A stretch of DNA of 64,000 nt, from the NCBI GenBank assembly GCA_002319885.1, contig DCFT01000079.1, positions 18,658 through 82,657 on the forward strand, given 5' to 3'. Position 1 is the first letter of the stretch, and each line of letters begins with the position of its first letter. Positions 1 through 64,000 of this stretch are shown piece by piece. Source of the DNA: Bacteroidales bacterium UBA1797 (GTDB lineage Bacteria > Bacteroidota > Bacteroidia > Bacteroidales > VadinHA17). Both the position numbers and the translations under genes were made by a program. The notes beneath the pieces were generated by a model that saw nothing but the letters and a program-made list of their open reading frames with translations, was not told the origin of the DNA and did not search any database.

Positions 1-834
1 ACCTCTTACACCATGGGCCAGATGCAACCATCCCTTTGATGTTTTTACCGGATGCGGACCTTCCCCGTTTTTCTGTTCTTTGATGGTGTGATAATAACGG
101 AAGTTAATGATCTTTTCATCTTTTATCTCGGCATGAGTAATATCATCAATCAGTGCCCAGCCTATGCCGCCACCTGACCCGGCATCTATAAATCCATCCT
201 GTGGTCGTGTATAAAGAGCATACTTACCACTAACAAATTCAGGGTGAAGAACAACATTTCTCTGCTGGCTCCGGGTTTTCAGATCGGGCAGCCTTTCCCA
301 TGTTTTAAGATCGTGTGTCCGTGCAATACCTGCAGCAGCGACAGCTGAGGATAGATCGCCTGCCTGTGCCATAGGGTCCTTCCGTTCAGAACAGAAGATC
401 CCATAGATCCACCCGTCTTCATGTTTTGTCAGACGCATATCATAAACATTTGTATCGGGATTGTCAGTTTCCGGCATTGTTATCGGATAATCCCAGAACC
501 GGAAATTATCAACTCCGTTAGGACTCTCAGCGATTGCAAAAAAAGATTTTCTGTCGTTGCCTTCAACACGGACAGCCAATATATATTTCCCGTCAAATTT
601 CATTGCTCCGGCATTAAAAGCAGCATGAATACCAAACCGTTCCATAAGATAAGGATTCGTTTCAGGATCAAGATCATATTTCCAGAATAATGGGGCATGT
701 TCGCCCGTGAGTACAGGATATTTATATCTGTTAAAAATTCCGTTGCCCGGTTCTATTTTTTCATTTTTCCGTGTCAATAATTTCTGGTATTGCCCGGTAA
801 GAATCTTCAATCTTGATGTGAATTCGGTTTCCAT
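1..834 (-). CDS. GH130 beta-mannoside phosphorylase (4-O-beta-D-mannosyl-D-glucose phosphorylase-like); C-terminus runs off the window
   Basis: Absent from the ORF track because it is open at the left edge. Reverse-strand ATG at 834, in frame to base 1: [68 protein letters not shown]...[27 protein letters not shown]...[22 protein letters not shown]. From memory this is collinear with the Bacteroides fragilis mannosylglucose phosphorylase. It starts 7 nt after the GH31 stop. Confidence 0.85.
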
Positions 835-841
835 GATTTTT

Positions 842-3688
842 CTATTTTCTTTTTACAGTTACACCCTTCCCTGAATATGAAATAATGCTATCAGGCGTGA
901 CCAAAGGATTATAAGGAACGGGGTTATCTTTGTTAATAAATATAATGTTAAATGTACGTGATTTCAACATACCTGGAAAATCTCCTTCCCGTTCACTGAT
1001 TTTCAGTTCTTTCCTGGCCTCGCTATAGTTGAAACTAATATTGCTGGACGATCCTTTTTCATAGTTGTAATTTGTTCCTTCATCTTCATAAAGCTTAAAT
1101 CCACAGTCCTTTCCGGTATAAACCAGAACTGTCAGGGGGTCAGCAGGCTTCTCAGCTGTATATTCTATTTCAGGTCCGACAGGCAAAATTGACCCCTCCC
1201 TCACATACAAGGGTATTCTCTCATAAGGGGCTTCAACACTTGATTTCTGTCCTCCGTTCAGATATTTCCCCGAATAGAAATCGTACCATCCGCATTCTGA
1301 AGGAAAATACACATCCCTGATTCTGGATTTATACCTATAAACCGGCGCCACCATCAAAGAGGGTCCGAACATATATTGGTCACTAATATTATTTACCTCT
1401 TCATCGCCGTTAAAATCCATTATTAGTGGCCGCATTATCGTGTAGTCACTGAAATGGGTCATCCCTGCAAGAGAATATATGTAAGGCATCAGTCTGTAGC
1501 GCAGTTTGTCATAATAAACCATGCTCTTATATGCAGAGTGAGTCTCAGGCGAAAGATTGTAGATTTCCCGGAAAGGGTACTGGCCATGACTACGGAACAG
1601 CGGACAAAACGAACCAAACTGAAACCATCGGGTATTAAGTTCTCTCCATTCTTCCATGTCCTCCGATCCTTCTGTAGCTCTTGCATACCTGTTCTCAACA
1701 CAAAACCCTCCAATATCCATTGTCCAGTAAGGTATTCCTGAAATTGCATAATTCAGGCCGGCCGCGATCTGAGCTTTCATATCCTCCCATCTTGTTCCTA
1801 TATCACCGCTCCATGTAGCAGTTGAGTATCTTTGCAATCCCGCAAAACCTGAACGGGTAAGAAGGAATACCCGTTTATCAGGATCAACACTGCGCTGACC
1901 ATTGTATATAGCCATAGCGTTCATAAGAGCGTAAGTATTGAAGTATTTTGTCGACGGACCAAGTGCAGTAGGGGTTGAAAGCAGTTTGCGGTATTCGATG
2001 CTTGCATTAGACTCAATATCAGGTTCAGATGCATCCATCCACCACGCGTCAAACCCTTTCGAATAAAGACGATCCCTGATCTGTTTCCAGAAAAGGTCCC
2101 TTGCACCCTGACTGTAAGGATCATAGAATGAACCTATATATCCTTTACCTATCCAGTCTCTGATACTGTCTTTTACTGCCTGTTTGTACATCCATCCATG
2201 GCGATCAAACGCTTTATAGTTGTCTGTAGTAATATAAAATTTAGGCCAAACGGAGATCATTATCTTTGCATTGAGCTTATGAACCTCGTTGACCATTTCT
2301 ACAGGATCAGGAAAAAACTTCGGGTCAAACTCATGTGATCCCCACGACTGAACAGGCCAGTATGACCAATCCAGTACAATATTATCAATTGGAATATTTC
2401 TTTTCCTGTACTCCTTTACGACATTTACCAGCTCTGTCTGTGATTTATACCGTTCACGGCTCTGCCAGTAACCCATCGCCCATTCCGGCATTATCTGAGC
2501 CTTACCAGTAACCTCGCGATAACCACTTATTACTTCATCGAGGTTATTTCCATGAATAAAATAATAGTCAATCTGGTCACCCATCTCCGATGTCAGTGTA
2601 AGGTTACCCTGTTGCGTTGGACTTACCGGACTAAGCGCTTTTAGCCCGAGATAAGATGTGCCTCCATCGGGTTTCCACTCAATCCTAATTTCATAACGCT
2701 TTCCCTTCTCCATGTTTTCGCTGAACTTATAAGTGTTCGGATTCCATGCTGTTCTCCATCTCTCAGGTACTACAAGTTCATTGTTTATAAACAGTTTTAC
2801 ATAACCTGCATAATATAATTTGAAATGAAACAAACCAGTCTCCTTCGGCTCAATTTTCCCTACCCAAAATACATTTGATCTGTCAAGAGGAACAGTCTGA
2901 GGTAAGTTTTTTATAGTTGAAAGATTTTCATAATCAATAGAGGATTCTTTCCGTTGAAGAAAAATTTTATTTGTATCTGATAAATCGCGATAGGTTGCAG
3001 TCAGGCCTCCTTCATCTCCTTTATTGTCATACAGCCTGAAAATATCAAGATTTGAATAATCCCGTGGATCACCAAACCTTGTAAGCGAATAATTGTCCCA
3101 CAAAATGCCATAGTTTCGGTTTGAGACTATGAACGGGACAGAGACTTTTGTATTATACTGATACAGAACCTCATTTAGTCCCTTATAATTAAACTCATCT
3201 GACTGATGCTGACCCAGTCCGTAGAAGGCCTCATCAGATGGTGATTCAAAAACCTGCTGAAGTGTATAGCCGCTTGTTCCCTCCACGGTTATAGGCGTAA
3301 ATGAATTCCCTCCGCCTTTCTGTTCTTTTACTATTTCATTGTTATAAATATCCCTGAAGATGATCTGACCTGTGATCAATGAGACTATGGCTTTTATTTT
3401 GGAAGTCGAGACTACTATATTGTCTTTACCAGTTGTAACAGAAAATGAAGGGATTGCAGCAGGTCTCTCAACTGCAACGAGACTTTTCATATCTGAGATT
3501 TCCCCTGAAGGAGTTGCAATAACGTGAATGATCTGATCATTGATCACCTCGAGCTTGATCAGATGTGCTTTTTGCCCGGTCTGATCATTGAGTTTAATCA
3601 GAACTCCATTATTGGTTTTCTCCCAGGATTTATAAGATGAAGAAGATATCAGCAGAAAAGCAGCTGTTGCGAATAATAGTCTTTTCAT
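842..3688 (-). CDS. GH31 alpha-xylosidase/alpha-glucosidase with PA14-like insert, secreted
   Basis: 948 aa with a signal peptide. GH31 motifs [12 protein letters not shown] (nucleophile Asp region), [26 protein letters not shown] (acid/base region) and YWTMDIGGF. Inserted PA14-like segment ([22 protein letters not shown]...[13 protein letters not shown]), as in PUL-encoded alpha-xylosidases. Confidence 0.85.
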
Positions 3689-4068
3689 TTTTATAATTAT
3701 TAAAAATCCTTTACAATTTCAATAAGATGCTGCAGTTATGAGAGAGTTCAATACTATTAATTCCTTCAGAAATTTAAAGACTGTAAATCATCTATTTGTT
3801 TCCTATTATTCTTCGTCTCAATTGCTTTAATATGAAAATATACTAATATACCTCAAAAAAATTCTTTTTTAACCCTTACTTTGGATAAGTACCTGTTTTA
3901 TAAATGCCTGCAAAAAAGATGTATATAGCTACCCAGAATATTTCTGAAGATAAATAATCAAAATATTTCAGACATTTTTTCTCAATCATGCCAGGTCTCA
4001 TCGAATTAACAAAACTATGATTTTTATTGAATTTCCCTGCCTGGAACTCTTAGAAACAGTGGTTTTAT

Positions 4069-4965
4069 TTATTGGTAATATTCCAGTTTTCGGGTAATAA
4101 TGTCGTCGATTTCGCTATTAATATATTCCTTACGGGAAGTCCAATTGTTATACTTGTCATAAGTATACACAAAAATATGTTTTTCTATTTTCTTATCAGG
4201 CACATAATTAACAAGTTTCAAAATTGTATTTAATTGTTTATCATATTGGTAGGTAGTTTTCGAAATTAATTCATTCTCCCCATTATAAAAACAAGCTTCG
4301 TCAACCAGCCTGTTAGAAAGATAGGTATATGTTGATTTTTTAATGAGACTATCTTTTAGTGATAAATACAAAATTTCCACTTTAAGCCCCTTTTTGTTAT
4401 ATGTATTTTTTAGTTTCCAATGCTGATGAAAGACAGAATCAATATGCAGTTCTTCTATAACATTATTTTTATCATCATATCTGAAGAAAATCCGTCCCTG
4501 AATTTTATCTTTTTCATTTAAAAATCTTCTTTCAATCTCATTCATGTTTGCATCATATTCATATTCAGTATCAGAAATTAATCCTCCAAAGGGATTCAGA
4601 AGTTTTTCTTCAATTATTTTATTATGTTCATTGTATGAATAATGCAAAATTTCTGACAAACTATCTTTCAGAACATAACAAGAACGTGTCAGTTTTTGAT
4701 TCCCGGCATTGTATTCATATTCCCATCTTCGGATCAGAGAGCCATCGGGATTAAATGAAGATTGCTTTTGAATAAAACCGTTGGGTTTAAATACAAGATA
4801 TGTAGTATATTTTCCAGTGTTTGAATAGTCTATTTCAGAAACTGTTTTAACGGCCCCATTTAATCTCCACTCCTTCAATTCATTATTAATAACCTTATTG
4901 CTATTATTACAGGAAGAAGCAATTTGTGCAACTATAATGAATCCGTAAATATGAGCTCTGTTCAT
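4069..4965 (-). CDS. Lipoprotein built from about 8 degenerate YD/RHS-like repeats; function unknown
   Basis: ORF 4069..5004. I prefer the ATG at 4965 (MNRAHIYGFIIVAQIASSC, lipobox-like). Recurrent Y-x-Y-(D/N)-x-x-N-x-(I/V)-E units: EYEYNAGNQKL, HYSYNEHNKIIEE, EYEYDANMNEIE, FFRYDDKNNVIEE, TYQYDKQLNTI, VYTYDKYNNWTS. More AT-rich than its neighbours. Confidence 0.6.
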   Translation of the reverse strand: MNRAHIYGFIIVAQIASSCNNSNKVINNELKEWRLNGAVKTVSEIDYSNTGKYTTYLVFKPNGFIQKQSSFNPDGSLIRRWEYEYNAGNQKLTRSCYVLKDSLSEILHYSYNEHNKIIEEKLLNPFGGLISDTEYEYDANMNEIERRFLNEKDKIQGRIFFRYDDKNNVIEELHIDSVFHQHWKLKNTYNKKGLKVEILYLSLKDSLIKKSTYTYLSNRLVDEACFYNGENELISKTTYQYDKQLNTILKLVNYVPDKKIEKHIFVYTYDKYNNWTSRKEYINSEIDDIITRKLEYYQ

Positions 4966-5052
4966 AATATATTTTACTCTATGAATGATGCTTTTAACAT
5001 GCAATTGATTAATTAACCTTCATGTTTGAGCTTCAACAATCTTTTTAAAAAG

Positions 5053-5080
5053 AAACCGTCTCTAAATATAGAGACGGTTT
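5053..5080 (-). terminator. Perfect 11-bp stem hairpin with T-runs on both sides (intrinsic terminator after the SusE-position gene)
   Basis: aaaccgtctct (5053-5063) / aaatat / agagacggttt (5070-5080). On the reverse strand it is followed by ctttttaaaaag. It lies 48 nt downstream of the stop at 5128. Confidence 0.6.
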
Positions 5081-5127
5081 TTGAAAGGACTAAAAAGCTA
5101 CAAACCTAAAAAAACAAATCATCTATT

Positions 5128-5916
5128 CTAATAATTAAAACCTTTGCGTTTGAACATACCGATATTATATTGTCCGTACTCATGGAGAGACAATTCGTCA
5201 GCTGTCAGTTTGGTTATATGATACTTACCATCGCTGGGTGTAGGCCAGGGGAAAGTAACACCGTTAAGGACTTGTATGCCACTGTAACTAACTCCTCCAT
5301 TTACATAAGGTGCAATTACGGTGAAGAACCCCTTGGCAATGCTGCCGTCACCCTTTTTATGCTGAAAGTGAGCGCCTCCCACAAGATCCATAGTAACCTC
5401 ATCATTAAAGTTCAACCATGAATTACCTGCAGAGGCATCCATAGTCCACCAGGCAGGTGCGGTACAGTTTTCAGGTCCATTGCCACCAATAATACCGCCG
5501 GGAATGTCAAGAGCCCATACCCATGTTTGACCCGATCCACCATTGGTTAATCCTTTCCATGCCGGATCTTTGTCAAAAAAAGCGTCATCATTTGAAGCAA
5601 TTGTGAAAGTTGTCGAATCGGTAACTGTACCACCTGCACAAAAAGCAGTATACTTTAACGTGAAAGTACCAGCAAATGGTATATAAATGGTATCAATTGC
5701 CCTGTGTGAGGTACCGGTTCCCCAATCCCAATAAATAATAGCGCCGTTTGTATTGTTCTCCAGGATCACCGTGTTTGAACCTGCAGTTGGTTGAACAACT
5801 GCAATATTCACCTGGTCTGCCGTAAGAACAGGCCCCAGTTCATCTCTGTTCTCCATGGTTTGGCATGATGTCATAATCAATGCTAAACCCATCAAAGTAT
5901 AAAAACTTTTTTTCAT
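5128..5916 (-). CDS. PUL surface lipoprotein in the SusE/SusF position
   Basis: 262 aa with lipoprotein signal MKKSFYTLMGLALIMTSCQ. Sits immediately downstream of SusD. Gly/Thr/Trp-rich, beta-sandwich-like composition. No catalytic motif recognised. Confidence 0.6.
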   Translation of the reverse strand: MKKSFYTLMGLALIMTSCQTMENRDELGPVLTADQVNIAVVQPTAGSNTVILENNTNGAIIYWDWGTGTSHRAIDTIYIPFAGTFTLKYTAFCAGGTVTDSTTFTIASNDDAFFDKDPAWKGLTNGGSGQTWVWALDIPGGIIGGNGPENCTAPAWWTMDASAGNSWLNFNDEVTMDLVGGAHFQHKKGDGSIAKGFFTVIAPYVNGGVSYSGIQVLNGVTFPWPTPSDGKYHITKLTADELSLHEYGQYNIGMFKRKGFNY

Positions 5917-5941
5917 AACATTTCATTTTAGAGATTAAACA

Positions 5942-7654
5942 TTAATACATTATATCACCAGAGTTTATCCACCCATCGTTCTGCACCAGTACGCCCTCCG
6001 ATAGTTTTATCTGGTCATCGGGAATCATGAGAAATCCTCCTGTATCCCTGACCCTCTGATCAATAGAAGCAAAAAGTCCATTATCAGAAACATTAATTGA
6101 GGTCTGGGCGGCCATATTGTAGATAGTAGCACCCGTTTCATTTTGTTTAATAATAACGCCAGCTTCAGGACCATACCAACGCAATAAATCGAAATAGCGG
6201 AGTCCCTCAAAAGCTAATTCCCAACGACGTTCATTTTTTATGTTATCAAGAGTAACAGGTACTGAAGGTAATTTTGATCTCGCCCTTACCTGATCCATAT
6301 AAGATTGGGCTCTGCTGCTACCAAGCTCTGCACCCATAAGTAAAACATCGGCTAAGCGAAGGAGAACAATGTTCTGGGTGTTATCTAGCTGTATATCGTT
6401 TATTGATCCATATAATTTTACAGCATAATTAACAATACCGTTAGGTGTTGAAATGTTAATGGGAATATATTTCTTCTCCGAGTATTTAGTTTCATGCCAT
6501 TGCATATCAGCTCCAAATACATAGGAAGAAGTATAATCCTTTTCTGCATCCTGATCCCAAACTGAACCTGTTTTTCTGACAGTATCGGCATCGGGCCATG
6601 AATGAACAAAATTAGGATTAACCGGTCCAAATCCCCATCCGTGACCAAAAGGAAGTTTTGCTTCCGCATCTCTGTGGCCACAGAACAAATTAACAGTATT
6701 ATTGTAGTAGTTTTTTGATCCCCAGTCACTCATAGTCAACCCGCAATAAGGTATTTCAAAAATACTTTCGGTATTGCCTAAGTCGGTAACCCATTTGAGG
6801 TGATATTTACTGGCATAACCATAATTGGTTGCTTCGTCGATCGAATAAGGCCACATATTCCTGAATTCAGGAACGAGAGTGCGACCACTGTTATCAACCA
6901 GATCATCTATCCAGCCAATCACCTGATCTTTGGTAATTGATCCGCCATCGGCTGTTGGCAAGGTAGTTTGCTGATAATACCCCGTATAAAACAGGAATAC
7001 TCTGGCCATATAACCTTCGGCTGCATACTTGGTGACCCTGCCCATATTAGAGGTTCTCCATGCTTCTGTGATAGGAGTAGATGGTAATGAATCAATTGCA
7101 TTTTTCAAATCCAACGCAATTTGTCCATACAGTTCTTCGGCAGTAGCCTTTGGATTATTCACCGGCAGAGGCGTAGTTACTAAAGGAACCAGTCCGAACA
7201 AACGAGCCAGATCGAAGTAATAGTATGCCCTCAGAAAACTTGCTTCTCCAAAAATCCGTTGTCTTTCTGCACTCCCACCTTTCCAGTCAACTTTTCCAAT
7301 TGAACTTAAAAGTGAATTGGTACGGAAGATACCTTTATAATTCTGAGCCCATGGAACTGAATATTCATTCGGGATCTTTACACGAAAATATTCCATGGCT
7401 TGTGGGTCACGGTCATTCTGCCCCCCACCTCCAAAACAGTCATCAGACATAATATTGGAAATAAGGAGGATATTATTTATACCGCCCATACTGGGTATAA
7501 TATTATACACGCCGGTTAAAGCCTCGTTAGCTTCTACAGGGGTACTAGGATAATTATCACTGTTTTTCTTTGTGAGGTCCTGTGTATCGAGAAAACTTTC
7601 ACTGCACCCAGCGACCAGCAGCAGAGTAGCTAGAAATAAATATATCTTTTTCAT
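5942..7654 (-). CDS. susD: SusD/RagB-family nutrient-binding outer-membrane lipoprotein
   Basis: 570 aa, lipobox LLLVAGCSESFLD. Typical SusD core (FLRAYYYFDLARLFG, LLRLADVLLMGAE, ERRWELAFEGLRYFDLLRW). Starts 14 nt after the SusC stop. Confidence 0.92.
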   Translation of the reverse strand: MKKIYLFLATLLLVAGCSESFLDTQDLTKKNSDNYPSTPVEANEALTGVYNIIPSMGGINNILLISNIMSDDCFGGGGQNDRDPQAMEYFRVKIPNEYSVPWAQNYKGIFRTNSLLSSIGKVDWKGGSAERQRIFGEASFLRAYYYFDLARLFGLVPLVTTPLPVNNPKATAEELYGQIALDLKNAIDSLPSTPITEAWRTSNMGRVTKYAAEGYMARVFLFYTGYYQQTTLPTADGGSITKDQVIGWIDDLVDNSGRTLVPEFRNMWPYSIDEATNYGYASKYHLKWVTDLGNTESIFEIPYCGLTMSDWGSKNYYNNTVNLFCGHRDAEAKLPFGHGWGFGPVNPNFVHSWPDADTVRKTGSVWDQDAEKDYTSSYVFGADMQWHETKYSEKKYIPINISTPNGIVNYAVKLYGSINDIQLDNTQNIVLLRLADVLLMGAELGSSRAQSYMDQVRARSKLPSVPVTLDNIKNERRWELAFEGLRYFDLLRWYGPEAGVIIKQNETGATIYNMAAQTSINVSDNGLFASIDQRVRDTGGFLMIPDDQIKLSEGVLVQNDGWINSGDIMY

Positions 7655-7668
7655 AATCTAACTTATAT

Positions 7669-10600
7669 TTAAAATTTAATACTAGCACCAAACATTACTG
7701 TCCGGGGAGACGGGTAAAAACCCAGATCGACTCCTTTACCCCAGCCATAAGAACTATCATCTGTACTGGTACCAATTTCAGGATCCATTCCTGAGTATTT
7801 GGTGAATGTGTATAGGTTCTGAACGGTAAAGAATAATCGTAATTGCTGCAGAGGCAATGTTCTGATCAGCCTTTTAAAGTCATAACCTACTGTAATGTTG
7901 CTTACCCTCAAATAATCACCATTTTCAATTTGAAGGTCTGAAGTATACTGGAAATTAATGCTCGATCCGGCAGTTACCCGTGGAATTCTGTTAGAAGTTC
8001 CTTCTCCATGCCATCTTTTCAGTATTTCGGTAGTATAATTATTATCTCCTTGTCCGGCATCGTGCCAGCAGCGGGCTATTTGGTTACCTGCCACTCCATA
8101 CAACGTAACTAAAAAGTCGAAGCCTTTATATCTGGCATTTAAGTTCAGTGAGTAAACAAAGTCGGGATTTGGATTACCTATCATTACTTTGTCGGCATCT
8201 TCAATCACTCCATTGCCATCGGTATCCACAAACTTAACATCGCCTGGCAAGGCATTAGGCATAATAATCTTCCCATCTGAATTTTTATAATTTGCCACTT
8301 CAGCTTCGTTTTGGAAAATACCGGCAGTTTTGTAACCCCAGAAATATCCAACAGGGTAGCCAACCTGTGCCCTGGCAACATAAGGACCATTACCCCACAG
8401 CTTCACGTTATCGGCATTTATTATCTTCTGACTGTTCTTGATTTCAGTAACATCATTAGTATTATAGCTCATGTTTCCACTAATTCCATATGAAAAGTCA
8501 CCTACGTTGTCATTCCAGCCTATTGCAATTTCAAATCCTTTATTTTTTATCTGGCCACCATTTATATACGGTGCATTGTCAACTCCCCAGCTGGCTAAAA
8601 TTGGGGCTGCAACCAACCAGTCCTTAGTAGTCTTAATATAATAATCAAAAGCAATGTTCATTTTTGATGCCAGTGTGCGGGCATCAAATCCAAGGTCCAA
8701 TTGCTCCGATGTTTCCCATTTCAAATCGAATGTTGGAATGTTTAAAGGATAAGCACCAAGGGTTGGAGTGGTTTTGTCAGAGTTAAAATAATAGTTTGCC
8801 CGTGTACCAGGATCTGTGTTATATGCAATTTGTGATACATATTGGAACCCTGGTATGCTCTGGTTACCATTTTGTCCCCAACTACCTCTTATTTTCAGAA
8901 AGTTTACAAATGACTTGGCTGATTCCATAAATTGTTCGTTTGTAACAACCCACCCTGCTGATACAGAGGGGAATGCGCCCCAGCGGTGTCCTTTTGCAAA
9001 ATTTGATGAAGCGTCAGCTCGCATAACGAGAGTCAGCAAATATGTCTCTTTATAGTCATAGTTAATACGTCCAAAATATGAGAGTATGCCACCTTTGCCC
9101 CATGGGTTACCACCAATGCTCGCTGTACCCGGAACATTTGCGTTATCAATATAAGCATGTTCAAAATCGTTGAATACACTATTTGAATTTGTAATTGAAA
9201 GGTTTTCACCAAGACCCCACCGTTCAGCGCTCATACCTGCTAAAATATTTAAATTATGAACAGCGCTCAGCGAAAATTGATAATTCAGAATGTTTTCAAA
9301 CAGCCATCCGCCCAAGCCGCCACTGGCATTTTGTGTTACACCATTGAGCAAAGATTGATTGGTAGGACCTAAATAATAAATTGGACTCCAACTTCTGTAA
9401 CTAGATTGACTTGGGTTAAGCGAAAAAGTGGTTCTATATTTAAGACCGTGAATTGGCTGAATCTCTAAATAAACATTTGCATTCAGGTTAATACTTTTAT
9501 TTATACTTGAGCCACCATAAATCATTCCGGCCTCAGGGTTTGCATCATTGGTATTCCAGGGAAGTACGTCATGATAAGGAAAAGCAGGATCAGTATTACT
9601 GCTGGCATACATAGGAAGAATCGGGAGTGCCTGGGCAGCATTGAGAATGTTATTCCACCACATATTCCCGGTACGTATACCATGACTCTGAGTATAGGTA
9701 AAAGATAAATTCTCTCCTATTTTAATTACATCAAATGCTTTACGAAGAATTACATGATCTGAATTAATACGGAATGTATACCGGTCGTATTTCGATTGGA
9801 CCGGGTATCCAAAAATACCATCCTGTGAAGTATATGAAGCTCCAAGCGAAAATACAGAAACTGCATTACCACCGGTGATGTTGATGGCATGACTTTGGAT
9901 CGGTGCATTTTTTGTTTGCATTTCCTTGAGCCAGTTTGTACCATTCCATGTGCCATTTACCAGCTTTTGATAATAAGTTGGATCAAGGAGGGTCATATAA
10001 TCCGATGGACCATATGGAGCAAGATTTGAATTCATACGTGCTTCATTCATAATCATCAAATATTCCTTGGCGTCAAGCAAAGGCAAAATCTTGAAGACAT
10101 TTTGTACTCCGGCGTAACCATCATAAGTTACATTCATGGAGTTTAATTCACCCCTTTTAGTAGTAACCATGATTACACCATTAGAAGCTCTGGCGCCATA
10201 AATAGCTGCTGAAGCAGCATCTTTTAAAACATCGATCGATTCAATATCGCTCGGGTTAAGGTAATTTATATCACCCCGGGGGACACCATCTACAATGTAT
10301 AACGGTTGAGAATTACCAATAGTACCCACACCACGGATATTAACTTTAAAACCGGCTCCGGGTTCACCCGAGACTTTTGTAATGTTAATACCGGGTGTTA
10401 AGCTCTGCAATGCCGTCATCGGTGACACTGTGTTCTGTTTTGTAATTTCGTCACCTTTAACTTCAATAGTAGAACCGGTAACAAGCTTTTTCTTTTGAAC
10501 GCCATAACCAACTACCACTACTTCATCAAGTCCGGTTACTGCTGATTCAAGAGTAACATCAACGACTGATTTACCATTAATTTCTACTTCCTGGGTTGTA

Positions 10601-10827
10601 AACCCGACAAAAGAGAATAACAGTGTTGTACTTCCTTTGGGAGCAACAAGAACATATTTCCCTTTGGAATCTGACAAAGAACCGACTGTAGTTCCTTTGA
10701 CAAGGACTGTTACGCCGGCCATAGTTTGGCCATCCTGGTCCTTAATGACACCAGTAATCGTTGTCTGGGCCATCAGGCTAAGGTTAGCCAATAGCAATAA
10801 AAACAATAAAGCACCTCGTTTAATCAT
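7669..10827 (-). CDS. susC: SusC/RagA-family TonB-dependent outer-membrane transporter
   Basis: 1052 aa. Signal peptide, CarboxypepD_reg-like N-domain (ITGVIKDQDGQTMAGVTVLVKGTTVG), TonB box DEVVVVGYG, plug (ESIDVLKDAASAAIYGARASNGVIMVTTKRG) and a C-terminal aromatic residue (IKF). Confidence 0.95.
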   Translation of the reverse strand: MIKRGALLFLLLLANLSLMAQTTITGVIKDQDGQTMAGVTVLVKGTTVGSLSDSKGKYVLVAPKGSTTLLFSFVGFTTQEVEINGKSVVDVTLESAVTGLDEVVVVGYGVQKKKLVTGSTIEVKGDEITKQNTVSPMTALQSLTPGINITKVSGEPGAGFKVNIRGVGTIGNSQPLYIVDGVPRGDINYLNPSDIESIDVLKDAASAAIYGARASNGVIMVTTKRGELNSMNVTYDGYAGVQNVFKILPLLDAKEYLMIMNEARMNSNLAPYGPSDYMTLLDPTYYQKLVNGTWNGTNWLKEMQTKNAPIQSHAINITGGNAVSVFSLGASYTSQDGIFGYPVQSKYDRYTFRINSDHVILRKAFDVIKIGENLSFTYTQSHGIRTGNMWWNNILNAAQALPILPMYASSNTDPAFPYHDVLPWNTNDANPEAGMIYGGSSINKSINLNANVYLEIQPIHGLKYRTTFSLNPSQSSYRSWSPIYYLGPTNQSLLNGVTQNASGGLGGWLFENILNYQFSLSAVHNLNILAGMSAERWGLGENLSITNSNSVFNDFEHAYIDNANVPGTASIGGNPWGKGGILSYFGRINYDYKETYLLTLVMRADASSNFAKGHRWGAFPSVSAGWVVTNEQFMESAKSFVNFLKIRGSWGQNGNQSIPGFQYVSQIAYNTDPGTRANYYFNSDKTTPTLGAYPLNIPTFDLKWETSEQLDLGFDARTLASKMNIAFDYYIKTTKDWLVAAPILASWGVDNAPYINGGQIKNKGFEIAIGWNDNVGDFSYGISGNMSYNTNDVTEIKNSQKIINADNVKLWGNGPYVARAQVGYPVGYFWGYKTAGIFQNEAEVANYKNSDGKIIMPNALPGDVKFVDTDGNGVIEDADKVMIGNPNPDFVYSLNLNARYKGFDFLVTLYGVAGNQIARCWHDAGQGDNNYTTEILKRWHGEGTSNRIPRVTAGSSINFQYTSDLQIENGDYLRVSNITVGYDFKRLIRTLPLQQLRLFFTVQNLYTFTKYSGMDPEIGTSTDDSSYGWGKGVDLGFYPSPRTVMFGASIKF

Positions 10828-10910
10828 AGTTTTGGGTTTTAGGTATATAAATACTAAACAGGTAAGTTCACGATCAGAGAATAAAAATTAACATCAGGTT
10901 AAGGTCTTTC

Positions 10911-10918
10911 CAAATGTA
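10911..10918 (-). promoter_or_regulatory. Candidate Bacteroidota -7 promoter box for susC
   Basis: The reverse strand reads TACATTTG, a perfect match to TAnnTTTG, about 84 nt upstream of the susC ATG. Confidence 0.35.
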
Positions 10919-10991
10919 AAGCTATCTTTTATCCAAAGAGAGTATGAATTGTTCAGGTTTTAGGGGTCAGTTGGTTATTGATGATTTTTTT

Positions 10992-13900
10992 TTATCTGAA
11001 CTTCTCAAAGTACTTTGATGGAAGTACTCCAAACTCATTTTTAAAATGCTTTCTGAAATATTTAGGATCATTGAATCCAACCTGATAGGCAATCTCAGAT
11101 ACATTAAGCTGACTTTTTTGAAGAAGTTGCGCAGCTCGTTTCAACCTTAGAGTCCTGATAAATTCAAGTGGTGGCTTTCCTGTGAGAGTGAGTATTTTTT
11201 TGTAAAGAAGAGTTCTGCTTATCCCTAAATCACGACTTAACTCCTCAACAGTATAATCTGTTCTTGACATATTTTTTTCAACCATGTCAAGAGTTTTATG
11301 AATAAATTGTTCATCAAGAGAGGTAATATCTATTTCATTAGGCTCTATAATCATTTTAGTGCTGAAGACCTGCTTTAAGCTTCTTCTGACGGTGATAAGG
11401 TTACTTATCTTGGCTTCCAGGATTTGAAAATTAAAAGGTTTAAGAATACAATCATCAGCTCCGGTTTCAAGGCTTTCTGATTGTTCCTCTTCTGTGGATA
11501 GTGCAGTAAGAAGGATGAGAGGAATTTGACAAAGAGTACTATCAGCTTTTACCCTCCGGCATAACTCTATTCCATTAATTCCCGGCATCACGATATCACT
11601 GATAATCAAATCAGGAACTATCTTCTGAATTATTGCCAGAGCCTCATCACCATTAGCAGCCTCATAAACATTATAGTTTTTCTGAAGATTATCCTTGATA
11701 TAAAATCTGAGATCATCATTATCTTCTGCTATAAGCAAGGTCGGTTTTTTCACAGGTGCATTCTTCGATTCAGCTTCCTCCGTCAGCGAAAGAGATTTAT
11801 AAGCATATTCAGAAGCAGTAATTTTTTGAGAACTGGTTGAGGATAAAGTCTTACCATTGCAGGCTACCGGAAGAGTAACCGTGAAGCAACTTCCTTTACC
11901 AGGTTCACTTATTACAGATATCTCACCATCATGCAGTTTGACAAATTCTTTTACTAATGCTAAGCCAATCCCCGATCCCCCGCCTGACATCTCTGATTCA
12001 ACCTGATAAAAACTAATGAAAAGATTATCAATCTTGTCCTTTGGAATTCCAATACCCGAATCCTGAACCTTAATCGTCAGACGTGAAGGTTTACGGACAG
12101 TTCCTGCTGGTTCAATACGGTCAACCGGGTAATCGGTATGAATTGTAACTGATACTTCACCATCAACTGGTGTGAATTTAAATGCATTTGACAGGAGATT
12201 GAACATTATCTTCTCCAGTTTATCCTTGTCAAACAACGTATCAAGCTCATTAATATCAGAATGAAATACCAAACGGGTATGCTTATGCTCCGAGAGATCA
12301 TCAAATGCAGAAACAGCATCTTCAATAAATGCTATAATGTTTCCAGCCGAAGGATTATAGCCAAATCCCTGAATCTCCATTTTCCTCAGATCCAGAAGCT
12401 GATTCACCATAAACAACAGCCTTTTAGCATTCTGAAATATGAGACTTAAATATTTTTCTTCTGGTTTGTTTTTTAATTGAACCATTAATTTTTCCACCGG
12501 AGAAAAGATAAGAGTAAGTGGCGTTCTGAACTCGTGAGAAATGTTTGTAAAGAATTTAAGCTTCATTGAATCAATTGCATGAATATGTTGGGATTCAATG
12601 TATTCATGTTCCATTTGTGTTTTCATCCTCTCCCTAGTCAGTATCAGGTAACGGAGGAAAATGAGTAATGTGGATATCAGAATGAAATAGATAACATAAG
12701 AATACCAGCTGGCCCAGAATGGAGGAAGAACTTTAATTTTAATTGTTTTAGGTGTTTCATTCCAGATGCCATCCGAATTTGTCCCTTTTACTTTAAATGT
12801 ATACAACCCACTCTTTAAATTGGAAAAAGTTGCAAAATTTTCCATCCCTTCAGTGGTGATCCATTTATCATTAAACCCTTCCAGAGTATAGGCATATTTA
12901 TTTTTCCCCGGGAAAAAATAATTTAAGGCTGCAAAGTCAATTGTGAAAGAGTTCTCAAGAAATTTTAAAACGATTTTATCAGTATTGAAAATTGGTTTTT
13001 CAAAAAGTACCCTGCCGTTGACTACTTCCCTATACTTAACTATTTTATTATCAATTCTGAGACTGGTAATAACCATGTTTGAAGAAGAGCTGTCTTCATT
13101 TATTTCCAGAGGATAAAATGCATTAAGACCATCCGGTCCCCCAAACCAAAGCTGACCATCTCTCGTTTCAAATGAAGAAGTCGGGTTAAATTCATTACCC
13201 TGTAAGCCATCACTCATTCCATAATTGACAAATTGAAAGGAAAGAGAATCCTTTCCTTCTGCTTTGCCAATAATCAGTTTGGAAAGTCCTTTTTTAGTGC
13301 TTAGCCAAAGATTCGAATTATTATCTTCCTCAATTCTGAAAACACTGTTTGAAGGTAAACCATCTGCAGTGCTGAAAACCCGAAAATTATCATTAACCTG
13401 ATCCATCAGATTCAGTCCGTTGTTTGTACAGACCCAAAACATGCCTCTGCTATCCTTAAACGTGGAGATAATATGATTGTCACTTATAGAAGTCGGGATT
13501 GCAGAATTGGAGAAATAACATTTTGATCTGTTCTGCACCGGATCATAAAAAATAAGTCCGTTTGCCGAACATATCCAGAGATTATCATTTTCGTCAGTAG
13601 ATATTGAATTAATGTAATCGAAACATATTGGACTATTCTTCGAGTTAATGCGTTTAAATTTCCCGGTCCTCCTATCCAGAAGGTTCAACCCACTTGTCAG
13701 AGTGCCAATCCAAAGGTTCTTATGACTGTCTTCACATATGCTCCATACCCGGTCATCTGAAAGTGTGCTTGAATCAGTATCACTATGATGGAAAACCGAA
13801 ATCTTACCGGTTTTGGGATCCAAACAGTTTAATCCTCCATAATATGTTCCGATCCATATTTTTTTTTCAGAATCCTCAAATAGCGAGACTATGATATTAC

Positions 13901-15203
13901 TGCTCAGGCTGTTATTTTTGCGATTATCCGCGTTATAATGTTCAAACGTGTTTGTTAGTCTGTTATATAAGTTTAGCCCCCCTCCATTTGTTCCTATCCA
14001 GATGTTGCCATTTGAATCTTCTGTTATACAGTCTACATCATTATTACTTAGACTATTAGACTCCGAGGGATAATTCCTGAACAACCTGAATTTTCTGACA
14101 TTGTATTTATAGAAATCAACACCTTTCTTTGATGAACCGATCCAGGTAATCCCTGATCTATCACAGTACAAAGAGGAAAGTCCATTGCTGCACAATGAAC
14201 CTTTTGCATATGGCAGGTTTTTAATATTTATGAACCTGGTACCTTCATTATCAAGTGTGAATACACCATTTCCGTCAGTTGAGATCCAGATCAGTTTGTC
14301 TCTGTCTTCATCTATTCCGGAAATTTGAAGATTCCTGAAAATTTTACCGTATTTTTTCTGGAACTCAGGTTCCCATACGTTATTATTAATGTTAAAAATG
14401 TGCAAACCATTCAATTCACCTACCCACAAGTTGTTTTCCGAATCAACAAATAATTTTGAGATGGTTCCCGACATATTTTTATTTTCTCTGAATGATTCAA
14501 ATTTTTCTATTGAGTTTGAATTCTGATTATATTTTATAATGAAGCCGTTTGTCGTCCCGATCCAGAATGAATGTGTTTTATCCGGAGCAATTGCAGTAAT
14601 ATTATTTAACGGGGAGGAGCATGATTGCTCATTAATTAAGATGTGTCTGAAAGAGTTACTTTGCTGATTGAAAAAGAACAATCCATGATGCGTCCCTATC
14701 ATAATATTACCTTCGGAATCACACGCCATCGCAGTTATATAAGTAATGTCGGAGCAAAGGAGAGGAGATGATGCAACAAGATTTAACCTTTGGAATTTAT
14801 ATGTCTCACAATTAAGTATATTGACTCCCGATCCTGTTCCGATCCACAGATTTCCATTTTTATCACTTGTTATAACATTAATATCATTATCGGAAAGTGA
14901 GCTTGAATCGGCATTATTATGTTGGAAGATTTCAAAATTATATCCGTCAAACCTGTTGAGTCCATTGCTTGTTCCAAACCAGACAAATCCCTTTGGGTCC
15001 CTGTAAATACATTTTATAAAATTATCTGACATCCCGTTATTTACATCGGCATGAGAAAAAACATACTTCCCGTTCTGTGAATGCAGTTGGGGAAAATCAG
15101 AGAAGAACAAAATAGCAAATAACAGAAACGTCTTTTGTATTTTTCTATTCAAAAAGTCCTTTGTTCTCTCTCTGACTCGATAATGTTTAGAAGAACATTT
15201 CAT
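10992..15203 (-). CDS. Hybrid two-component system sensor kinase/response regulator with AraC-type HTH (HTCS)
   Basis: 1403 aa. Periplasmic beta-propeller repeats (NLWIGT/IWIGT recurring), one TM segment, H-box FTNISHEFRTPLTLI, ATPase G-boxes DSGIGIP and GGSGIGLALVKE, receiver domain (LLIAEDNDDLR...ISDIVMPGINGIELC) and a C-terminal AraC HTH (IAYQVGFNDPKYFRKHFKNEFGVLPSKY). Confidence 0.95.
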   Translation of the reverse strand: MKCSSKHYRVRERTKDFLNRKIQKTFLLFAILFFSDFPQLHSQNGKYVFSHADVNNGMSDNFIKCIYRDPKGFVWFGTSNGLNRFDGYNFEIFQHNNADSSSLSDNDINVITSDKNGNLWIGTGSGVNILNCETYKFQRLNLVASSPLLCSDITYITAMACDSEGNIMIGTHHGLFFFNQQSNSFRHILINEQSCSSPLNNITAIAPDKTHSFWIGTTNGFIIKYNQNSNSIEKFESFRENKNMSGTISKLFVDSENNLWVGELNGLHIFNINNNVWEPEFQKKYGKIFRNLQISGIDEDRDKLIWISTDGNGVFTLDNEGTRFINIKNLPYAKGSLCSNGLSSLYCDRSGITWIGSSKKGVDFYKYNVRKFRLFRNYPSESNSLSNNDVDCITEDSNGNIWIGTNGGGLNLYNRLTNTFEHYNADNRKNNSLSSNIIVSLFEDSEKKIWIGTYYGGLNCLDPKTGKISVFHHSDTDSSTLSDDRVWSICEDSHKNLWIGTLTSGLNLLDRRTGKFKRINSKNSPICFDYINSISTDENDNLWICSANGLIFYDPVQNRSKCYFSNSAIPTSISDNHIISTFKDSRGMFWVCTNNGLNLMDQVNDNFRVFSTADGLPSNSVFRIEEDNNSNLWLSTKKGLSKLIIGKAEGKDSLSFQFVNYGMSDGLQGNEFNPTSSFETRDGQLWFGGPDGLNAFYPLEINEDSSSSNMVITSLRIDNKIVKYREVVNGRVLFEKPIFNTDKIVLKFLENSFTIDFAALNYFFPGKNKYAYTLEGFNDKWITTEGMENFATFSNLKSGLYTFKVKGTNSDGIWNETPKTIKIKVLPPFWASWYSYVIYFILISTLLIFLRYLILTRERMKTQMEHEYIESQHIHAIDSMKLKFFTNISHEFRTPLTLIFSPVEKLMVQLKNKPEEKYLSLIFQNAKRLLFMVNQLLDLRKMEIQGFGYNPSAGNIIAFIEDAVSAFDDLSEHKHTRLVFHSDINELDTLFDKDKLEKIMFNLLSNAFKFTPVDGEVSVTIHTDYPVDRIEPAGTVRKPSRLTIKVQDSGIGIPKDKIDNLFISFYQVESEMSGGGSGIGLALVKEFVKLHDGEISVISEPGKGSCFTVTLPVACNGKTLSSTSSQKITASEYAYKSLSLTEEAESKNAPVKKPTLLIAEDNDDLRFYIKDNLQKNYNVYEAANGDEALAIIQKIVPDLIISDIVMPGINGIELCRRVKADSTLCQIPLILLTALSTEEEQSESLETGADDCILKPFNFQILEAKISNLITVRRSLKQVFSTKMIIEPNEIDITSLDEQFIHKTLDMVEKNMSRTDYTVEELSRDLGISRTLLYKKILTLTGKPPLEFIRTLRLKRAAQLLQKSQLNVSEIAYQVGFNDPKYFRKHFKNEFGVLPSKYFEKFR

Positions 15204-15720
15204 TTACAGTAATTATACGACAGGTTCGCGGAAGGATGGAATACGATCCATTTTATATACTAAAAAAAATCAAACTAATCGGATTTTCCAAGAATAATCA
15301 TTAATTTGTTTTAATTCAGTGCACCGAAGATAATTCCAAATAAATTCGTTACAATAACAAATTGATATCTAACTATAAACAAACAATACATACGACCCAG
15401 ATTATTAGCTCTTACATTTAATCTTTAATAAATCCACAATTTTGGCAGGATTTATTTAATTCAGAATGTATGAAAATCCGTACTATTAGGACCATAGAAA
15501 TTTTGGTAGACCTACTTATTATTTTAATAATTTTATACCTTATTTCGAGATTATAGAAACAGATTTACAATCTGCCCTTGCAGCTTCGTATCCAGCTAAG
15601 CGCCAGTTTTACTCATCATGTCAGTGAAGTATTTTTGTAAAAGGTAATAATGAGGTTTAAACAGCCGGAGCCGCAAGTCCGAAAACACATCTTCAGCTCT
15701 AAGCAGAATTATAAGGACAG

Positions 15721-16872
15721 CTAATTAATTATTAAAAACTCTGCTTCAACTTCAACGAGGAGGTTATCGCGGCAAATATCAGACTCAATATAAATTGAAG
15801 GTACTTCAGGGCAATACTTCGTACAAATTGTCCTTACTTTTTTAAAATCCTCCTGGTTTTTCACATAAACTCTGAGTAATAATAATTTGCCCCAATTTTT
15901 GTCGTTAGCAATATCTCGAGCTATTCTTGTACGGTCTGTCAGCTTATTTATATTGTCAAGAGTCACAACAGTTTGTTTTTCAACGTCTTTAATTCCTATA
16001 GTATCCTGACCAATAATAGAAGCTGTCCCAGAAATGAAAAGTGTTGATCTGTTTTGACCTGATACCAATAATGCGCGTTCAAACTGAGGAGGATGTTTAA
16101 CTACACTCCCTTTGCCGGCAGCCCCCTTAAGTACATCCTGTCCGTATTCGTATGCATTTATCTGGTCTGGATTGGCTACAGGTACGATAGCAACAGATTC
16201 TTTTGGCATAAAAGCACAAAAATCAAGACTTACACCGTCAAGTTTCATTCCTATTCCTGTAGCAGCAGGGTAACCTGCTATGGTACGGAATTTCTGATAA
16301 ACCTCACTCCTCACTTCATTAAAAATCTGGTAATTCTGAAATCCATGTTTAATTTCGAGGATATTGCCAATATAATTCCATTGCCTTACCAGATTGTTGA
16401 ATGACATTCCTTCAATGTCAAGGATTGCTTTCATCTGATCAAATGCTGCTTCAGCAGCACTCCTTGTATCGGAATAGAAAAGACCGAATCCAAGACCGCA
16501 AGCCCACAGCTCTTTCCCTAAATCTGAAGAGCAGATGACATATGGTATTGAATTCCAGCTCTTTGACTCAATTATTGCTGAATCAGCTTCTGCATATCCA
16601 GCTTCAACTACAACTTTCCACGGTTTTTCAGGACGATGAGCCGTTATATTAAAAGCCGGACATAGTTTGCCAAAAGCATTTCTGACAGATTTTCCAATAT
16701 CTTTCCTTACTTTTATATATATATCGTAATCAGACTGATCTATAAAGATATTAAGTTTAATTAATCTGAAACCTTTCTCCCATTTATAAATAATTTCTTT
16801 TAGACACTGACGCCACTCTTCATTTATATCACCAACGTATTCCGGTTCAAAAACTAAATATTTAATAATCAT
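15721..16872 (-). CDS. FkbO/Hyg5/XanB2-like chorismatase-fold (RidA/YjgF superfamily) protein
   Basis: The ORF track starts at a TTG (16893); the first ATG is at 16872. The C-terminal half matches my memory of chorismatases: RQWNYIGNILE...YQIFNEVRSEVY, YPAATGIG, FERALLV...TLFISGTASIIGQDTIG..VEKQTVVTLDNI, LLRVYVKNQEDF, ESDICRDNLLVEVEAE. Confidence 0.6.
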   Translation of the reverse strand: MIIKYLVFEPEYVGDINEEWRQCLKEIIYKWEKGFRLIKLNIFIDQSDYDIYIKVRKDIGKSVRNAFGKLCPAFNITAHRPEKPWKVVVEAGYAEADSAIIESKSWNSIPYVICSSDLGKELWACGLGFGLFYSDTRSAAEAAFDQMKAILDIEGMSFNNLVRQWNYIGNILEIKHGFQNYQIFNEVRSEVYQKFRTIAGYPAATGIGMKLDGVSLDFCAFMPKESVAIVPVANPDQINAYEYGQDVLKGAAGKGSVVKHPPQFERALLVSGQNRSTLFISGTASIIGQDTIGIKDVEKQTVVTLDNINKLTDRTRIARDIANDKNWGKLLLLRVYVKNQEDFKKVRTICTKYCPEVPSIYIESDICRDNLLVEVEAEFLIIN

Positions 16873-16890
16873 AAAAAAGAATCTTTTTCG

Positions 16891-16919
16891 CAAATGTATT
16901 AATGTTTTTATAAAAACAT
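16891..16919 (-). promoter_or_regulatory. Candidate own promoter (-7 box TACATTTG) plus an abutting perfect 18-bp palindrome upstream of the FkbO-like gene
   Basis: The reverse strand reads ATGTTTTTATAAAAACAT (16902-16919, a perfect palindrome), then taa, then TACATTTG (16891-16898), about 20 nt before the ATG at 16872. Confidence 0.35.
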
Positions 16920-16956
16920 ATCCGCACTGAAAGATCTCAGTCCAGCCGAGGTAATA

Positions 16957-18546
16957 TCATCTCATCTCATATATTCCAGGTTCTGCAGCATCACCAAGGG
17001 GTACGGAGTTTCCATAAAAATCTCTCAAAGGTTTCGTTAAATTCAGAATAAATTTAAGATCCAGTCCCTTATTTTTAAGTGGGGAATCGGGTTTTAATGT
17101 AAGACCGGCCAGATCAACCAATTCATATGGATCGGTGAGATGAGTAACAATAGGGCCTTTAAATTCAGGATCTTCCTGCATTCCGGCAAAATGACCCTCC
17201 AGCAATTCCTGACCTGTTGCATTAGCCCAATCAGTCAGGTTTTTGAAATCCATGAACCTGCTTTCACCACTGGTGTTCCACCAATCATTTCCAATAAATT
17301 TGCTTCCTTTCATTATTCCCGCGATTGGATGGTCATTTCCCAGAAAGATGTTATTACAGAACATAAAATCAAAATGTGCCGACGATTTTTCAAAACTGAT
17401 TACAGGTGCACTCAAATTAAAAACTACGTTATTATATATCATGCAATTAGTCAATTGATGAACATTGTTTGATCCGTTCCATATAAAGAAACTACCGGCC
17501 CCGGCAGTAGATTGCGCATCATTTATACTTACACAGTAACGTATTGTATTATTTGACCAGGCAGAGGCACCAGCATATTGAAATAGTCCATAACCTGCAC
17601 CCTGGTTTTCGTACGACAGGCAATATTGAATCAACGAATTGGTTACACCTCCATCGAGATCAAATCCTCCGCCATCCTGTGCATCAGGTGATGTTTTGTT
17701 TCTATAACTTATACAATACTGGATTATTACATGATCACTTTCCCAGGTCCAGATTCCAACCGGGCCATTTCCCTTTCGTGGCATATCCCATCCATTGTTG
17801 GTAGCAGTGCAATGATCAATTGTCACACTGTCGGAAACGCCTGCAAGAATCCCGTTACCGCTATGATTGTTCAAGTTTGAAGGGTCTCCCGGATTGTTCT
17901 CAGCTTTACAGTCATGAATCATAATGTTACGTGAATTATTCCTTTCAGAACCCATGACATTTATACCGGAAAACCCGTTATTGGTAGCATTGACTCTTTC
18001 AACTTCAGTTCCAATGCAGTCATAAAGATCAACTCCTGACTTCTGAAAACCTTCTGCTTTTAGATTCTCTATCTTACAGTTACGGGAATGTGCGATAGAC
18101 AAGCCATTGGCTATATTGCCATTCTTCCTGCCGTTACCCTTTATATTCAGATCTTTAATCCATATATTACTACAGTTTTCAATTTTTATCGCTTCGCTGT
18201 TTCCTCCATTTATTATAGCTTTTTCATCACCCGAAGAATAGATTTTTAAGGGATTTGAATTTTCACCCATAACACCACTCAATATTAAGGTGCCATCAAA
18301 AATCTGACCACCGGCGAAACAGATATCGGCAGACTTCCTCTGTAGCCGGAGATTAAGCTCTCTTAACGATTTTACAGGCTGCTTAACAGTTCCGGGGAAA
18401 TTATCATTCCCGATAGTATTATTTATATAATATGTTTTTTCTGAGCCGGATGTACCAGCCATTGACAACTTCGTTTCAGATTTGAAAGATTTACAACTTA
18501 AAACAATTATGAAGGAAATTATCTGAAAAACTATTAATTTTTTCAT
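16957..18546 (-). CDS. Secreted right-handed parallel beta-helix (pectin-lyase-fold) protein; activity unknown
   Basis: The ORF track extends to 18663 and overlaps the upstream gene. I prefer the ATG at 18546 (MKKLIVFQIISFIIVLSC signal). Repeating N-x-x-I/V coils: IKIENCSNIWIKDLNIKGNG, SIAHSRNCKIENLKAEG, IMIHDCKAENN, VTIDHCTATNNG, DGGGFDLDGGVTNSLIQYCLSYENQG. Confidence 0.75.
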   Translation of the reverse strand: MKKLIVFQIISFIIVLSCKSFKSETKLSMAGTSGSEKTYYINNTIGNDNFPGTVKQPVKSLRELNLRLQRKSADICFAGGQIFDGTLILSGVMGENSNPLKIYSSGDEKAIINGGNSEAIKIENCSNIWIKDLNIKGNGRKNGNIANGLSIAHSRNCKIENLKAEGFQKSGVDLYDCIGTEVERVNATNNGFSGINVMGSERNNSRNIMIHDCKAENNPGDPSNLNNHSGNGILAGVSDSVTIDHCTATNNGWDMPRKGNGPVGIWTWESDHVIIQYCISYRNKTSPDAQDGGGFDLDGGVTNSLIQYCLSYENQGAGYGLFQYAGASAWSNNTIRYCVSINDAQSTAGAGSFFIWNGSNNVHQLTNCMIYNNVVFNLSAPVISFEKSSAHFDFMFCNNIFLGNDHPIAGIMKGSKFIGNDWWNTSGESRFMDFKNLTDWANATGQELLEGHFAGMQEDPEFKGPIVTHLTDPYELVDLAGLTLKPDSPLKNKGLDLKFILNLTKPLRDFYGNSVPLGDAAEPGIYEMR

Positions 18547-18605
18547 CTCGTCCCAAAATGATAAGATTTTAAATTCCTTCGTCAGGGATGTGTCAGGTCT
18601 GATAG

Positions 18606-20597
18606 CTAGAATCTGGAAGTCGGCAACCAAACTCTCATTTGTCCTGCACCACGATTGTTCCAAAGAGCATATGGAATTAATTTAACTGTTATTTCTCCTG
18701 AAGCAAAAGAAGATCCGTGACCTTTCTCTACTTTATTATCAGGCGACATCATGTGCATTCCGCTCGTTTCAATCACCTGCGTACCGTCAAGAAGTGAAGG
18801 ATCAAATTCAGTTCTGAAAGAAGCGTCTTTTTTTATGACTAAATCCAGTACATTTCCGGTTGAAGACTCTGGCCATTCGGCACAGTAAATAACCGGTCCT
18901 CTCTGAAATGCTACTTTATCTTTGTCTTCTTTTACTCTTTCGTCAGCAACAACTTTGCGGACAGGCATTGGAAAATTAATTTCTACTTTATCTCCCTGTT
19001 CCCATTTCCTTGAAACAACAGCATATCCATCGGCTAGATTAAGGTCAGACTTATTACCATTAATCATTAAGGATACCTGGGCAGCATCATTATCAGTAAA
19101 TTTATAAAGATCTCCGGGGAATGCTTCGTTCCGGGCCCAACCCGGAATTCTGATTTTCAAAATGAAATTACTTTTTGTTTCGGGATTAATAGTGATTTCA
19201 ACTTTACCGTCCCATGGGAAGTTTGCTTTTTGAGTAACATGTATATTTTTCTTGCCAAGAGTAATGTTTGCATCATCAGATATGAAGAGATTGATATAAA
19301 GCATTTTATCAGTTACAGCATAGATATACCCAGGGATCGCCGGAACAAACCTTGCGACATTTGAAGGGCAGCATGCACATCCGAACCATGCTTGCCGTTG
19401 TTGTTTTCCGTTTGATTCCAGGGGGTTAGGATAGAAAAACCTGTCTGCCGACAATGATACGCCGGCAAGCATTGAGTTGTATAAAGTTTTTTCAAGAATA
19501 TCTATATACTTCGACTGGCCATTCAAAAGAAACATCCTCTGATTAAAAAAGATATCCCCTATTGAAGCGCAAGTTTCGCAGTAAGCAGACATATTTGGTA
19601 GTTCAAAAGAATCAGCAAAACCTTCATTTCCACCATTAGCTCCTATCCCTCCGGTAATATACATTTTCCCATTAACAAGGTCTCCCCATATTTTAGTAAT
19701 AGCATTAAGATAGGCATCATTATTCTCAATTGCAGCAATGTCAGCCATGCCTGAGTACATATATGTTGCTCTTACAGCATGGCCTTCCGCTTCTGTCTGA
19801 TCAACGGGTCGCAGATTTGCCTGGTTGTATACCTGGCCTTTGGGGCCACGAATATCGAGAAAAAACTTTGCAAGATCGAGATATTTCTTCTCTCCTGTAA
19901 CTCTATATAGTTTAACCAGACCCATTTCAATAACCTGGTGACCCGGATATACCTTAATCTTTTCAGTGCCGAAATCTTTATTTACAAGGTCAGCAGATTT
20001 TAATGCAATGTCGAGCAGAGTTCTTTTGCCTGTTGCCTGGTAGTGTGCAACAGCTGCCTCATAAAGATGTCCGAGATTATAAAGTTCGTGGCTTAGCACA
20101 GAATCCATTTCCCACCTGTTTTTTCCTGCCCACTCATGAAGACCTGCTCCATTATGCTTCTCAGCAATTGTGCGGTTGGTATAAAGATAACCGTCGGGTT
20201 CCTGTGCCAACCCAATTTTTTGGATTAGAGTATCGATATACGCTTCCAGTTTCGGATCAGGAAATGTCTGAAGTGAATAGCTTGCACCTTCTATTATCTT
20301 ATAAACATCCGAATCGTCGAAGGGGAAGATGGTTTGAAATTTGCCGGTATCAAGTCCAGCAGCAATTTCAAAATTCTTTACTCTTCCTGTCGATTCGCAA
20401 TAGCCAAAAGCAATCGGAATTGTTACCGATGCATTCTTCTTAATTCTTGGAGCCCAGAAATTATCAGTAAGCTTTACCGAGGTAAATGGAACAGGCTGGA
20501 TAGGATAATCATCTCCTGAAGAAGGCTTTTTTGAACAGCCGGAAATCAGAAAAAATCCGGTGATAAATGCAATGAGTATCTTAAATAGTCTATTCAT
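18606..20597 (-). CDS. DUF1680-family beta-L-arabinofuranosidase (GH127/GH146 clan)
   Basis: 663 aa, lipobox FLISGCSKK. Keeps the family Zn/Cys signature AYCETCASIG ... FGCACCPSNVARF (E-x-C and C-C, the HypBA1-type site). Sits 6 nt downstream of GH51. Confidence 0.88.
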   Translation of the reverse strand: MNRLFKILIAFITGFFLISGCSKKPSSGDDYPIQPVPFTSVKLTDNFWAPRIKKNASVTIPIAFGYCESTGRVKNFEIAAGLDTGKFQTIFPFDDSDVYKIIEGASYSLQTFPDPKLEAYIDTLIQKIGLAQEPDGYLYTNRTIAEKHNGAGLHEWAGKNRWEMDSVLSHELYNLGHLYEAAVAHYQATGKRTLLDIALKSADLVNKDFGTEKIKVYPGHQVIEMGLVKLYRVTGEKKYLDLAKFFLDIRGPKGQVYNQANLRPVDQTEAEGHAVRATYMYSGMADIAAIENNDAYLNAITKIWGDLVNGKMYITGGIGANGGNEGFADSFELPNMSAYCETCASIGDIFFNQRMFLLNGQSKYIDILEKTLYNSMLAGVSLSADRFFYPNPLESNGKQQRQAWFGCACCPSNVARFVPAIPGYIYAVTDKMLYINLFISDDANITLGKKNIHVTQKANFPWDGKVEITINPETKSNFILKIRIPGWARNEAFPGDLYKFTDNDAAQVSLMINGNKSDLNLADGYAVVSRKWEQGDKVEINFPMPVRKVVADERVKEDKDKVAFQRGPVIYCAEWPESSTGNVLDLVIKKDASFRTEFDPSLLDGTQVIETSGMHMMSPDNKVEKGHGSSFASGEITVKLIPYALWNNRGAGQMRVWLPTSRF

Positions 20598-20603
20598 CTT
20601 GTG

Positions 20604-22172
20604 TTATTTTGTAAGCTCCAATACAACCACCGACTTGGATGGCATTACAATACTCAATATTCCATCTTTCAGCGAAAATCCGTTAAAGACAACGGGTTTT
20701 ACTGTTTCTGGTTTTTCAAAACTGTTGTATGAATTCATTTCAGGTGCAGTCAGCACTTCGCCTGTAACTTTTTTATAAGTGTCACCAATTACAGGACATG
20801 TTATTGTGATCTGTTTACCAGGGTTAAGGTTTGCAAGCGAGATATGAACTTTGCCCTCATTGTCAACTGATGCAGAGGCTGATATAGAGGGTATCTTTTT
20901 ATTGCTAAAAGTATAATCCTCGCATTTAAGGTCAAGGTTTAAAAGCTTTGCTTCCTGGTGAATCCTAAACATTTTAAAGACCCAATAAGTTGGTGTAAGA
21001 ACCATTTTATCATCCTTTGTAAGAATAACAGATTGAAGGACATTAACCATTTGTGCTATGTTTGCAGCTTTCACTCTGTCGGCATGCTGATTGAATATAT
21101 TCAGATGAATTGCAGCAGTTATGGCATCACGCATAGTATTCTGCTGATAAAGAAAGCTCGGGTTTGTTCCTGGTTCAACATTAAACCAGTTTCCCCATTC
21201 ATCAACTACAAGTCCCTTTGTTTTCTCAGGGTCATAACGATCCATGATGTCAGAATGTCCTTTAATTATGTTGTCCATCTGCAGATTTAGCCGAAATGTC
21301 TCGAACCATTCTCTCTCATCGAACTGAGTAGCCGAACCTTTATAATTCCAACCATCAACAATTGAATAATAATGTATCGATAATCCCTGAAACATTGACC
21401 TCGAGCCTGCGTCTTTCATCAATGTTTCAGTCCATTCGAAATTGTAATCGGAAGGCCCGCAGGCAACTCTGTAAAGCTGATTTCCGGAGTAGTTGCCAAG
21501 GAATGTTGAATACTGTTTCATGGTGTTGGTGTAAAATTCAGCTGTCATATTTCCTCCGCAGCCCCAGTTTTCGTTTCCTATGGCAAAATATTTTACTTTC
21601 CAGGGTTTCTCCCGCCCATTTTCCTTCCTAAGGTTAGTCATTGGGCTTATTGCATCAGAAGTAAGATATTGAATCCAGTCAGACATCTCTTTTACTGACC
21701 CTGATCCGACATTACCGTTTATGTATGCGTCGCAGCCAAGCAGTTCGGTAAGCTTCATGAACTCATCAGTTCCAAAAGAATTATCCTCTGTAACACCTCC
21801 CCAGGTCGTGTTCACAATAGAAGCTCGTTTTTCTTTCGGACCAATACCATCTTTCCAGTGGTATGTATCTGCAAAGCAACCTCCGGGCCATCTAAGGTTG
21901 GGAACTTTAATCTCACGAAGAGCAAACAGAACATCATTTCTGATACCATAGGTATTCGGAATTTTAGAATCAGTACCTACCCACAGACCACCGTAGATAC
22001 AGGCACCCAGGTGCTCTGAAAAATGTCCATAAATATCTTTACTGATAACAGGACCAGGATGATTTGCAACAATAACCATCTGGTTAACCTGTGCCTGATT
22101 TTCTTTCTGAGCATCGGACTGAGAACCGGCTATAAAGAATAAAAGAAATAAAAGAAAGATAGATTTTTTCAT
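20604..22172 (-). CDS. GH51 alpha-L-arabinofuranosidase
   Basis: 522 aa with a signal peptide. IYGHFSEHLGACIYGGLWVG, NLRWPGGCFADTYHWKDGIGP, FAIGNENWGCGG (acid/base Glu), VVDEWGNW (nucleophile Glu region). Confidence 0.9.
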   Translation of the reverse strand: MKKSIFLLFLLFFIAGSQSDAQKENQAQVNQMVIVANHPGPVISKDIYGHFSEHLGACIYGGLWVGTDSKIPNTYGIRNDVLFALREIKVPNLRWPGGCFADTYHWKDGIGPKEKRASIVNTTWGGVTEDNSFGTDEFMKLTELLGCDAYINGNVGSGSVKEMSDWIQYLTSDAISPMTNLRKENGREKPWKVKYFAIGNENWGCGGNMTAEFYTNTMKQYSTFLGNYSGNQLYRVACGPSDYNFEWTETLMKDAGSRSMFQGLSIHYYSIVDGWNYKGSATQFDEREWFETFRLNLQMDNIIKGHSDIMDRYDPEKTKGLVVDEWGNWFNVEPGTNPSFLYQQNTMRDAITAAIHLNIFNQHADRVKAANIAQMVNVLQSVILTKDDKMVLTPTYWVFKMFRIHQEAKLLNLDLKCEDYTFSNKKIPSISASASVDNEGKVHISLANLNPGKQITITCPVIGDTYKKVTGEVLTAPEMNSYNSFEKPETVKPVVFNGFSLKDGILSIVMPSKSVVVLELTK

Positions 22173-22250
22173 AGGAAGAAAAGTTTATATCTGGTAATTA
22201 ATCCAACTTTATCCAATCTGTCAATTTGAGTGTTTCATTAAGCATTCATT

Positions 22251-22313
22251 TGTGTCCCTTCGTGGTAAATAATTAACCAAAACAGATATTCAAATGACTT
22301 CACAAAGGACACA
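22251..22313. repeat. REP-like CACAAAG/CTTCGTG hairpin element (copy 1)
   Basis: tgtgtcccttcgtgg (22251-22265) is the imperfect inverted partner of cacaaaggacaca (22301-22313). It lies between the araB stop and the GH51 start. Confidence 0.6.
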
Positions 22314-22321
22314 GAAGTGTT

Positions 22322-23998
22322 TTAAAAAGTAAAATTTTCTTCAACCAGTTTGCCAAGATACACATATTTTCTAAAGAGAGTCTCATACTTTTCAGCTCTG
22401 ACAGGATCAGGCCGATACTCTTTTTCAAAACCGCCGCCCATGGCTTTCTGTGCTGATGGAATGTCTTCATAGATTCCGGCCACAACCGACGCAGACATTG
22501 CTGAACCCAGAGCACAGGTCTGCTCGGATGCGGCAACTTTGATAGGCATATTGAGAACATCTGCAACTATTTGCATTACAAAAGGGTTTTTCTTTGCAAC
22601 ACCTCCTATTGCTATCACTCCGTCAATACGGATACCTTCAGAGATAAAACGTTCATTAATCAGCTTTGATCCAAAAGCTGTTGCCTCTACAAGTGCTTTA
22701 AAGATCCTGGGTGCATCAGACCCCAGTGATAAACCTGTAATTGCGCCTTTAAGAGCCTGATTTGCATCGGGCGTACGTCTGCCATTCATCCAGTCAAGAG
22801 CAATGACAGATGTTTCTTCGATGGGTAATGATTCTGCCTGTTTACTTAATTCTGAAATTAACTTATCAGCAACTTCTCCTGTTATCTTTTCCTTTGATTT
22901 TACATCGAGCCAGCTCATCTCAGAAATAATATTATTTACCGGCCACATTAATAATTTGCCAAACCATGCATAAATATCTCCAAACGCTGATTGTCCTGCT
23001 TCGAGACCAACCATCCCAGGAATTATTGATCCGTTCACCTGGCCACAGATTCCGGCGACAAGCTTATTCCCAACTTCATTATGAGGTGCAACGATCATAT
23101 CGCAGGTTGAAGTTCCCATTACTTTTACCAGTTGATAAGGTTTTATCTCACCTCCGACTGCACCTGTGTGAGCATCAAAAGTACCGGCACCAATTTTTAC
23201 ATCAGTTGACAGACCTAGTCGTGCTGCCCATTCAGGAGAAAGACTGCCAACTACTGTCTCACTGGTATATGTTTGAGTGTAAAGTCTTTCTCTGAGACCT
23301 GATAGTAAGGGATCGAGTTTTACAAGAAACCTTTCATCGGGCAATCCGTTAAAATCATCATGCCACATCGCTTTATGTCCTGCTGCACAACGACTTCTTT
23401 TCAATTGAAGAGGATTCGTATTGCCTGTCAGCAACCCTGGTATCCAGTCGCAGTGCTCAACCCATGACCAGGCATTTTCTCTTACAATTTCACTAGTACG
23501 CAGAACATGCAATATTTTGGCCCAGAACCATTCCGATGAATAAATTCCACCTTCAAATTTTGTAAAATCAATGCCACCCCAGGTCTTTGCAAGGTCATTG
23601 ATCTCGCCCGCTTCTCCGACAGCCGTATGATCTTTCCATATCACGAACATAGCATCGGGATTATTCTCAAAATCTTTTTTTAAGGAAAGAGGTGTTCCAT
23701 CCTTATCGACAGCCACAGGTGTAGAACCGGTAGTATCTATATTAATTCCTGCGATGTTTCCTGTAACCTCCTCACTTAAACCTGAAAGAGCACCTCTCAC
23801 AGATTGTTCGAGACCCTCAATATAATCCAGAGGATGTTGGCGGAACTGATTTATTAAAGGGTTGCAAAAGAGGCCTTTCTTCCATCGCGGATACTCAAAT
23901 ACGGAACTGCCCAGTATTTCTCCATTAGTTGTATCAACAACAACTGAACGGACAGAGTCAGTACCGTAATCAATCCCGATAACATATTTTTTTGCCAT
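22322..23998 (-). CDS. araB: L-ribulokinase
   Basis: 558 aa FGGY kinase. N-terminus MAKKYVIGIDYGTDSVRSVVVD, length and collinearity typical of AraB. Sits within the araA/araD cluster. Confidence 0.9.
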   Translation of the reverse strand: MAKKYVIGIDYGTDSVRSVVVDTTNGEILGSSVFEYPRWKKGLFCNPLINQFRQHPLDYIEGLEQSVRGALSGLSEEVTGNIAGINIDTTGSTPVAVDKDGTPLSLKKDFENNPDAMFVIWKDHTAVGEAGEINDLAKTWGGIDFTKFEGGIYSSEWFWAKILHVLRTSEIVRENAWSWVEHCDWIPGLLTGNTNPLQLKRSRCAAGHKAMWHDDFNGLPDERFLVKLDPLLSGLRERLYTQTYTSETVVGSLSPEWAARLGLSTDVKIGAGTFDAHTGAVGGEIKPYQLVKVMGTSTCDMIVAPHNEVGNKLVAGICGQVNGSIIPGMVGLEAGQSAFGDIYAWFGKLLMWPVNNIISEMSWLDVKSKEKITGEVADKLISELSKQAESLPIEETSVIALDWMNGRRTPDANQALKGAITGLSLGSDAPRIFKALVEATAFGSKLINERFISEGIRIDGVIAIGGVAKKNPFVMQIVADVLNMPIKVAASEQTCALGSAMSASVVAGIYEDIPSAQKAMGGGFEKEYRPDPVRAEKYETLFRKYVYLGKLVEENFTF

Positions 23999-24063
23999 GT
24001 CTTATAAATATTATTAATTCTCTTAGCTCTGTAAAGTCCCACTGACTTTTAAAAAAAAATCCA

Positions 24064-24152
24064 TTAACCACAAAGGGCTCAAAGGTTAACACAAAGATCA
24101 CAAAGAAAAGCTATGTGTGCTTTGAGCCTTCCTCGTGCCCTTCGTGGTTAAA
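24064..24152. repeat. REP-like CACAAAG hairpin element (copy 2), about 85-nt imperfect palindrome
   Basis: aaccacaaagggc (24066-24078) pairs with gcccttcgtggtt (24137-24149). gctcaaag pairs with ctttgagc. It contains the 18-mer aacacaaagatcacaaag (24088-24105), identical to 53304-53321. Confidence 0.75.
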
Positions 24153-24177
24153 GGTTTTTTAAAGAGCATATTTTAAA

Positions 24178-24876
24178 TTACTTTTTATCTTGTCCATAAT
24201 AAGCATTATTCCCATGTTTCCTTTTAAAATGCTTATCGAGCAGGAACTGGCTAATCGGTTCAGTTTTGCCAAGCAGAACAGTATAAAAAGCCATCTTAGC
24301 TATCTCCTCCAGAGCAACAGCATTATATACTGCTGCATCAGCATCCGATCCCCAGCAAAAAGGGCCATGGCCATTAACCAAAACTGAAGGAACAGTCATT
24401 GGATCGGTAGTCGTCAGACTTTCAATAATAATTTTCCCAGTATTGATTTCATAATCAGCTTCTGTTTCTATCCGGGTAAGTAATCTTGTGCATGGAACTT
24501 CCCCGGAAAAGTGATCGGCATGAGTCGTTCCAAAAGGTGGTATCGATCTGCCAGCCTGTGCCCATGATGTTGCATAAGAAGAATGGGTATGCACTATGCC
24601 TCCCAGTGATAAGTAAGTCTTGTATAGCAACAGGTGAGTTGGAGCATCAGTTGAAGGCTTAAATTTTCCTTCCACAATCTTTCCTTCATAATCGATGATA
24701 ACCATATCTTCAGGTTTCATCGACTCGTAGCTAACTCCTGATGGTTTTATAACTATCAGGCCGCTTTCCTTATCTCTTCCACTTACATTACCCCATGTGT
24801 GAATAACCAATCCCCTTGCTACCAGTTCAAGATTGGCTTTGAAAACCTTGATTTTTAATTCCTCAAGCATATACAT
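24178..24876 (-). CDS. araD: L-ribulose-5-phosphate 4-epimerase
   Basis: 232 aa class II aldolase/epimerase. TWGNVSGRD, GGIVHTHSSYATSWAQAG, THADHF. Confidence 0.9.
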   Translation of the reverse strand: MYMLEELKIKVFKANLELVARGLVIHTWGNVSGRDKESGLIVIKPSGVSYESMKPEDMVIIDYEGKIVEGKFKPSTDAPTHLLLYKTYLSLGGIVHTHSSYATSWAQAGRSIPPFGTTHADHFSGEVPCTRLLTRIETEADYEINTGKIIIESLTTTDPMTVPSVLVNGHGPFCWGSDADAAVYNAVALEEIAKMAFYTVLLGKTEPISQFLLDKHFKRKHGNNAYYGQDKK

Positions 24877-24921
24877 TTAACTTTAGGCATTCCAAACTCC
24901 TTAAACTTCAGGTACTTATTT

Positions 24922-25644
24922 CTAATTTACATCCATATTGAAGTAGAACCCATTCTCTTTTAATCTCTTGTAAGTGTCTTCATTAAATTTATAATAATAG
25001 GCACCTTTTTTTGAAGTCTCGCTCTCTTTTTCATCCAGTTTTTCCAGTATACCCATCGACAGTATCTTCTTCCTGAAATTTCTTTTATCAACTTTCCTCT
25101 GATAAATAGCTTCATAAAGATCCTGAAGCTGAACAAGTGTGAATTTATCAGGTAAAAGCTCAAAACCAACAGGTTTGAACATAACCTGATTCTGGAGATC
25201 CCTAAGGGCCCTGTTAACCATTAAAGGATGATCAAAGATCAGATCGGGTAATTTCGCCAGGGAACACCAGCTCACTCCGTTCTCCTCTGCAAGATCTTTA
25301 TCGATATCTGTTATAGGGATAAGTGCAAAGTAGGCAACTGAAATTACTCTGCTTCCCGGATCGCGATCGGTTTCTCCATAAGTAAAAGACTGTTTCATAT
25401 ATACAGGGTCGAGACCTGTTAGTTTCCTGAGAATTCTGCTGGCTGCGGCGTCGAGACTCTCATTATTGTCGACAAATCCACCGGCGAGAGACCATTTCCC
25501 TTTAGCCGGTTCAAACATCCGTTTAAATAGAAGAAGCTTTATTTCTTTTTCAAGAATATCGTACCCAAAGATGATACAATCAACTGCTACAAGATGTCTG
25601 GATTTATCAGAATAAACTTTCATCTTCCACGGAAAAGGTTCCAT
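24922..25644 (-). CDS. araR: Nudix-domain NrtR-family transcriptional regulator (Bacteroides AraR type)
   Basis: 240 aa. N-terminal Nudix fold (KWSLAGGFVDNNESLDAAASRILRKLTGL) and a C-terminal winged-helix-like tail (FTLVQLQDLYEAIYQRKVDKRNFRKKI). It sits between araA and araD, as in the Bacteroides thetaiotaomicron arabinose operon. Confidence 0.72.
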   Translation of the reverse strand: MEPFPWKMKVYSDKSRHLVAVDCIIFGYDILEKEIKLLLFKRMFEPAKGKWSLAGGFVDNNESLDAAASRILRKLTGLDPVYMKQSFTYGETDRDPGSRVISVAYFALIPITDIDKDLAEENGVSWCSLAKLPDLIFDHPLMVNRALRDLQNQVMFKPVGFELLPDKFTLVQLQDLYEAIYQRKVDKRNFRKKILSMGILEKLDEKESETSKKGAYYYKFNEDTYKRLKENGFYFNMDVN

Positions 25645-25675
25645 CAGATTAAGAAAAAGTAACTACTTCCTATAA

Positions 25676-27169
25676 TTAGAATATTCCTTCAGAAATATGA
25701 AAATATACTTCATTCCATCTTAATTCATTCCGTAAAGATGTAAGCTCGCATTTTTCATCTATAAGGATATATTCTATTCCCATCATTTCTGCAAAATCCT
25801 CAAGATATTCAGAATCAATTGCTGTACTGAATCCGGTATGATGAGCACCCCCTGCCAGTATCCAGGCAGCTGCACCTCTTTTCAGATCAGGCAATGGTTT
25901 CCATAGAACACTTGCCACGGGAAGATTTGGCATATCGGGACATTTAACGACTTCTACCTTGTTAACTATCATTCTGAACCTGTTTCCAAGATCGATAACA
26001 GAAACATTTATTGCATTTCCCGGGGCTGTTTTAAATACAAGCCTTGCCGGATCCTCTTTCCCTCCGATAGAGAGGGGATGAATTTCAACAGTAGGTTTAG
26101 CCAGGGCAATCGTTGGGCAAACCTCAAGCATATGTGCTCCAAGAACTCTCATGCCTTTCGGATCGAAATGATATGTGTAATCTTCCATAAAAGAAGTCCC
26201 ACCTTGAAGACCCATTGACATAACTTTCATTGAGCGTACCAGAGCAGCAGTTTTCCAGTCACCTTCAGCACCGAATCCGTACCCTTTAGCCATTAATCGC
26301 TGTACTGCAAGTCCGGGTAACTGCTTAAGTCCATAAAGATCTTCAAATGTTGTAGTAAAAGCTTTAAAGTTTCCTGCATTCAGGAAGGCTTCCATTCCCA
26401 GCTCAATTCTGGCGGCTTCTTTCAGGGTATCAGAAGAGGCAACAGCTTTGGTCAGATTATATTCGTCTCCATACTCTGCTATTAGTTTTTTAATTGCCGT
26501 AGGAGATATTTCGTTCACAGATTTTACGAGATCTCCTATTCCGAATCCGTAAACCGAATAACCCATTTTTATCTGGGCACTTACCTTGTTCCCTTCAGTG
26601 ACAGCCACATCGCGCATATTATCTCCAAATCTGGCGACTTTCATTGATAGGGCATCGTTGTACGCTGCTGCCGCTCTAATCCAAACTGCAATCCTGTCGA
26701 TAGCCTCGGGATCCTCGAAGTGGCCAACAACCACTTTTCTGTGCAGTCTCATCCTGGTATTGATAAACCCGAATTCCCTGTCACCATGTGCAGACTGGTT
26801 CAGGTTCATGAAATTCATGTCGATCGATTCCCATGGGATATCCCTGTTAAGCTGGGTATGAAAATGAAGAAAAGGCTTGTTAAGAATGGACAAGCTTCTT
26901 ATCCACATTTTGGCAGGCGAAAATGTATGCATCCAGGTTATAAGTCCTATGCAGTTTTTTGAGTTATTTGCCTCGGTACAAAGTTCAGTAATTGAATCAG
27001 GCGTTGTGAGGACAGGTTTAAAAACCACCTTTTGCATTATTTTTGGTGATTTGTCAAGTGACGAGGCTATTTTTGCAGAATCAAAAGCTACCTGCTTAAG
27101 GGTCTCCGGACCATAAAGATGCTGAGTACCCGTCACAAACCAGACTTCCAAAATATTTTTAGTCTCCAT
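25676..27169 (-). CDS. araA: L-arabinose isomerase
   Basis: The ORF track starts at 27193. I prefer the ATG at 27169 ([27 protein letters not shown]), which matches the usual AraA N-terminal spacing. Full-length collinear AraA. Confidence 0.92.
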
Positions 27170-27213
27170 AATTTCTAAAACAGATAAATTCATAAAACTT
27201 AAAACCCTGAATA

Positions 27214-28866
27214 CTACCAGAAATAAGCATAAAAGGCTACTATTACTATAATTATAAGTCCTGAGAATAGAAGATCCCAGTTATTCCAGCTCGCTCTGGT
27301 GATGGCTTTCTGTTCTGCAGTTGCCGATCCGAAATATAATCCCTTGATTGCTACCTGATCGGGTTTTGCTGTGCTAAAGCTTGTCACAATCATTATTAAA
27401 ATTACAAGGAAGAAGAGGGCTATTTCATAATGAAGCCAGTTTGGAGCAAGAAATACTTTATAAATCAAACTATCGTGACCAATTCCTGATCCAAATACCT
27501 TGAGAGCAAGACGTGTCATACCAAGGGTAAAGCCCGAGATTAGTCCTACAAGACCAGCCATAGGAGTAGTCTTTTTTGAAGCAACTCCTAACAAAAATAC
27601 GGCTGCAATGCCGGGTGCAAGAAGTGATTGTACATCCTGAAGATAGGCATATAGTACTTTACCAAGCCCTTTCATAACCGGAATCCATAAAATTCCCAGA
27701 ACTACAACAACAACTGTTGCAATCCGGCCAACTCTTACGAGCTCTTTTTCAGGAGCCTTAGGTTTGAATTTTAAATAAAAATCAACAGTGAAAAGTGTGG
27801 CAGATGAGTTGAATAAAGATGCAAGAGAACTCATTAAAGCTGCAAGGATCCCTCCGACTACCAATCCTTTAAATCCCAAAGGGAGCAATTCTTTCACAAG
27901 TATTGAAAATGCCGCGTCAGAACTTGTAAGATTGATCATGCCCTTTGCATTAAGAGAATAAGCTATCATACCCGGGATAAGAAAAATGAACACCGGAGTT
28001 AGTTTAAAAGCAGCTCCCAAAATAGCACCACGACGCGATTCTTGCTGATTGCGTCCTGAAAGGACCCTTTGAACAATAAACTGATCGGTACACCAGTACC
28101 AGAATCCAATAATTGCAGAACCAAGGATTACCCCCGTCCAGGGATATTCAGGGTCACTAGCCGATCGCATTAATTGGGTCATTGTATTTCCGGCAGAATT
28201 CACGGGCACAGCCCTGCAAATAGTCATCATTTCATGCCAGCCTCCGAGTTTTATAAGCCCTATAACCAGTACTGCCAGCGAACCTATAAGCAGAATTGGA
28301 GTCTGCAGTACCGAAGTCCATAAGACAGCTTTCATCCCTCCGAGGGTAGTATAAATTCCAGTTAATACAACCAAACCTACAGCGCTTATCCAGAAAAAAT
28401 CTATACCAAACATCGATTCAATTCCAAAAACCTGTTTGAATACAATTCCTCCTGCATAGACTGTTACAGCTACTTTTGTAAAAACATAGCTTACCAGTGA
28501 GATTATTGATAAAACACTTCTGGACCCTTTATTATAACGTTTTTCAAGAAATTCCGGCATTGTAAATACTCCGCTCCTGGCATAAAAAGGGACAAAAAAC
28601 CAACCCAGGATCAGTATGATCCAGCCATGCATCTCCCAGTGAGCCATTGCCATACCACTTGAAGCACCTGCCCCAGCCAACCCAACCAGGTGTTCTGAGC
28701 CGATGTTGGATGCAAAAATTGATGATCCTATTGCAAGCCATGTCGCATCACGTCCGGCCAGGAAGTAGTCAGTTGAGGTTTCATCTTTTTGTCTGACTAC
28801 CCAGATAATTATACCTATCAGTCCCAGGCAAAAGATTCCCAGTACGATCCAATCTAATGTTCCCAT
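27214..28866 (-). CDS. Sodium:solute symporter (SSF/SGLT family), probable arabinose/pentose importer
   Basis: 550 aa, about 13-14 TM spans. [23 protein letters not shown]. First gene of the ara block. Confidence 0.85.
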
Positions 28867-28950
28867 AATAAGTACTTTTTGATAATATTAATAACCAGGT
28901 TTTATAAAAAATATAAGTAAGTTCTGATCAGGAAGAATATATTGTAATCT

Positions 28951-28993
28951 TAGAGAACCTTTTTGAGTTTTTGAAATGTTCTCAACAAATTTA
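28951..28993 (-). promoter_or_regulatory. Candidate ara-operon promoter (-7 box) with an overlapping inverted repeat (possible operator)
   Basis: The reverse strand reads TAAATTTG (28986-28993), followed at once by TTGAGAAC-n19-GGTTCTCTA (arms 28978-28985 and 28951-28958, 7 of 8 complementary). About 120 nt upstream of the symporter ATG. Confidence 0.3.
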
Positions 28994-29065
28994 TGAAATT
29001 AAATTTAAATGTAAAGAATACACTTAAAAAATAATTGAGCTCAAAAAAAAATAATTCCAGGGGTT

Positions 29066-29230
29066 ATATCCCACTGAAGTTATTGTGTTCAGAGTTACTC
29101 CTGCTCTTCAAAAATATTCTGTTTAGAAATATTAATCGACGTCTGCTGTTGATGAAGGATATCCCTCTGAAGTATTTGGTTCAAAGATATAAGGTCACAT
29201 GTACCGCAGAGAAGGGATATCCCCCTGAAG
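29066..29230. repeat. Three direct copies of ATATCCCNCTGAAG in a non-coding gap
   Basis: Copies at 29066-29079 (atatcccactgaag), 29159-29172 (atatccctctgaag) and 29217-29230 (atatccccctgaag). The first two extend to about 35 nt of similarity (…ctgaagtWWttgKgttcaRag). Confidence 0.55.
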
Positions 29231-29285
29231 GAGGATTAATATTGTTATGCTTAGAGTAATTAAGGCTAATTTGAGAAAGCTTAAC

Positions 29286-30098
29286 CTAATTAGAGACTGG
29301 TTCTGACTTCCATTCTTCGAGTGAGGATTTGATAAAATCGATGATCCTCTGATTTTCCTCTTTACCGTTACCGGTAATCTTCAATGGCTCACCAAACTTA
29401 ATATATATTTGTTTCCGGTGATCAAGCGGACCAAGTTCTTTAATCAGTTTCCCATTACCCCAGAAATCTGTTTTTAAAGCTATGGGAATAACGTCAACAT
29501 GTGCTTTTTTCGCCAGTTTTACGCCGAGGGAATTGAACTCCTCAGGCTTAAACTCAACACTTCTTGTGCTCTGAGGAAAAATTACTATTGAAATTCCTTT
29601 CTTCAGCAGCTCTGTGCCACCTTCCATAACTGCTTCAAGATCTTTCCTCGGATCAGTTCTTCCAACTACAATAGGATTCCGCGACCTCATAACATCACCG
29701 AAAAGCGGATGTTTTACCAGACTCTCTTTTACGACGAAGGTCAACTCCTTGTGCGGGCCGATAATAGATGGTAAAATCATGGTTTCAAGCGTGCTCATGT
29801 GATTACTGATGAAGAGAACGGAACCAGGTGACCGGGTAATATTTCCCATGCCCGTAATATGGAATATTCCGCCTGCATTTTCGATGAACCTTAGAATTTC
29901 AAATGAAGAATCGGTCCATGCTTTTGTATCATATACTTTCCTAATGGCTTCTTTCCTTGTTCGAAGAACAATAGAAGCATATTTGAATGTAAAGTAAATC
30001 CTGCTATCAATGAGTGATTTTTCAAAGATAGACAGAGTCTCCTTACGGGGAGAATGATAAGTATCCGATTCAAAATAACCTTTATACATTGTGATCAT
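29286..30098 (-). CDS. Lysophospholipid (1-acyl-glycerol-3-phosphate-type) acyltransferase family protein
   Basis: 270 aa. LPLAT block I variant FISNHMSTLE (H-x4-E) and block III-like IFPQSTRS. Confidence 0.75.
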   Translation of the reverse strand: MITMYKGYFESDTYHSPRKETLSIFEKSLIDSRIYFTFKYASIVLRTRKEAIRKVYDTKAWTDSSFEILRFIENAGGIFHITGMGNITRSPGSVLFISNHMSTLETMILPSIIGPHKELTFVVKESLVKHPLFGDVMRSRNPIVVGRTDPRKDLEAVMEGGTELLKKGISIVIFPQSTRSVEFKPEEFNSLGVKLAKKAHVDVIPIALKTDFWGNGKLIKELGPLDHRKQIYIKFGEPLKITGNGKEENQRIIDFIKSSLEEWKSEPVSN

Positions 30099-30420
30099 AG
30101 AAGAAGCTAATTTTCAATTCCAAAAAGAGTACAGTGTTTAAGATGGTGATGTAAAGTTAATCTCATTTTCAATATTTAAAAACTATGGAGCTTCCGGAAT
30201 TTACCCGTTAATGATTTAGATTATCAAATTTTAATGCATGTTCGGTTTACAAACCTATCATTTAAAATAAGTGTGTTTAACAGGCAGATGTGTATGCCTG
30301 AGGTTAAACCGGATTTATACGGAGGAGTTATTGGTTCATCGGATATCATTACTCCATCGGATATAAATTATGATGGCTGCCAGATCACCTGTGAACTTGT
30401 AGGGTCAGAAATAATTGAAA

Positions 30421-31488
30421 CTAATCTTTCTTTATCATATTATAAAGCAGATAATCGCCCAGCGGAACCGGATTATGTGTTTTTGCCCATTGCCTCGTGA
30501 GAATATATTGCTCCTTCAGATTCTCAAAATTAAACATAAGAAAATCATTTTTAAAGTCAGGAATCCATACGTAGCTCAAATTGATCATTTCAGGAGCTTC
30601 TTCGGAGAAAGCCATAAGTCTTTTCATTAATCCTTTCTGCAGGATATTATCGAGTGAAATACCCAGCTTATCGAATCTTCCTTTGTCATCAATTCCTAAT
30701 CCTTTTAATTCTTCACTTACTTCAGGAATACTATCGCTTTTTCTGCTGATAATATAAACTTTTGCCACCCCTTTTCCTCTGAATTTTTCAAATTCAAGCA
30801 ATGCCCGATAGGGAAGGTGATCATCACCAACGCCACCGTCGATATATTCAACATCGGGTATTGTTTTAACATTTCTTATTCTGCAAGGCGGGAATGCTAT
30901 AGGGAATGAAGATGATGCCATCATAATATCAACAAGGCTCAATGTAGTGTCGGTCTCTGTATTTATTTTACGGCTGCACATCCTGTAAACTTCTTTCTTA
31001 AGGTCAAGGTCTTTAAGGTGCGTGAAGGAGATTGCTGTCATAATAGGAAGATCTCCAATCTGGTGATAACCAAGTTTCCCTTCAACGATACGGGTAAAGA
31101 GGTTTCTTGCCGGTTGTGTGTTAACGGGAAGCTTTTTTTCCCCACTCTGAATATAAATATCGCTGTTTTTCAGATTATAAAGTATTTCCTTATACTCTGC
31201 CCAGGTAATTCTTCCATCCAAAATGCCATTAAGCATAACAGCATTAAGTGAACCTGAACTGACTCCTGAAATGAAAACAACATCTTTCAATAATCCGCGA
31301 TCATAAAGTTCTTCAAGTAATCCAGCTTCCTGCGGAATCCTGGCAGCCGCTCCAGTCATTATTATTGCAGTACCCGATCTTGAAGATAGTGCAGGTTCGG
31401 TTTTCAAATCTTTACGCCCTCCCGAAATCAGGAAAAGAGAAACAAAAAACGTCGAAATAATCACAGTAAATATCTTAAGCTTTCTCAT
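30421..31488 (-). CDS. Patatin-like phospholipase
   Basis: 355 aa with a signal/anchor. GVSSGSLNA (G-x-S-x-G) and YIDGGVGDD (catalytic Asp, DGG). Confidence 0.85.
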   Translation of the reverse strand: MRKLKIFTVIISTFFVSLFLISGGRKDLKTEPALSSRSGTAIIMTGAAARIPQEAGLLEELYDRGLLKDVVFISGVSSGSLNAVMLNGILDGRITWAEYKEILYNLKNSDIYIQSGEKKLPVNTQPARNLFTRIVEGKLGYHQIGDLPIMTAISFTHLKDLDLKKEVYRMCSRKINTETDTTLSLVDIMMASSSFPIAFPPCRIRNVKTIPDVEYIDGGVGDDHLPYRALLEFEKFRGKGVAKVYIISRKSDSIPEVSEELKGLGIDDKGRFDKLGISLDNILQKGLMKRLMAFSEEAPEMINLSYVWIPDFKNDFLMFNFENLKEQYILTRQWAKTHNPVPLGDYLLYNMIKKD

Positions 31489-31722
31489 TTCAGAAAAGAA
31501 TTCATTTTTTACTTTTTATTGTAAGAAAAAACTGTGTTCTAAATAATTATTATGAATAATTTATCCTCAAATTTATAAAAACTACTTTTTTAAGTCAAGT
31601 CATATTAACAGAAACAGTTTTCAGCTTAACAAATTCTGTCAGGGTCATTAAGAATAAAGCAGAAAAGAATTCTTCTTTTACTTAAAGAACTATGAATAGA
31701 AATTATCTTTCTGCAACTGTCT

Positions 31723-32976
31723 TTACAATTTCAATAATGGCAGAATAATGAGAGTCAGCGATAACCCTGTCAGAATTATTACAGCGCTCCAGCCGATGAT
31801 ATTCTGTGATAAATTGTTTACATAGGTACCCATGATCTTTTTATTGTTTATCAGCAGTATCATACTGACAAGAACGACAGGCAAAAGTATCCCATTTAAA
31901 ACCTGTGACCACACAGAGATCTCAATAAGCGGGGCATTTGGTATCAGAATAATAAGTGCAGAAATAATCAGGATCCCTGTATAGAGAGTATAAAACTCCT
32001 TGGCTTCGTCCCATTTCTTATCGATACCGGCTTCGAAACCAAATGCTTCGCAAATATAAAAAGCCGTAGCCAGAGGTAATATAGTTGCCGAAAAGACAGA
32101 AGCCACAAACAGACCGAATGCAAATACCTGGGAGGCCAGTGCCCCGGCAAAAGGTTTAAGCGCAAGTGCCGCATCCTTTGCTTCATTTATCTGAATTCCG
32201 TTAGGGTGTAATGTTGCACCGCATGCTACCATAATAAAGAAAGCGACTACTATTGTTGCTACGCATCCTACTGTTATATCAACCAGGGTATACTTGTAAT
32301 GTTTCATTTTCAGACCCTTCTCAATTACAGTTGATTGCATATAAAACTGCATCCATGGCGCAATCGTTGTTCCGACGAGAGCAATAACCATTGCCAGGCT
32401 ATTGGTATTCATTGCGAGTTGGGGATGTATTATTGAAGAACCTATTTCGCTCCACTGTGGGTGGCTCATCAATGCTGAAACCACATAAGTTAGCAATGAA
32501 ATACTGAATATCAGGAAGATACGTTCCACAATCTTGTATGTTCCTTTAACAACCACAAACCACACTATTATAGCAACCAGAGGAACTGAAATATATTTGC
32601 TGACACCAAAAATCTCCATACTTCCTGCAACACCAGCCAATTCGGTAGTTGTATTACCTATATTTGAAACCAATAATCCTATGAAAATAAAAAAGGTGAT
32701 CTTTAATCCTGCATTTTCCCTGATCAGGTCTGAAAGGCCCTTCCCTGTCACTATACCCATACGCGCGTTCATCTCCTGAATAACCAGCAAAACAATGAAT
32801 GAAGGAATCAGCGTCCATATCAGACCATAACCATACGTTGCCCCTGCTACTGAGTATACAGCAATACCGCCGGCATCATTATCCACGCTGCCGGTAATTA
32901 TTCCGGGACCAAGGATTGCAAAAAAGATTGCGGCCTGTTTAAGAAGCTTTTTTACGTTGAATGTTGACTCTGCCAT
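31723..32976 (-). CDS. NRAMP-fold transporter with NRMT-type (Mg2+-type) substituted metal site
   Basis: 417 aa polytopic protein. TM1 reads GPGIITGSVDNDAGGIAV (canonical DPGN becomes DAGG). TM6 reads VGTTIAPWMQF (canonical A-x-x-M-P-H becomes T-x-x-A-P-W). Confidence 0.8.
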   Translation of the reverse strand: MAESTFNVKKLLKQAAIFFAILGPGIITGSVDNDAGGIAVYSVAGATYGYGLIWTLIPSFIVLLVIQEMNARMGIVTGKGLSDLIRENAGLKITFFIFIGLLVSNIGNTTTELAGVAGSMEIFGVSKYISVPLVAIIVWFVVVKGTYKIVERIFLIFSISLLTYVVSALMSHPQWSEIGSSIIHPQLAMNTNSLAMVIALVGTTIAPWMQFYMQSTVIEKGLKMKHYKYTLVDITVGCVATIVVAFFIMVACGATLHPNGIQINEAKDAALALKPFAGALASQVFAFGLFVASVFSATILPLATAFYICEAFGFEAGIDKKWDEAKEFYTLYTGILIISALIILIPNAPLIEISVWSQVLNGILLPVVLVSMILLINNKKIMGTYVNNLSQNIIGWSAVIILTGLSLTLIILPLLKL

Positions 32977-32987
32977 AACACTGACAT

Positions 32988-34262
32988 TTATCTTCTGTTT
33001 GTCCTTCTTTTATGTGTCAGATCTTCAATGACATCATCAATTACAACCATTCCCTGTAACTGATTTTTCTGATCAACCACCGGTATAGCCAGCATGTTAT
33101 ATTTCGAAACCAATTCAGCAATTGCGCCTACTTTCTGGTCGTCGAGAAGATGAAGTGGCTCTGATTTCATAATGCTGCTGACACTCATATTGGGTTCTGA
33201 TACCACCAGATCGCGAAGGTTAAATGATCCGATCAATTCTTCATTGGTTTCAATTACAAACATATTATATAGTTCAGCCGACTCGGGCTTTTTTGATCTT
33301 AGTTCAACAAGCACTTCTGCTACAGTAGTTGTGGCGCTGAATGAAAGATAATCGGTTGTCATTATACTTCCAACAAGGTCATCATCATACTCAAGTAGTT
33401 CTCTGATCTCCTGTGAAGTTTCCATGTTCATCTCTTTCAGCAATATCTCCACCTTGTCGTCTTCCATCTCATCGAGGATATCTGCTGCCTCATCTGCAGG
33501 CATCTTTTCAAGCACATCTGCTGCTTTGGCTACGGGAAGGTTTTCAAGGATATGAATCTGAGCATTTGGTTCAAGTTCCTCAAGAACATCTGCAGCTTTT
33601 TCTTCATCAAGCGAAGCGAATACCGACATACTTGATTTCCTGTCCAGATCCTCCAGTATATCAGCTATATCGGATGGGTGCAGGGTATGAAGTTTAGCAT
33701 AGCTCTTTGATAACCTGATATTAAGATTTGAATAGTCGATAGCCTGAACATCATCCCACAGGATAAATTTCGCCGGAATATTTATTTTGAAGATTGAAAG
33801 CAATTTCTTGATCGGCAAGGCGATTCCTATCCTTCGCAAAAGTCCCTCAATCCCTATATCAACAGCTATTGCAAAAGTACCGGCAGGAAGTGTTGCTATC
33901 CTCACATCGTTGACTCTTACAAGCTTCCGGCCATTCATATCGACTATTTGTTTGTCGAGGATTGTTTCAACAAGCAACAGTCCATTATTCACTTCTTCTG
34001 TTGTAAGCTCTTTCAGCTCTGTACAGGTTACACTTATTACTTCTCTGGCTTTGGTAACCCTGAAACTCTTAAAGGAATAAAACCTTATTTCCTTATTTAT
34101 TTTAAGTCTGACACCGGTTATAAGCTGCTGGTTCGGGTCGTTGTTTCCCGAAGGCATAGTGTTAACAAGTAAATCTTTGATTATTCCAATTGCGTCACCA
34201 TCGGCACCAAAGACTTCTTTTCCGATTATTCCGCTTAAATAAAACGTTGTGAGTGATGTCAT
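32988..34262 (-). CDS. Soluble PRC-barrel + MgtE_N + CBS-pair protein (MgtE cytosolic sensor without a pore domain)
   Basis: 424 aa with no hydrophobic span. Acidic helical repeats SDIADILEDLD, AADVLEELE, AADVLEKMPADEAADILDEMEDD. Two CBS-like motifs (IMTTDYLSF..., IMKSEPLHL...LAIPVVDQKNQLQGMVVIDDVIEDL). Ends 11 nt upstream of the transporter gene. Confidence 0.8.
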   Translation of the reverse strand: MTSLTTFYLSGIIGKEVFGADGDAIGIIKDLLVNTMPSGNNDPNQQLITGVRLKINKEIRFYSFKSFRVTKAREVISVTCTELKELTTEEVNNGLLLVETILDKQIVDMNGRKLVRVNDVRIATLPAGTFAIAVDIGIEGLLRRIGIALPIKKLLSIFKINIPAKFILWDDVQAIDYSNLNIRLSKSYAKLHTLHPSDIADILEDLDRKSSMSVFASLDEEKAADVLEELEPNAQIHILENLPVAKAADVLEKMPADEAADILDEMEDDKVEILLKEMNMETSQEIRELLEYDDDLVGSIMTTDYLSFSATTTVAEVLVELRSKKPESAELYNMFVIETNEELIGSFNLRDLVVSEPNMSVSSIMKSEPLHLLDDQKVGAIAELVSKYNMLAIPVVDQKNQLQGMVVIDDVIEDLTHKRRTNRR

Positions 34263-34399
34263 GTCACCTCCTTGCTTTAACTGAAAAAGAAGGAAGTAAC
34301 CTATACTACCGGTTTTCCTCCTTGATCAGAGTTAAGATTATAATATTCGCCGGGCCGTCGTCCATTAAATTTTTAAAATTGATTTCGCGAACAAAAGTA
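34263..34399 (-). promoter_or_regulatory. Promoter box plus structured leader of about 120 nt (terminator-like hairpin and SD-like box sequestration candidate)
   Basis: On the reverse strand: TACTTTTG -7 box (34392-34399); AAGGAGG (34317-34323) pairs with CUUCCUU (34290-34296), with inner AACC/GGUU pairing, followed by CUUUUU (34284-34289); a second AAGGAGG (34267-34273) sits 4 nt before the ATG. Confidence 0.4.
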
Positions 34400-34576
34400 T
34401 ATCTCATATCCTTACTTTCCAAATAATCCAACACGAATTTATTAAACGGAAGAAGAAAGTTTTTAGAGCAAGGAATATGTAGGTTTTAAAGTTGAATAAA
34501 AGTTGTGGAATTTGCTTATATTGGTTTTATATTAGCCTAAAAGCAAAGTATTTCTTCCGTATTATTCTTTTTTTAC

Positions 34577-34584
34577 TAAATTTG
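34577..34584 (+). promoter_or_regulatory. Candidate -7 promoter box for the SPT-like gene
   Basis: TAAATTTG (perfect TAnnTTTG), 32 nt upstream of the GTG start at 34616. Confidence 0.35.
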
Positions 34585-34615
34585 GAACCGATTTAACATC
34601 ATATTAAACAATATA

Positions 34616-35800
34616 GTGGGACTTTTACAAGATAAACTCTCAGGTTATGATGCCCCTCAGAAAGCCATGCAGGCAGGCATCTATCCCTATTTCAGGGCTA
34701 TAGAATCCGAACAGGATACTGTAGTAATTATAAACGGGAAAAAGGTTTTAATGTTTGGTTCGAACAGCTATCTCGGGCTCACAAACCATCCAAAAGTTAA
34801 AGCTGCTGCGAAAGCTGCCATTGACAAATATGGTACCGGGTGTGCTGGTTCACGATTCCTTAACGGGACTCTTGATATCCATATAGAACTGGAAAACAAG
34901 TTGGCCCAACTCGTAAATAAGGATGCTGCTTTATGTTACAGTACAGGATTCCAGGTGAATCTTGGTGTTGTATCATTACTTGCAGGACGCCATGATTATC
35001 TCCTCCTGGATGAACTCGATCATGCCTCAATTATTGAAGGCAGCAGGCTTTCTTTTTCTAAAGTTCTTAAGTTTGCCCATAACGACATGAATTCTCTTAA
35101 GAATAAACTGAAGCTCTGTCATAAAGACCGGATTAAACTGATTGTTGTTGATGGTATTTTTTCTATGGAAGGCGATCTTATTAACTTACCTGAAGTTGTA
35201 AAGCTTGCTGAGCACTATGGTGCATCCATAATGGTCGATGATGCACATGCTCTCGGCGTAATAGGGAAAAACGGATCAGGAACAGCCTCTCATTTCGGAC
35301 TGACTGACAAAGTTGATCTAATAATGGGCACTTTTTCTAAATCATTTGCTTCTCTTGGCGGCTTTATCGCTTCCGACAAAGAAATCATAAATTTTATCAA
35401 ACATAATTCCCGATCGCTGATATTCAGTGCTAGCATGACGCCTTCAGCTGCAGCTTCCGTTCTTGCATCCATAGAAATAATGGAGAATGAACCGGAAAGG
35501 ATTAAACATTTATGGGATATGACAGCACTTGCGCTTAATGGTTTCCGCTCTAATGGTTTCGACACCGGGAAATCTGAAACGCCTATAATTCCTCTTTTTA
35601 TCAGAGATGATATCAAAGCTTTACAATTGACTCAGAATCTACTTGAAGACGGAATTTTTGTAAATCCTGTTGTATCTCCTGCCGTACCTAAAGAAGATAG
35701 CCTGATCAGGTATTCTCTTATGGCGACACATACAAAAGAACAGGTGGAAATTTCTATTGAAAAGATTACCAAAGCAGCAAAATCACTGCATATATTATAA
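34616..35800 (+). CDS. spt: Alpha-oxoamine synthase of the serine palmitoyltransferase / cysteate-acyltransferase type (long-chain-base synthase)
   Basis: 394 aa. GTG start per the ORF track; the first ATG is at 34667. MGLLQDKLSGYDAPQKAMQAGIYPYFRAIE, FGSNSYLGLTNHP, GTGCAGSRFLNGTLDIH, and PLP-lysine block GTFSKSFASLGGF. The N-terminus resembles Bacteroides SPT as I recall it. Confidence 0.82.
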   Translation: MGLLQDKLSGYDAPQKAMQAGIYPYFRAIESEQDTVVIINGKKVLMFGSNSYLGLTNHPKVKAAAKAAIDKYGTGCAGSRFLNGTLDIHIELENKLAQLVNKDAALCYSTGFQVNLGVVSLLAGRHDYLLLDELDHASIIEGSRLSFSKVLKFAHNDMNSLKNKLKLCHKDRIKLIVVDGIFSMEGDLINLPEVVKLAEHYGASIMVDDAHALGVIGKNGSGTASHFGLTDKVDLIMGTFSKSFASLGGFIASDKEIINFIKHNSRSLIFSASMTPSAAASVLASIEIMENEPERIKHLWDMTALALNGFRSNGFDTGKSETPIIPLFIRDDIKALQLTQNLLEDGIFVNPVVSPAVPKEDSLIRYSLMATHTKEQVEISIEKITKAAKSLHIL

Positions 35801-35828
35801 GTTAAACCTTATTAAAACAACCAATTTT

Positions 35829-35920
35829 GTTACACAGGGAGGCACAGATGGTTCATATAGAACCACAGAGGCAAAACTCCGTGTAACTATCTGTGTCTTT
35901 TGCATGTAATTCTGTGAAAC
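35829..35920. repeat. REP-like CACAGAG/CTGTGTG hairpin element (copy 3)
   Basis: gttacac (35829-35835) pairs with gtgtaac (35881-35887). Nested ggttc/gaacc. Motifs cacagat, cacagag, ctgtgtc, tctgtga. Confidence 0.55.
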
Positions 35921-35933
35921 TAATAACATTCAT

Positions 35934-36743
35934 ATGAAAAAAGTCATTCTTATAACAGGAATTTCGTCAGGATTCGGCAAGCAAACAGCAGAGCTTCTGG
36001 CGGGCGAAGGTCATTCAGTATATGGAACCGTCAGAAGAGATGCTGAAATAGATCCCTCTGTGAAAGGACTTAGGCTCGATCTCACGAATATTGATTCCAT
36101 AAATCAGGCAGTGCAGACTATCCTCCAAAAAGAAGGAAGAATTGACGTCTTGATAAATAATGCCGGTATGCATACCGGGGGACCGATAGAGACACTGCCT
36201 CTGGAATACATAAAACTCCAGATGGATACCAACTTTATCGGGATGGTAGAACTTACAAGGGCAGTATTACCTCATATGAGGAAACAGGGCAGTGGAACAA
36301 TTATCAATTTTAGTTCAATCGGCGGTTTAATGGGTTTACCTTTCCAGTCATTCTACTCCGCAAGTAAATTTGCTATTGAGGGTTTCAGTGAGGCTCTCAG
36401 AATGGAAGTCAAACAGTTTAATATTAAAATTATACTAATAAATCCGGGTGATTTTCACACCAGTAATTCTGCCAACAGGAGGAACTTCATGGCGCCAACA
36501 GATAACAATGATCCTTATCATGAACAGTTTTTAAAAACAATGGAGATAATTGAAAAGGATGAAGCCAATGGTTGGGAGCCGAAAGTACTTGCCGCTAAAC
36601 TTGTGAAAATAGTGGATTGCAAGAACCCCCGTCAGAGATACATTATTTCATCATTTGAACAAAAGCTGGCAGTGGCACTAAAGTACATTTTACCGGGTAA
36701 ACTGTTCAGAATGATACTTGAAGATCATTATAAGATAAAATAG
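35934..36743 (+). CDS. Classical short-chain dehydrogenase/reductase (candidate 3-keto-long-chain-base reductase)
   Basis: 269 aa. TGISSGFG (T-G-x3-G-x-G), NNAG, and catalytic S...YSASK. Confidence 0.85.
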   Translation: MKKVILITGISSGFGKQTAELLAGEGHSVYGTVRRDAEIDPSVKGLRLDLTNIDSINQAVQTILQKEGRIDVLINNAGMHTGGPIETLPLEYIKLQMDTNFIGMVELTRAVLPHMRKQGSGTIINFSSIGGLMGLPFQSFYSASKFAIEGFSEALRMEVKQFNIKIILINPGDFHTSNSANRRNFMAPTDNNDPYHEQFLKTMEIIEKDEANGWEPKVLAAKLVKIVDCKNPRQRYIISSFEQKLAVALKYILPGKLFRMILEDHYKIK

Positions 36744-36759
36744 CCCGGCGATCCCCGGG
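36744..36759. terminator. Short GC hairpin between convergent genes
   Basis: cccgg (36744-36748) / cgatcc / ccggg (36755-36759). Only a weak T-tract follows. Confidence 0.3.
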
Positions 36760-36783
36760 TCTTGACGTTTCACAGATAAATCA

Positions 36784-38688
36784 TCAATACGATTTATAAT
36801 CCGTTTTCATCACATTTAGTGTCTGAGGTATCCATACTTTGTAGCGTGAATCTTCACCCCAGGTATTACCGGCTGATGCAAAGTCACAAAAATTAATCTG
36901 CATAGAATTACGGAAATCACCTTCCAGATCTGTTCCAAGAACCAATGGGGCCGAAAATGACATCCAAATATTAGCAGGTTTGTTTGTGGATATTTTCAGG
37001 TCTACTTTCCCTCTGTCCTCTTTAACTACAGCCGATTCGTAAATGAAACCGTCACCAAATCGGGTATCACGTGCCAGAACAACCGGTCCTCTTAAAATTG
37101 CCTGACAACCATTCAAAATCATCAATCTTCCTGAAAGATCGAGTTTCAAAACAACTTTATCATCTTTATTCCAGGTACGGGTGATTTTTTTATAGGTGCC
37201 CGCTTTAACATCTGAAACATCATTTCCATTTATCGATAAAGTAGTATTACTACTCCACTCCGGTATACGTAAGGCAATTGTAAAATTTTCAGATTTCTCA
37301 GGGTTGATGCTAATTTCAACTCTGTCTGTGACAGGATAATCTGATATCATGTTAATGGCAACATTATTGCTTTTGTTTAAAGGAATAACCGACTGACTCT
37401 GCCCGTAAATATTAATAAAAACTCCGTCTTCTGATCCCATAACTGCAAACCGCGGTAACATCATAAATGCCCGGGGACCATTGGCATTACAGCAATTTAT
37501 ATGCATTCCGCATTGTTCTTCACCTGCATGTCTTATACCTCCTAACGGGCTGTATTTGGCTATCTGTGAACCATCTCCCTTTAGTGATGCCAGCAGCGCA
37601 TTATACGTTGAATTTTCAATCTGGTCAGCATATAATGAGTTGCCCGTCAGTCTCAAGAGGTTAAAACAAAGTTTCATCCATGTCATTGTAACACAGGTTT
37701 CCATTGTATGATATGTTGGTTCTGTCTGATATAGGGCGCCATGATAAAAACATTCGAATGCCGTTCCCGATCCTGCAATATTTATTTCACTTTCAATGAT
37801 ATTCTTAACAGCCATCTCAACAGCTTTCAGATACGAAGGTTCTCCTGTTATCCTGTATAATTCGAGGAGTCCATCGTAGCAAGACATCATCTCATATGCT
37901 TTTTGCCCGTTTTCATACGACCACCATACCTCCGGATGAGGGAATCTTTCTGAAACAGGAATTCCAGCGAGGGCGCTGGATATTAGTTTTGGACCATCCA
38001 CTGTCTCCCATTGTTCAACAATATACTTTGCAAAATCCAGATACCTTTTATCTCCTGTCCTGCGATACAGATAAACGATAGGTTCAAGAATTGAGCAGCT
38101 CGGCATTCCACGATAATTACCGGTTTTTATGATATTAGTTTTCCCGGGGCCTACCAGGCTTAGCAGGTTATCGGCAAGCCTGCATGAGCCCCTCAAAGCT
38201 GACTTGTCCCCGGTCAAATCATAATATGCAAGCAGACCAATTAAAGTATATTTGTTGCCCCAGATATCCCATTGCTGCAGACGGGCACTATCTGTATAAT
38301 TGCCAATATAACCCGAAGGCATTTGTGTGGCAAGCAATTCATTTACTGCATTCTGTATTATAGTAAGCATTTCCGGATCACGATTATAATCGTATGATGC
38401 AATTGCCGACTGTATCCACTTCCCCCAGAATTCGCTCTGCCATAAATGGGTTTCATTCTTGTGCCGGAATGGTTCAACCAATTGCTCAATATCCTGGCTC
38501 TTAATTCGCTTTACAATGACCAGATTAATCTTATCTCCCAGGTAACCTTCAATTATTGTGCTATTCGGAGAGTAAGCAAATATCCTGTCAGGTAAAGCAT
38601 TTACAGACCCATGTTTTGCTTCAGGTCTCTGAGCGGATAGAAATAAAGTGGTATAGAAAAATACACATGCAATAAATAATTTTTTCAT
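36784..38688 (-). CDS. Second DUF1680-family glycoside hydrolase paralog (GH127/GH146-like)
   Basis: The ORF track starts at 38778. I prefer the ATG at 38688 (MKKLFIACVFFYTTLFLSAQ signal). It keeps the E-x-C and C-C signature: HTMETCVTMTW ... GMHINCCNANGPRAF. Confidence 0.72.
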   Translation of the reverse strand: MKKLFIACVFFYTTLFLSAQRPEAKHGSVNALPDRIFAYSPNSTIIEGYLGDKINLVIVKRIKSQDIEQLVEPFRHKNETHLWQSEFWGKWIQSAIASYDYNRDPEMLTIIQNAVNELLATQMPSGYIGNYTDSARLQQWDIWGNKYTLIGLLAYYDLTGDKSALRGSCRLADNLLSLVGPGKTNIIKTGNYRGMPSCSILEPIVYLYRRTGDKRYLDFAKYIVEQWETVDGPKLISSALAGIPVSERFPHPEVWWSYENGQKAYEMMSCYDGLLELYRITGEPSYLKAVEMAVKNIIESEINIAGSGTAFECFYHGALYQTEPTYHTMETCVTMTWMKLCFNLLRLTGNSLYADQIENSTYNALLASLKGDGSQIAKYSPLGGIRHAGEEQCGMHINCCNANGPRAFMMLPRFAVMGSEDGVFINIYGQSQSVIPLNKSNNVAINMISDYPVTDRVEISINPEKSENFTIALRIPEWSSNTTLSINGNDVSDVKAGTYKKITRTWNKDDKVVLKLDLSGRLMILNGCQAILRGPVVLARDTRFGDGFIYESAVVKEDRGKVDLKISTNKPANIWMSFSAPLVLGTDLEGDFRNSMQINFCDFASAGNTWGEDSRYKVWIPQTLNVMKTDYKSY

Positions 38689-38797
38689 GCTGCTTTTTAA
38701 ATTAATATTTTGACTTTCCAGGTTAATGCCGCCTGGTAACATTTCCTTAAAACATTTGTTAAATTTGCGGATTATCAAATCTTACAAAATTAAAATC

Positions 38798-39187
38798 ATG
38801 GAAATCACTTTCGAAGGCGGCAAGGTTGTAACTGCTCATTCGCACGGACATATTATAAAAACCGATCAATCTGTAAGCAATGGTGGTCAAAACACAGCTC
38901 CTTCACCTTTTGAACTATTCCTGGCCTCGATTGGAACATGCTCAGGAATTTATGTAAAATCATTTTGTGATAACCGACATATCGCAACGGATAATATTAA
39001 AATAATTCAGACAGTTGAATTCGACGAAGAAACCGGCTTACCGGTTAATATTAAGCTGGATATAAAACTTCCGCCGGATTTCCCCGATAAGTATAAAGAA
39101 GCAGTGATTTCGGTGGCCGAATTATGCAAGGTAAAGAAAAGTATAGCTTCACCTCCGGCTTTTGAAATTATTTCTTCGTCAATTTAA
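38798..39187 (+). CDS. OsmC/Ohr-family protein
   Basis: ATG at 38798 (MEITFEGGKVV...); the track's earlier start overlaps the divergent gene. GGQNTAPSPFELFLASIGTCSGIY and a second conserved Cys in VAELCKV. Confidence 0.72.
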   Translation: MEITFEGGKVVTAHSHGHIIKTDQSVSNGGQNTAPSPFELFLASIGTCSGIYVKSFCDNRHIATDNIKIIQTVEFDEETGLPVNIKLDIKLPPDFPDKYKEAVISVAELCKVKKSIASPPAFEIISSSI

Positions 39188-39223
39188 TTCTTTATAGAAA
39201 TCTTCCATATCCAAGGTTGAATT

Positions 39224-39281
39224 TCTCGCTAAGCCGCAAAGCCGCTAAGTTTCATTTTTGCGACTCTGCGTCTTTGCGAGA
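39224..39281. repeat. REP-like CGCAAAG/CTTTGCG hairpin element (copy 4)
   Basis: tctcgc (39224-39229) pairs with gcgaga (39276-39281). cgcaaag (39235-39241) pairs with ctttgcg (39272-39278). It lies between the convergent OsmC and xylA genes. Confidence 0.55.
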
Positions 39282-39291
39282 CTTCAAATTT

Positions 39292-40614
39292 TTAGGCCAG
39301 GTACATATTAATCAGCTGTTCGTAAAGCTCCTGTTTACCACTTCTTGTTTCAGGTTCTCCCAGCTCATAAGCAATATCTCTCAGTTGTGAGAGAGTAAGT
39401 TTGCCTTTTTCAAAATCTTTCCCTGCTCCTTTATCAAACGATTCATATCTTTTCTTTCTCATTTTAAGATAATCGCTGTTCTTCAGAATTTTATCTGCTA
39501 TAACCAGGGCTCTTGCGAATGTATCCATACCGCTGACATGGGCAATAAAAAGATCTTCGGGATCTGTTGAATTGCGTCTGACTTTTGCATCAAAATTGAT
39601 ACCTCCTTTTGTAAACCCGCCAGCCTGCAAAATAACCATCATAGCCTCTGTGATCTCATAAATGTTTGTAGGAAACTCATCCGTATCCCATCCATTCTGG
39701 TAATCGCCTTTATTTGCGTCAATGCTCCCCAGCAAACCTGCATCAGCAGCCACCTGAAGTTCATGCTGGAATGTATGACCGGCAAGAGTGGCATGGTTAA
39801 CCTCAATATTAAGTTTAAAATCTTTATCAAGTTCATGGTGACGCAGGAAGCCGATAATTGTGGCTACATCAAAGTCGTACTGATGTTTTGAAGGCTCCAT
39901 AGGTTTAGGCTCGATCAGGAATGTACCTTTAAACCCTATTTTTCTTCCATAATCGCGCGCCAGTGAAAGCATCATACCCATGTGTTCTAGCTCCCTTTTC
40001 ATATTTGTGTTATGAAGACTCATATAGCCTTCCCTGCCCCCCCAGAATACATAATTTTCCCCACCCAGGGCAACTGTTGCATGTATAGCGTTCTTGAGCT
40101 GAACTGCTGCATTTGCCACAACAGCAAAGTCAGGATTCGTGGCAGCCCCATTCATGTACCTAGGATTTGAAAAAAGATTTGCTGTTCCCCATAAGAGTTT
40201 TACCCCTGTCTGTTCCTGCATTTTTTTCATGACAGGAACAATCTTTTCGAGCCTTTTTTCAATTTCGAAAACTGTACCGCTTCCTACAATATCAGTATCA
40301 TGAAAACAATAATACTCTGCACCAATCTTTGTGATAAATTCAAAAGCAGCATCAAGCCGAGGTCTTATTTTATCATCATTATCAGCGTCTTTCCACGGAT
40401 ACAACCTTGTAGCATCACCGAAAGGATCCGAACCGTCACCGCAGAATGAGTGCCAGTAAGCAACGGCAAATCGCAGATGATCTTTCATCTTCTTTCCGTC
40501 TATTTCCTCTTCAGGATTATACCATCTGAAAGAAAGCGGGTTTTTGGATTTCTTTCCTTCGAATTCAATCTTCCCGATGCCGGGATATGCCTCTTTTTTC
40601 GCTTTGTAAATCAT
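39292..40614 (-). CDS. xylA: Xylose isomerase
   Basis: 440 aa. [25 protein letters not shown], and a metal-site HATLAGHTF ... WDTDEF pattern. Confidence 0.95.
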
Positions 40615-40650
40615 AATTTATACATTTATGAGAATTTAATATAAAAACAA

Positions 40651-40691
40651 CTAACCACTAAAATCGCAAAGTCTGAGCAAAGCACACAAAG
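40651..40691. repeat. REP-like half element (copy 5, forward-motif arm only)
   Basis: ctaaccac...cgcaaag...gagcaaag...cacaaag, between the xylB stop and the xylA start. Confidence 0.5.
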
Positions 40692-40704
40692 TGAAATCAA
40701 TTAT

Positions 40705-42183
40705 CTAAAGCACGGAAAGCAATGTTTTCCACTTTAAATAAGCTTCTTCATAATACACTTTTTTTAAATTATCAGGTTCTGTAATTCCAACAGTCACCAA
40801 CCCGTTAAATGCTTCTTTTTCAGACTTGTAATAGCCACAACCAATACCGGCTCCCCTGGCAGCGCCCATTGATCCATCAGTATTATACAGATGAATAGCT
40901 GTTCCGGTTATAGATGATAAAGCCTCACGAAAGACCTTACTGAGAAACATATTGGCTTCTCCTGCTCTAATTACTACCGGTTCAATTCCAACCTCTTTCA
41001 TAATATCCAGACCATACCTGAATGAGAATGCTATTCCTTCCTGAGCTGCTCTGAATAAATGGGCTTTGGTGTGAATATTGAAGTTTAAACCTTCAATTTT
41101 TGCATTTCTTTCCTTATTCTCAAGCATTCTTTCAGCTCCATTACCAAAAGGCAGAATAGAGAGCCCATCCGAACCAGGGGCAACTTTTTCAGCCATATTA
41201 TTTATATCATCATAGGATTGTGCACAACCAACATTCTTCCTGAGCCACGAATTTAGTATCCCAGCCCCATTAATACATAGAAGGACGCCAAGCCTGGTCT
41301 GCGACTTAGTATGGTTTACATGTAAAAAAGTATTTACTCTTGAAAGGGAATCAAATTTTTTCTTATCAGTAACACCATAAATAACTCCTGATGTACCGGC
41401 AGTAGCCGCTACTTCTCCCGGGTTAATTACATTAAGAGAAAGTGCATTGTTAGGCTGATCACCTGCCCTGTAAGAAACAGGTATTCCTTCTGGCAATCCC
41501 AGTTCGTTAGCAACAGATTTTAATAATTGCCCGCTAATTGAAAATGATGGTTTTGCTTCTGGTAAAAGATTTAAATCAAATCCATAATAATTCATTAGTT
41601 CTTCCGACACTTTGCCAAGTGAGAAATCCCAGAAAATACCTTCTGAAAGCCCTGTAAATGATGTACTTATTTCTCCGGTCAGTTTTAATGCAATATAATC
41701 ACCAGGCAACATTGCTTTATATATGCTTGAAAACACTTCCGGCTCATTCTCCTTAACCCATGCAAGTTTTGAAGCTGTAAAATTTCCCGGAGAATTTAGA
41801 AGATGAGACAGACAGAATTCCTTACCTATTGAACTTAAGGCTTTTTCCCCATATCCTACAGCCCTGCTGTCGCACCATATAATTGAATTGCGCAAAACCT
41901 TACTGTTTTTATCAACAACAACAAGGCCATGCATCTGATAAGAAACTCCAATAGCGCCAATTTCATTTTTCTTTTCACCGAGCTTTTGCAGGCACTCACC
42001 TATGGCAATTTTCAGATTGGACCACCATACCTCAGGGTTCTGTTCTGCCCAGCCTGGTTTCAGAGCTATAATTTTCATCTCATCTAAAGGGGAGTAAGCT
42101 GTTGCCAGACATTTGCCCGACTCTCCGTCAATAACTGAAGCCTTTACAGAAGAGCTTCCAAGATCAATTCCCAGCAATAACAT
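40705..42183 (-). CDS. xylB: Xylulokinase (FGGY family)
   Basis: 492 aa. MLLLGIDLGSSSVKASV, MHGLVVVD, GTSGVIYG. Sits directly upstream of xylA. Confidence 0.88.
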   Translation of the reverse strand: MLLLGIDLGSSSVKASVIDGESGKCLATAYSPLDEMKIIALKPGWAEQNPEVWWSNLKIAIGECLQKLGEKKNEIGAIGVSYQMHGLVVVDKNSKVLRNSIIWCDSRAVGYGEKALSSIGKEFCLSHLLNSPGNFTASKLAWVKENEPEVFSSIYKAMLPGDYIALKLTGEISTSFTGLSEGIFWDFSLGKVSEELMNYYGFDLNLLPEAKPSFSISGQLLKSVANELGLPEGIPVSYRAGDQPNNALSLNVINPGEVAATAGTSGVIYGVTDKKKFDSLSRVNTFLHVNHTKSQTRLGVLLCINGAGILNSWLRKNVGCAQSYDDINNMAEKVAPGSDGLSILPFGNGAERMLENKERNAKIEGLNFNIHTKAHLFRAAQEGIAFSFRYGLDIMKEVGIEPVVIRAGEANMFLSKVFREALSSITGTAIHLYNTDGSMGAARGAGIGCGYYKSEKEAFNGLVTVGITEPDNLKKVYYEEAYLKWKTLLSVL

Positions 42184-42210
42184 ATTATTAGAGTATTTTT
42201 TATGATTTTT

Positions 42211-42286
42211 CTCTGTGAACCTTTTGCGTCTCCCTTTGTGTCACTCAATGTAAGCTCTTTTTCAAAGATAACGCTATAGGTTCACA
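42211..42286. repeat. REP-like element (copy 6, reverse-motif arm plus small hairpin)
   Basis: ctctgtg, cttttgcg, ctttgtg. tgtgaacc (42214-42221) pairs with ggttcaca (42279-42286). It lies in the xylB upstream region. Confidence 0.5.
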
Positions 42287-42553
42287 GTGTGCTACAGCGG
42301 CTAAATTTAAGAAGATTTTTAAGATGAATCAAGAGTAACTCTTATTCTTTCATATTTCTTTTTTACAGTATATCAAACTCCTTCATTGTGATCACACATT
42401 CTACATTCATGCGGGGGTCTTGACCATATTTCCAGGATTCTTTAAGGTACAACATATTAATTCTTATAGATTTCCTGATGCTGATTTTTATCTGGACTAA
42501 GAAATTAGTAAATTTATGGCCTGTAAAAATGTCAATTAATACACACACTTATT

Positions 42554-44077
42554 ATGAAATCAATATTTCTTCTCATGCTTAGTAGTCTATTAAATATCGC
42601 ATCAGCACAGAATACCCCTGTAGGAATATTTAATGGTAATTCAGATATAGGCAATCCTAAAAAAGCTGGTTCCTCAGTCTACAATAAGGCTGATCAGAGC
42701 TATGTATTAAAAGGAGCCGGATATAACATCTGGTTTGACAGAGATGAATTTCATTATCTCTTCAATAAGATAAAAGGAGATTTTATCCTTACAGCGAACT
42801 TCGAATTTATTGGAAAAGGGAAAAACCCTCACCGGAAAACAGGATGGATGGTCAGAGAGACAACAGATGCAAAATCATCGCACATTTCTGCTACTCTTCA
42901 TGGCAGCGGATTAACTGTTCTTCAATGGCGGGTTTCAGAAGGAGCTGACATGAGAGATCCTCAGGATGAGATATTTGCGAAGGACTCATCGTTTAATGTT
43001 ATTCAGATTGAAAGAGCCGGGAAGAACATAATTATGAGAGCGGCACATAGCGGCAAGCCACTTGAGATAATTGGTTCACATGAAATGGGAAATATGCCGG
43101 ACGAGGTATTGGTAGGTCCGTTCATCTGTTCCCATGATTCAGATATAGTAGAAGCCGTAAAAGTATGGAATGTAAGAATTGACCAACCAGTTTCCGATGA
43201 TTATGATCCTTATAAATCCCCGCCTCTTGGCTGCAGAATGGAGACCATGACAGTAGCAGATGGCAAAAGGAAAGTAATTTATGAAAAACCAGGCAGGTTT
43301 GAAGCACCCAACTGGATGCCTGATGGGAAAAAACTACTCTTTAATATGGACGGTTTGTTGTATAAAATTCCTGTCGCAGGCGGTATACCGGAAAAACTTA
43401 ATACTGATTTTGCTAAAAGCATCAATAATGACCATGGAATCTCGTTCAATGGTAAACTGCTGGCGATAAGCAACTCCCGCCAGGGTTTCCCGGGTGGAGG
43501 TTCAACAGTTTATGTTCTTCCTCTTGAAGGTGGCATTCCAAAATTGATAACCGAGAATACTCCATCTTACTTTCATGGATGGGCGCCAAATAACACGGAA
43601 TTGGTTTATGTTGCTATGCGCGATGGAAAAACAGTATACAACATTTACAGAAATTCTATTGAAGGGGGTAAAGAAGTGGCTTTGACTGACATTAAGCCTG
43701 GTCAGCATGTTGATGGCTGTGAATATTCACCCGACGGAAAGTATATATATTATAATGGTCATTATTCAGGTACAATGCAAATCTGGCGCATAAAACCCGA
43801 TGGAACAGGAAAGGAACAGCTGACATTCGACAATTACAACAACTGGTTCCCGCATATCTCACCCGATGGTAAATGGATGGTAATCATATCATTTCCTGCA
43901 GATATCGACCCGAACAGTCATCCGTCTTATAAACGTTGTTTGTTAAGAATTTTGCCGGTTGATGGAGGAGAACCACGTGTATTAGCATATCTGTATGGCG
44001 GCCAGGGAACTATTAATGTTGCTTCATGGTCACCCGACAGCAAACAGATCGCATTTGTGAGTAATTCGGGAAAATAG
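42554..44077 (+). CDS. Secreted two-domain protein: N-terminal concanavalin/LamG-like (DUF1349-like) domain plus TolB-type PD40 beta-propeller
   Basis: 507 aa with a signal peptide. C-terminal repeats with SPDG/WSPD signatures (YSPDGKYIYY, ISPDGKWMVI, WSPDSKQIAF, WMPDGKKLLF). Confidence 0.65.
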   Translation: MKSIFLLMLSSLLNIASAQNTPVGIFNGNSDIGNPKKAGSSVYNKADQSYVLKGAGYNIWFDRDEFHYLFNKIKGDFILTANFEFIGKGKNPHRKTGWMVRETTDAKSSHISATLHGSGLTVLQWRVSEGADMRDPQDEIFAKDSSFNVIQIERAGKNIIMRAAHSGKPLEIIGSHEMGNMPDEVLVGPFICSHDSDIVEAVKVWNVRIDQPVSDDYDPYKSPPLGCRMETMTVADGKRKVIYEKPGRFEAPNWMPDGKKLLFNMDGLLYKIPVAGGIPEKLNTDFAKSINNDHGISFNGKLLAISNSRQGFPGGGSTVYVLPLEGGIPKLITENTPSYFHGWAPNNTELVYVAMRDGKTVYNIYRNSIEGGKEVALTDIKPGQHVDGCEYSPDGKYIYYNGHYSGTMQIWRIKPDGTGKEQLTFDNYNNWFPHISPDGKWMVIISFPADIDPNSHPSYKRCLLRILPVDGGEPRVLAYLYGGQGTINVASWSPDSKQIAFVSNSGK

Positions 44078-44091
44078 CTCCAAAGGGGGAA

Positions 44092-46665
44092 CTAACTAAT
44101 TACATATTTCTTTACACTTATATCTCCATAGACGGTATTAAGGAATGGTTTGCCGTTTTTCATACCAACATTTCCAAAGCCGGTTTCTGTTGAGATAAAA
44201 CTTGTAAAGTCATCTTTCCCTGCCTTAATAAACAGTTCCTGTGCTACTGCATCATATCTTATCCCGGTTAAACCCTGCAGCATACCATAGCTCGATAGGG
44301 CCCGGGCATACCAGTGCCCACATTCATATTCATCAAAAGGATTCCTTATTCTGCCGTCATATCTGTTACGACAGGCCCTCACAATCTCAAGGGCTTTTTC
44401 TGTCTCACCAATCATCATAAGGTGGGATGCAACCTGATATTCTATACCTGTCCATACTTCATTACTATACACAAAAGGAAGTGAAAGCATCTCTCCTTTC
44501 GGCCATGTGCATAACAGAAGTCCTCCTTCTTTTCCAAGAGCATAAGAAGGTCGTTGTGGATTTGAATGTTCTGTGAGATCGGGTCTGAAGTTGTATTTAT
44601 GAACTGAATTAAGATGGCTGGCAAGCTTAACAGGGTCAACTATATTTTTTAAACCGCAGACCTCAGCAATCCATATCCCAAGAGCTCCGTCAGAAAGGCA
44701 TCCTTTACCGTACTGGTATTTGGGTCCCTCTCTTTCCAGCAATTCCTTTGCCTCTGGCGAATAGTCTGAATTCCATGCCCCTTTCGATGCCGCCACAGGA
44801 TCGGGAGCATTCAGACCCTTCCACATAATTTTTTGCATAAAATACTCGCCGTCGAAGAGATCTGTTTCAAGTGACTTCCTTCCTTTTTCAAAAAGTGACT
44901 GATATTTTTTCACATCCTCACCCATGAATGCTCCCATCTCAGAAACAGCTTTTAATGCCCCGAGATAAAAACCTGTACACATACCATCGGGTCCCCAGAA
45001 TTCTATGTCGTATGTATTATGATGGGGTTCTTCCAGTGTTCCTGTAGACCGGGGATCCCAGGTATGAATACAATAGTCAATGCTTTTCACCACCTGAGGA
45101 TACATCTTTTTCATCCAGTTACTATCACCACTGATCCTCCACTCCCGGTAGATCTTCATTATTCCTCCAAGCTGTCCGTCAGAAGCTGCATAAAAGCTAT
45201 TTGCAACAGGCCTGATAGGAAGGGCTGACCGGAAAGTCTGGTGACCATCATTATCCTGACTGGCGAAAAACTCAGTCTCACGGAGTGTACGTTCAAGTTT
45301 AGGGAAAAGATGTGGAATAGCCTGGGCATAGTTCCATACATGGGTGCACGACCCTTCGCAACATCCCGAATTATCACCGCAACCTTCCCAGCTCCACAGC
45401 TTACCATCGGGTTGTCTTAACACAGTAGGTGATTTAAGGATACTCAGATTGGCCGCAACTGACTCAATAACTTCGCCAGGGAGCGTACAGTTAAAGAACG
45501 ATTCTTTAAATAAAACAGACTTATTTCTAAGATCAGCATAGTTCGTTTTCCAGAATGTTATAACTTCCTCTACCGTTTTGAAACTGGCTGAATACCAGGG
45601 TTTATAAAATGGGTCCCTGCAGGAACAGTTCGCTGCAGTACATTTTTCTTTATCCTTTTCTTCAGAATCCCTGCCTAATCTAAGATCTGTATCAGGGACA
45701 TACCAGGCCATCATCAGTCTTATAACTTTTGTTTCCCCCGGATTCAGGTTAAATGGAATATATAATGATGCACCGGGAGCTCCTTTTTCTACGGGATCTT
45801 TTTGTCGTATTTCCCCTTTCATAATTGTTTCCCAGGTAATGGTGAGAGGATCCCACCAGCCTCCTCTGAACCAGCAATGATCAACGATTGTTCCGGGTTC
45901 ATTGGTAAAAATGGCAAAATCTCCATATGTTTGAGGTTTATCTTTTACACCCTCTTCAGAAAGGATAAAACCATTACTGACTGATCTTATTTTGTTAACA
46001 CCATTTTTCTGACTCATAAAATTCCTTGAATTATACGAGAAAATAGTTTCAATCCGTGAATCACCCCTGTTTTTGAATGAATATTCAACTGCTCCTACAG
46101 GTAAACTTGAATTGTCGGCATCGGTTGGAATAAAAGGACTCCAGCCGGTAAGCTGGATATCAATTGGAATATCATCATCCTGCAATTCAATTACAGCAAA
46201 TGGAAACCTCGGAGTAAACCTTGTATTCCGGAACCTTGGCAACCCATAATCAGTTCCGCCGGATCCATTCGCCGAATCGGGCTGACCAAATTTTTTCCAG
46301 TCAGGGACCTGGCCTTCAATAACTTTTGTTCCATTTTTCAACCCTTTCACCGATATTGCAGCAAACATACACGGTTCATTATAAACTTCAGGACGGTTAC
46401 GAACAGACATATGAGAAATACCCCCAGTGCCTTCAAGACAGAACATACCTGCACCGATCCCCCCAATCGGGAAAGCAATACGATCGAGATAATTCCCTGA
46501 ATAATAGCTATTGAATTCATGATGTCCTGTTTCCATTCTACTTTCAGTGACACTGTTTTTTGCAGCACAGGAAGTTAAAAGATTTACAGACCCCATTGTC
46601 CCTATACCGGCGAGAGTTGTATTGGAGATAAATCTGCGCCGGGTGAGTTTGTTATTGGTTTTCAT
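44092..46665 (-). CDS. GH116-family glycoside hydrolase (GBA2-like fold), Tat-signal lipoprotein
   Basis: 857 aa. TRRRFISNTTLAGIG...LTSCAA. N-domain hallmark FPIGGIGAGMFCLEGTGGISHMSVRNRP. C-terminal (alpha/alpha)6 region with EGCGDNSGCCEGSCTHVWNYAQ. Confidence 0.78.
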   Translation of the reverse strand: MKTNNKLTRRRFISNTTLAGIGTMGSVNLLTSCAAKNSVTESRMETGHHEFNSYYSGNYLDRIAFPIGGIGAGMFCLEGTGGISHMSVRNRPEVYNEPCMFAAISVKGLKNGTKVIEGQVPDWKKFGQPDSANGSGGTDYGLPRFRNTRFTPRFPFAVIELQDDDIPIDIQLTGWSPFIPTDADNSSLPVGAVEYSFKNRGDSRIETIFSYNSRNFMSQKNGVNKIRSVSNGFILSEEGVKDKPQTYGDFAIFTNEPGTIVDHCWFRGGWWDPLTITWETIMKGEIRQKDPVEKGAPGASLYIPFNLNPGETKVIRLMMAWYVPDTDLRLGRDSEEKDKEKCTAANCSCRDPFYKPWYSASFKTVEEVITFWKTNYADLRNKSVLFKESFFNCTLPGEVIESVAANLSILKSPTVLRQPDGKLWSWEGCGDNSGCCEGSCTHVWNYAQAIPHLFPKLERTLRETEFFASQDNDGHQTFRSALPIRPVANSFYAASDGQLGGIMKIYREWRISGDSNWMKKMYPQVVKSIDYCIHTWDPRSTGTLEEPHHNTYDIEFWGPDGMCTGFYLGALKAVSEMGAFMGEDVKKYQSLFEKGRKSLETDLFDGEYFMQKIMWKGLNAPDPVAASKGAWNSDYSPEAKELLEREGPKYQYGKGCLSDGALGIWIAEVCGLKNIVDPVKLASHLNSVHKYNFRPDLTEHSNPQRPSYALGKEGGLLLCTWPKGEMLSLPFVYSNEVWTGIEYQVASHLMMIGETEKALEIVRACRNRYDGRIRNPFDEYECGHWYARALSSYGMLQGLTGIRYDAVAQELFIKAGKDDFTSFISTETGFGNVGMKNGKPFLNTVYGDISVKKYVIS

Positions 46666-46808
46666 ACCATGAAAATAAAATGAGATTATTAAACTGATAA
46701 ATTTAAACGGTAAGCAGATAAATTTATGAAAAAGAGTTTATATCAGCGTTAATTACTTTTAAATAAAAAAAATAACTATTTTTCAACCGGAAGATATATA
46801 CAGGTATA

Positions 46809-47519
46809 ATGCGTTCACGACTTTACGCAATTTTGTCCGTTTTACTGTTTGGGGTTCTTTATTGCTATACTGCAATAGGAGTATTCATTGTTCTTATTCT
46901 TACCCTATTCCATTTGAAAAAGCCGATCCGTTTCCTTTTCCAGATGTGGGCAAAATCAGTTTTCATTATTATGGGAAAAAAATTTCATGTTTATGGAAAG
47001 GAAAACATTAAAAAAGGGGAAAAATATATTCTGGTAGCTAACCATGCGAGCCTTTTTGATATTGTGGCAATTACATCCTTCTACCCTGGAATATCATGGT
47101 TTGGACATGAGCGGCTTCTCAAGGTGCCTGTTTTCAGCAATTTATTGAAAATAATGGATTATGTCCCTTTTAAAGATCCTACTTACAGGAACACAAGAGA
47201 AATGATTGATCAGCTAATTCATAAATCTCAATATCAATCAGTTGCTATTTTTCCGGAAGGAACCAGGACCCTGAATGGAAATATTAATCAGTTTTACAGG
47301 GGATTTATTTACCTTTTTCGCACAAGAGATATTGAAATCTTACCGGTTACACTTAATGGTTTCTATAAACTAAAACCAAAAAACAGGTTTTATATTAATT
47401 TCGGATCAAAACTCGATGTGGTCATTCATAAACCTATTAAAAGAGAAGACTTACTAGGGAAGAATGATAATGAAATAATAGATACCGTTAAAACTGTTAT
47501 TGAATCGGCTTATCATTAG
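46809..47519 (+). CDS. plsC: 1-acyl-sn-glycerol-3-phosphate acyltransferase family (PlsC-like)
   Basis: 236 aa with an N-terminal TM. VANHASLFDI (H-x4-D) and IFPEGTRT. Confidence 0.85.
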   Translation: MRSRLYAILSVLLFGVLYCYTAIGVFIVLILTLFHLKKPIRFLFQMWAKSVFIIMGKKFHVYGKENIKKGEKYILVANHASLFDIVAITSFYPGISWFGHERLLKVPVFSNLLKIMDYVPFKDPTYRNTREMIDQLIHKSQYQSVAIFPEGTRTLNGNINQFYRGFIYLFRTRDIEILPVTLNGFYKLKPKNRFYINFGSKLDVVIHKPIKREDLLGKNDNEIIDTVKTVIESAYH

Positions 47520-47575
47520 CTTTCAGCCTAAAAATATTTTACTCACGAAAATCACCAAGAAAGATAGGTTCAGAT

Positions 47576-48499
47576 ATGGATAACGTAAATAAGGAGTGGG
47601 TTTTTATTATAAACCCTATTGCCGGAAACGGTTTTGCAAACTTGCTGGTGCCTAAGCTCCAGGAGATGATACAAAAACACAATGTTAATGCAGAAATAGT
47701 ATTCACTGAAAGAAGCGGTCACGCAACCCAATTATCACAACAGTATCTCGAGAGAGGTTTTAGAAATATAATTGCTGTAGGTGGTGATGGTACCTTTAAT
47801 GAGGTGGCTCGTCCGCTTATTGATAATAAAGAGGTCACAACAGGTATAATTCCTGCCGGAACAGGAAATGATTTCGTTCAGATCCTGGGTTTTCCAAACC
47901 GTTTTTCAGAAAAAGACTGGGATGTTTTTTTCAACAGGAATATTATCACAATGGATGCTGGATTATGCAATGGCATGATCTTTCTCAATGGCATGGGCCT
48001 TGGATTTGATGCCCAGGTGGCAGCTGAGAATTTTACCGAACCAGGTATGGTAAAAAGAGGAAGCAAGTACAAATATATCTGGCATATAATAAAGACTCTG
48101 TTGTTCTTCAAAGAAAAAAGGATGACAGTTATTACTGAGACAGGCAGACATGAAACGGATTGTTTTATTAACACTATCTCTATAGGAAGACGGTTTGCAG
48201 GTGGATTTTACCTTACGCCGAAAGCAATTGCAAATGACGGATTATTAGATGTATGTATGATAAAGAAACTTTCACTTTTTGAAAGATTTTCAATTCTGCT
48301 TAAAGTCCCTGAAGGAAGGCATATCACTGATAAAAGAGTAAATTATTACCAGACGAAAGGCATCAGTCTTGAGTTCCCTGAGATAGTACCATTTCATGTT
48401 GACGGTGAACTGAACTATTCCGACAGATTTGATGTAACTATTCTGCCGGATACATTAAAAATCATATACAATCCTGATGGAAACCATTTTTTCAAATGA
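47576..48499 (+). CDS. DAGK-catalytic-domain lipid kinase (YegS/BmrU/LCB-kinase-like)
   Basis: 307 aa. FIINPIAGNG, AVGGDGTFNEV, PAGTGNDF. Confidence 0.85.
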   Translation: MDNVNKEWVFIINPIAGNGFANLLVPKLQEMIQKHNVNAEIVFTERSGHATQLSQQYLERGFRNIIAVGGDGTFNEVARPLIDNKEVTTGIIPAGTGNDFVQILGFPNRFSEKDWDVFFNRNIITMDAGLCNGMIFLNGMGLGFDAQVAAENFTEPGMVKRGSKYKYIWHIIKTLLFFKEKRMTVITETGRHETDCFINTISIGRRFAGGFYLTPKAIANDGLLDVCMIKKLSLFERFSILLKVPEGRHITDKRVNYYQTKGISLEFPEIVPFHVDGELNYSDRFDVTILPDTLKIIYNPDGNHFFK

Positions 48500-49169
48500 C
48501 AGAAACACATTAAATAATTATATCGCATTCTTTGACCTTGACCAGACAATAGCAAATTCCATAAGTGGAAAATTATTGGCAAGAGCTGCTTTCAGGAAAG
48601 GCCTTTTCACTCATATGGACCTCATAAATGCAGCATTTCTGTCACTTGCTTTCCGTCTTAAGCTCAGAGATCCGTTGAAAATAATTGAAAGCATGGTAAG
48701 CTGGGTAAAGGGTATCCCTGAAACTTCGATGATTGAGTTATGTTCAGAAGTATCTGATGAGGTAATTATTCCGTCGGTTTATAAAGAAGCGATTGCTGAA
48801 ATAGAATATCATAAATCGCAAAATGCAAAAGTTATCATTCTCTCATCAGCTTTGACCCATGTATGTAAGATAATGGCCAGTTATCTGGGTATCGATGATA
48901 TTATCTGTTCCGAACTTGAGGTTAAGAATGGATATCTCACCGGCCGGCCACAGGGACATTTCTGCTTTGGCAGGGAAAAAGCCATCAGGTTAATTGCCTA
49001 TTGTGACAAATATCTTTATTCACCTACTGATACATGGTATTACGGTGATTCAATCTCAGATCTTTATGCACTGAAAGCCGTAGGCAATCCTGTCTGTATC
49101 AATCCCGATAAAAAACTCAGGAAAGAAGCAGTTAAAAGAGCCTGGAAAACTTACAACTGGAGAAATTAA
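48477..49169 (+). CDS. HAD-IB subfamily phosphatase (SerB-like)
   Basis: 230 aa. The DxDxT motif is FFDLDQTI; distal YGDSISD. The start overlaps the kinase gene by 23 nt. Confidence 0.78.
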   Translation: METIFSNDRNTLNNYIAFFDLDQTIANSISGKLLARAAFRKGLFTHMDLINAAFLSLAFRLKLRDPLKIIESMVSWVKGIPETSMIELCSEVSDEVIIPSVYKEAIAEIEYHKSQNAKVIILSSALTHVCKIMASYLGIDDIICSELEVKNGYLTGRPQGHFCFGREKAIRLIAYCDKYLYSPTDTWYYGDSISDLYALKAVGNPVCINPDKKLRKEAVKRAWKTYNWRN

Positions 49170-50353
49170 TTCACCTCAAGTTTCTGCCACTCAGGAAGCT
49201 TTGGAAATTTTGCATGAGGTTCTGTCTGGTACCAGAAACATGTAGAAGCAATATCCGATTGTTGCTTCAGGTATCTTCCTCCTTTATGCCATCCCAAGTC
49301 TTGTATAGTGATATTAAGATCTGATTCAAACCTGACAGGATCCATTATATGCCATCTGTAAAGACCAAAGCGTTGCATCACCTTGTAATGTCCGTCACCC
49401 TTTATAACCTGTACCAATCCGGAATAGGGCGTACAGAATTCCGTGTATCCCGATTCATCAATCCCCAGTGAATTTGTCTTATGAGTATCAAAATCATAGG
49501 AGCCGCAGAAATAATCTTCTGTACCCGTTCCGCAGATTGTTGGAAATTTGCTGTCTCCATCAATGTAAAATTTTATCTCACCTTCTCCCCACCAGCTGTT
49601 ATTATTAACACCTACAGCCAGGTAAACGCCGACATATTGGCCCTTCCCTTTTATTCCATCAATGATAGTATAAACAGAGGACTCATCAGGATTTGTTCTC
49701 CGGAACTGGGCATGAAAATAACCCGCATCTTCAGGCACTTCGGTTAAGGTATAGTCGACCTGGTAAAAAAGTGTCATTGGATCAGTATCGTCAATGTTTT
49801 CCATTGTTATCCTGCACTTCTTACGAAATGGCATCACCCAATATGAATTAAAGGCACTTCCCGGATTGACACAGACAGCTGAAGAGACAAGCGGAGAATA
49901 TTTATTCCATCCCATACCAAAAAAGTCGCCGACAGGGCATTCAACGGATGGTTCAGTTTCGTCATCCCAATAGATCCGAAGGATTGAATATCGCCAGTTC
50001 CCTGTGGGAGTCATCCATATATGCTGTATGGCGCCAGGGCCTTCAATCTCAGCCATTTTGAAAGTTTCTCCCGGCTTAATAATAACATACGGATTAACTT
50101 TCCATCCCTGCCCAAGATCGCGCGCAGCATTTGATGCGTTTGCAGTGTTGCGTTTGTCCTTGTCTGCAGGATCTGCCATTCCGCCTTTCCCCTTTTCACC
50201 TGACAGGTTTTCGGGACTTATTGAGCGGGTTTTTGCGTCGGATAATCTGTATAGATTTCCCATATTCATATCGAGCCCGTTAAACTTTTTCTGGCCAGAT
50301 ATAACAAGAGGGAGAAATAAGATAATTAAAGCCAGTGCCGATAATTTTTTCAT
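49166..50353 (-). CDS. DUF2961 / GH172-family glycoside hydrolase, secreted
   Basis: The ORF track starts at 50488. I prefer the ATG at 50353 (MKKLSALALIILFLPLVISGQ). Family hallmark SWWGEGEIKFYIDGDSKFPTICGTGTEDYF. Confidence 0.75.
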   Translation of the reverse strand: MKKLSALALIILFLPLVISGQKKFNGLDMNMGNLYRLSDAKTRSISPENLSGEKGKGGMADPADKDKRNTANASNAARDLGQGWKVNPYVIIKPGETFKMAEIEGPGAIQHIWMTPTGNWRYSILRIYWDDETEPSVECPVGDFFGMGWNKYSPLVSSAVCVNPGSAFNSYWVMPFRKKCRITMENIDDTDPMTLFYQVDYTLTEVPEDAGYFHAQFRRTNPDESSVYTIIDGIKGKGQYVGVYLAVGVNNNSWWGEGEIKFYIDGDSKFPTICGTGTEDYFCGSYDFDTHKTNSLGIDESGYTEFCTPYSGLVQVIKGDGHYKVMQRFGLYRWHIMDPVRFESDLNITIQDLGWHKGGRYLKQQSDIASTCFWYQTEPHAKFPKLPEWQKLEVN

Positions 50354-50477
50354 TTTGGATAATTTTAGATTCAATTTTTCAATCAAACCTAAAATTATGA
50401 ATAATCGGGGAATACTAAACTGAGTTTTTAAATTTAAGTATAAACTACTGTGAATATATACGTGGATAACATATTCT

Positions 50478-50948
50478 CTAGAAGACATATCTTACTGAAA
50501 TCGCACCTTCAGGCCATAAACCCGTATATCCCATTAGGTTAACAGCCGGTTTTATGTCAATACCTAAATTAAGAGGAATTTCAATAAAAGAATATTCAAT
50601 TCCAATTATGCCATCGAGTCCGAATATGGTATATGCTGCACCTGATCTACCCCATGAAACATCATTTCCGTTATAGAATCCAAGGTGAGCTCCTCCACCA
50701 TAATACCAGACAAGGTGTTTAACGTCAAAGGCCCGCTGTTTATGTATCTCAAACAATCCCGTTAAATTAACTCCCTGCCATCGTGTTGTCAGCAAACCCT
50801 CAAAAGCTAATTTTGGATTTACAAAATGCTTTAATGTCAGTCCTGATGCAAAACCGCCTCTGATTCCTATCCCTGTTCTATATTCCTGAGCACATAATAT
50901 TCCCCCGATACTCAAGCCCATCACAAAAATTAAAATTACTTTTTTCAT
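50478..50948 (-). CDS. Small outer-membrane beta-barrel protein
   Basis: 156 aa. Signal peptide, alternating hydrophobic beta-strand pattern, C-terminal aromatic residue (VRYVF). Confidence 0.6.
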   Translation of the reverse strand: MKKVILIFVMGLSIGGILCAQEYRTGIGIRGGFASGLTLKHFVNPKLAFEGLLTTRWQGVNLTGLFEIHKQRAFDVKHLVWYYGGGAHLGFYNGNDVSWGRSGAAYTIFGLDGIIGIEYSFIEIPLNLGIDIKPAVNLMGYTGLWPEGAISVRYVF

Positions 50949-51107
50949 ATTCAGGTTATAAAATTAAGGTCGCCAAATTAATCAAAATCATCATAAAAAT
51001 TATTAATTTTAATGACTTCAGTACTATTCTGTGTAAAGTCATATCCTAAATATCTGAAACAAAACAAAGAACTTTTCCATACTCTTTTTTATCGCTGTAC
51101 TTTTAAT

Positions 51108-51115
51108 TACTTTTG
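51108..51115 (+). promoter_or_regulatory. Candidate -7 promoter box for the prolyl oligopeptidase gene
   Basis: TACTTTTG (perfect TAnnTTTG), 56 nt upstream of the ATG at 51171. Confidence 0.35.
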
Positions 51116-51170
51116 ACTGGGAACTCAGAAAAGGCAGAATTGTTAAAACAATAATTTTTAATATACTATC

Positions 51171-53282
51171 ATGAAAAACCAAATTATCATAATTATTTTA
51201 ATGGCAACTATTATCTCTTGTAACGGTCCGGCAGATAAAAAAATTACCTACCCTGCTACAAAAAAGGGTGATGTTATTGATACATATTTCGGAAAGAAGG
51301 TTCCCGATCCTTATCGATGGCTTGAGGATGACAGGTCTGAAGAGACTGCTGCCTGGGTAAAGGAGCAGAATAAAGTTACTTTTGATTACCTGCGGGCCAT
51401 CCCTTACAGAGATCAGTTAAAATCGCGTCTCGAGAAAATGTGGAATTACGAGAAATTTACTGCGCCTCAGAAAGAAGGTGCCTACACTTACTTTTCAAGG
51501 AATGACGGATTACAGAATCAGTATGTAATTTACCGGCAGAAAAACAATGAAGAACCTGAGGTATTTCTTGATCCGAATAAGTTTTCTGCAGACGGAACTA
51601 CATCACTTGGGGAGATTGAATTTACAAAGGATGGCAGTAAAGTTGCATATTCAATTTCGGAAGGAGGATCCGACTGGCGGAAAGTAATTGTTCTGGATGC
51701 AGAGACAAAGCAAATTCTGGGCGATACGCTGAAAGATATAAAATTCAGCGGTTTAGCATGGCAATCAAATGATGGATTCTATTATTCAAGCTACGACAAA
51801 CCTAAGGGTAGTGAGCTTTCTGCAAAAACTGATCACCATAAGCTCTACTACCACAAGCTTGGAACAAAACAAAGCGAAGACAAGGTTGTATTTGGTTCAG
51901 ATATTATCCGACGATATGTTGAGGGAACAGTAACTGAAGACGGGAGGTATCTTATAGTAACTGCGGCAATATCAACTACAGGAAATGAATTATATATAAA
52001 GGATTTAAGAAACCCGGCAAATAAGTTTACAGCTGTCGTGTCAAATTTCGACAATGATAATTATGTACTCGATAATGATGGTTCAAAACTTTTCATTGTT
52101 ACCAATCTCAACGCACCGAATAAAAAAGTCATAACCGTTGATGCTGAAAACCCTGAAGTTAAGAACTGGGTTGACCTCATACCTGAAACAGATAATGTTC
52201 TTGAGCCTGCAACAGGTTCGGGATATATCTTTGCTCATTATATGACTGACGCTATATCAAAGGTAAAACAATATGACAGGAATGGAGTGCTGGTCAGGGA
52301 TATCGTTTTGCCAGGTATTGGAACGGTATCGGGTTTAACAGCCAAAAGAGATGATAAGGAAGTATATTATTCATTCACAAATTACATTACACCGGCCACT
52401 ATCTATAAACTTGATCCGAAGACAGGGAATTCAGAGATTTGGAAAAAGCCTGTGGTAGCTTTTAATGGTGATGATTTCGAATCTACACAGGTGTTTTATA
52501 ACTCAAAAGATGGAACACGAATACCCATGATAATCACTTTCAGGAAAGGAACTCAGCTGAATGGTAAGAATCCAACAATTCTCTACGGTTATGGAGGATT
52601 CAATATAAGCGAGACCCCTGCTTTTAGCATCCCTGTGGCATTATGGCTTGAGCTTGGTGGTATTTATGCGGTACCGAATATCAGAGGAGGTGGTGAGTAT
52701 GGTGAAAAGTGGCATCTTGCCGGGACTAAAATGAATAAGCAGAATGTCTTTGATGATTTTATTGCCGCAGGAGAATATCTGATCAATAAAAAATATACTT
52801 CTTCAGATTTTCTTGCCATAAGAGGAGGATCAAACGGTGGTCTTCTCGTAGGAGCAGTAATGACACAGCGTCCCGACCTGATGAAGGTTGCCCTTCCTGC
52901 AGTTGGAGTAATGGATATGTTAAGATATCACAAATTTACGGCAGGGGCAGGCTGGGCATATGACTATGGCACTTCTGAGGATAGTAAGGAGATGTTTGAT
53001 TATATATACAAATATTCACCTGTTCAAAATGTCAGGGAGGGTGTCAGATATCCTGCTACGCTTATCCTTACAGGTGATCACGACGACAGGGTTGTACCGG
53101 CACATTCTTTCAAATTTGCTGCTCAGCTGCAGGCTAAACAGGCAGGGAATAATCCGATACTGATCAGGATTGAAACCAACGCTGGACATGGTGCAGGCAC
53201 TCCTGTAAGTAAATCCATTGAACAATACGCTGATATTTTCAGCTTTACTCTATACAATATGGGGATAAAGAAACTGAAATAG
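51171..53282 (+). CDS. Prolyl oligopeptidase (S9A prolyl endopeptidase)
   Basis: 703 aa. DPYRWLED N-terminal hallmark, beta-propeller, GGSNGGLLVG nucleophile elbow, DHDDRV and NAGHGAG triad regions. Confidence 0.92.
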   Translation: MKNQIIIIILMATIISCNGPADKKITYPATKKGDVIDTYFGKKVPDPYRWLEDDRSEETAAWVKEQNKVTFDYLRAIPYRDQLKSRLEKMWNYEKFTAPQKEGAYTYFSRNDGLQNQYVIYRQKNNEEPEVFLDPNKFSADGTTSLGEIEFTKDGSKVAYSISEGGSDWRKVIVLDAETKQILGDTLKDIKFSGLAWQSNDGFYYSSYDKPKGSELSAKTDHHKLYYHKLGTKQSEDKVVFGSDIIRRYVEGTVTEDGRYLIVTAAISTTGNELYIKDLRNPANKFTAVVSNFDNDNYVLDNDGSKLFIVTNLNAPNKKVITVDAENPEVKNWVDLIPETDNVLEPATGSGYIFAHYMTDAISKVKQYDRNGVLVRDIVLPGIGTVSGLTAKRDDKEVYYSFTNYITPATIYKLDPKTGNSEIWKKPVVAFNGDDFESTQVFYNSKDGTRIPMIITFRKGTQLNGKNPTILYGYGGFNISETPAFSIPVALWLELGGIYAVPNIRGGGEYGEKWHLAGTKMNKQNVFDDFIAAGEYLINKKYTSSDFLAIRGGSNGGLLVGAVMTQRPDLMKVALPAVGVMDMLRYHKFTAGAGWAYDYGTSEDSKEMFDYIYKYSPVQNVREGVRYPATLILTGDHDDRVVPAHSFKFAAQLQAKQAGNNPILIRIETNAGHGAGTPVSKSIEQYADIFSFTLYNMGIKKLK

Positions 53283-53294
53283 AGTAAAAATTGA

Positions 53295-53455
53295 AATCCT
53301 TTAAACACAAAGATCACAAAGGATTAGCACAAACCTGCCTGCCGGTAGGCAGGGAACACAAAGTTCCGTCCCGATAGTTATCGGGAGCTATCGGAATGAA
53401 ATATAGTGTCTTAACTTTGTGTACTCTGTTTCTTCTTTGTGCAATTTGTGGTTAG
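53295..53455. repeat. Composite REP-like element (copy 7), about 160 nt with four nested hairpins
   Basis: aatccttt/aaaggatt (53295-53326). cctgcc/ggcagg. cccgata/tatcggg. Three cacaaag on the left arm versus ctttgtg twice plus atttgtggttag on the right. It shares the 18-mer at 53304-53321 with copy 2. Confidence 0.7.
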
Positions 53456-53468
53456 TTGTTTTTTCTTC

Positions 53469-54962
53469 CTATAAAACGAGTGTTTGTATTGCATGCGGAA
53501 GAATAGTCACTTCAGCAGCCTGATACCCGATACACAGATTATAAGTAATCTTCAGATTGCTCTGATTCATCACAACCACTGCTACTTTACCGTCGGTATT
53601 GATGAATGCTGTTGTTAATAACTGGCTTCGGCTTGCAGAACTGATGATCCGTTTTGCTCCGGGACGGATAAATTTTGAGAAATGCCCAATGTAATAGTAT
53701 GAGTTGGTATAGATCAGCTGGCTGGTTTTTGTATCACCATGTATAGGGGCAAAACAAAAATTCTGAACATGATTAGGTCCTCCAGTCTCATCAAGCAGGA
53801 CATTCCAATCGGTCCAACCCACTGTTCCATTATTAAAATCATTTATCATAGAACGTCCGTAGGTTTCACCCAGTGACCAGTTATTATACATTGAGGGATC
53901 AAAACTTTCAGGACAACCTTCTGTAAAAATCAGGTTTTTATCAGGATAAGCCTCATGTACCCGTTTGACATTTTCAAACATTTTAGTCCCCCCACTCCAG
54001 CTTTCATACCAATGAAATCCCATTCCCCAGGCATATTTTGAAGCTTCAGGATCGCCGAAAATAACGTCAGCTCTCTGAACCATAAGATCACGATTATGGT
54101 CCCAGACAATGATCTTCTTATCACCCAGTCCTTCTTTCTGAATTGTCGGTCCCAGATAATTTTTAAGGAAATCTCTTTCGTCATTAGCGGTATATATACA
54201 TGATTCCCATCGCTGGGTTGCCATCGGCTCATTCTGAATTGTCATGCCCCATACAGGTATTCCCACCTTCTCATAAGCTTTTATAAACCTTACATAATAG
54301 TCGGCCCAGGTCTGGTAATACTCTGGTTTCAATTTACCTCCATGTAACATATCATTGTTATCCTTCATGTATCCGGGTGGACTCCAGGGACTTACGAACA
54401 ATGTCAGTTTGCCGCCGGCTGCAGTAATAGCTTTTTTAATGAAGGGTATACGGAATTGCTGATCGTGATCGATGCTGAAAGATTTTAATTCTTTGTCGCC
54501 ATCGGTAACATAAGTATAGCTCTCACTTGAAAAATCGCAACTGTTAATATTGGTTCTGGCAAGAGTATAACCTATTCCCTTTTGAGTATCATAGTACGCC
54601 TGCAGTATCTCATCCTGCTTTGCTTTCGGCATTTTTGCATAGGTCTCGGCTGAAGCATCGGTTAATGCACCTCCAATTCCAAGAAATGTCTGAAACGTCT
54701 TATCAGGATTGGTAAACACGCAGATCTGTGTCTCAACAGGTTGAATAAGTTCTTTAAAACTAAGTGTGTCAGTAGCCGTTAGTCTAAGATTTGTACTATC
54801 AGCAGTTGTATAGACAATCACATTCTTTCCTTCAACACTGAATTTATTTGAAACTGTTGAAGAGTTATTCACTGTCGGCTTTAGCTGACTGCATGAAACA
54901 AGTATCAAGAGACTGGTTGTCAGAAAGGTAAACTTCTTCATCTGATCATGATTTTTTTTCAT
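53469..54962 (-). CDS. GH30-family glycoside hydrolase (beta-1,6-glucanase / glucosylceramidase / xylanase family)
   Basis: 497 aa. An alternative ATG at 54941 gives MKKFTFLTTSLLILVSCSQ. WSPPGYMK, IQNEP (acid/base Glu), IFTEGC (nucleophile Glu). Confidence 0.85.
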   Translation of the reverse strand: MKKNHDQMKKFTFLTTSLLILVSCSQLKPTVNNSSTVSNKFSVEGKNVIVYTTADSTNLRLTATDTLSFKELIQPVETQICVFTNPDKTFQTFLGIGGALTDASAETYAKMPKAKQDEILQAYYDTQKGIGYTLARTNINSCDFSSESYTYVTDGDKELKSFSIDHDQQFRIPFIKKAITAAGGKLTLFVSPWSPPGYMKDNNDMLHGGKLKPEYYQTWADYYVRFIKAYEKVGIPVWGMTIQNEPMATQRWESCIYTANDERDFLKNYLGPTIQKEGLGDKKIIVWDHNRDLMVQRADVIFGDPEASKYAWGMGFHWYESWSGGTKMFENVKRVHEAYPDKNLIFTEGCPESFDPSMYNNWSLGETYGRSMINDFNNGTVGWTDWNVLLDETGGPNHVQNFCFAPIHGDTKTSQLIYTNSYYYIGHFSKFIRPGAKRIISSASRSQLLTTAFINTDGKVAVVVMNQSNLKITYNLCIGYQAAEVTILPHAIQTLVL

Positions 54963-55133
54963 TTTAATATCATTTTACAACTGGAAATATACTAAGAAAC
55001 TATCGAAATTTTCAAAATCTTAAAATAATATCATTCTGAATACTATCGGTGATACTATTTATAACCCATATTTCTTTTTCTTTTCATTACTTTGCTAATA
55101 TAAAGCCTGATTAATTTTAAAACGAGCATAATT

Positions 55134-55829
55134 ATGAGGACCAGGACGATATCTGTAATCTATTTCATTATCGGGATAATCTCCATTATCCTTTTAAATC
55201 AACCAGCTTTCTGGCCGGGATTTATTTCCAAAGTAATGATAATACCGGTACTCGTCATTTTGTTACTTGCTAATCTAAATCTTTTTGAAAACAGGTCCCA
55301 CGGCTTTATGATTGCAGGTCTCATCTTCTCATGGGCAGGAGATGTATTCCTTGAGTTCACAAAAGATAACAGCAATATGTTCATCATCGGACTTGTATGT
55401 TTCCTGCTTGCTCATGTGATGTATTTTACGGTTTTTATAATAACGCCCGGGGAAAACACTATTCTTACAAAACGTGTTTACCTTCTTGTACCGGTTATAA
55501 TCTATGGAGCAGCATTGGTATCCTATCTTTATGACGGTCTTGGTGAGATGAAGTTACCTGTTATCATTTATGCAATAGTCATACTTACAATGCTATCGGG
55601 GGCATTGGACAGGAAAGGCAGGGTAAATAACAAAAGTTATTATCTTATTCTTGCAGGAGCAATTATTTTTGTGATCTCCGACTCTACCATAGCTATAAGC
55701 AAATTCAGCCATCAGTTTAAATTATCAGAATTGGTGATTATGTCATCCTATATAGTGGCACAATACCTGATAGTCAGGGGATATATTTATCAATTCGGGA
55801 AAATTAAACCAGATCAGATGATTCTATAG
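55134..55829 (+). CDS. YhhN-family membrane protein (lysoplasmalogenase/TMEM86-like)
   Basis: 231 aa, about 8 TM spans. FSWAGDVFLEF and FVISDSTIA, typical of YhhN. Confidence 0.7.
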   Translation: MRTRTISVIYFIIGIISIILLNQPAFWPGFISKVMIIPVLVILLLANLNLFENRSHGFMIAGLIFSWAGDVFLEFTKDNSNMFIIGLVCFLLAHVMYFTVFIITPGENTILTKRVYLLVPVIIYGAALVSYLYDGLGEMKLPVIIYAIVILTMLSGALDRKGRVNNKSYYLILAGAIIFVISDSTIAISKFSHQFKLSELVIMSSYIVAQYLIVRGYIYQFGKIKPDQMIL

Positions 55830-56701
55830 TTTTCGTAATAGGTATTTATTCCGAGATATTTTTTTATGAAAATCTTACCCCTGTACCTTAATGATAACCT
55901 GTTGAATGAAATATCGTGTTCAAAATTCCAGTTTTTACGTTGGATTCGTGATTCCATGACTTTCGGATGGGAATCGGTAAATAATCTTAAGGAATCAATG
56001 GAAGAATAATCAAATTCCTTACTTCCGTTAGAGTCTTTGGATTTCATCCGTTTCAGGAAGTTTTTATCCTGGTAGAATGAATTTGCATTAATTGCTTTCT
56101 TCATCATTGTTCCAGGCTCTTTTACCCAACCATAATGATAAACATATGCATCGATTGGCTTAACATTGAGTTTTTCGTTTTGATTCTTCCTGAAACCTTG
56201 TGCATCTCTGAATGAGTAGAAATTTTTATTATTTCTGATAATCCGAATCTCGTAGCTATACCATTTCGGGGAAAGTCCGACGTAATCATAGGAACCATAG
56301 AAGTGCAGATAATTGAATAACAAACCATCCACCATTTTATCATCTTTCCATTTCTCCATTGAGGAATAAATACCTGCCAGATATTTTTCATGTATAACTT
56401 CGTCTCCCTGGATATAAAAGGCCCAATCAGAATCCTTGCCTATAGCCTGAAAAGCCTTGTCTGTCTCCGAAGCGAACACTTTCCCCCCAATCTTCATCTC
56501 TGCCGAATCGTCCCAGACAGTCTCGATTATCCTGATTTTTTGTTTATCAATATTCTGAACGAGATCCAGTGTATTATCATCTGATTTACCTACGGCTACA
56601 ACAAAGTCGTCACAAACAGGCAGGATCGAAGTAATTGCCTCAACAACAGGATAGTCAAATCGTGTTGCGTTACGGATAAAAGTAAAGCCGGTTACTTTCA
56701 T
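55814..56701 (-). CDS. Glycosyltransferase family 2-like protein
   Basis: 295 aa. N-terminus MKVTGFTFIRNATRFDYPVVEAITSILPVCDDFVVAVGKSDDNT resembles soluble GT2-type proteins. Its 3' end overlaps the convergent YhhN gene by 16 nt. Confidence 0.55.
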   Translation of the reverse strand: MKVTGFTFIRNATRFDYPVVEAITSILPVCDDFVVAVGKSDDNTLDLVQNIDKQKIRIIETVWDDSAEMKIGGKVFASETDKAFQAIGKDSDWAFYIQGDEVIHEKYLAGIYSSMEKWKDDKMVDGLLFNYLHFYGSYDYVGLSPKWYSYEIRIIRNNKNFYSFRDAQGFRKNQNEKLNVKPIDAYVYHYGWVKEPGTMMKKAINANSFYQDKNFLKRMKSKDSNGSKEFDYSSIDSLRLFTDSHPKVMESRIQRKNWNFEHDISFNRLSLRYRGKIFIKKYLGINTYYENYRII

Positions 56702-56827
56702 TGAATGTACTTGATGAGTTTTAAAAACATGAGAACAAAAATGGTTGGATAAAAGTATGAAAAAAAAGTGTTTCTTGGAGAAATCACAAGTAAAATCAAT
56801 AACTTGTATCCCTTAAACATATTTAAT

Positions 56828-57679
56828 ATGAAGAACTCATCTGCGATTACAATAATCCTACTCGCGCTTTCGCTGTCAGCATGTGTACAACGACAAAATC
56901 AGGTAAAACCAGCCGGGAAGCTTTTTATTATCGGAGGGGGCAACCGTACCGACTCTATGATGAATAAAATGGTTGATATTTCAGGAGTCAGGACCGAAGG
57001 CTATGTCTATATTTTACCCATGGCAAGTGCCACTCCCGATAGTGCAATTATATGGACTAAAGACGATTTCAATGTTACAGGGATAAAAAAAGTCTACGGC
57101 TACAATTTTAAAGCTGGAGAATTACCTCCAAAAGCGCAGCTCGATTCATTACGTAATGCAAAGCTTATTTTTATAAGTGGAGGTGATCAGGCAAGGTTTA
57201 TGTCGGTTGTTCTGAACACCCCGATAATGGATGCCATACATCAGGATTATAAAAACGGATCAGTAATTGCGGGTACAAGCGCCGGGGCAGCTGTCATGAG
57301 CAAAAAGATGATAACCGGGAATCAGAAAAAACATACCGAGCCTGAAGCCGGCTTTGTAACTATTGAATCTGATAATATTGAAGTTACTCAGGGCCTTGGC
57401 TTATTAGCAGATGTAATTATAGATCAACATTTCATTAAGCGTCAGAGACTTAACAGACTAATTGCTGTGTCGATTGAAAACCCTGATGAATTATGTGTTG
57501 CAATGGATGAATCTACTGCAATAATTGTCGATGGTGATTATGCAACAGTTAACGGTATCAGCCAGGTGATCGTAATAAAAAATATAAATAAAATTAAAAG
57601 AATAAGGAATGGCTTACTAGGAACTGAAGGGCTTCAATTAAGCGTCTATTTGCCCGGACAGAAATTCAGATTAAGATGA
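56828..57679 (+). CDS. cphE: Cyanophycinase (peptidase S51), lipoprotein/exported form
   Basis: The ORF track starts at a GTG (56768). I prefer the ATG at 56828 (MKNSSAITIILLALSLSAC). FIIGGGNRTD, FISGGDQARF, and nucleophile block AGTSAGAAVMS. Confidence 0.82.
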   Translation: MKNSSAITIILLALSLSACVQRQNQVKPAGKLFIIGGGNRTDSMMNKMVDISGVRTEGYVYILPMASATPDSAIIWTKDDFNVTGIKKVYGYNFKAGELPPKAQLDSLRNAKLIFISGGDQARFMSVVLNTPIMDAIHQDYKNGSVIAGTSAGAAVMSKKMITGNQKKHTEPEAGFVTIESDNIEVTQGLGLLADVIIDQHFIKRQRLNRLIAVSIENPDELCVAMDESTAIIVDGDYATVNGISQVIVIKNINKIKRIRNGLLGTEGLQLSVYLPGQKFRLR

Positions 57680-57708
57680 TGTTTAAAAATATTAACAGCT
57701 ACTAGTGT

Positions 57709-57745
57709 ATGGATTAGAATTGTATCCATCCCGCCTAAAGGATGG
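57709..57745. terminator. Two overlapping hairpins between convergent cphE and iadA
   Basis: atggat (57709-14) pairs with atccat (57724-29). ccatcc (57726-31) pairs with ggatgg (57740-45). Confidence 0.3.
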
Positions 57746-57773
57746 GTTAATCCTATAATTTTTAGCTATTTAA

Positions 57774-58931
57774 TTATTCATAAGTTCCTCTTTTAATAAT
57801 CTCCCCGCTCCTGACAGCCCATTTTCCCATGGCCAAAAGGTGTACCATCTTCAGTTCTTTATCAAGAAACAAAAGGTCAGCATCCATTCCCGGTGAAATA
57901 AAACCTTTACCCGGCAACTTCAGTATTGTTGCGACATTTGAAGTCAGAACTTTCAAGGCTGTCTCCAGCGGTATCTTTTCTACAGCTACACAATCTGCCA
58001 ATTCACGGAGATTGGATGAAGGCAAGCCCATCTCAAGTTTTACCAGAAATCCCTGTTCATCAAAACCCGGAAGAGATCCGCATGAATCTGATGAAAAAGT
58101 AATATGATTGGCAGGTACACCAGCGTCAAGTAATATCTTAAGTGAAGCCGAAGGCTTTATCTCTTCATCCTGAAAATATGGCCACGAACTGGTAGTTATA
58201 TCCACATAACCGGTTTTACCATAAGTTTTTGAATCTTCAAAAATATAACTATTTCTATTACAATGCGTTGGGAGAAATTGAGTATATTTAAGTTCACTAT
58301 GATTAACTACCTCATGAAGCGGAGAAAATGGGTCTTTTGCATCACCCATATGGATATTTATCATCCCTGCTTTTTTACCAAGCATTCCTCCCACCCTTGC
58401 CTGTGCTGTGATCCGGATTAATTCATTTGTTGTTGGGCATGAACTCCTGTGATCTGATATTGCGAGTTCTCCGACTCCGATAATTTCATCAATCAATGCA
58501 ATATCCCTGCCAGGATCACCTGTAATGGTAGGTGTTGGAACCTGGTATGCGCCTGTCCATATCCAGGCTGAAGCTCCTTGAAGACGCAACGATTTAGCCT
58601 TCATCAGAACTGCTTCTACCGATCGGGTTAATCCATCTGTTCCAAGGCATCCAATTACTGTTGTCACACCTCCTTCAAACATTCGGGAAAGAGTCAGCTC
58701 TGGTGTACGGGTAGCCGGTCCTCCTTCTCCTCCTGCACCGGCAATATGAACATGGTTATCTATTAAACCAGGGACAACTGACAATCCCTTTGCGTCAACT
58801 ACCTCAACATCCAGACCCTGAGGCAGCTCGATTTGATCCGAAATTCCAAGGATAGTGTTTCCACCAATCAACAATTCCTTTTTGCCCAGGAATTCCGGGG
58901 CATAAACGAGAGCATTCCTGATTAGAAGCAT
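57774..58931 (-). CDS. iadA: Isoaspartyl (beta-aspartyl) dipeptidase
   Basis: The ORF track starts at a TTG (58958); the ATG is at 58931 (MLLIRNALVYAPE). Collinear with E. coli IadA: PGLIDNHVHIAGAGGEGGPATRTPE, AISDHRSS, FLPTHCNRN, FSSDS. Confidence 0.88.
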   Translation of the reverse strand: MLLIRNALVYAPEFLGKKELLIGGNTILGISDQIELPQGLDVEVVDAKGLSVVPGLIDNHVHIAGAGGEGGPATRTPELTLSRMFEGGVTTVIGCLGTDGLTRSVEAVLMKAKSLRLQGASAWIWTGAYQVPTPTITGDPGRDIALIDEIIGVGELAISDHRSSCPTTNELIRITAQARVGGMLGKKAGMINIHMGDAKDPFSPLHEVVNHSELKYTQFLPTHCNRNSYIFEDSKTYGKTGYVDITTSSWPYFQDEEIKPSASLKILLDAGVPANHITFSSDSCGSLPGFDEQGFLVKLEMGLPSSNLRELADCVAVEKIPLETALKVLTSNVATILKLPGKGFISPGMDADLLFLDKELKMVHLLAMGKWAVRSGEIIKRGTYE

Positions 58932-59078
58932 AAGATCTTTTTTAATGAACTGATTCAATAGTAAAATTAGCTATTCTCAGGATTAAAATTAACCTATGAC
59001 CATTTTTTGATTATTTTTACTTAACCGGAATTACTAATAAGTTTTAATAATTGCCTTTCATCCTAACCAAAAAAACCT

Positions 59079-60680
59079 ATGCATTTCAAATTTACTATCC
59101 CTCATAACCTTGTAATTGTCTTCAGTATTATAATAATTGCTGCAGTTCTCACATGGATAATTCCGGGTGGAAAATATGACCGTCACTTAGTTTCCGTGAA
59201 TGGTGTGGAAAGAAGTGTAATTATAAATAATTCATTTCACTATGTTGACAGTCAGCCCCAGACATGGCAGATCTTTTCCGCATTTTATAAGGGATTCATA
59301 AACATGTCTCACATTATTGTCTTCATTCTTATGATAGGCGGAGCATTCTGGATTATGAATGAAACTAAATCAATTGATGTTGGCATATTTTCGTTCCTGG
59401 GGTTTACACAGAGAATGGAGCGATACCGTCTAGTGAAATTGGTTGGTGTAAACAATATTATCATTACATTAATTATGATCATATTCAGTCTGTTCGGAGC
59501 TATATTCGGAATGGCTGAAGAAACCATTGCATTCGCTGTAATATTTGTACCACTTTCAATTTCAATGGGATATGATTCGATTGTTGGAATTTCATTATGT
59601 TACTTTGCTGCACACATCGGGTTTGCGGCAGCTATTCTGAACCCGTTCACTGTTGGCATAGCTCAGGGATTGGCGAGTGTACCACTTTTTACAGGCATAG
59701 AGTACCGTACATTTTGCTGGATTATCATAACATTTATCAGCATCTGTTTCATACTTTGGTATGCAGCCAGGATAAAACGAAATCCACGCAGGAGTCCCAT
59801 GTATGATGCCGACGCTTACTGGAGGCAAAAAGGGAAATCGCATCTCGACGAAATTAAATACTATACACCCGTATCCGCGTGGATCATTGCATTTCTGACC
59901 TGGGTTGCCCTGTTAATCTTTGCCATTAAATATCCTGTCACACACCTGTCAGTTGGTTTATCGGCAGTCTCCGCTCCTCTGCTTCCAATACTGGCAGCAT
60001 TATTCCTTATTTCCAGTTTCTTTACCTTGCGCCGCTCGATACATTTCTTTGTGCTGAATATCCTGGCCTTCACAATGGCGTATCTTATTGTTGGAGTACT
60101 TGGTTATCAGTGGTATATAATGGAAATTGCAGCTCTTTTTCTGGCAATGGGCATAGTTACAGGCTTTGCATCGGGTAAGAAACCCGGTGAAATTACTAAA
60201 CTTTTCGTCGAAGGGGTAAAAGATATTGTATCAGCTTCTCTTGTTGTAGGATTCGCCGGAGGGATTATTGCTATTCTTACTGATGGTCAGATAATTGATA
60301 CAGTCTTATACTCATTATCTGGTGCATTGAAAGGGGCAAATCAGATTTCTGCCATCACAATCATGTACCTTTTTCAATCTGTTTTAAACCTGGTAATAAC
60401 ATCGGGATCAGCAAAAGCCGCTCTCACAATACCTATTATGGCAGAGTTTTCAGATATTGTCGGATTAACAAGGCAGGCAACTATTATGGCTTTTCAGTTT
60501 GGTGCCGGTTTTACCGACATGATCGCACCAACATCAGGGGTTTTGATAGGAGTCCTAGGGATGGCAAGAATACCATATGTAAAATGGCTTAGATGGATAA
60601 TGCCATTTCTTATTATCCTTATTATTGTTGGATTTTTACTTCTTATACCTACAGTAACAATGAAACTTAACGGATTCTGA
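59079..60680 (+). CDS. yfcC: YfcC/ArcD-type (DcuC-superfamily) membrane transporter
   Basis: 533 aa, 12 or more TM spans. The layout and motifs (GMAEETIAF, FTVGIAQG, SGSAKAALT.PIM) fit the YfcC family as I remember it. Confidence 0.72.
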   Translation: MHFKFTIPHNLVIVFSIIIIAAVLTWIIPGGKYDRHLVSVNGVERSVIINNSFHYVDSQPQTWQIFSAFYKGFINMSHIIVFILMIGGAFWIMNETKSIDVGIFSFLGFTQRMERYRLVKLVGVNNIIITLIMIIFSLFGAIFGMAEETIAFAVIFVPLSISMGYDSIVGISLCYFAAHIGFAAAILNPFTVGIAQGLASVPLFTGIEYRTFCWIIITFISICFILWYAARIKRNPRRSPMYDADAYWRQKGKSHLDEIKYYTPVSAWIIAFLTWVALLIFAIKYPVTHLSVGLSAVSAPLLPILAALFLISSFFTLRRSIHFFVLNILAFTMAYLIVGVLGYQWYIMEIAALFLAMGIVTGFASGKKPGEITKLFVEGVKDIVSASLVVGFAGGIIAILTDGQIIDTVLYSLSGALKGANQISAITIMYLFQSVLNLVITSGSAKAALTIPIMAEFSDIVGLTRQATIMAFQFGAGFTDMIAPTSGVLIGVLGMARIPYVKWLRWIMPFLIILIIVGFLLLIPTVTMKLNGF

Positions 60681-61445
60681 TTTTCTTTATATAGTTCTTT
60701 TGTTTTATTCCCTACCTGAAGATCCTTTCATTTGTTCTGAAAGCCATTAACTGCTAACCACAGTTTTAAGGCACTATTCTCAGTGTTGCGAAATTCAGCC
60801 ATTTAATTTATAACTGACATTATTTTTGTCATTAAAATTGTACATAGCAGCAAAAATAAAATTATCCTGCTAATATCCTGACCTGAAAGCTGGCTTTAAA
60901 AAACGAAAGAGAATTCAATGACAAAAACAGTGCTTTTTTAAGGGCAATCAATAAAGTGACTTATATAATTCCTTCATTGCTCTCAGGTAAAATATCGGAC
61001 AGGAAGTGATAAGGCTTTTTTTGAAACAGGTGAAATGAACTAACTGTATATATGGGCGGAAGAAATACCTTTCAGGTAATATGTTATCAGACCGGTATAA
61101 GGATTTTGTTTCATCAATTTTTTAAATACATTGGTCAAAATACGCAAAAACAGCTTTTAGGAGTCAGAAGAGTCTCAGATAAATAATATATATCTGATTA
61201 TCTGTTATTTAAGAAATTTCATGTTTGGATATTAAAAGAAGATATGAAAATAATAGTAAAAATGCATTCATTTTTTACCAATGAAACGTTTCTATACATT
61301 AATAGCCAATTATCATTGATGTTCATTCATTTTAATGAGAATTTTCGACTCCTGTTGACCTAACATTAATCAATATGCTACATTTAAAAATTTGATTGAA
61401 GTTAACTTATTGAATAATTTTAATTCCAAACAGGGAATCAGATCG

Positions 61446-62078
61446 ATGAAGAGTAAACCACACGCAAACAATAAACATATTACTAAGAATCAACGTGTTA
61501 GTAAGCGCTCTCGTTTTAAAGGTTCGGCAGGTGTAAATACCGATATCAATCCTATATATGCAAAACTGGCCGAAGAGGGTCATGAAAACTTCTATAATTA
61601 TCTCGATTGGTTAGGTTTGTCTAAAAGTCCGGATTTTTTGATATTAACTTCATCACACCACTATTATTTCGAAAATGAGGATCTAAAAGAGGTTAAAACT
61701 GTGGTAAATCTTGAAAAATTAAACAATATAAAAGGGTTAAAGGATTTTCTACATTCAATTTATCATGTACTTCCGAAAAAATGCTATTTTGTTGGAAGTT
61801 TCACCGACAATAAAAATCATAAAAGTATATTTTCGTATACCAACAGGTACTACGACAAATTAACCGGGCGAATTTCAAATACTGAGAAAAGCGTTGGCCA
61901 AAGTAGTACGTTCCTGAATGTTATATATCACCTATTTGACTCAAATTCAAAAAGATACATGACTGAAAGAACAGCGAGACTGTTGTTTGTGAATTCAGGT
62001 CTGAAGATTTTGGACATTACTGAATTTAACGGTCTTACTTATTTTTGCACCCAAAAAGATATAGTGTCTGCAGAATAA
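61446..62078 (+). CDS. Hypothetical protein, methyltransferase-fold-like, at the head of a polysaccharide locus
   Basis: The track starts at a TTG (61392); the ATG is at 61446 (MKSKPHANNKH...). The segment VVNLEKLNNIKGLKDFLHSIYHVLPKKCYFVGSF resembles a domain I recall fused to Bacteroidota sugar transferases. No SAM-binding G-x-G motif seen. Confidence 0.5.
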   Translation: MKSKPHANNKHITKNQRVSKRSRFKGSAGVNTDINPIYAKLAEEGHENFYNYLDWLGLSKSPDFLILTSSHHYYFENEDLKEVKTVVNLEKLNNIKGLKDFLHSIYHVLPKKCYFVGSFTDNKNHKSIFSYTNRYYDKLTGRISNTEKSVGQSSTFLNVIYHLFDSNSKRYMTERTARLLFVNSGLKILDITEFNGLTYFCTQKDIVSAE

Positions 62079-62151
62079 TTATTACTTTCACAGGTTAGTT
62101 TCAGGTTTTAATTGGACAATGCAAACTCCCTGACGCGATGTATTCTTGTTT

Positions 62152-63408
62152 ATGGATCTTCTTAATTCTCAATATCAGTTTCATATTGACTCTCGTATGA
62201 AGATATTGAATTATGTGAAAAAAATACTGAATCCTATTGATGTTTTATCAATTCTTTTTGCATTTCAATGTTCTTACATGCTGAATTATTTTCAGAAGGG
62301 TGGCTTTTTTTTCTCCGATATCAATTTATTAAAACTCTTTTTATGGATACTCCCTTTCTGGATAATGATTTTATTCATGGTAAAAGTCACCGGGATACCT
62401 ACTAAACGTTATAAAGTTCTGTTTTTTTTATATCTGCAATCATCAATTTCAATTTTTTTCCTTCTTACACTCTTCTATTTTTTACTGGGAATAAACTCAG
62501 TCCCCCGATTGTTTCTCATCGAACTGTCGTTTTCAGGATTCCTTTTCCTGTTTATCGTACGAGTATTGGTTTACAGGATTCTTAAAATCCTTGGAATAAA
62601 AGGCTACAATCAAGTAAATATTATCATAATTGCTGACAGTTTTTCATTGTCGTACATTGAAGATATTCTATCGAATAAAGAGCTGGGTTATAAAATAATT
62701 GTGATATTTTCAGATTCAGTACTGATCAAACAAAAATTTGAAAACGCCGCAATTATTCTTCCGGAAATATATTTAGGCATACTCAACGATTTGATAGAGG
62801 TTGATTTCATAGATGAAGTTCTGTTTATGAAAGAGAAAACAGATTCAGCTAAGGTTCGGGAAATTCTTAGATCATGTGAAGATCTGGGAGTTACTTTAAA
62901 ACTAAAGATTAAAAACCCAAAAGCTAACCTTTCCAGTGCTGTAAGGGCAGATACAGGACATGGTAAATTTTTGAGTTTTATTAATATCCCCAACAATTCC
63001 TATGCTCAGGCAATTAAGAAGACATTAGATATCAATATGGCGCTTTTAATGATTGTTGTTTTATCTCCATTCTTAATTCTCTTTAGTGTTTTGATTAAGC
63101 TTACTTCAAGGGGACCTGTTATATATGATCTTGTAAAAACAGGATGGAGAGGCAGACAGATCAAAGTATACAGATTCAGAACAATGTATACAAATAACGA
63201 AAAGCAGACCGGGTTTTCTGAATTTGATATTAAACCTGATTGTTTAGATCCTGATCTTAAAAAAGATGAAAGGTTTACCACAATCGGAAGATTCCTTTTT
63301 AAGTCAGGGTTGGATCAGCTGCCTCAGTTATTCAATGTTTTAAAGGGCGATATGCCAATTATCAGTCAGCGTCACCCTCTCCAGAGCGATAATGTTAAAC
63401 TCCGTTGA
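62152..63408 (+). CDS. WbaP-like polyprenyl-phosphate glycosyl-phosphotransferase, degenerate and C-terminally truncated
   Basis: ATG at 62152. About 5 N-terminal TM spans and a central Rossmann-like region. Bac_transf core KKTLDINMALLMIVVLSPFLILFSVLIKLTSRGPVIY...YRFRTM...RFLFKSGLDQLPQLFNVLKGDMPIISQRHP, with a stop 10 codons later. Confidence 0.7.
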   Translation: MDLLNSQYQFHIDSRMKILNYVKKILNPIDVLSILFAFQCSYMLNYFQKGGFFFSDINLLKLFLWILPFWIMILFMVKVTGIPTKRYKVLFFLYLQSSISIFFLLTLFYFLLGINSVPRLFLIELSFSGFLFLFIVRVLVYRILKILGIKGYNQVNIIIIADSFSLSYIEDILSNKELGYKIIVIFSDSVLIKQKFENAAIILPEIYLGILNDLIEVDFIDEVLFMKEKTDSAKVREILRSCEDLGVTLKLKIKNPKANLSSAVRADTGHGKFLSFINIPNNSYAQAIKKTLDINMALLMIVVLSPFLILFSVLIKLTSRGPVIYDLVKTGWRGRQIKVYRFRTMYTNNEKQTGFSEFDIKPDCLDPDLKKDERFTTIGRFLFKSGLDQLPQLFNVLKGDMPIISQRHPLQSDNVKLR

Positions 63409-63690
63409 AGGAATAGTGTTCGGCTCCTTTAGTTCTAGTTAATGAAAATGTCGAAAAGCTTCCGACAATTCATGTTAAAAACAAAACCAGAGTGTTCATA
63501 TAATAAAGTGAAAAGCAAAAAATTAACATTATTTATTATTTTAGCAAGAAAATCCGAAGTCATTATGGATCTGTTAATAGATAATAGATAACATCTTTCC
63601 ATATAATTGGTTATGTAAAACAATTTTATTTTTTATTTTTAACTTTTTCGAATAATAAATGTTAATTATAGTATTATAATCAGAACGAAA

Positions 63691-64000
63691 ATGAAACATA
63701 GAAATTTATTTAAAACAATTAGTCTTATTGTCTTTGTAGTTTTTTCAACGATAGCTGTCAAAGCCCAGGGACGAAATGATGTTATCGAAGCTTATAATGA
63801 AGGAGCCAAAGCTGTTCAGACGAATCCCCAGGCAGCAATTAAAGCCTTTGAGAATGTAGTCACCCTGTCCAAACAGGTTGGTGATTCTGCAGCTGATCTA
63901 AGTCAGAAGGCAATAAAAGTATTACCAAGTTTGTATTATAATGTTGCTGCAGATGCATATTCCGGGAAAAAGCCAACTCCCGAAATAATACGGGCTGCAA
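63691..64000 (+). CDS. Secreted helical (TPR-like?) protein, partial; runs off the window
   Basis: ATG at 63691: MKHRNLFKTISLIVFVVFSTIAVKAQGRNDVIEAYNEGAKAVQTNPQAAIKAFENVV... The frame is open to the right edge. Not in the ORF track. Confidence 0.5.
   Translation, partial: MKHRNLFKTISLIVFVVFSTIAVKAQGRNDVIEAYNEGAKAVQTNPQAAIKAFENVVTLSKQVGDSAADLSQKAIKVLPSLYYNVAADAYSGKKPTPEIIRAA

Follow-up and report, generated by a model that had tools for sequence, protein, structure and literature searches.

A pore-less MgtE-like protein encoded beside an NRMT-type transporter in Bacteroidales: a known operon type with a predicted regulatory variant

Introduction

What does the Mg2+-sensing portion of a channel do when it is encoded without its pore, next to an unrelated carrier? 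The question is posed by two minus-strand ORFs, 31723..32976 and 32988..34262, within a stretch of 64,000 nucleotides of Bacteroidales DNA (the window). The 5' gene, gene 1 (32988..34262, minus strand), encodes a soluble MgtE-like protein of 424 aa, here called the partner, which is composed of two PRC-type beta domains, an MgtE_N domain, a CBS pair, and a basic tail. Gene 2 (31723..32976), which follows on the same strand, encodes an NRMT-type, NRAMP-fold transporter of 417 aa. The ORF listing places both ORFs where a first-pass annotation of this DNA had placed them, and coordinates, strand, and junction sequence (TAA-ATGTCAGTGTT-ATG, with the 11-nt spacer at 32977..32987, minus strand) agree that both are real.

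The annotation knew of no description of such a two-protein system. In fact, Shin et al. described it in 2014 (PLoS Genet, PMC4072509), reporting that most nrmT genes have, as their upstream neighbor, a gene encoding the cytoplasmic domain of MgtE, in what they called 'mgtE-nramp operons', and proposing feedback regulation by the MgtE-like partner. Because it has been published, the pairing itself adds nothing new; the locus belongs to a known operon type and is ordinary in that respect, with a predicted regulatory variant as its interesting feature. What is new here is the conservation of the pair in Bacteroidota and Eggerthellaceae, the existence of pore-fused relatives, the site conservation of the partner together with its basic tail, and a uORF leader. 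A literature search found no follow-up on the partner after 2014, and the paper on the structure of the Eggerthella lenta transporter EleNRMT (PMC8806188) leaves the partner unmentioned.

Conservation of the gene pair

Adjacency of the two families is conserved in other genomes, as the annotation's reading required. In a neighborhood survey that used 12 query sequences and took the closest 80 loci among the matches, all of Bacteroidota type, partner and NRMT are co-directional neighbors in 75 of the 78 informative loci (96%). In the remaining three (L060, L079, and L080), the partner and its leader are present and the NRMT is absent. Since the survey comprises Bacteroidota-type loci only, the breadth of the pairing across phyla rests on look-ups in Eggerthellaceae and on Shin et al. 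The orthologue of the crystallized NRMT in Eggerthellaceae begins 3-4 nt after a 450-aa PRC+MgtE_N+CBS gene ends, so that the pairing is kept in two phyla, with gaps of 3-11 nt. Neither the 150 best partner representatives nor the 120 best NRMT matches include a natural partner-NRMT fusion. The pair is thus a conserved unit in Bacteroidota and Eggerthellaceae. The explanation as a whole, a Bacteroidales two-gene operon for Mg2+ uptake with the regulation proposed below, is one to which we give an even chance.

The NRMT-type transporter

The product of gene 2 contains multiple hydrophobic spans and matches Pfam Nramp (PF01566) over its full length with E = 1.1e-93, which indicates an NRAMP (LeuT-type) fold. 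Compared with EleNRMT (7QIA), the match has E = 8e-114, with 46% identity over 408 residues; the matches to the best MntH structures are far weaker, at E ~1e-24 to 6e-24. The TM1 and TM6 motifs read as the annotation gave them. The TM1-region motif, GPGIITGSVDNDAGG, comprises residues 23-37 and includes the site motif DNDAGG (32866..32883, minus strand; D34 and G37), which is identical in 74 of 75 related loci. The TM6 site motif, GTTIAPW, comprises residues 202-208 (32353..32373, minus strand; T203, A206, and W208) and is identical in 69 of 72.

In the alignment, D34, G37, T203, A206, W208, and Q358 correspond to EleNRMT D55, G58, T224, A227, W229, and Q379. The NRMT signature, with binding-site residues as defined in PMC8806188, is present: in helix 1 the Asp is kept and the Asn is replaced by Gly, in helix 6 the Ala is replaced by Thr and the Met by Ala, and helix 10 carries the Gln. 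The proton-pathway histidine on helix 6b is also replaced, W208 being the equivalent of EleNRMT W229. At the level of sequence, gene 2 encodes an NRMT whose binding site carries the signature of the Mg2+/Mn2+ transporter from Eggerthella lenta.

It is extremely improbable that the protein is instead an ordinary Mn2+/Fe2+ MntH whose 'NRMT site' is an alignment artefact. Sources do label relatives of the transporter 'Mn transporter', and its weak best matches in NCBIfam are MntH-type models, but those matches score well under the cut-off (137.7 bits versus 430). Together with the contrast in E-values, the identity of all six diagnostic residues to those of EleNRMT, and the conservation of the motifs in about 70 relatives, these sub-cut-off scores refute an MntH identity at the sequence level and place the transporter in the NRMT clade, as the annotation had proposed.

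The soluble partner

Pfam analysis of the partner reveals a PRC domain (residues 6-35; 31.5 bits versus a cut-off of 21.2, E = 1.8e-7), MgtE_N (residues 194-295, E = 2e-26), and two CBS domains (E = 7e-15). The Pfam family matches of both proteins are strong, far beyond chance. Pfam gives the partner no match to the MgtE membrane domain, PF01769, and the NCBIfam mgtE model is covered only at profile positions 21-252 of 450, indicating that the membrane half is missing. There is also no TM span, as no 19-residue window reaches a Kyte-Doolittle value of 1.6 (maximum 1.49). Thus, the partner is not a channel, but rather an MgtE-like cytosolic fragment, and Pfam, NCBIfam, and Kyte-Doolittle analysis agree with the annotation that it consists of PRC, MgtE_N, and a CBS pair without a membrane span. 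Its AF2 model (pLDDT 91.7) has as its best Foldseek matches the MgtE cytosolic domains 2yvy, 8gpv, and 2oux (target-normalized TM 0.83-0.88), and it superposes on Mg2+-bound 2yvy.

All of the domains are encoded on the minus strand. Beta domain 1 (residues ~5-80; 34023..34250) includes the Pfam PRC match, and in the model beta strands run through residues 5-80. Beta domain 2, with two helices (residues ~94-157; 33792..33983), contains LDKQIVDxxGRKVVRVND ... RGLLRRLG, the best-conserved motif of the partner family; in a relative, P0122, Pfam matches PRC at residues 94-132. The invariant or near-invariant residues of the partner are D103, Q105, D108, R116-D119, D135, R143, R144, and W169. These domains are followed by the helical MgtE_N domain (residues 194-295; 33378..33683), with D225, D257, and D261, and by the CBS pair (residues 297-414; 33021..33374), with N389, D410, and E413. 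The C-terminal tail, THKRRTNRR (32991..33017), is basic and sits, in alignment A4, where pore-fused relatives enter an acidic plug helix (EE..ED). It is net positive in 55 of 68 split partners.

The MgtE_N and CBS residues named above align with positions in the regulatory Mg2+ sites of MgtE, as listed in PMC5882242. In the alignment to 2yvy, D225, D257, and D261 equal TtMgtE E59 (Mg7), D91 (Mg4), and D95 (Mg6), and among 68 diverse relatives these positions hold an acidic residue in 60, 66, and 67, respectively. D410 equals D247 (Mg4), E413 equals D250 (Mg5), and N389 equals D226 (Mg5), where the acidic residue is lost; acidic residues occupy these positions in 64, 52, and 17 of the 68. By this alignment, the predicted Mg4, Mg6, and Mg7 residues are kept and Mg5 is half kept, while Mg1, in the pore, and Mg2 and Mg3, in the plug helix, have no counterpart in the partner. 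The partner is therefore not the annotation's "whole Mg2+-sensing gate".

The module of PRC, N, and CBS domains is also found fused to the MgtE TM domain (PF01769), in relatives of ~600 aa (for example, P0175, P0197, and P0217). Residues 1-415 of the partner align with these PRC-MgtE proteins at 29-33% identity, PRC motif included, and the PRC-region motif is conserved in the pore-fused forms as well. They run on into the acidic plug helix and a divergent PF01769 domain, whereas the partner ends in its basic tail. Literature searches found no paper on the ~600-aa proteins and nothing on a PRC barrel combined with MgtE. Gene 1 encodes all of the cytosolic regulatory part of a PRC-bearing MgtE subtype; the pore is lacking, and the protein stops precisely where the plug helix would begin. 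The annotation had the module "uncoupled from its own pore"; its pore-fused existence elsewhere fits this idea, with either a split or a fusion as the direction of the change. As the module is found both pore-fused and beside an unrelated carrier, it provides a natural test of the portability of a gating domain.

The leader

Upstream of gene 1, on the minus strand, is a putative Bacteroidetes-type promoter (34392..34423), composed of TTTG (34423..34420), 20 nt, and TACTTTTG (34399..34392), which we take to represent the Bacteroidetes consensus. The TAnnTTTG box is conserved (alignment A3, columns 17-24). It is followed by a leader with a conserved ORF pattern, the uORF MDDGPANIIILTLIKEENR and its stop codon (34306..34365, minus strand). 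In 74 of 74 aligned leaders, the uORF begins M-D-[D/E]-x-P-A, has 9-25 codons, and has its changes concentrated at third codon positions, a coding-type pattern of substitution; 120 metagenomic copies show the same features. Residues 2-6 contain three to four D, E, or P residues in all 74, a count found in 2.2% of background ATG-ORFs. A riboswitch aptamer was considered for the block AATGGACGA..CC.GCG and rejected because variation in the block is confined to one base in three and because an ORF starts with it in every case. Rfam detects no M-box or other family at gathering score in the window or at E <= 10 in 34200-34700, and neither an M-box nor another known RNA family in 8 related loci.

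Folding predicts two hairpins, both on the minus strand. Hairpin I (proposed 'ON'; 34281..34329; dG = -18.6 kcal/mol, z = -3.96) has its 5' arm inside the uORF and contains the pyrimidine tract ACUUCCUUCUU; the stop codon of the uORF falls within this arm or immediately upstream of it. In hairpin II (proposed 'OFF'; 34263..34300), the tract is instead paired with AAGGAGGUGAC, which immediately precedes the ATG at 34262. Folding of the full leader gives hairpin II as the minimum-free-energy structure (-21.1 kcal/mol, z = -2.19). Since the tract is common to both, the predicted hairpins are mutually exclusive. Over the 74 leaders, 84% of cells are paired for hairpin I (versus 43-53% with slid partners), with compensatory changes in 12 of 12 pairs, and 80% for hairpin II (versus 46-58% when slid), these counts having been made on the same sequences that defined the structures and with controls that ignore relatedness. 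RNAalifold, run on the raw MAFFT alignment, recovered hairpin II only; hairpin I was defined from individual folds and then counted.

In 120 of 120 metagenomic matches, the leader precedes only this partner gene, and none of the 120 lies before another gene such as mgtE, corA, or mgtA, given a search pattern that required the same SD element and so missed divergent versions. This conserved leader is apparently undescribed, and it looks like a Mg2+-sensing switch, by analogy with MgtL and intrinsic ribosome destabilization, which provide the precedent for such a reading.

Possible regulation by the partner and the leader

How might the two genes work together? We favor, at a little less than an even chance, feedback in trans, in which the partner would close on Mg2+ and slow import by the NRMT. 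In the soluble partner, Mg2+ at Mg4, Mg6, and Mg7 would still bring the N domain to close against the CBS domain. The Mg2+-bound form, with its basic tail or its conserved PRC surface as a possible contact, would then dock on the NRMT from the cytoplasmic side and inhibit import; feedback of this kind was proposed by Shin et al. in 2014.

A second layer, a leader-peptide switch, would set expression of the operon. At low Mg2+, ribosomes would abort on the D/E/P-rich N-terminus of the uORF, so that hairpin I would remain intact, with the gene 1 start region accessible. At high Mg2+, translation of the uORF would run as far as its stop, within the 5' arm of hairpin I, and the freed pyrimidine tract would pair with AAGGAGGUGAC by the start codon, turning expression off. 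The flip would bury a Shine-Dalgarno-like element of unusual perfection, in bacteria whose ribosomes normally ignore SD; as Bacteroidia ribosomes have been reported not to use SD sequences, the effect of 'masking the SD' is uncertain in this lineage. The leader model is built from folding predictions and analogy. The full proposal, that an undescribed Mg2+-sensing leader peptide, M-D-[D/E]-x-P-A, would act as an independent, non-homologous counterpart of MgtL and, with partner feedback on the NRMT, yield a two-layer Mg2+ homeostasis, is tentative, and we judge its chance to be well short of even.

Several published results bear on this proposal. EleNRMT transports alone in proteoliposomes (PMC8806188), and the C. 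acetobutylicum NrmT complements without its partner (PMC4072509). When the Acidobacterium capsulatum pair was co-expressed in B. subtilis, there was no further rescue (PMC4072509). Such observations, that NRMTs work alone and that adding the partner left rescue unchanged, speak against feedback in trans, as do the lack of natural fusions among the best matches, the loss of half of Mg5, the missing plug-helix sites, and the three loci that have the partner without an NRMT. In addition, the transporter of A. capsulatum acted as an importer of Mn2+ (PMC4072509) and EleNRMT carries Mn2+ as well as Mg2+ (PMC8806188), so the ion that is sensed or transported may not be Mg2+ alone.

These findings bear on other roles for the partner. 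It might regulate the NRMT while sensing another ligand, either adenine nucleotides at the CBS pair or Mn2+, which we regard as unlikely. The CBS pair is intact by Pfam, PMC5529423 reports ATP binding to the MgtE CBS domain, and Shin et al. suggested, for the Mn2+-importing pair of A. capsulatum, that the partner may respond to Mn2+ (PMC4072509); the Mn2+ transport of EleNRMT would also fit. However, the residues that build Mg4, Mg6, and Mg7 in MgtE are the ones conserved in the partner, and the leader of the operon resembles a Mg2+-sensing leader peptide. Rather improbable is a partner that targets something else, whether another membrane protein or, through its PRC domains, RNA or the ribosome, and is merely co-expressed with the NRMT at low Mg2+. 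The three loci without an NRMT and the lack of an effect upon co-expression are compatible with this, as is the fact that conservation in the partner peaks in the PRC region, which the pore-fused forms carry too and which is therefore not NRMT-specific. It is less easily reconciled with 96% adjacency, gaps of 3-11 nt, and a pair conserved across two phyla.

Very unlikely, in our view, is a cytosolic metal chaperone or buffer that takes ions from the transporter or stores them without any gating, although Shin et al. offered this alternative (PMC4072509) and the partner has several predicted low-affinity acidic sites. The cytosolic sites of MgtE bind Mg2+ at millimolar concentrations and drive a conformational switch (PMC5882242), and it seems implausible that one protein could stoichiometrically buffer an ion present at millimolar levels. 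Moreover, the strong conservation of the PRC surface, along with the basic tail, points to a role in docking.

If feedback by the partner and the leader switch are both correct, a two-layer Mg2+ homeostasis would be formed from parts not previously known in such roles. A real uORF leader would extend Mg2+ sensing by intrinsic ribosome destabilization beyond Enterobacteria, and its rare SD-like element would join a short Bacteroidia list. Experiments on the function of the partner can take hold of the conserved residues of Mg4, Mg6, and Mg7, of the tail that is basic where relatives have a plug helix, of its invariant PRC motif, and of its presence beside orthologues of the crystallized NRMT.

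Comparison with known systems

The operons of Shin et al. (C. acetobutylicum CA_C0685; A. capsulatum ACP_2976/2977) share with this locus the protein families, gene order, strand, and functional speculation. Unlike the present locus, which has a single 424-aa partner and a uORF leader, the C. acetobutylicum operon is controlled by an M-box and has its partner split into two genes. PMC4072509 also terms the partner a 'small protein' and leaves unmentioned a PRC region of ~190 aa, which the partner here possesses. The M-box (ykoK) Mg2+ riboswitch, which occurs in many, not all, mgtE-like/nrmT operons (PMC4072509), is the known regulator of the Firmicutes nrmT operons; the leader here occupies the same upstream position, and the M-box is absent from it and from the 8 related loci.

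The leader also resembles MgtL of enterobacterial mgtA (and also corL of corA). Both have first six residues rich in D, E, and P and two exclusive leader structures, which are here predicted, and both precede a gene or operon for a Mg2+ importer, a role predicted here. However, MgtL (MEPDPT...) and the uORF (MDDGPA...) have no sequence homology and belong to different phyla, and the output of MgtL is Rho-dependent transcription termination, whereas here an alternative hairpin is predicted to mask the start region of the first gene.

EleNRMT (PDB 7QIA/7QIC/7QJI/7QJJ) shares its six site residues with gene 2 at 46% identity, and a partner gene adjoins its Eggerthellaceae orthologues; EleNRMT has been studied alone, as a transporter, while gene 2 is known here from its sequence. 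Finally, the cytosolic domain of Thermus thermophilus MgtE (2YVY/2YVX) shares with the partner the N domain and CBS pair (target-normalized TM-score 0.84) and the acidic residues of Mg4, Mg6, and Mg7. The partner differs from it in lacking the plug helix, the TM domain, and half of Mg5, and in having an additional two-domain PRC N-terminus and a basic tail in place of the acidic plug.

Gene content and organization of the operon

The locus is an ordinary Bacteroidales representative of the mgtE-like/nrmT operon type, and its nearest relatives are metagenome-assembled genomes (MAGs) of Bacteroidales and Rikenellaceae. Both genes lie on the minus strand, the ORF for the soluble partner (424 aa) at 32988..34262 and that for the transporter (417 aa) at 31723..32976. 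Since the partner lies 5' of the transporter on this strand, the soluble protein is the first gene. The spacer between them reads TAA-ATGTCAGTGTT-ATG. Genes for a patatin-like lipase, an acyltransferase, and a sodium:solute symporter flank the operon on one side; on the other, the genes for a class I/II aminotransferase and for a short-chain dehydrogenase are both transcribed divergently. None is related to the pair.

The transporter matches the Pfam Nramp family with E = 1.1e-93. In the PDB it is closest to EleNRMT, the NRMT of Eggerthella lenta (7QIA, E = 8e-114; 46% identity over 408 residues by BLASTP), whereas MntH/DMT structures reach only ~1e-24. The eLife study of EleNRMT defined a Mg2+ site composed of Asp55, Gly58, Thr224, Ala227, and Gln379, with Trp standing in for the first helix-6b histidine (PMC8806188). 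All of these are identical in the transporter (D34, G37, T203, A206, Q358, and W208, respectively), which bears out the NRMT-type metal site proposed in the first-pass annotation. Among related loci, the DNDAGG motif is conserved in 74 of 75 and GTTIAPW in 69 of 72. A classical MntH identity is excluded at the sequence level by the 7QIA match together with the identical Mg2+-site residues. The substrate of the window transporter is a predicted one, because EleNRMT also carries Mn2+ besides Mg2+ (PMC8806188) and one member of the group studied by Shin et al. behaves as a Mn2+ importer (PMC4072509).

The partner as the cytosolic half of MgtE

The first-pass annotation described both genes accurately in their ORF coordinates, domain content, and motifs, and its reading of the partner as a pore-less, MgtE-type soluble protein holds. 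Pfam identifies a PRC domain (residues 6-35), MgtE_N (194-295), and a pair of CBS domains. Coverage of the mgtE equivalog model is confined to positions 21-252 of 450, and the protein contains no hydrophobic span. An AlphaFold2 model, built with an alignment of 68 diverse relatives as input, is confident (pLDDT 91.7). From the N-terminus it has a pair of beta domains (5-80 and 94-135) and then two helices; a disordered linker (176-186) leads into the helical N domain, and the CBS pair follows, with a short helix at the C-terminus. The top Foldseek matches are MgtE cytosolic domains, namely 2yvy (the Mg2+-bound form from Thermus thermophilus MgtE, TtMgtE), 8gpv, and 2oux; their target-normalised TM-scores span 0.83-0.88.

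The regulatory Mg2+ sites of TtMgtE (PMC5882242) were carried over through a HMMER alignment to 2yvy, and acidic residues were counted over the 68 relatives. Most positions are retained: E59 (Mg7) corresponds to partner D225 (acidic in 60/68), D91 (Mg4) to D257 (66/68), D95 (Mg6) to D261 (67/68), D247 (Mg4) to D410 (64/68), and D250 (Mg5) to E413 (52/68). D226 (Mg5) corresponds to N389, a position acidic in only 17/68. Unlike TtMgtE, the partner has no equivalents of plug-helix E258 and D259 (the Mg2 and Mg3 sites). Its C-terminus instead reads ...DLTHKRRTNRR, and the tail is net positive in 55 of the 68 split partners. In the alignment, many of these share a recurring basic motif of the LP..WKKRLPR or LPRWKKILKR type, which could be a peptide for docking to the membrane or the transporter, in place of the plug helix.

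Among 1.84 billion cluster representatives, 567 relatives of the partner reached E <= 1e-30, most of them 400-450 aa long and aligned over their full length, including the N-terminal region. Roughly 18 of the 150 top-ranked proteins are longer, at 585-651 aa (for example P0172, P0175, P0197, and P0217). In these, PRC, MgtE_N, and CBS are followed by an acidic EE..ED (plug) segment, and a divergent PF01769 MgtE membrane domain was detected in four of the seven long relatives scanned. The best-conserved motif of the family, LDKQIVDxxGRKVVRVND ... RGLLRRLG ... W, is common to split and fused forms. Because the fused relatives carry the same PRC+N+CBS unit, the partner corresponds to everything on the cytosolic side of a PRC-bearing MgtE subtype up to the plug helix, and the PRC part is no NRMT-specific addition. 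No paper on this subtype was found in the literature library searched. This origin, and the pattern of retained and lost Mg2+ sites, are worth carrying forward.

Conservation of the gene pair

Neighborhoods were scanned in one genome per species; out of at least 574 relatives, the 80 best (49-87% identity) were retained, and 78 of these loci have room downstream of the partner gene. In 75 of the 78, a same-strand NRMT gene follows within ~10-190 nt. The pairing recurs in Eggerthellaceae, where proteins 90-92% identical to the 7QIA chain have a 450-aa PRC+MgtE_N+CBS gene upstream that ends 3-4 nt ahead of the transporter start codon. The adjacency claimed for the two families is thus found in other genomes, and the presence of the partner beside orthologues of the crystallised transporter merits following up. 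In the two Eggerthellaceae loci L081 and L083 (2300-5920), the partner gene has a tRNA gene ~240 nt and ~630 nt, respectively, to its 5' side, and the 3' end of the transporter faces a convergent Rrf2-family regulator gene.

The NRMT gene is absent from three of the 78 loci, L060 (5276-9275), L079 (5276-7100), and L080 (1517-3300), where the partner gene is retained together with its leader; in L060 and L080 other DNA follows. What is left of the NRMT in L079 is a 24-residue remnant (75% identical); after it comes a 560-aa ORF on the opposite strand, suggesting a recent loss of the transporter. Two loci from MAGs labelled Verrucomicrobiota (L052, L058) encode a partner 59-60% and an NRMT 78-79% identical to those of the window; the DNA upstream is unrelated and GC-rich, and lacks the leader. 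These pairs could reflect horizontal transfer or a mis-binned contig.

The first-pass annotation knew of no experimental description of such a two-protein system. One exists in Shin et al., who in 2014 noted this neighbour beside most NrmT-group genes, named the arrangement mgtE-nramp operons, and speculated that the partner serves in 'cytoplasmic feedback regulation of transport' or as a chaperone (PMC4072509). The pairing is therefore not new in principle, the functional idea having been published twelve years ago. When Shin et al. co-expressed the A. capsulatum pair, rescue was not improved further (PMC4072509), and the partner is not pursued in the later NRMT and MgtE papers and two reviews found in the literature library searched. 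Regulation of an NRMT in trans by an MgtE-type sensor is a reasonable proposal.

A conserved leader with a putative peptide switch

The foremost point to carry forward is a conserved putative leader peptide switch, located outside the interval of the first-pass annotation. The ~125-165 nt ahead of the partner ATG are 67-90% identical in most related loci. In the window, the leader (34263..34423, minus strand) contains a promoter-like pair, TTTG ... TACTTTTG; a uORF, MDDGPANIIILTLIKEENR plus stop codon (34365..34306); hairpin I (34329..34281; -18.6 kcal/mol, z = -3.96); hairpin II (34300..34263), which is the fold of lowest free energy for the full leader; and, directly 5' of the ATG, a near-perfect, extended Shine-Dalgarno (SD)-like element, UAAGGAGGUGAC (34263..34274). 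Examination of 81 copies showed the leader in 74. A metagenome scan for its pattern returned at least 120 copies; of the 120 listed, all except one ambiguous copy precede the partner gene, which BLAST identifies in 113 and which a contig end or early stop cuts short in 6.

M-D-[D/E]-x-P-A opens the uORF in each of the 74 aligned leaders; a variable tail comes after it, for a total of 9-25 codons. Residues 2-6 include 3-4 D/E/P in every case, compared with 2.2% of background window ATG-ORFs. In codons 2, 3, 5, and 6, positions 1-2 are invariant or nearly so, while third positions vary freely (nucleotide 15 is T in 38 leaders, G in 34, and C in 2), a pattern diagnostic of selection on a peptide. 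A variant leader in L069 (~3880-4000) has a uORF starting MEEGS, which retains acidic residues and has lost the proline; it may be a natural test of the need for proline.

Hairpin I has its 5' arm at the stop codon of the uORF or just past it, or else within the uORF, as in the window. In hairpin II, the pyrimidine tract of hairpin I pairs instead with AAGGAGGUGAC, which abuts the start codon. Across the 74 leaders, standard pairs fill 84% of cells for hairpin I and 80% for hairpin II, versus 43-58% with partners slid by 1-3 columns. Compensatory changes occur in 12/12 pairs of hairpin I and 9/14 of hairpin II, and none of 500 shuffles reached the observed covariation score, although these leaders share ancestry and were themselves the source of the two structures.

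By analogy with enterobacterial MgtL (below), the leader may act as a Mg2+-responsive peptide switch. At low Mg2+, ribosomes would drop off early on the uORF, hairpin I would stay, and the gene 1 start region would be open. At high Mg2+, they would translate as far as the stop codon within the hairpin I 5' arm and melt that hairpin, after which hairpin II would form and close the start region. The SD-like UAAGGAGGUGA ahead of the partner ATG is invariant across relatives. Since Bacteroidia ribosomes have been reported as 'blind' to SD sequences, rpsU being the sole strong-SD gene of F. johnsoniae, the main role of UAAGGAGGUGA may be that of a pairing partner; alternatively, it may couple expression to a special state of the ribosome. 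Likewise, UAAGGAGGUGAC may link expression to bS21-lacking ribosomes or be purely a pairing partner.

M-box riboswitches precede many of the mgtE-nramp operons of Shin et al. (PMC4072509). In contrast, the window operon has this conserved leader, in which no M-box or other Rfam family was matched. At L081 and L083, neither an M-box nor the Bacteroidales-type uORF leader was seen. A parallel is enterobacterial MgtL, the uORF of mgtA, which starts MEPDPT; ribosomes abort translation within this stretch, the more so when Mg2+ is low, and this selects between two exclusive leader structures. The effect is worsened by small side chains. The window uORF matches MgtL in both composition (D, D/E, G/D, P, A) and position.
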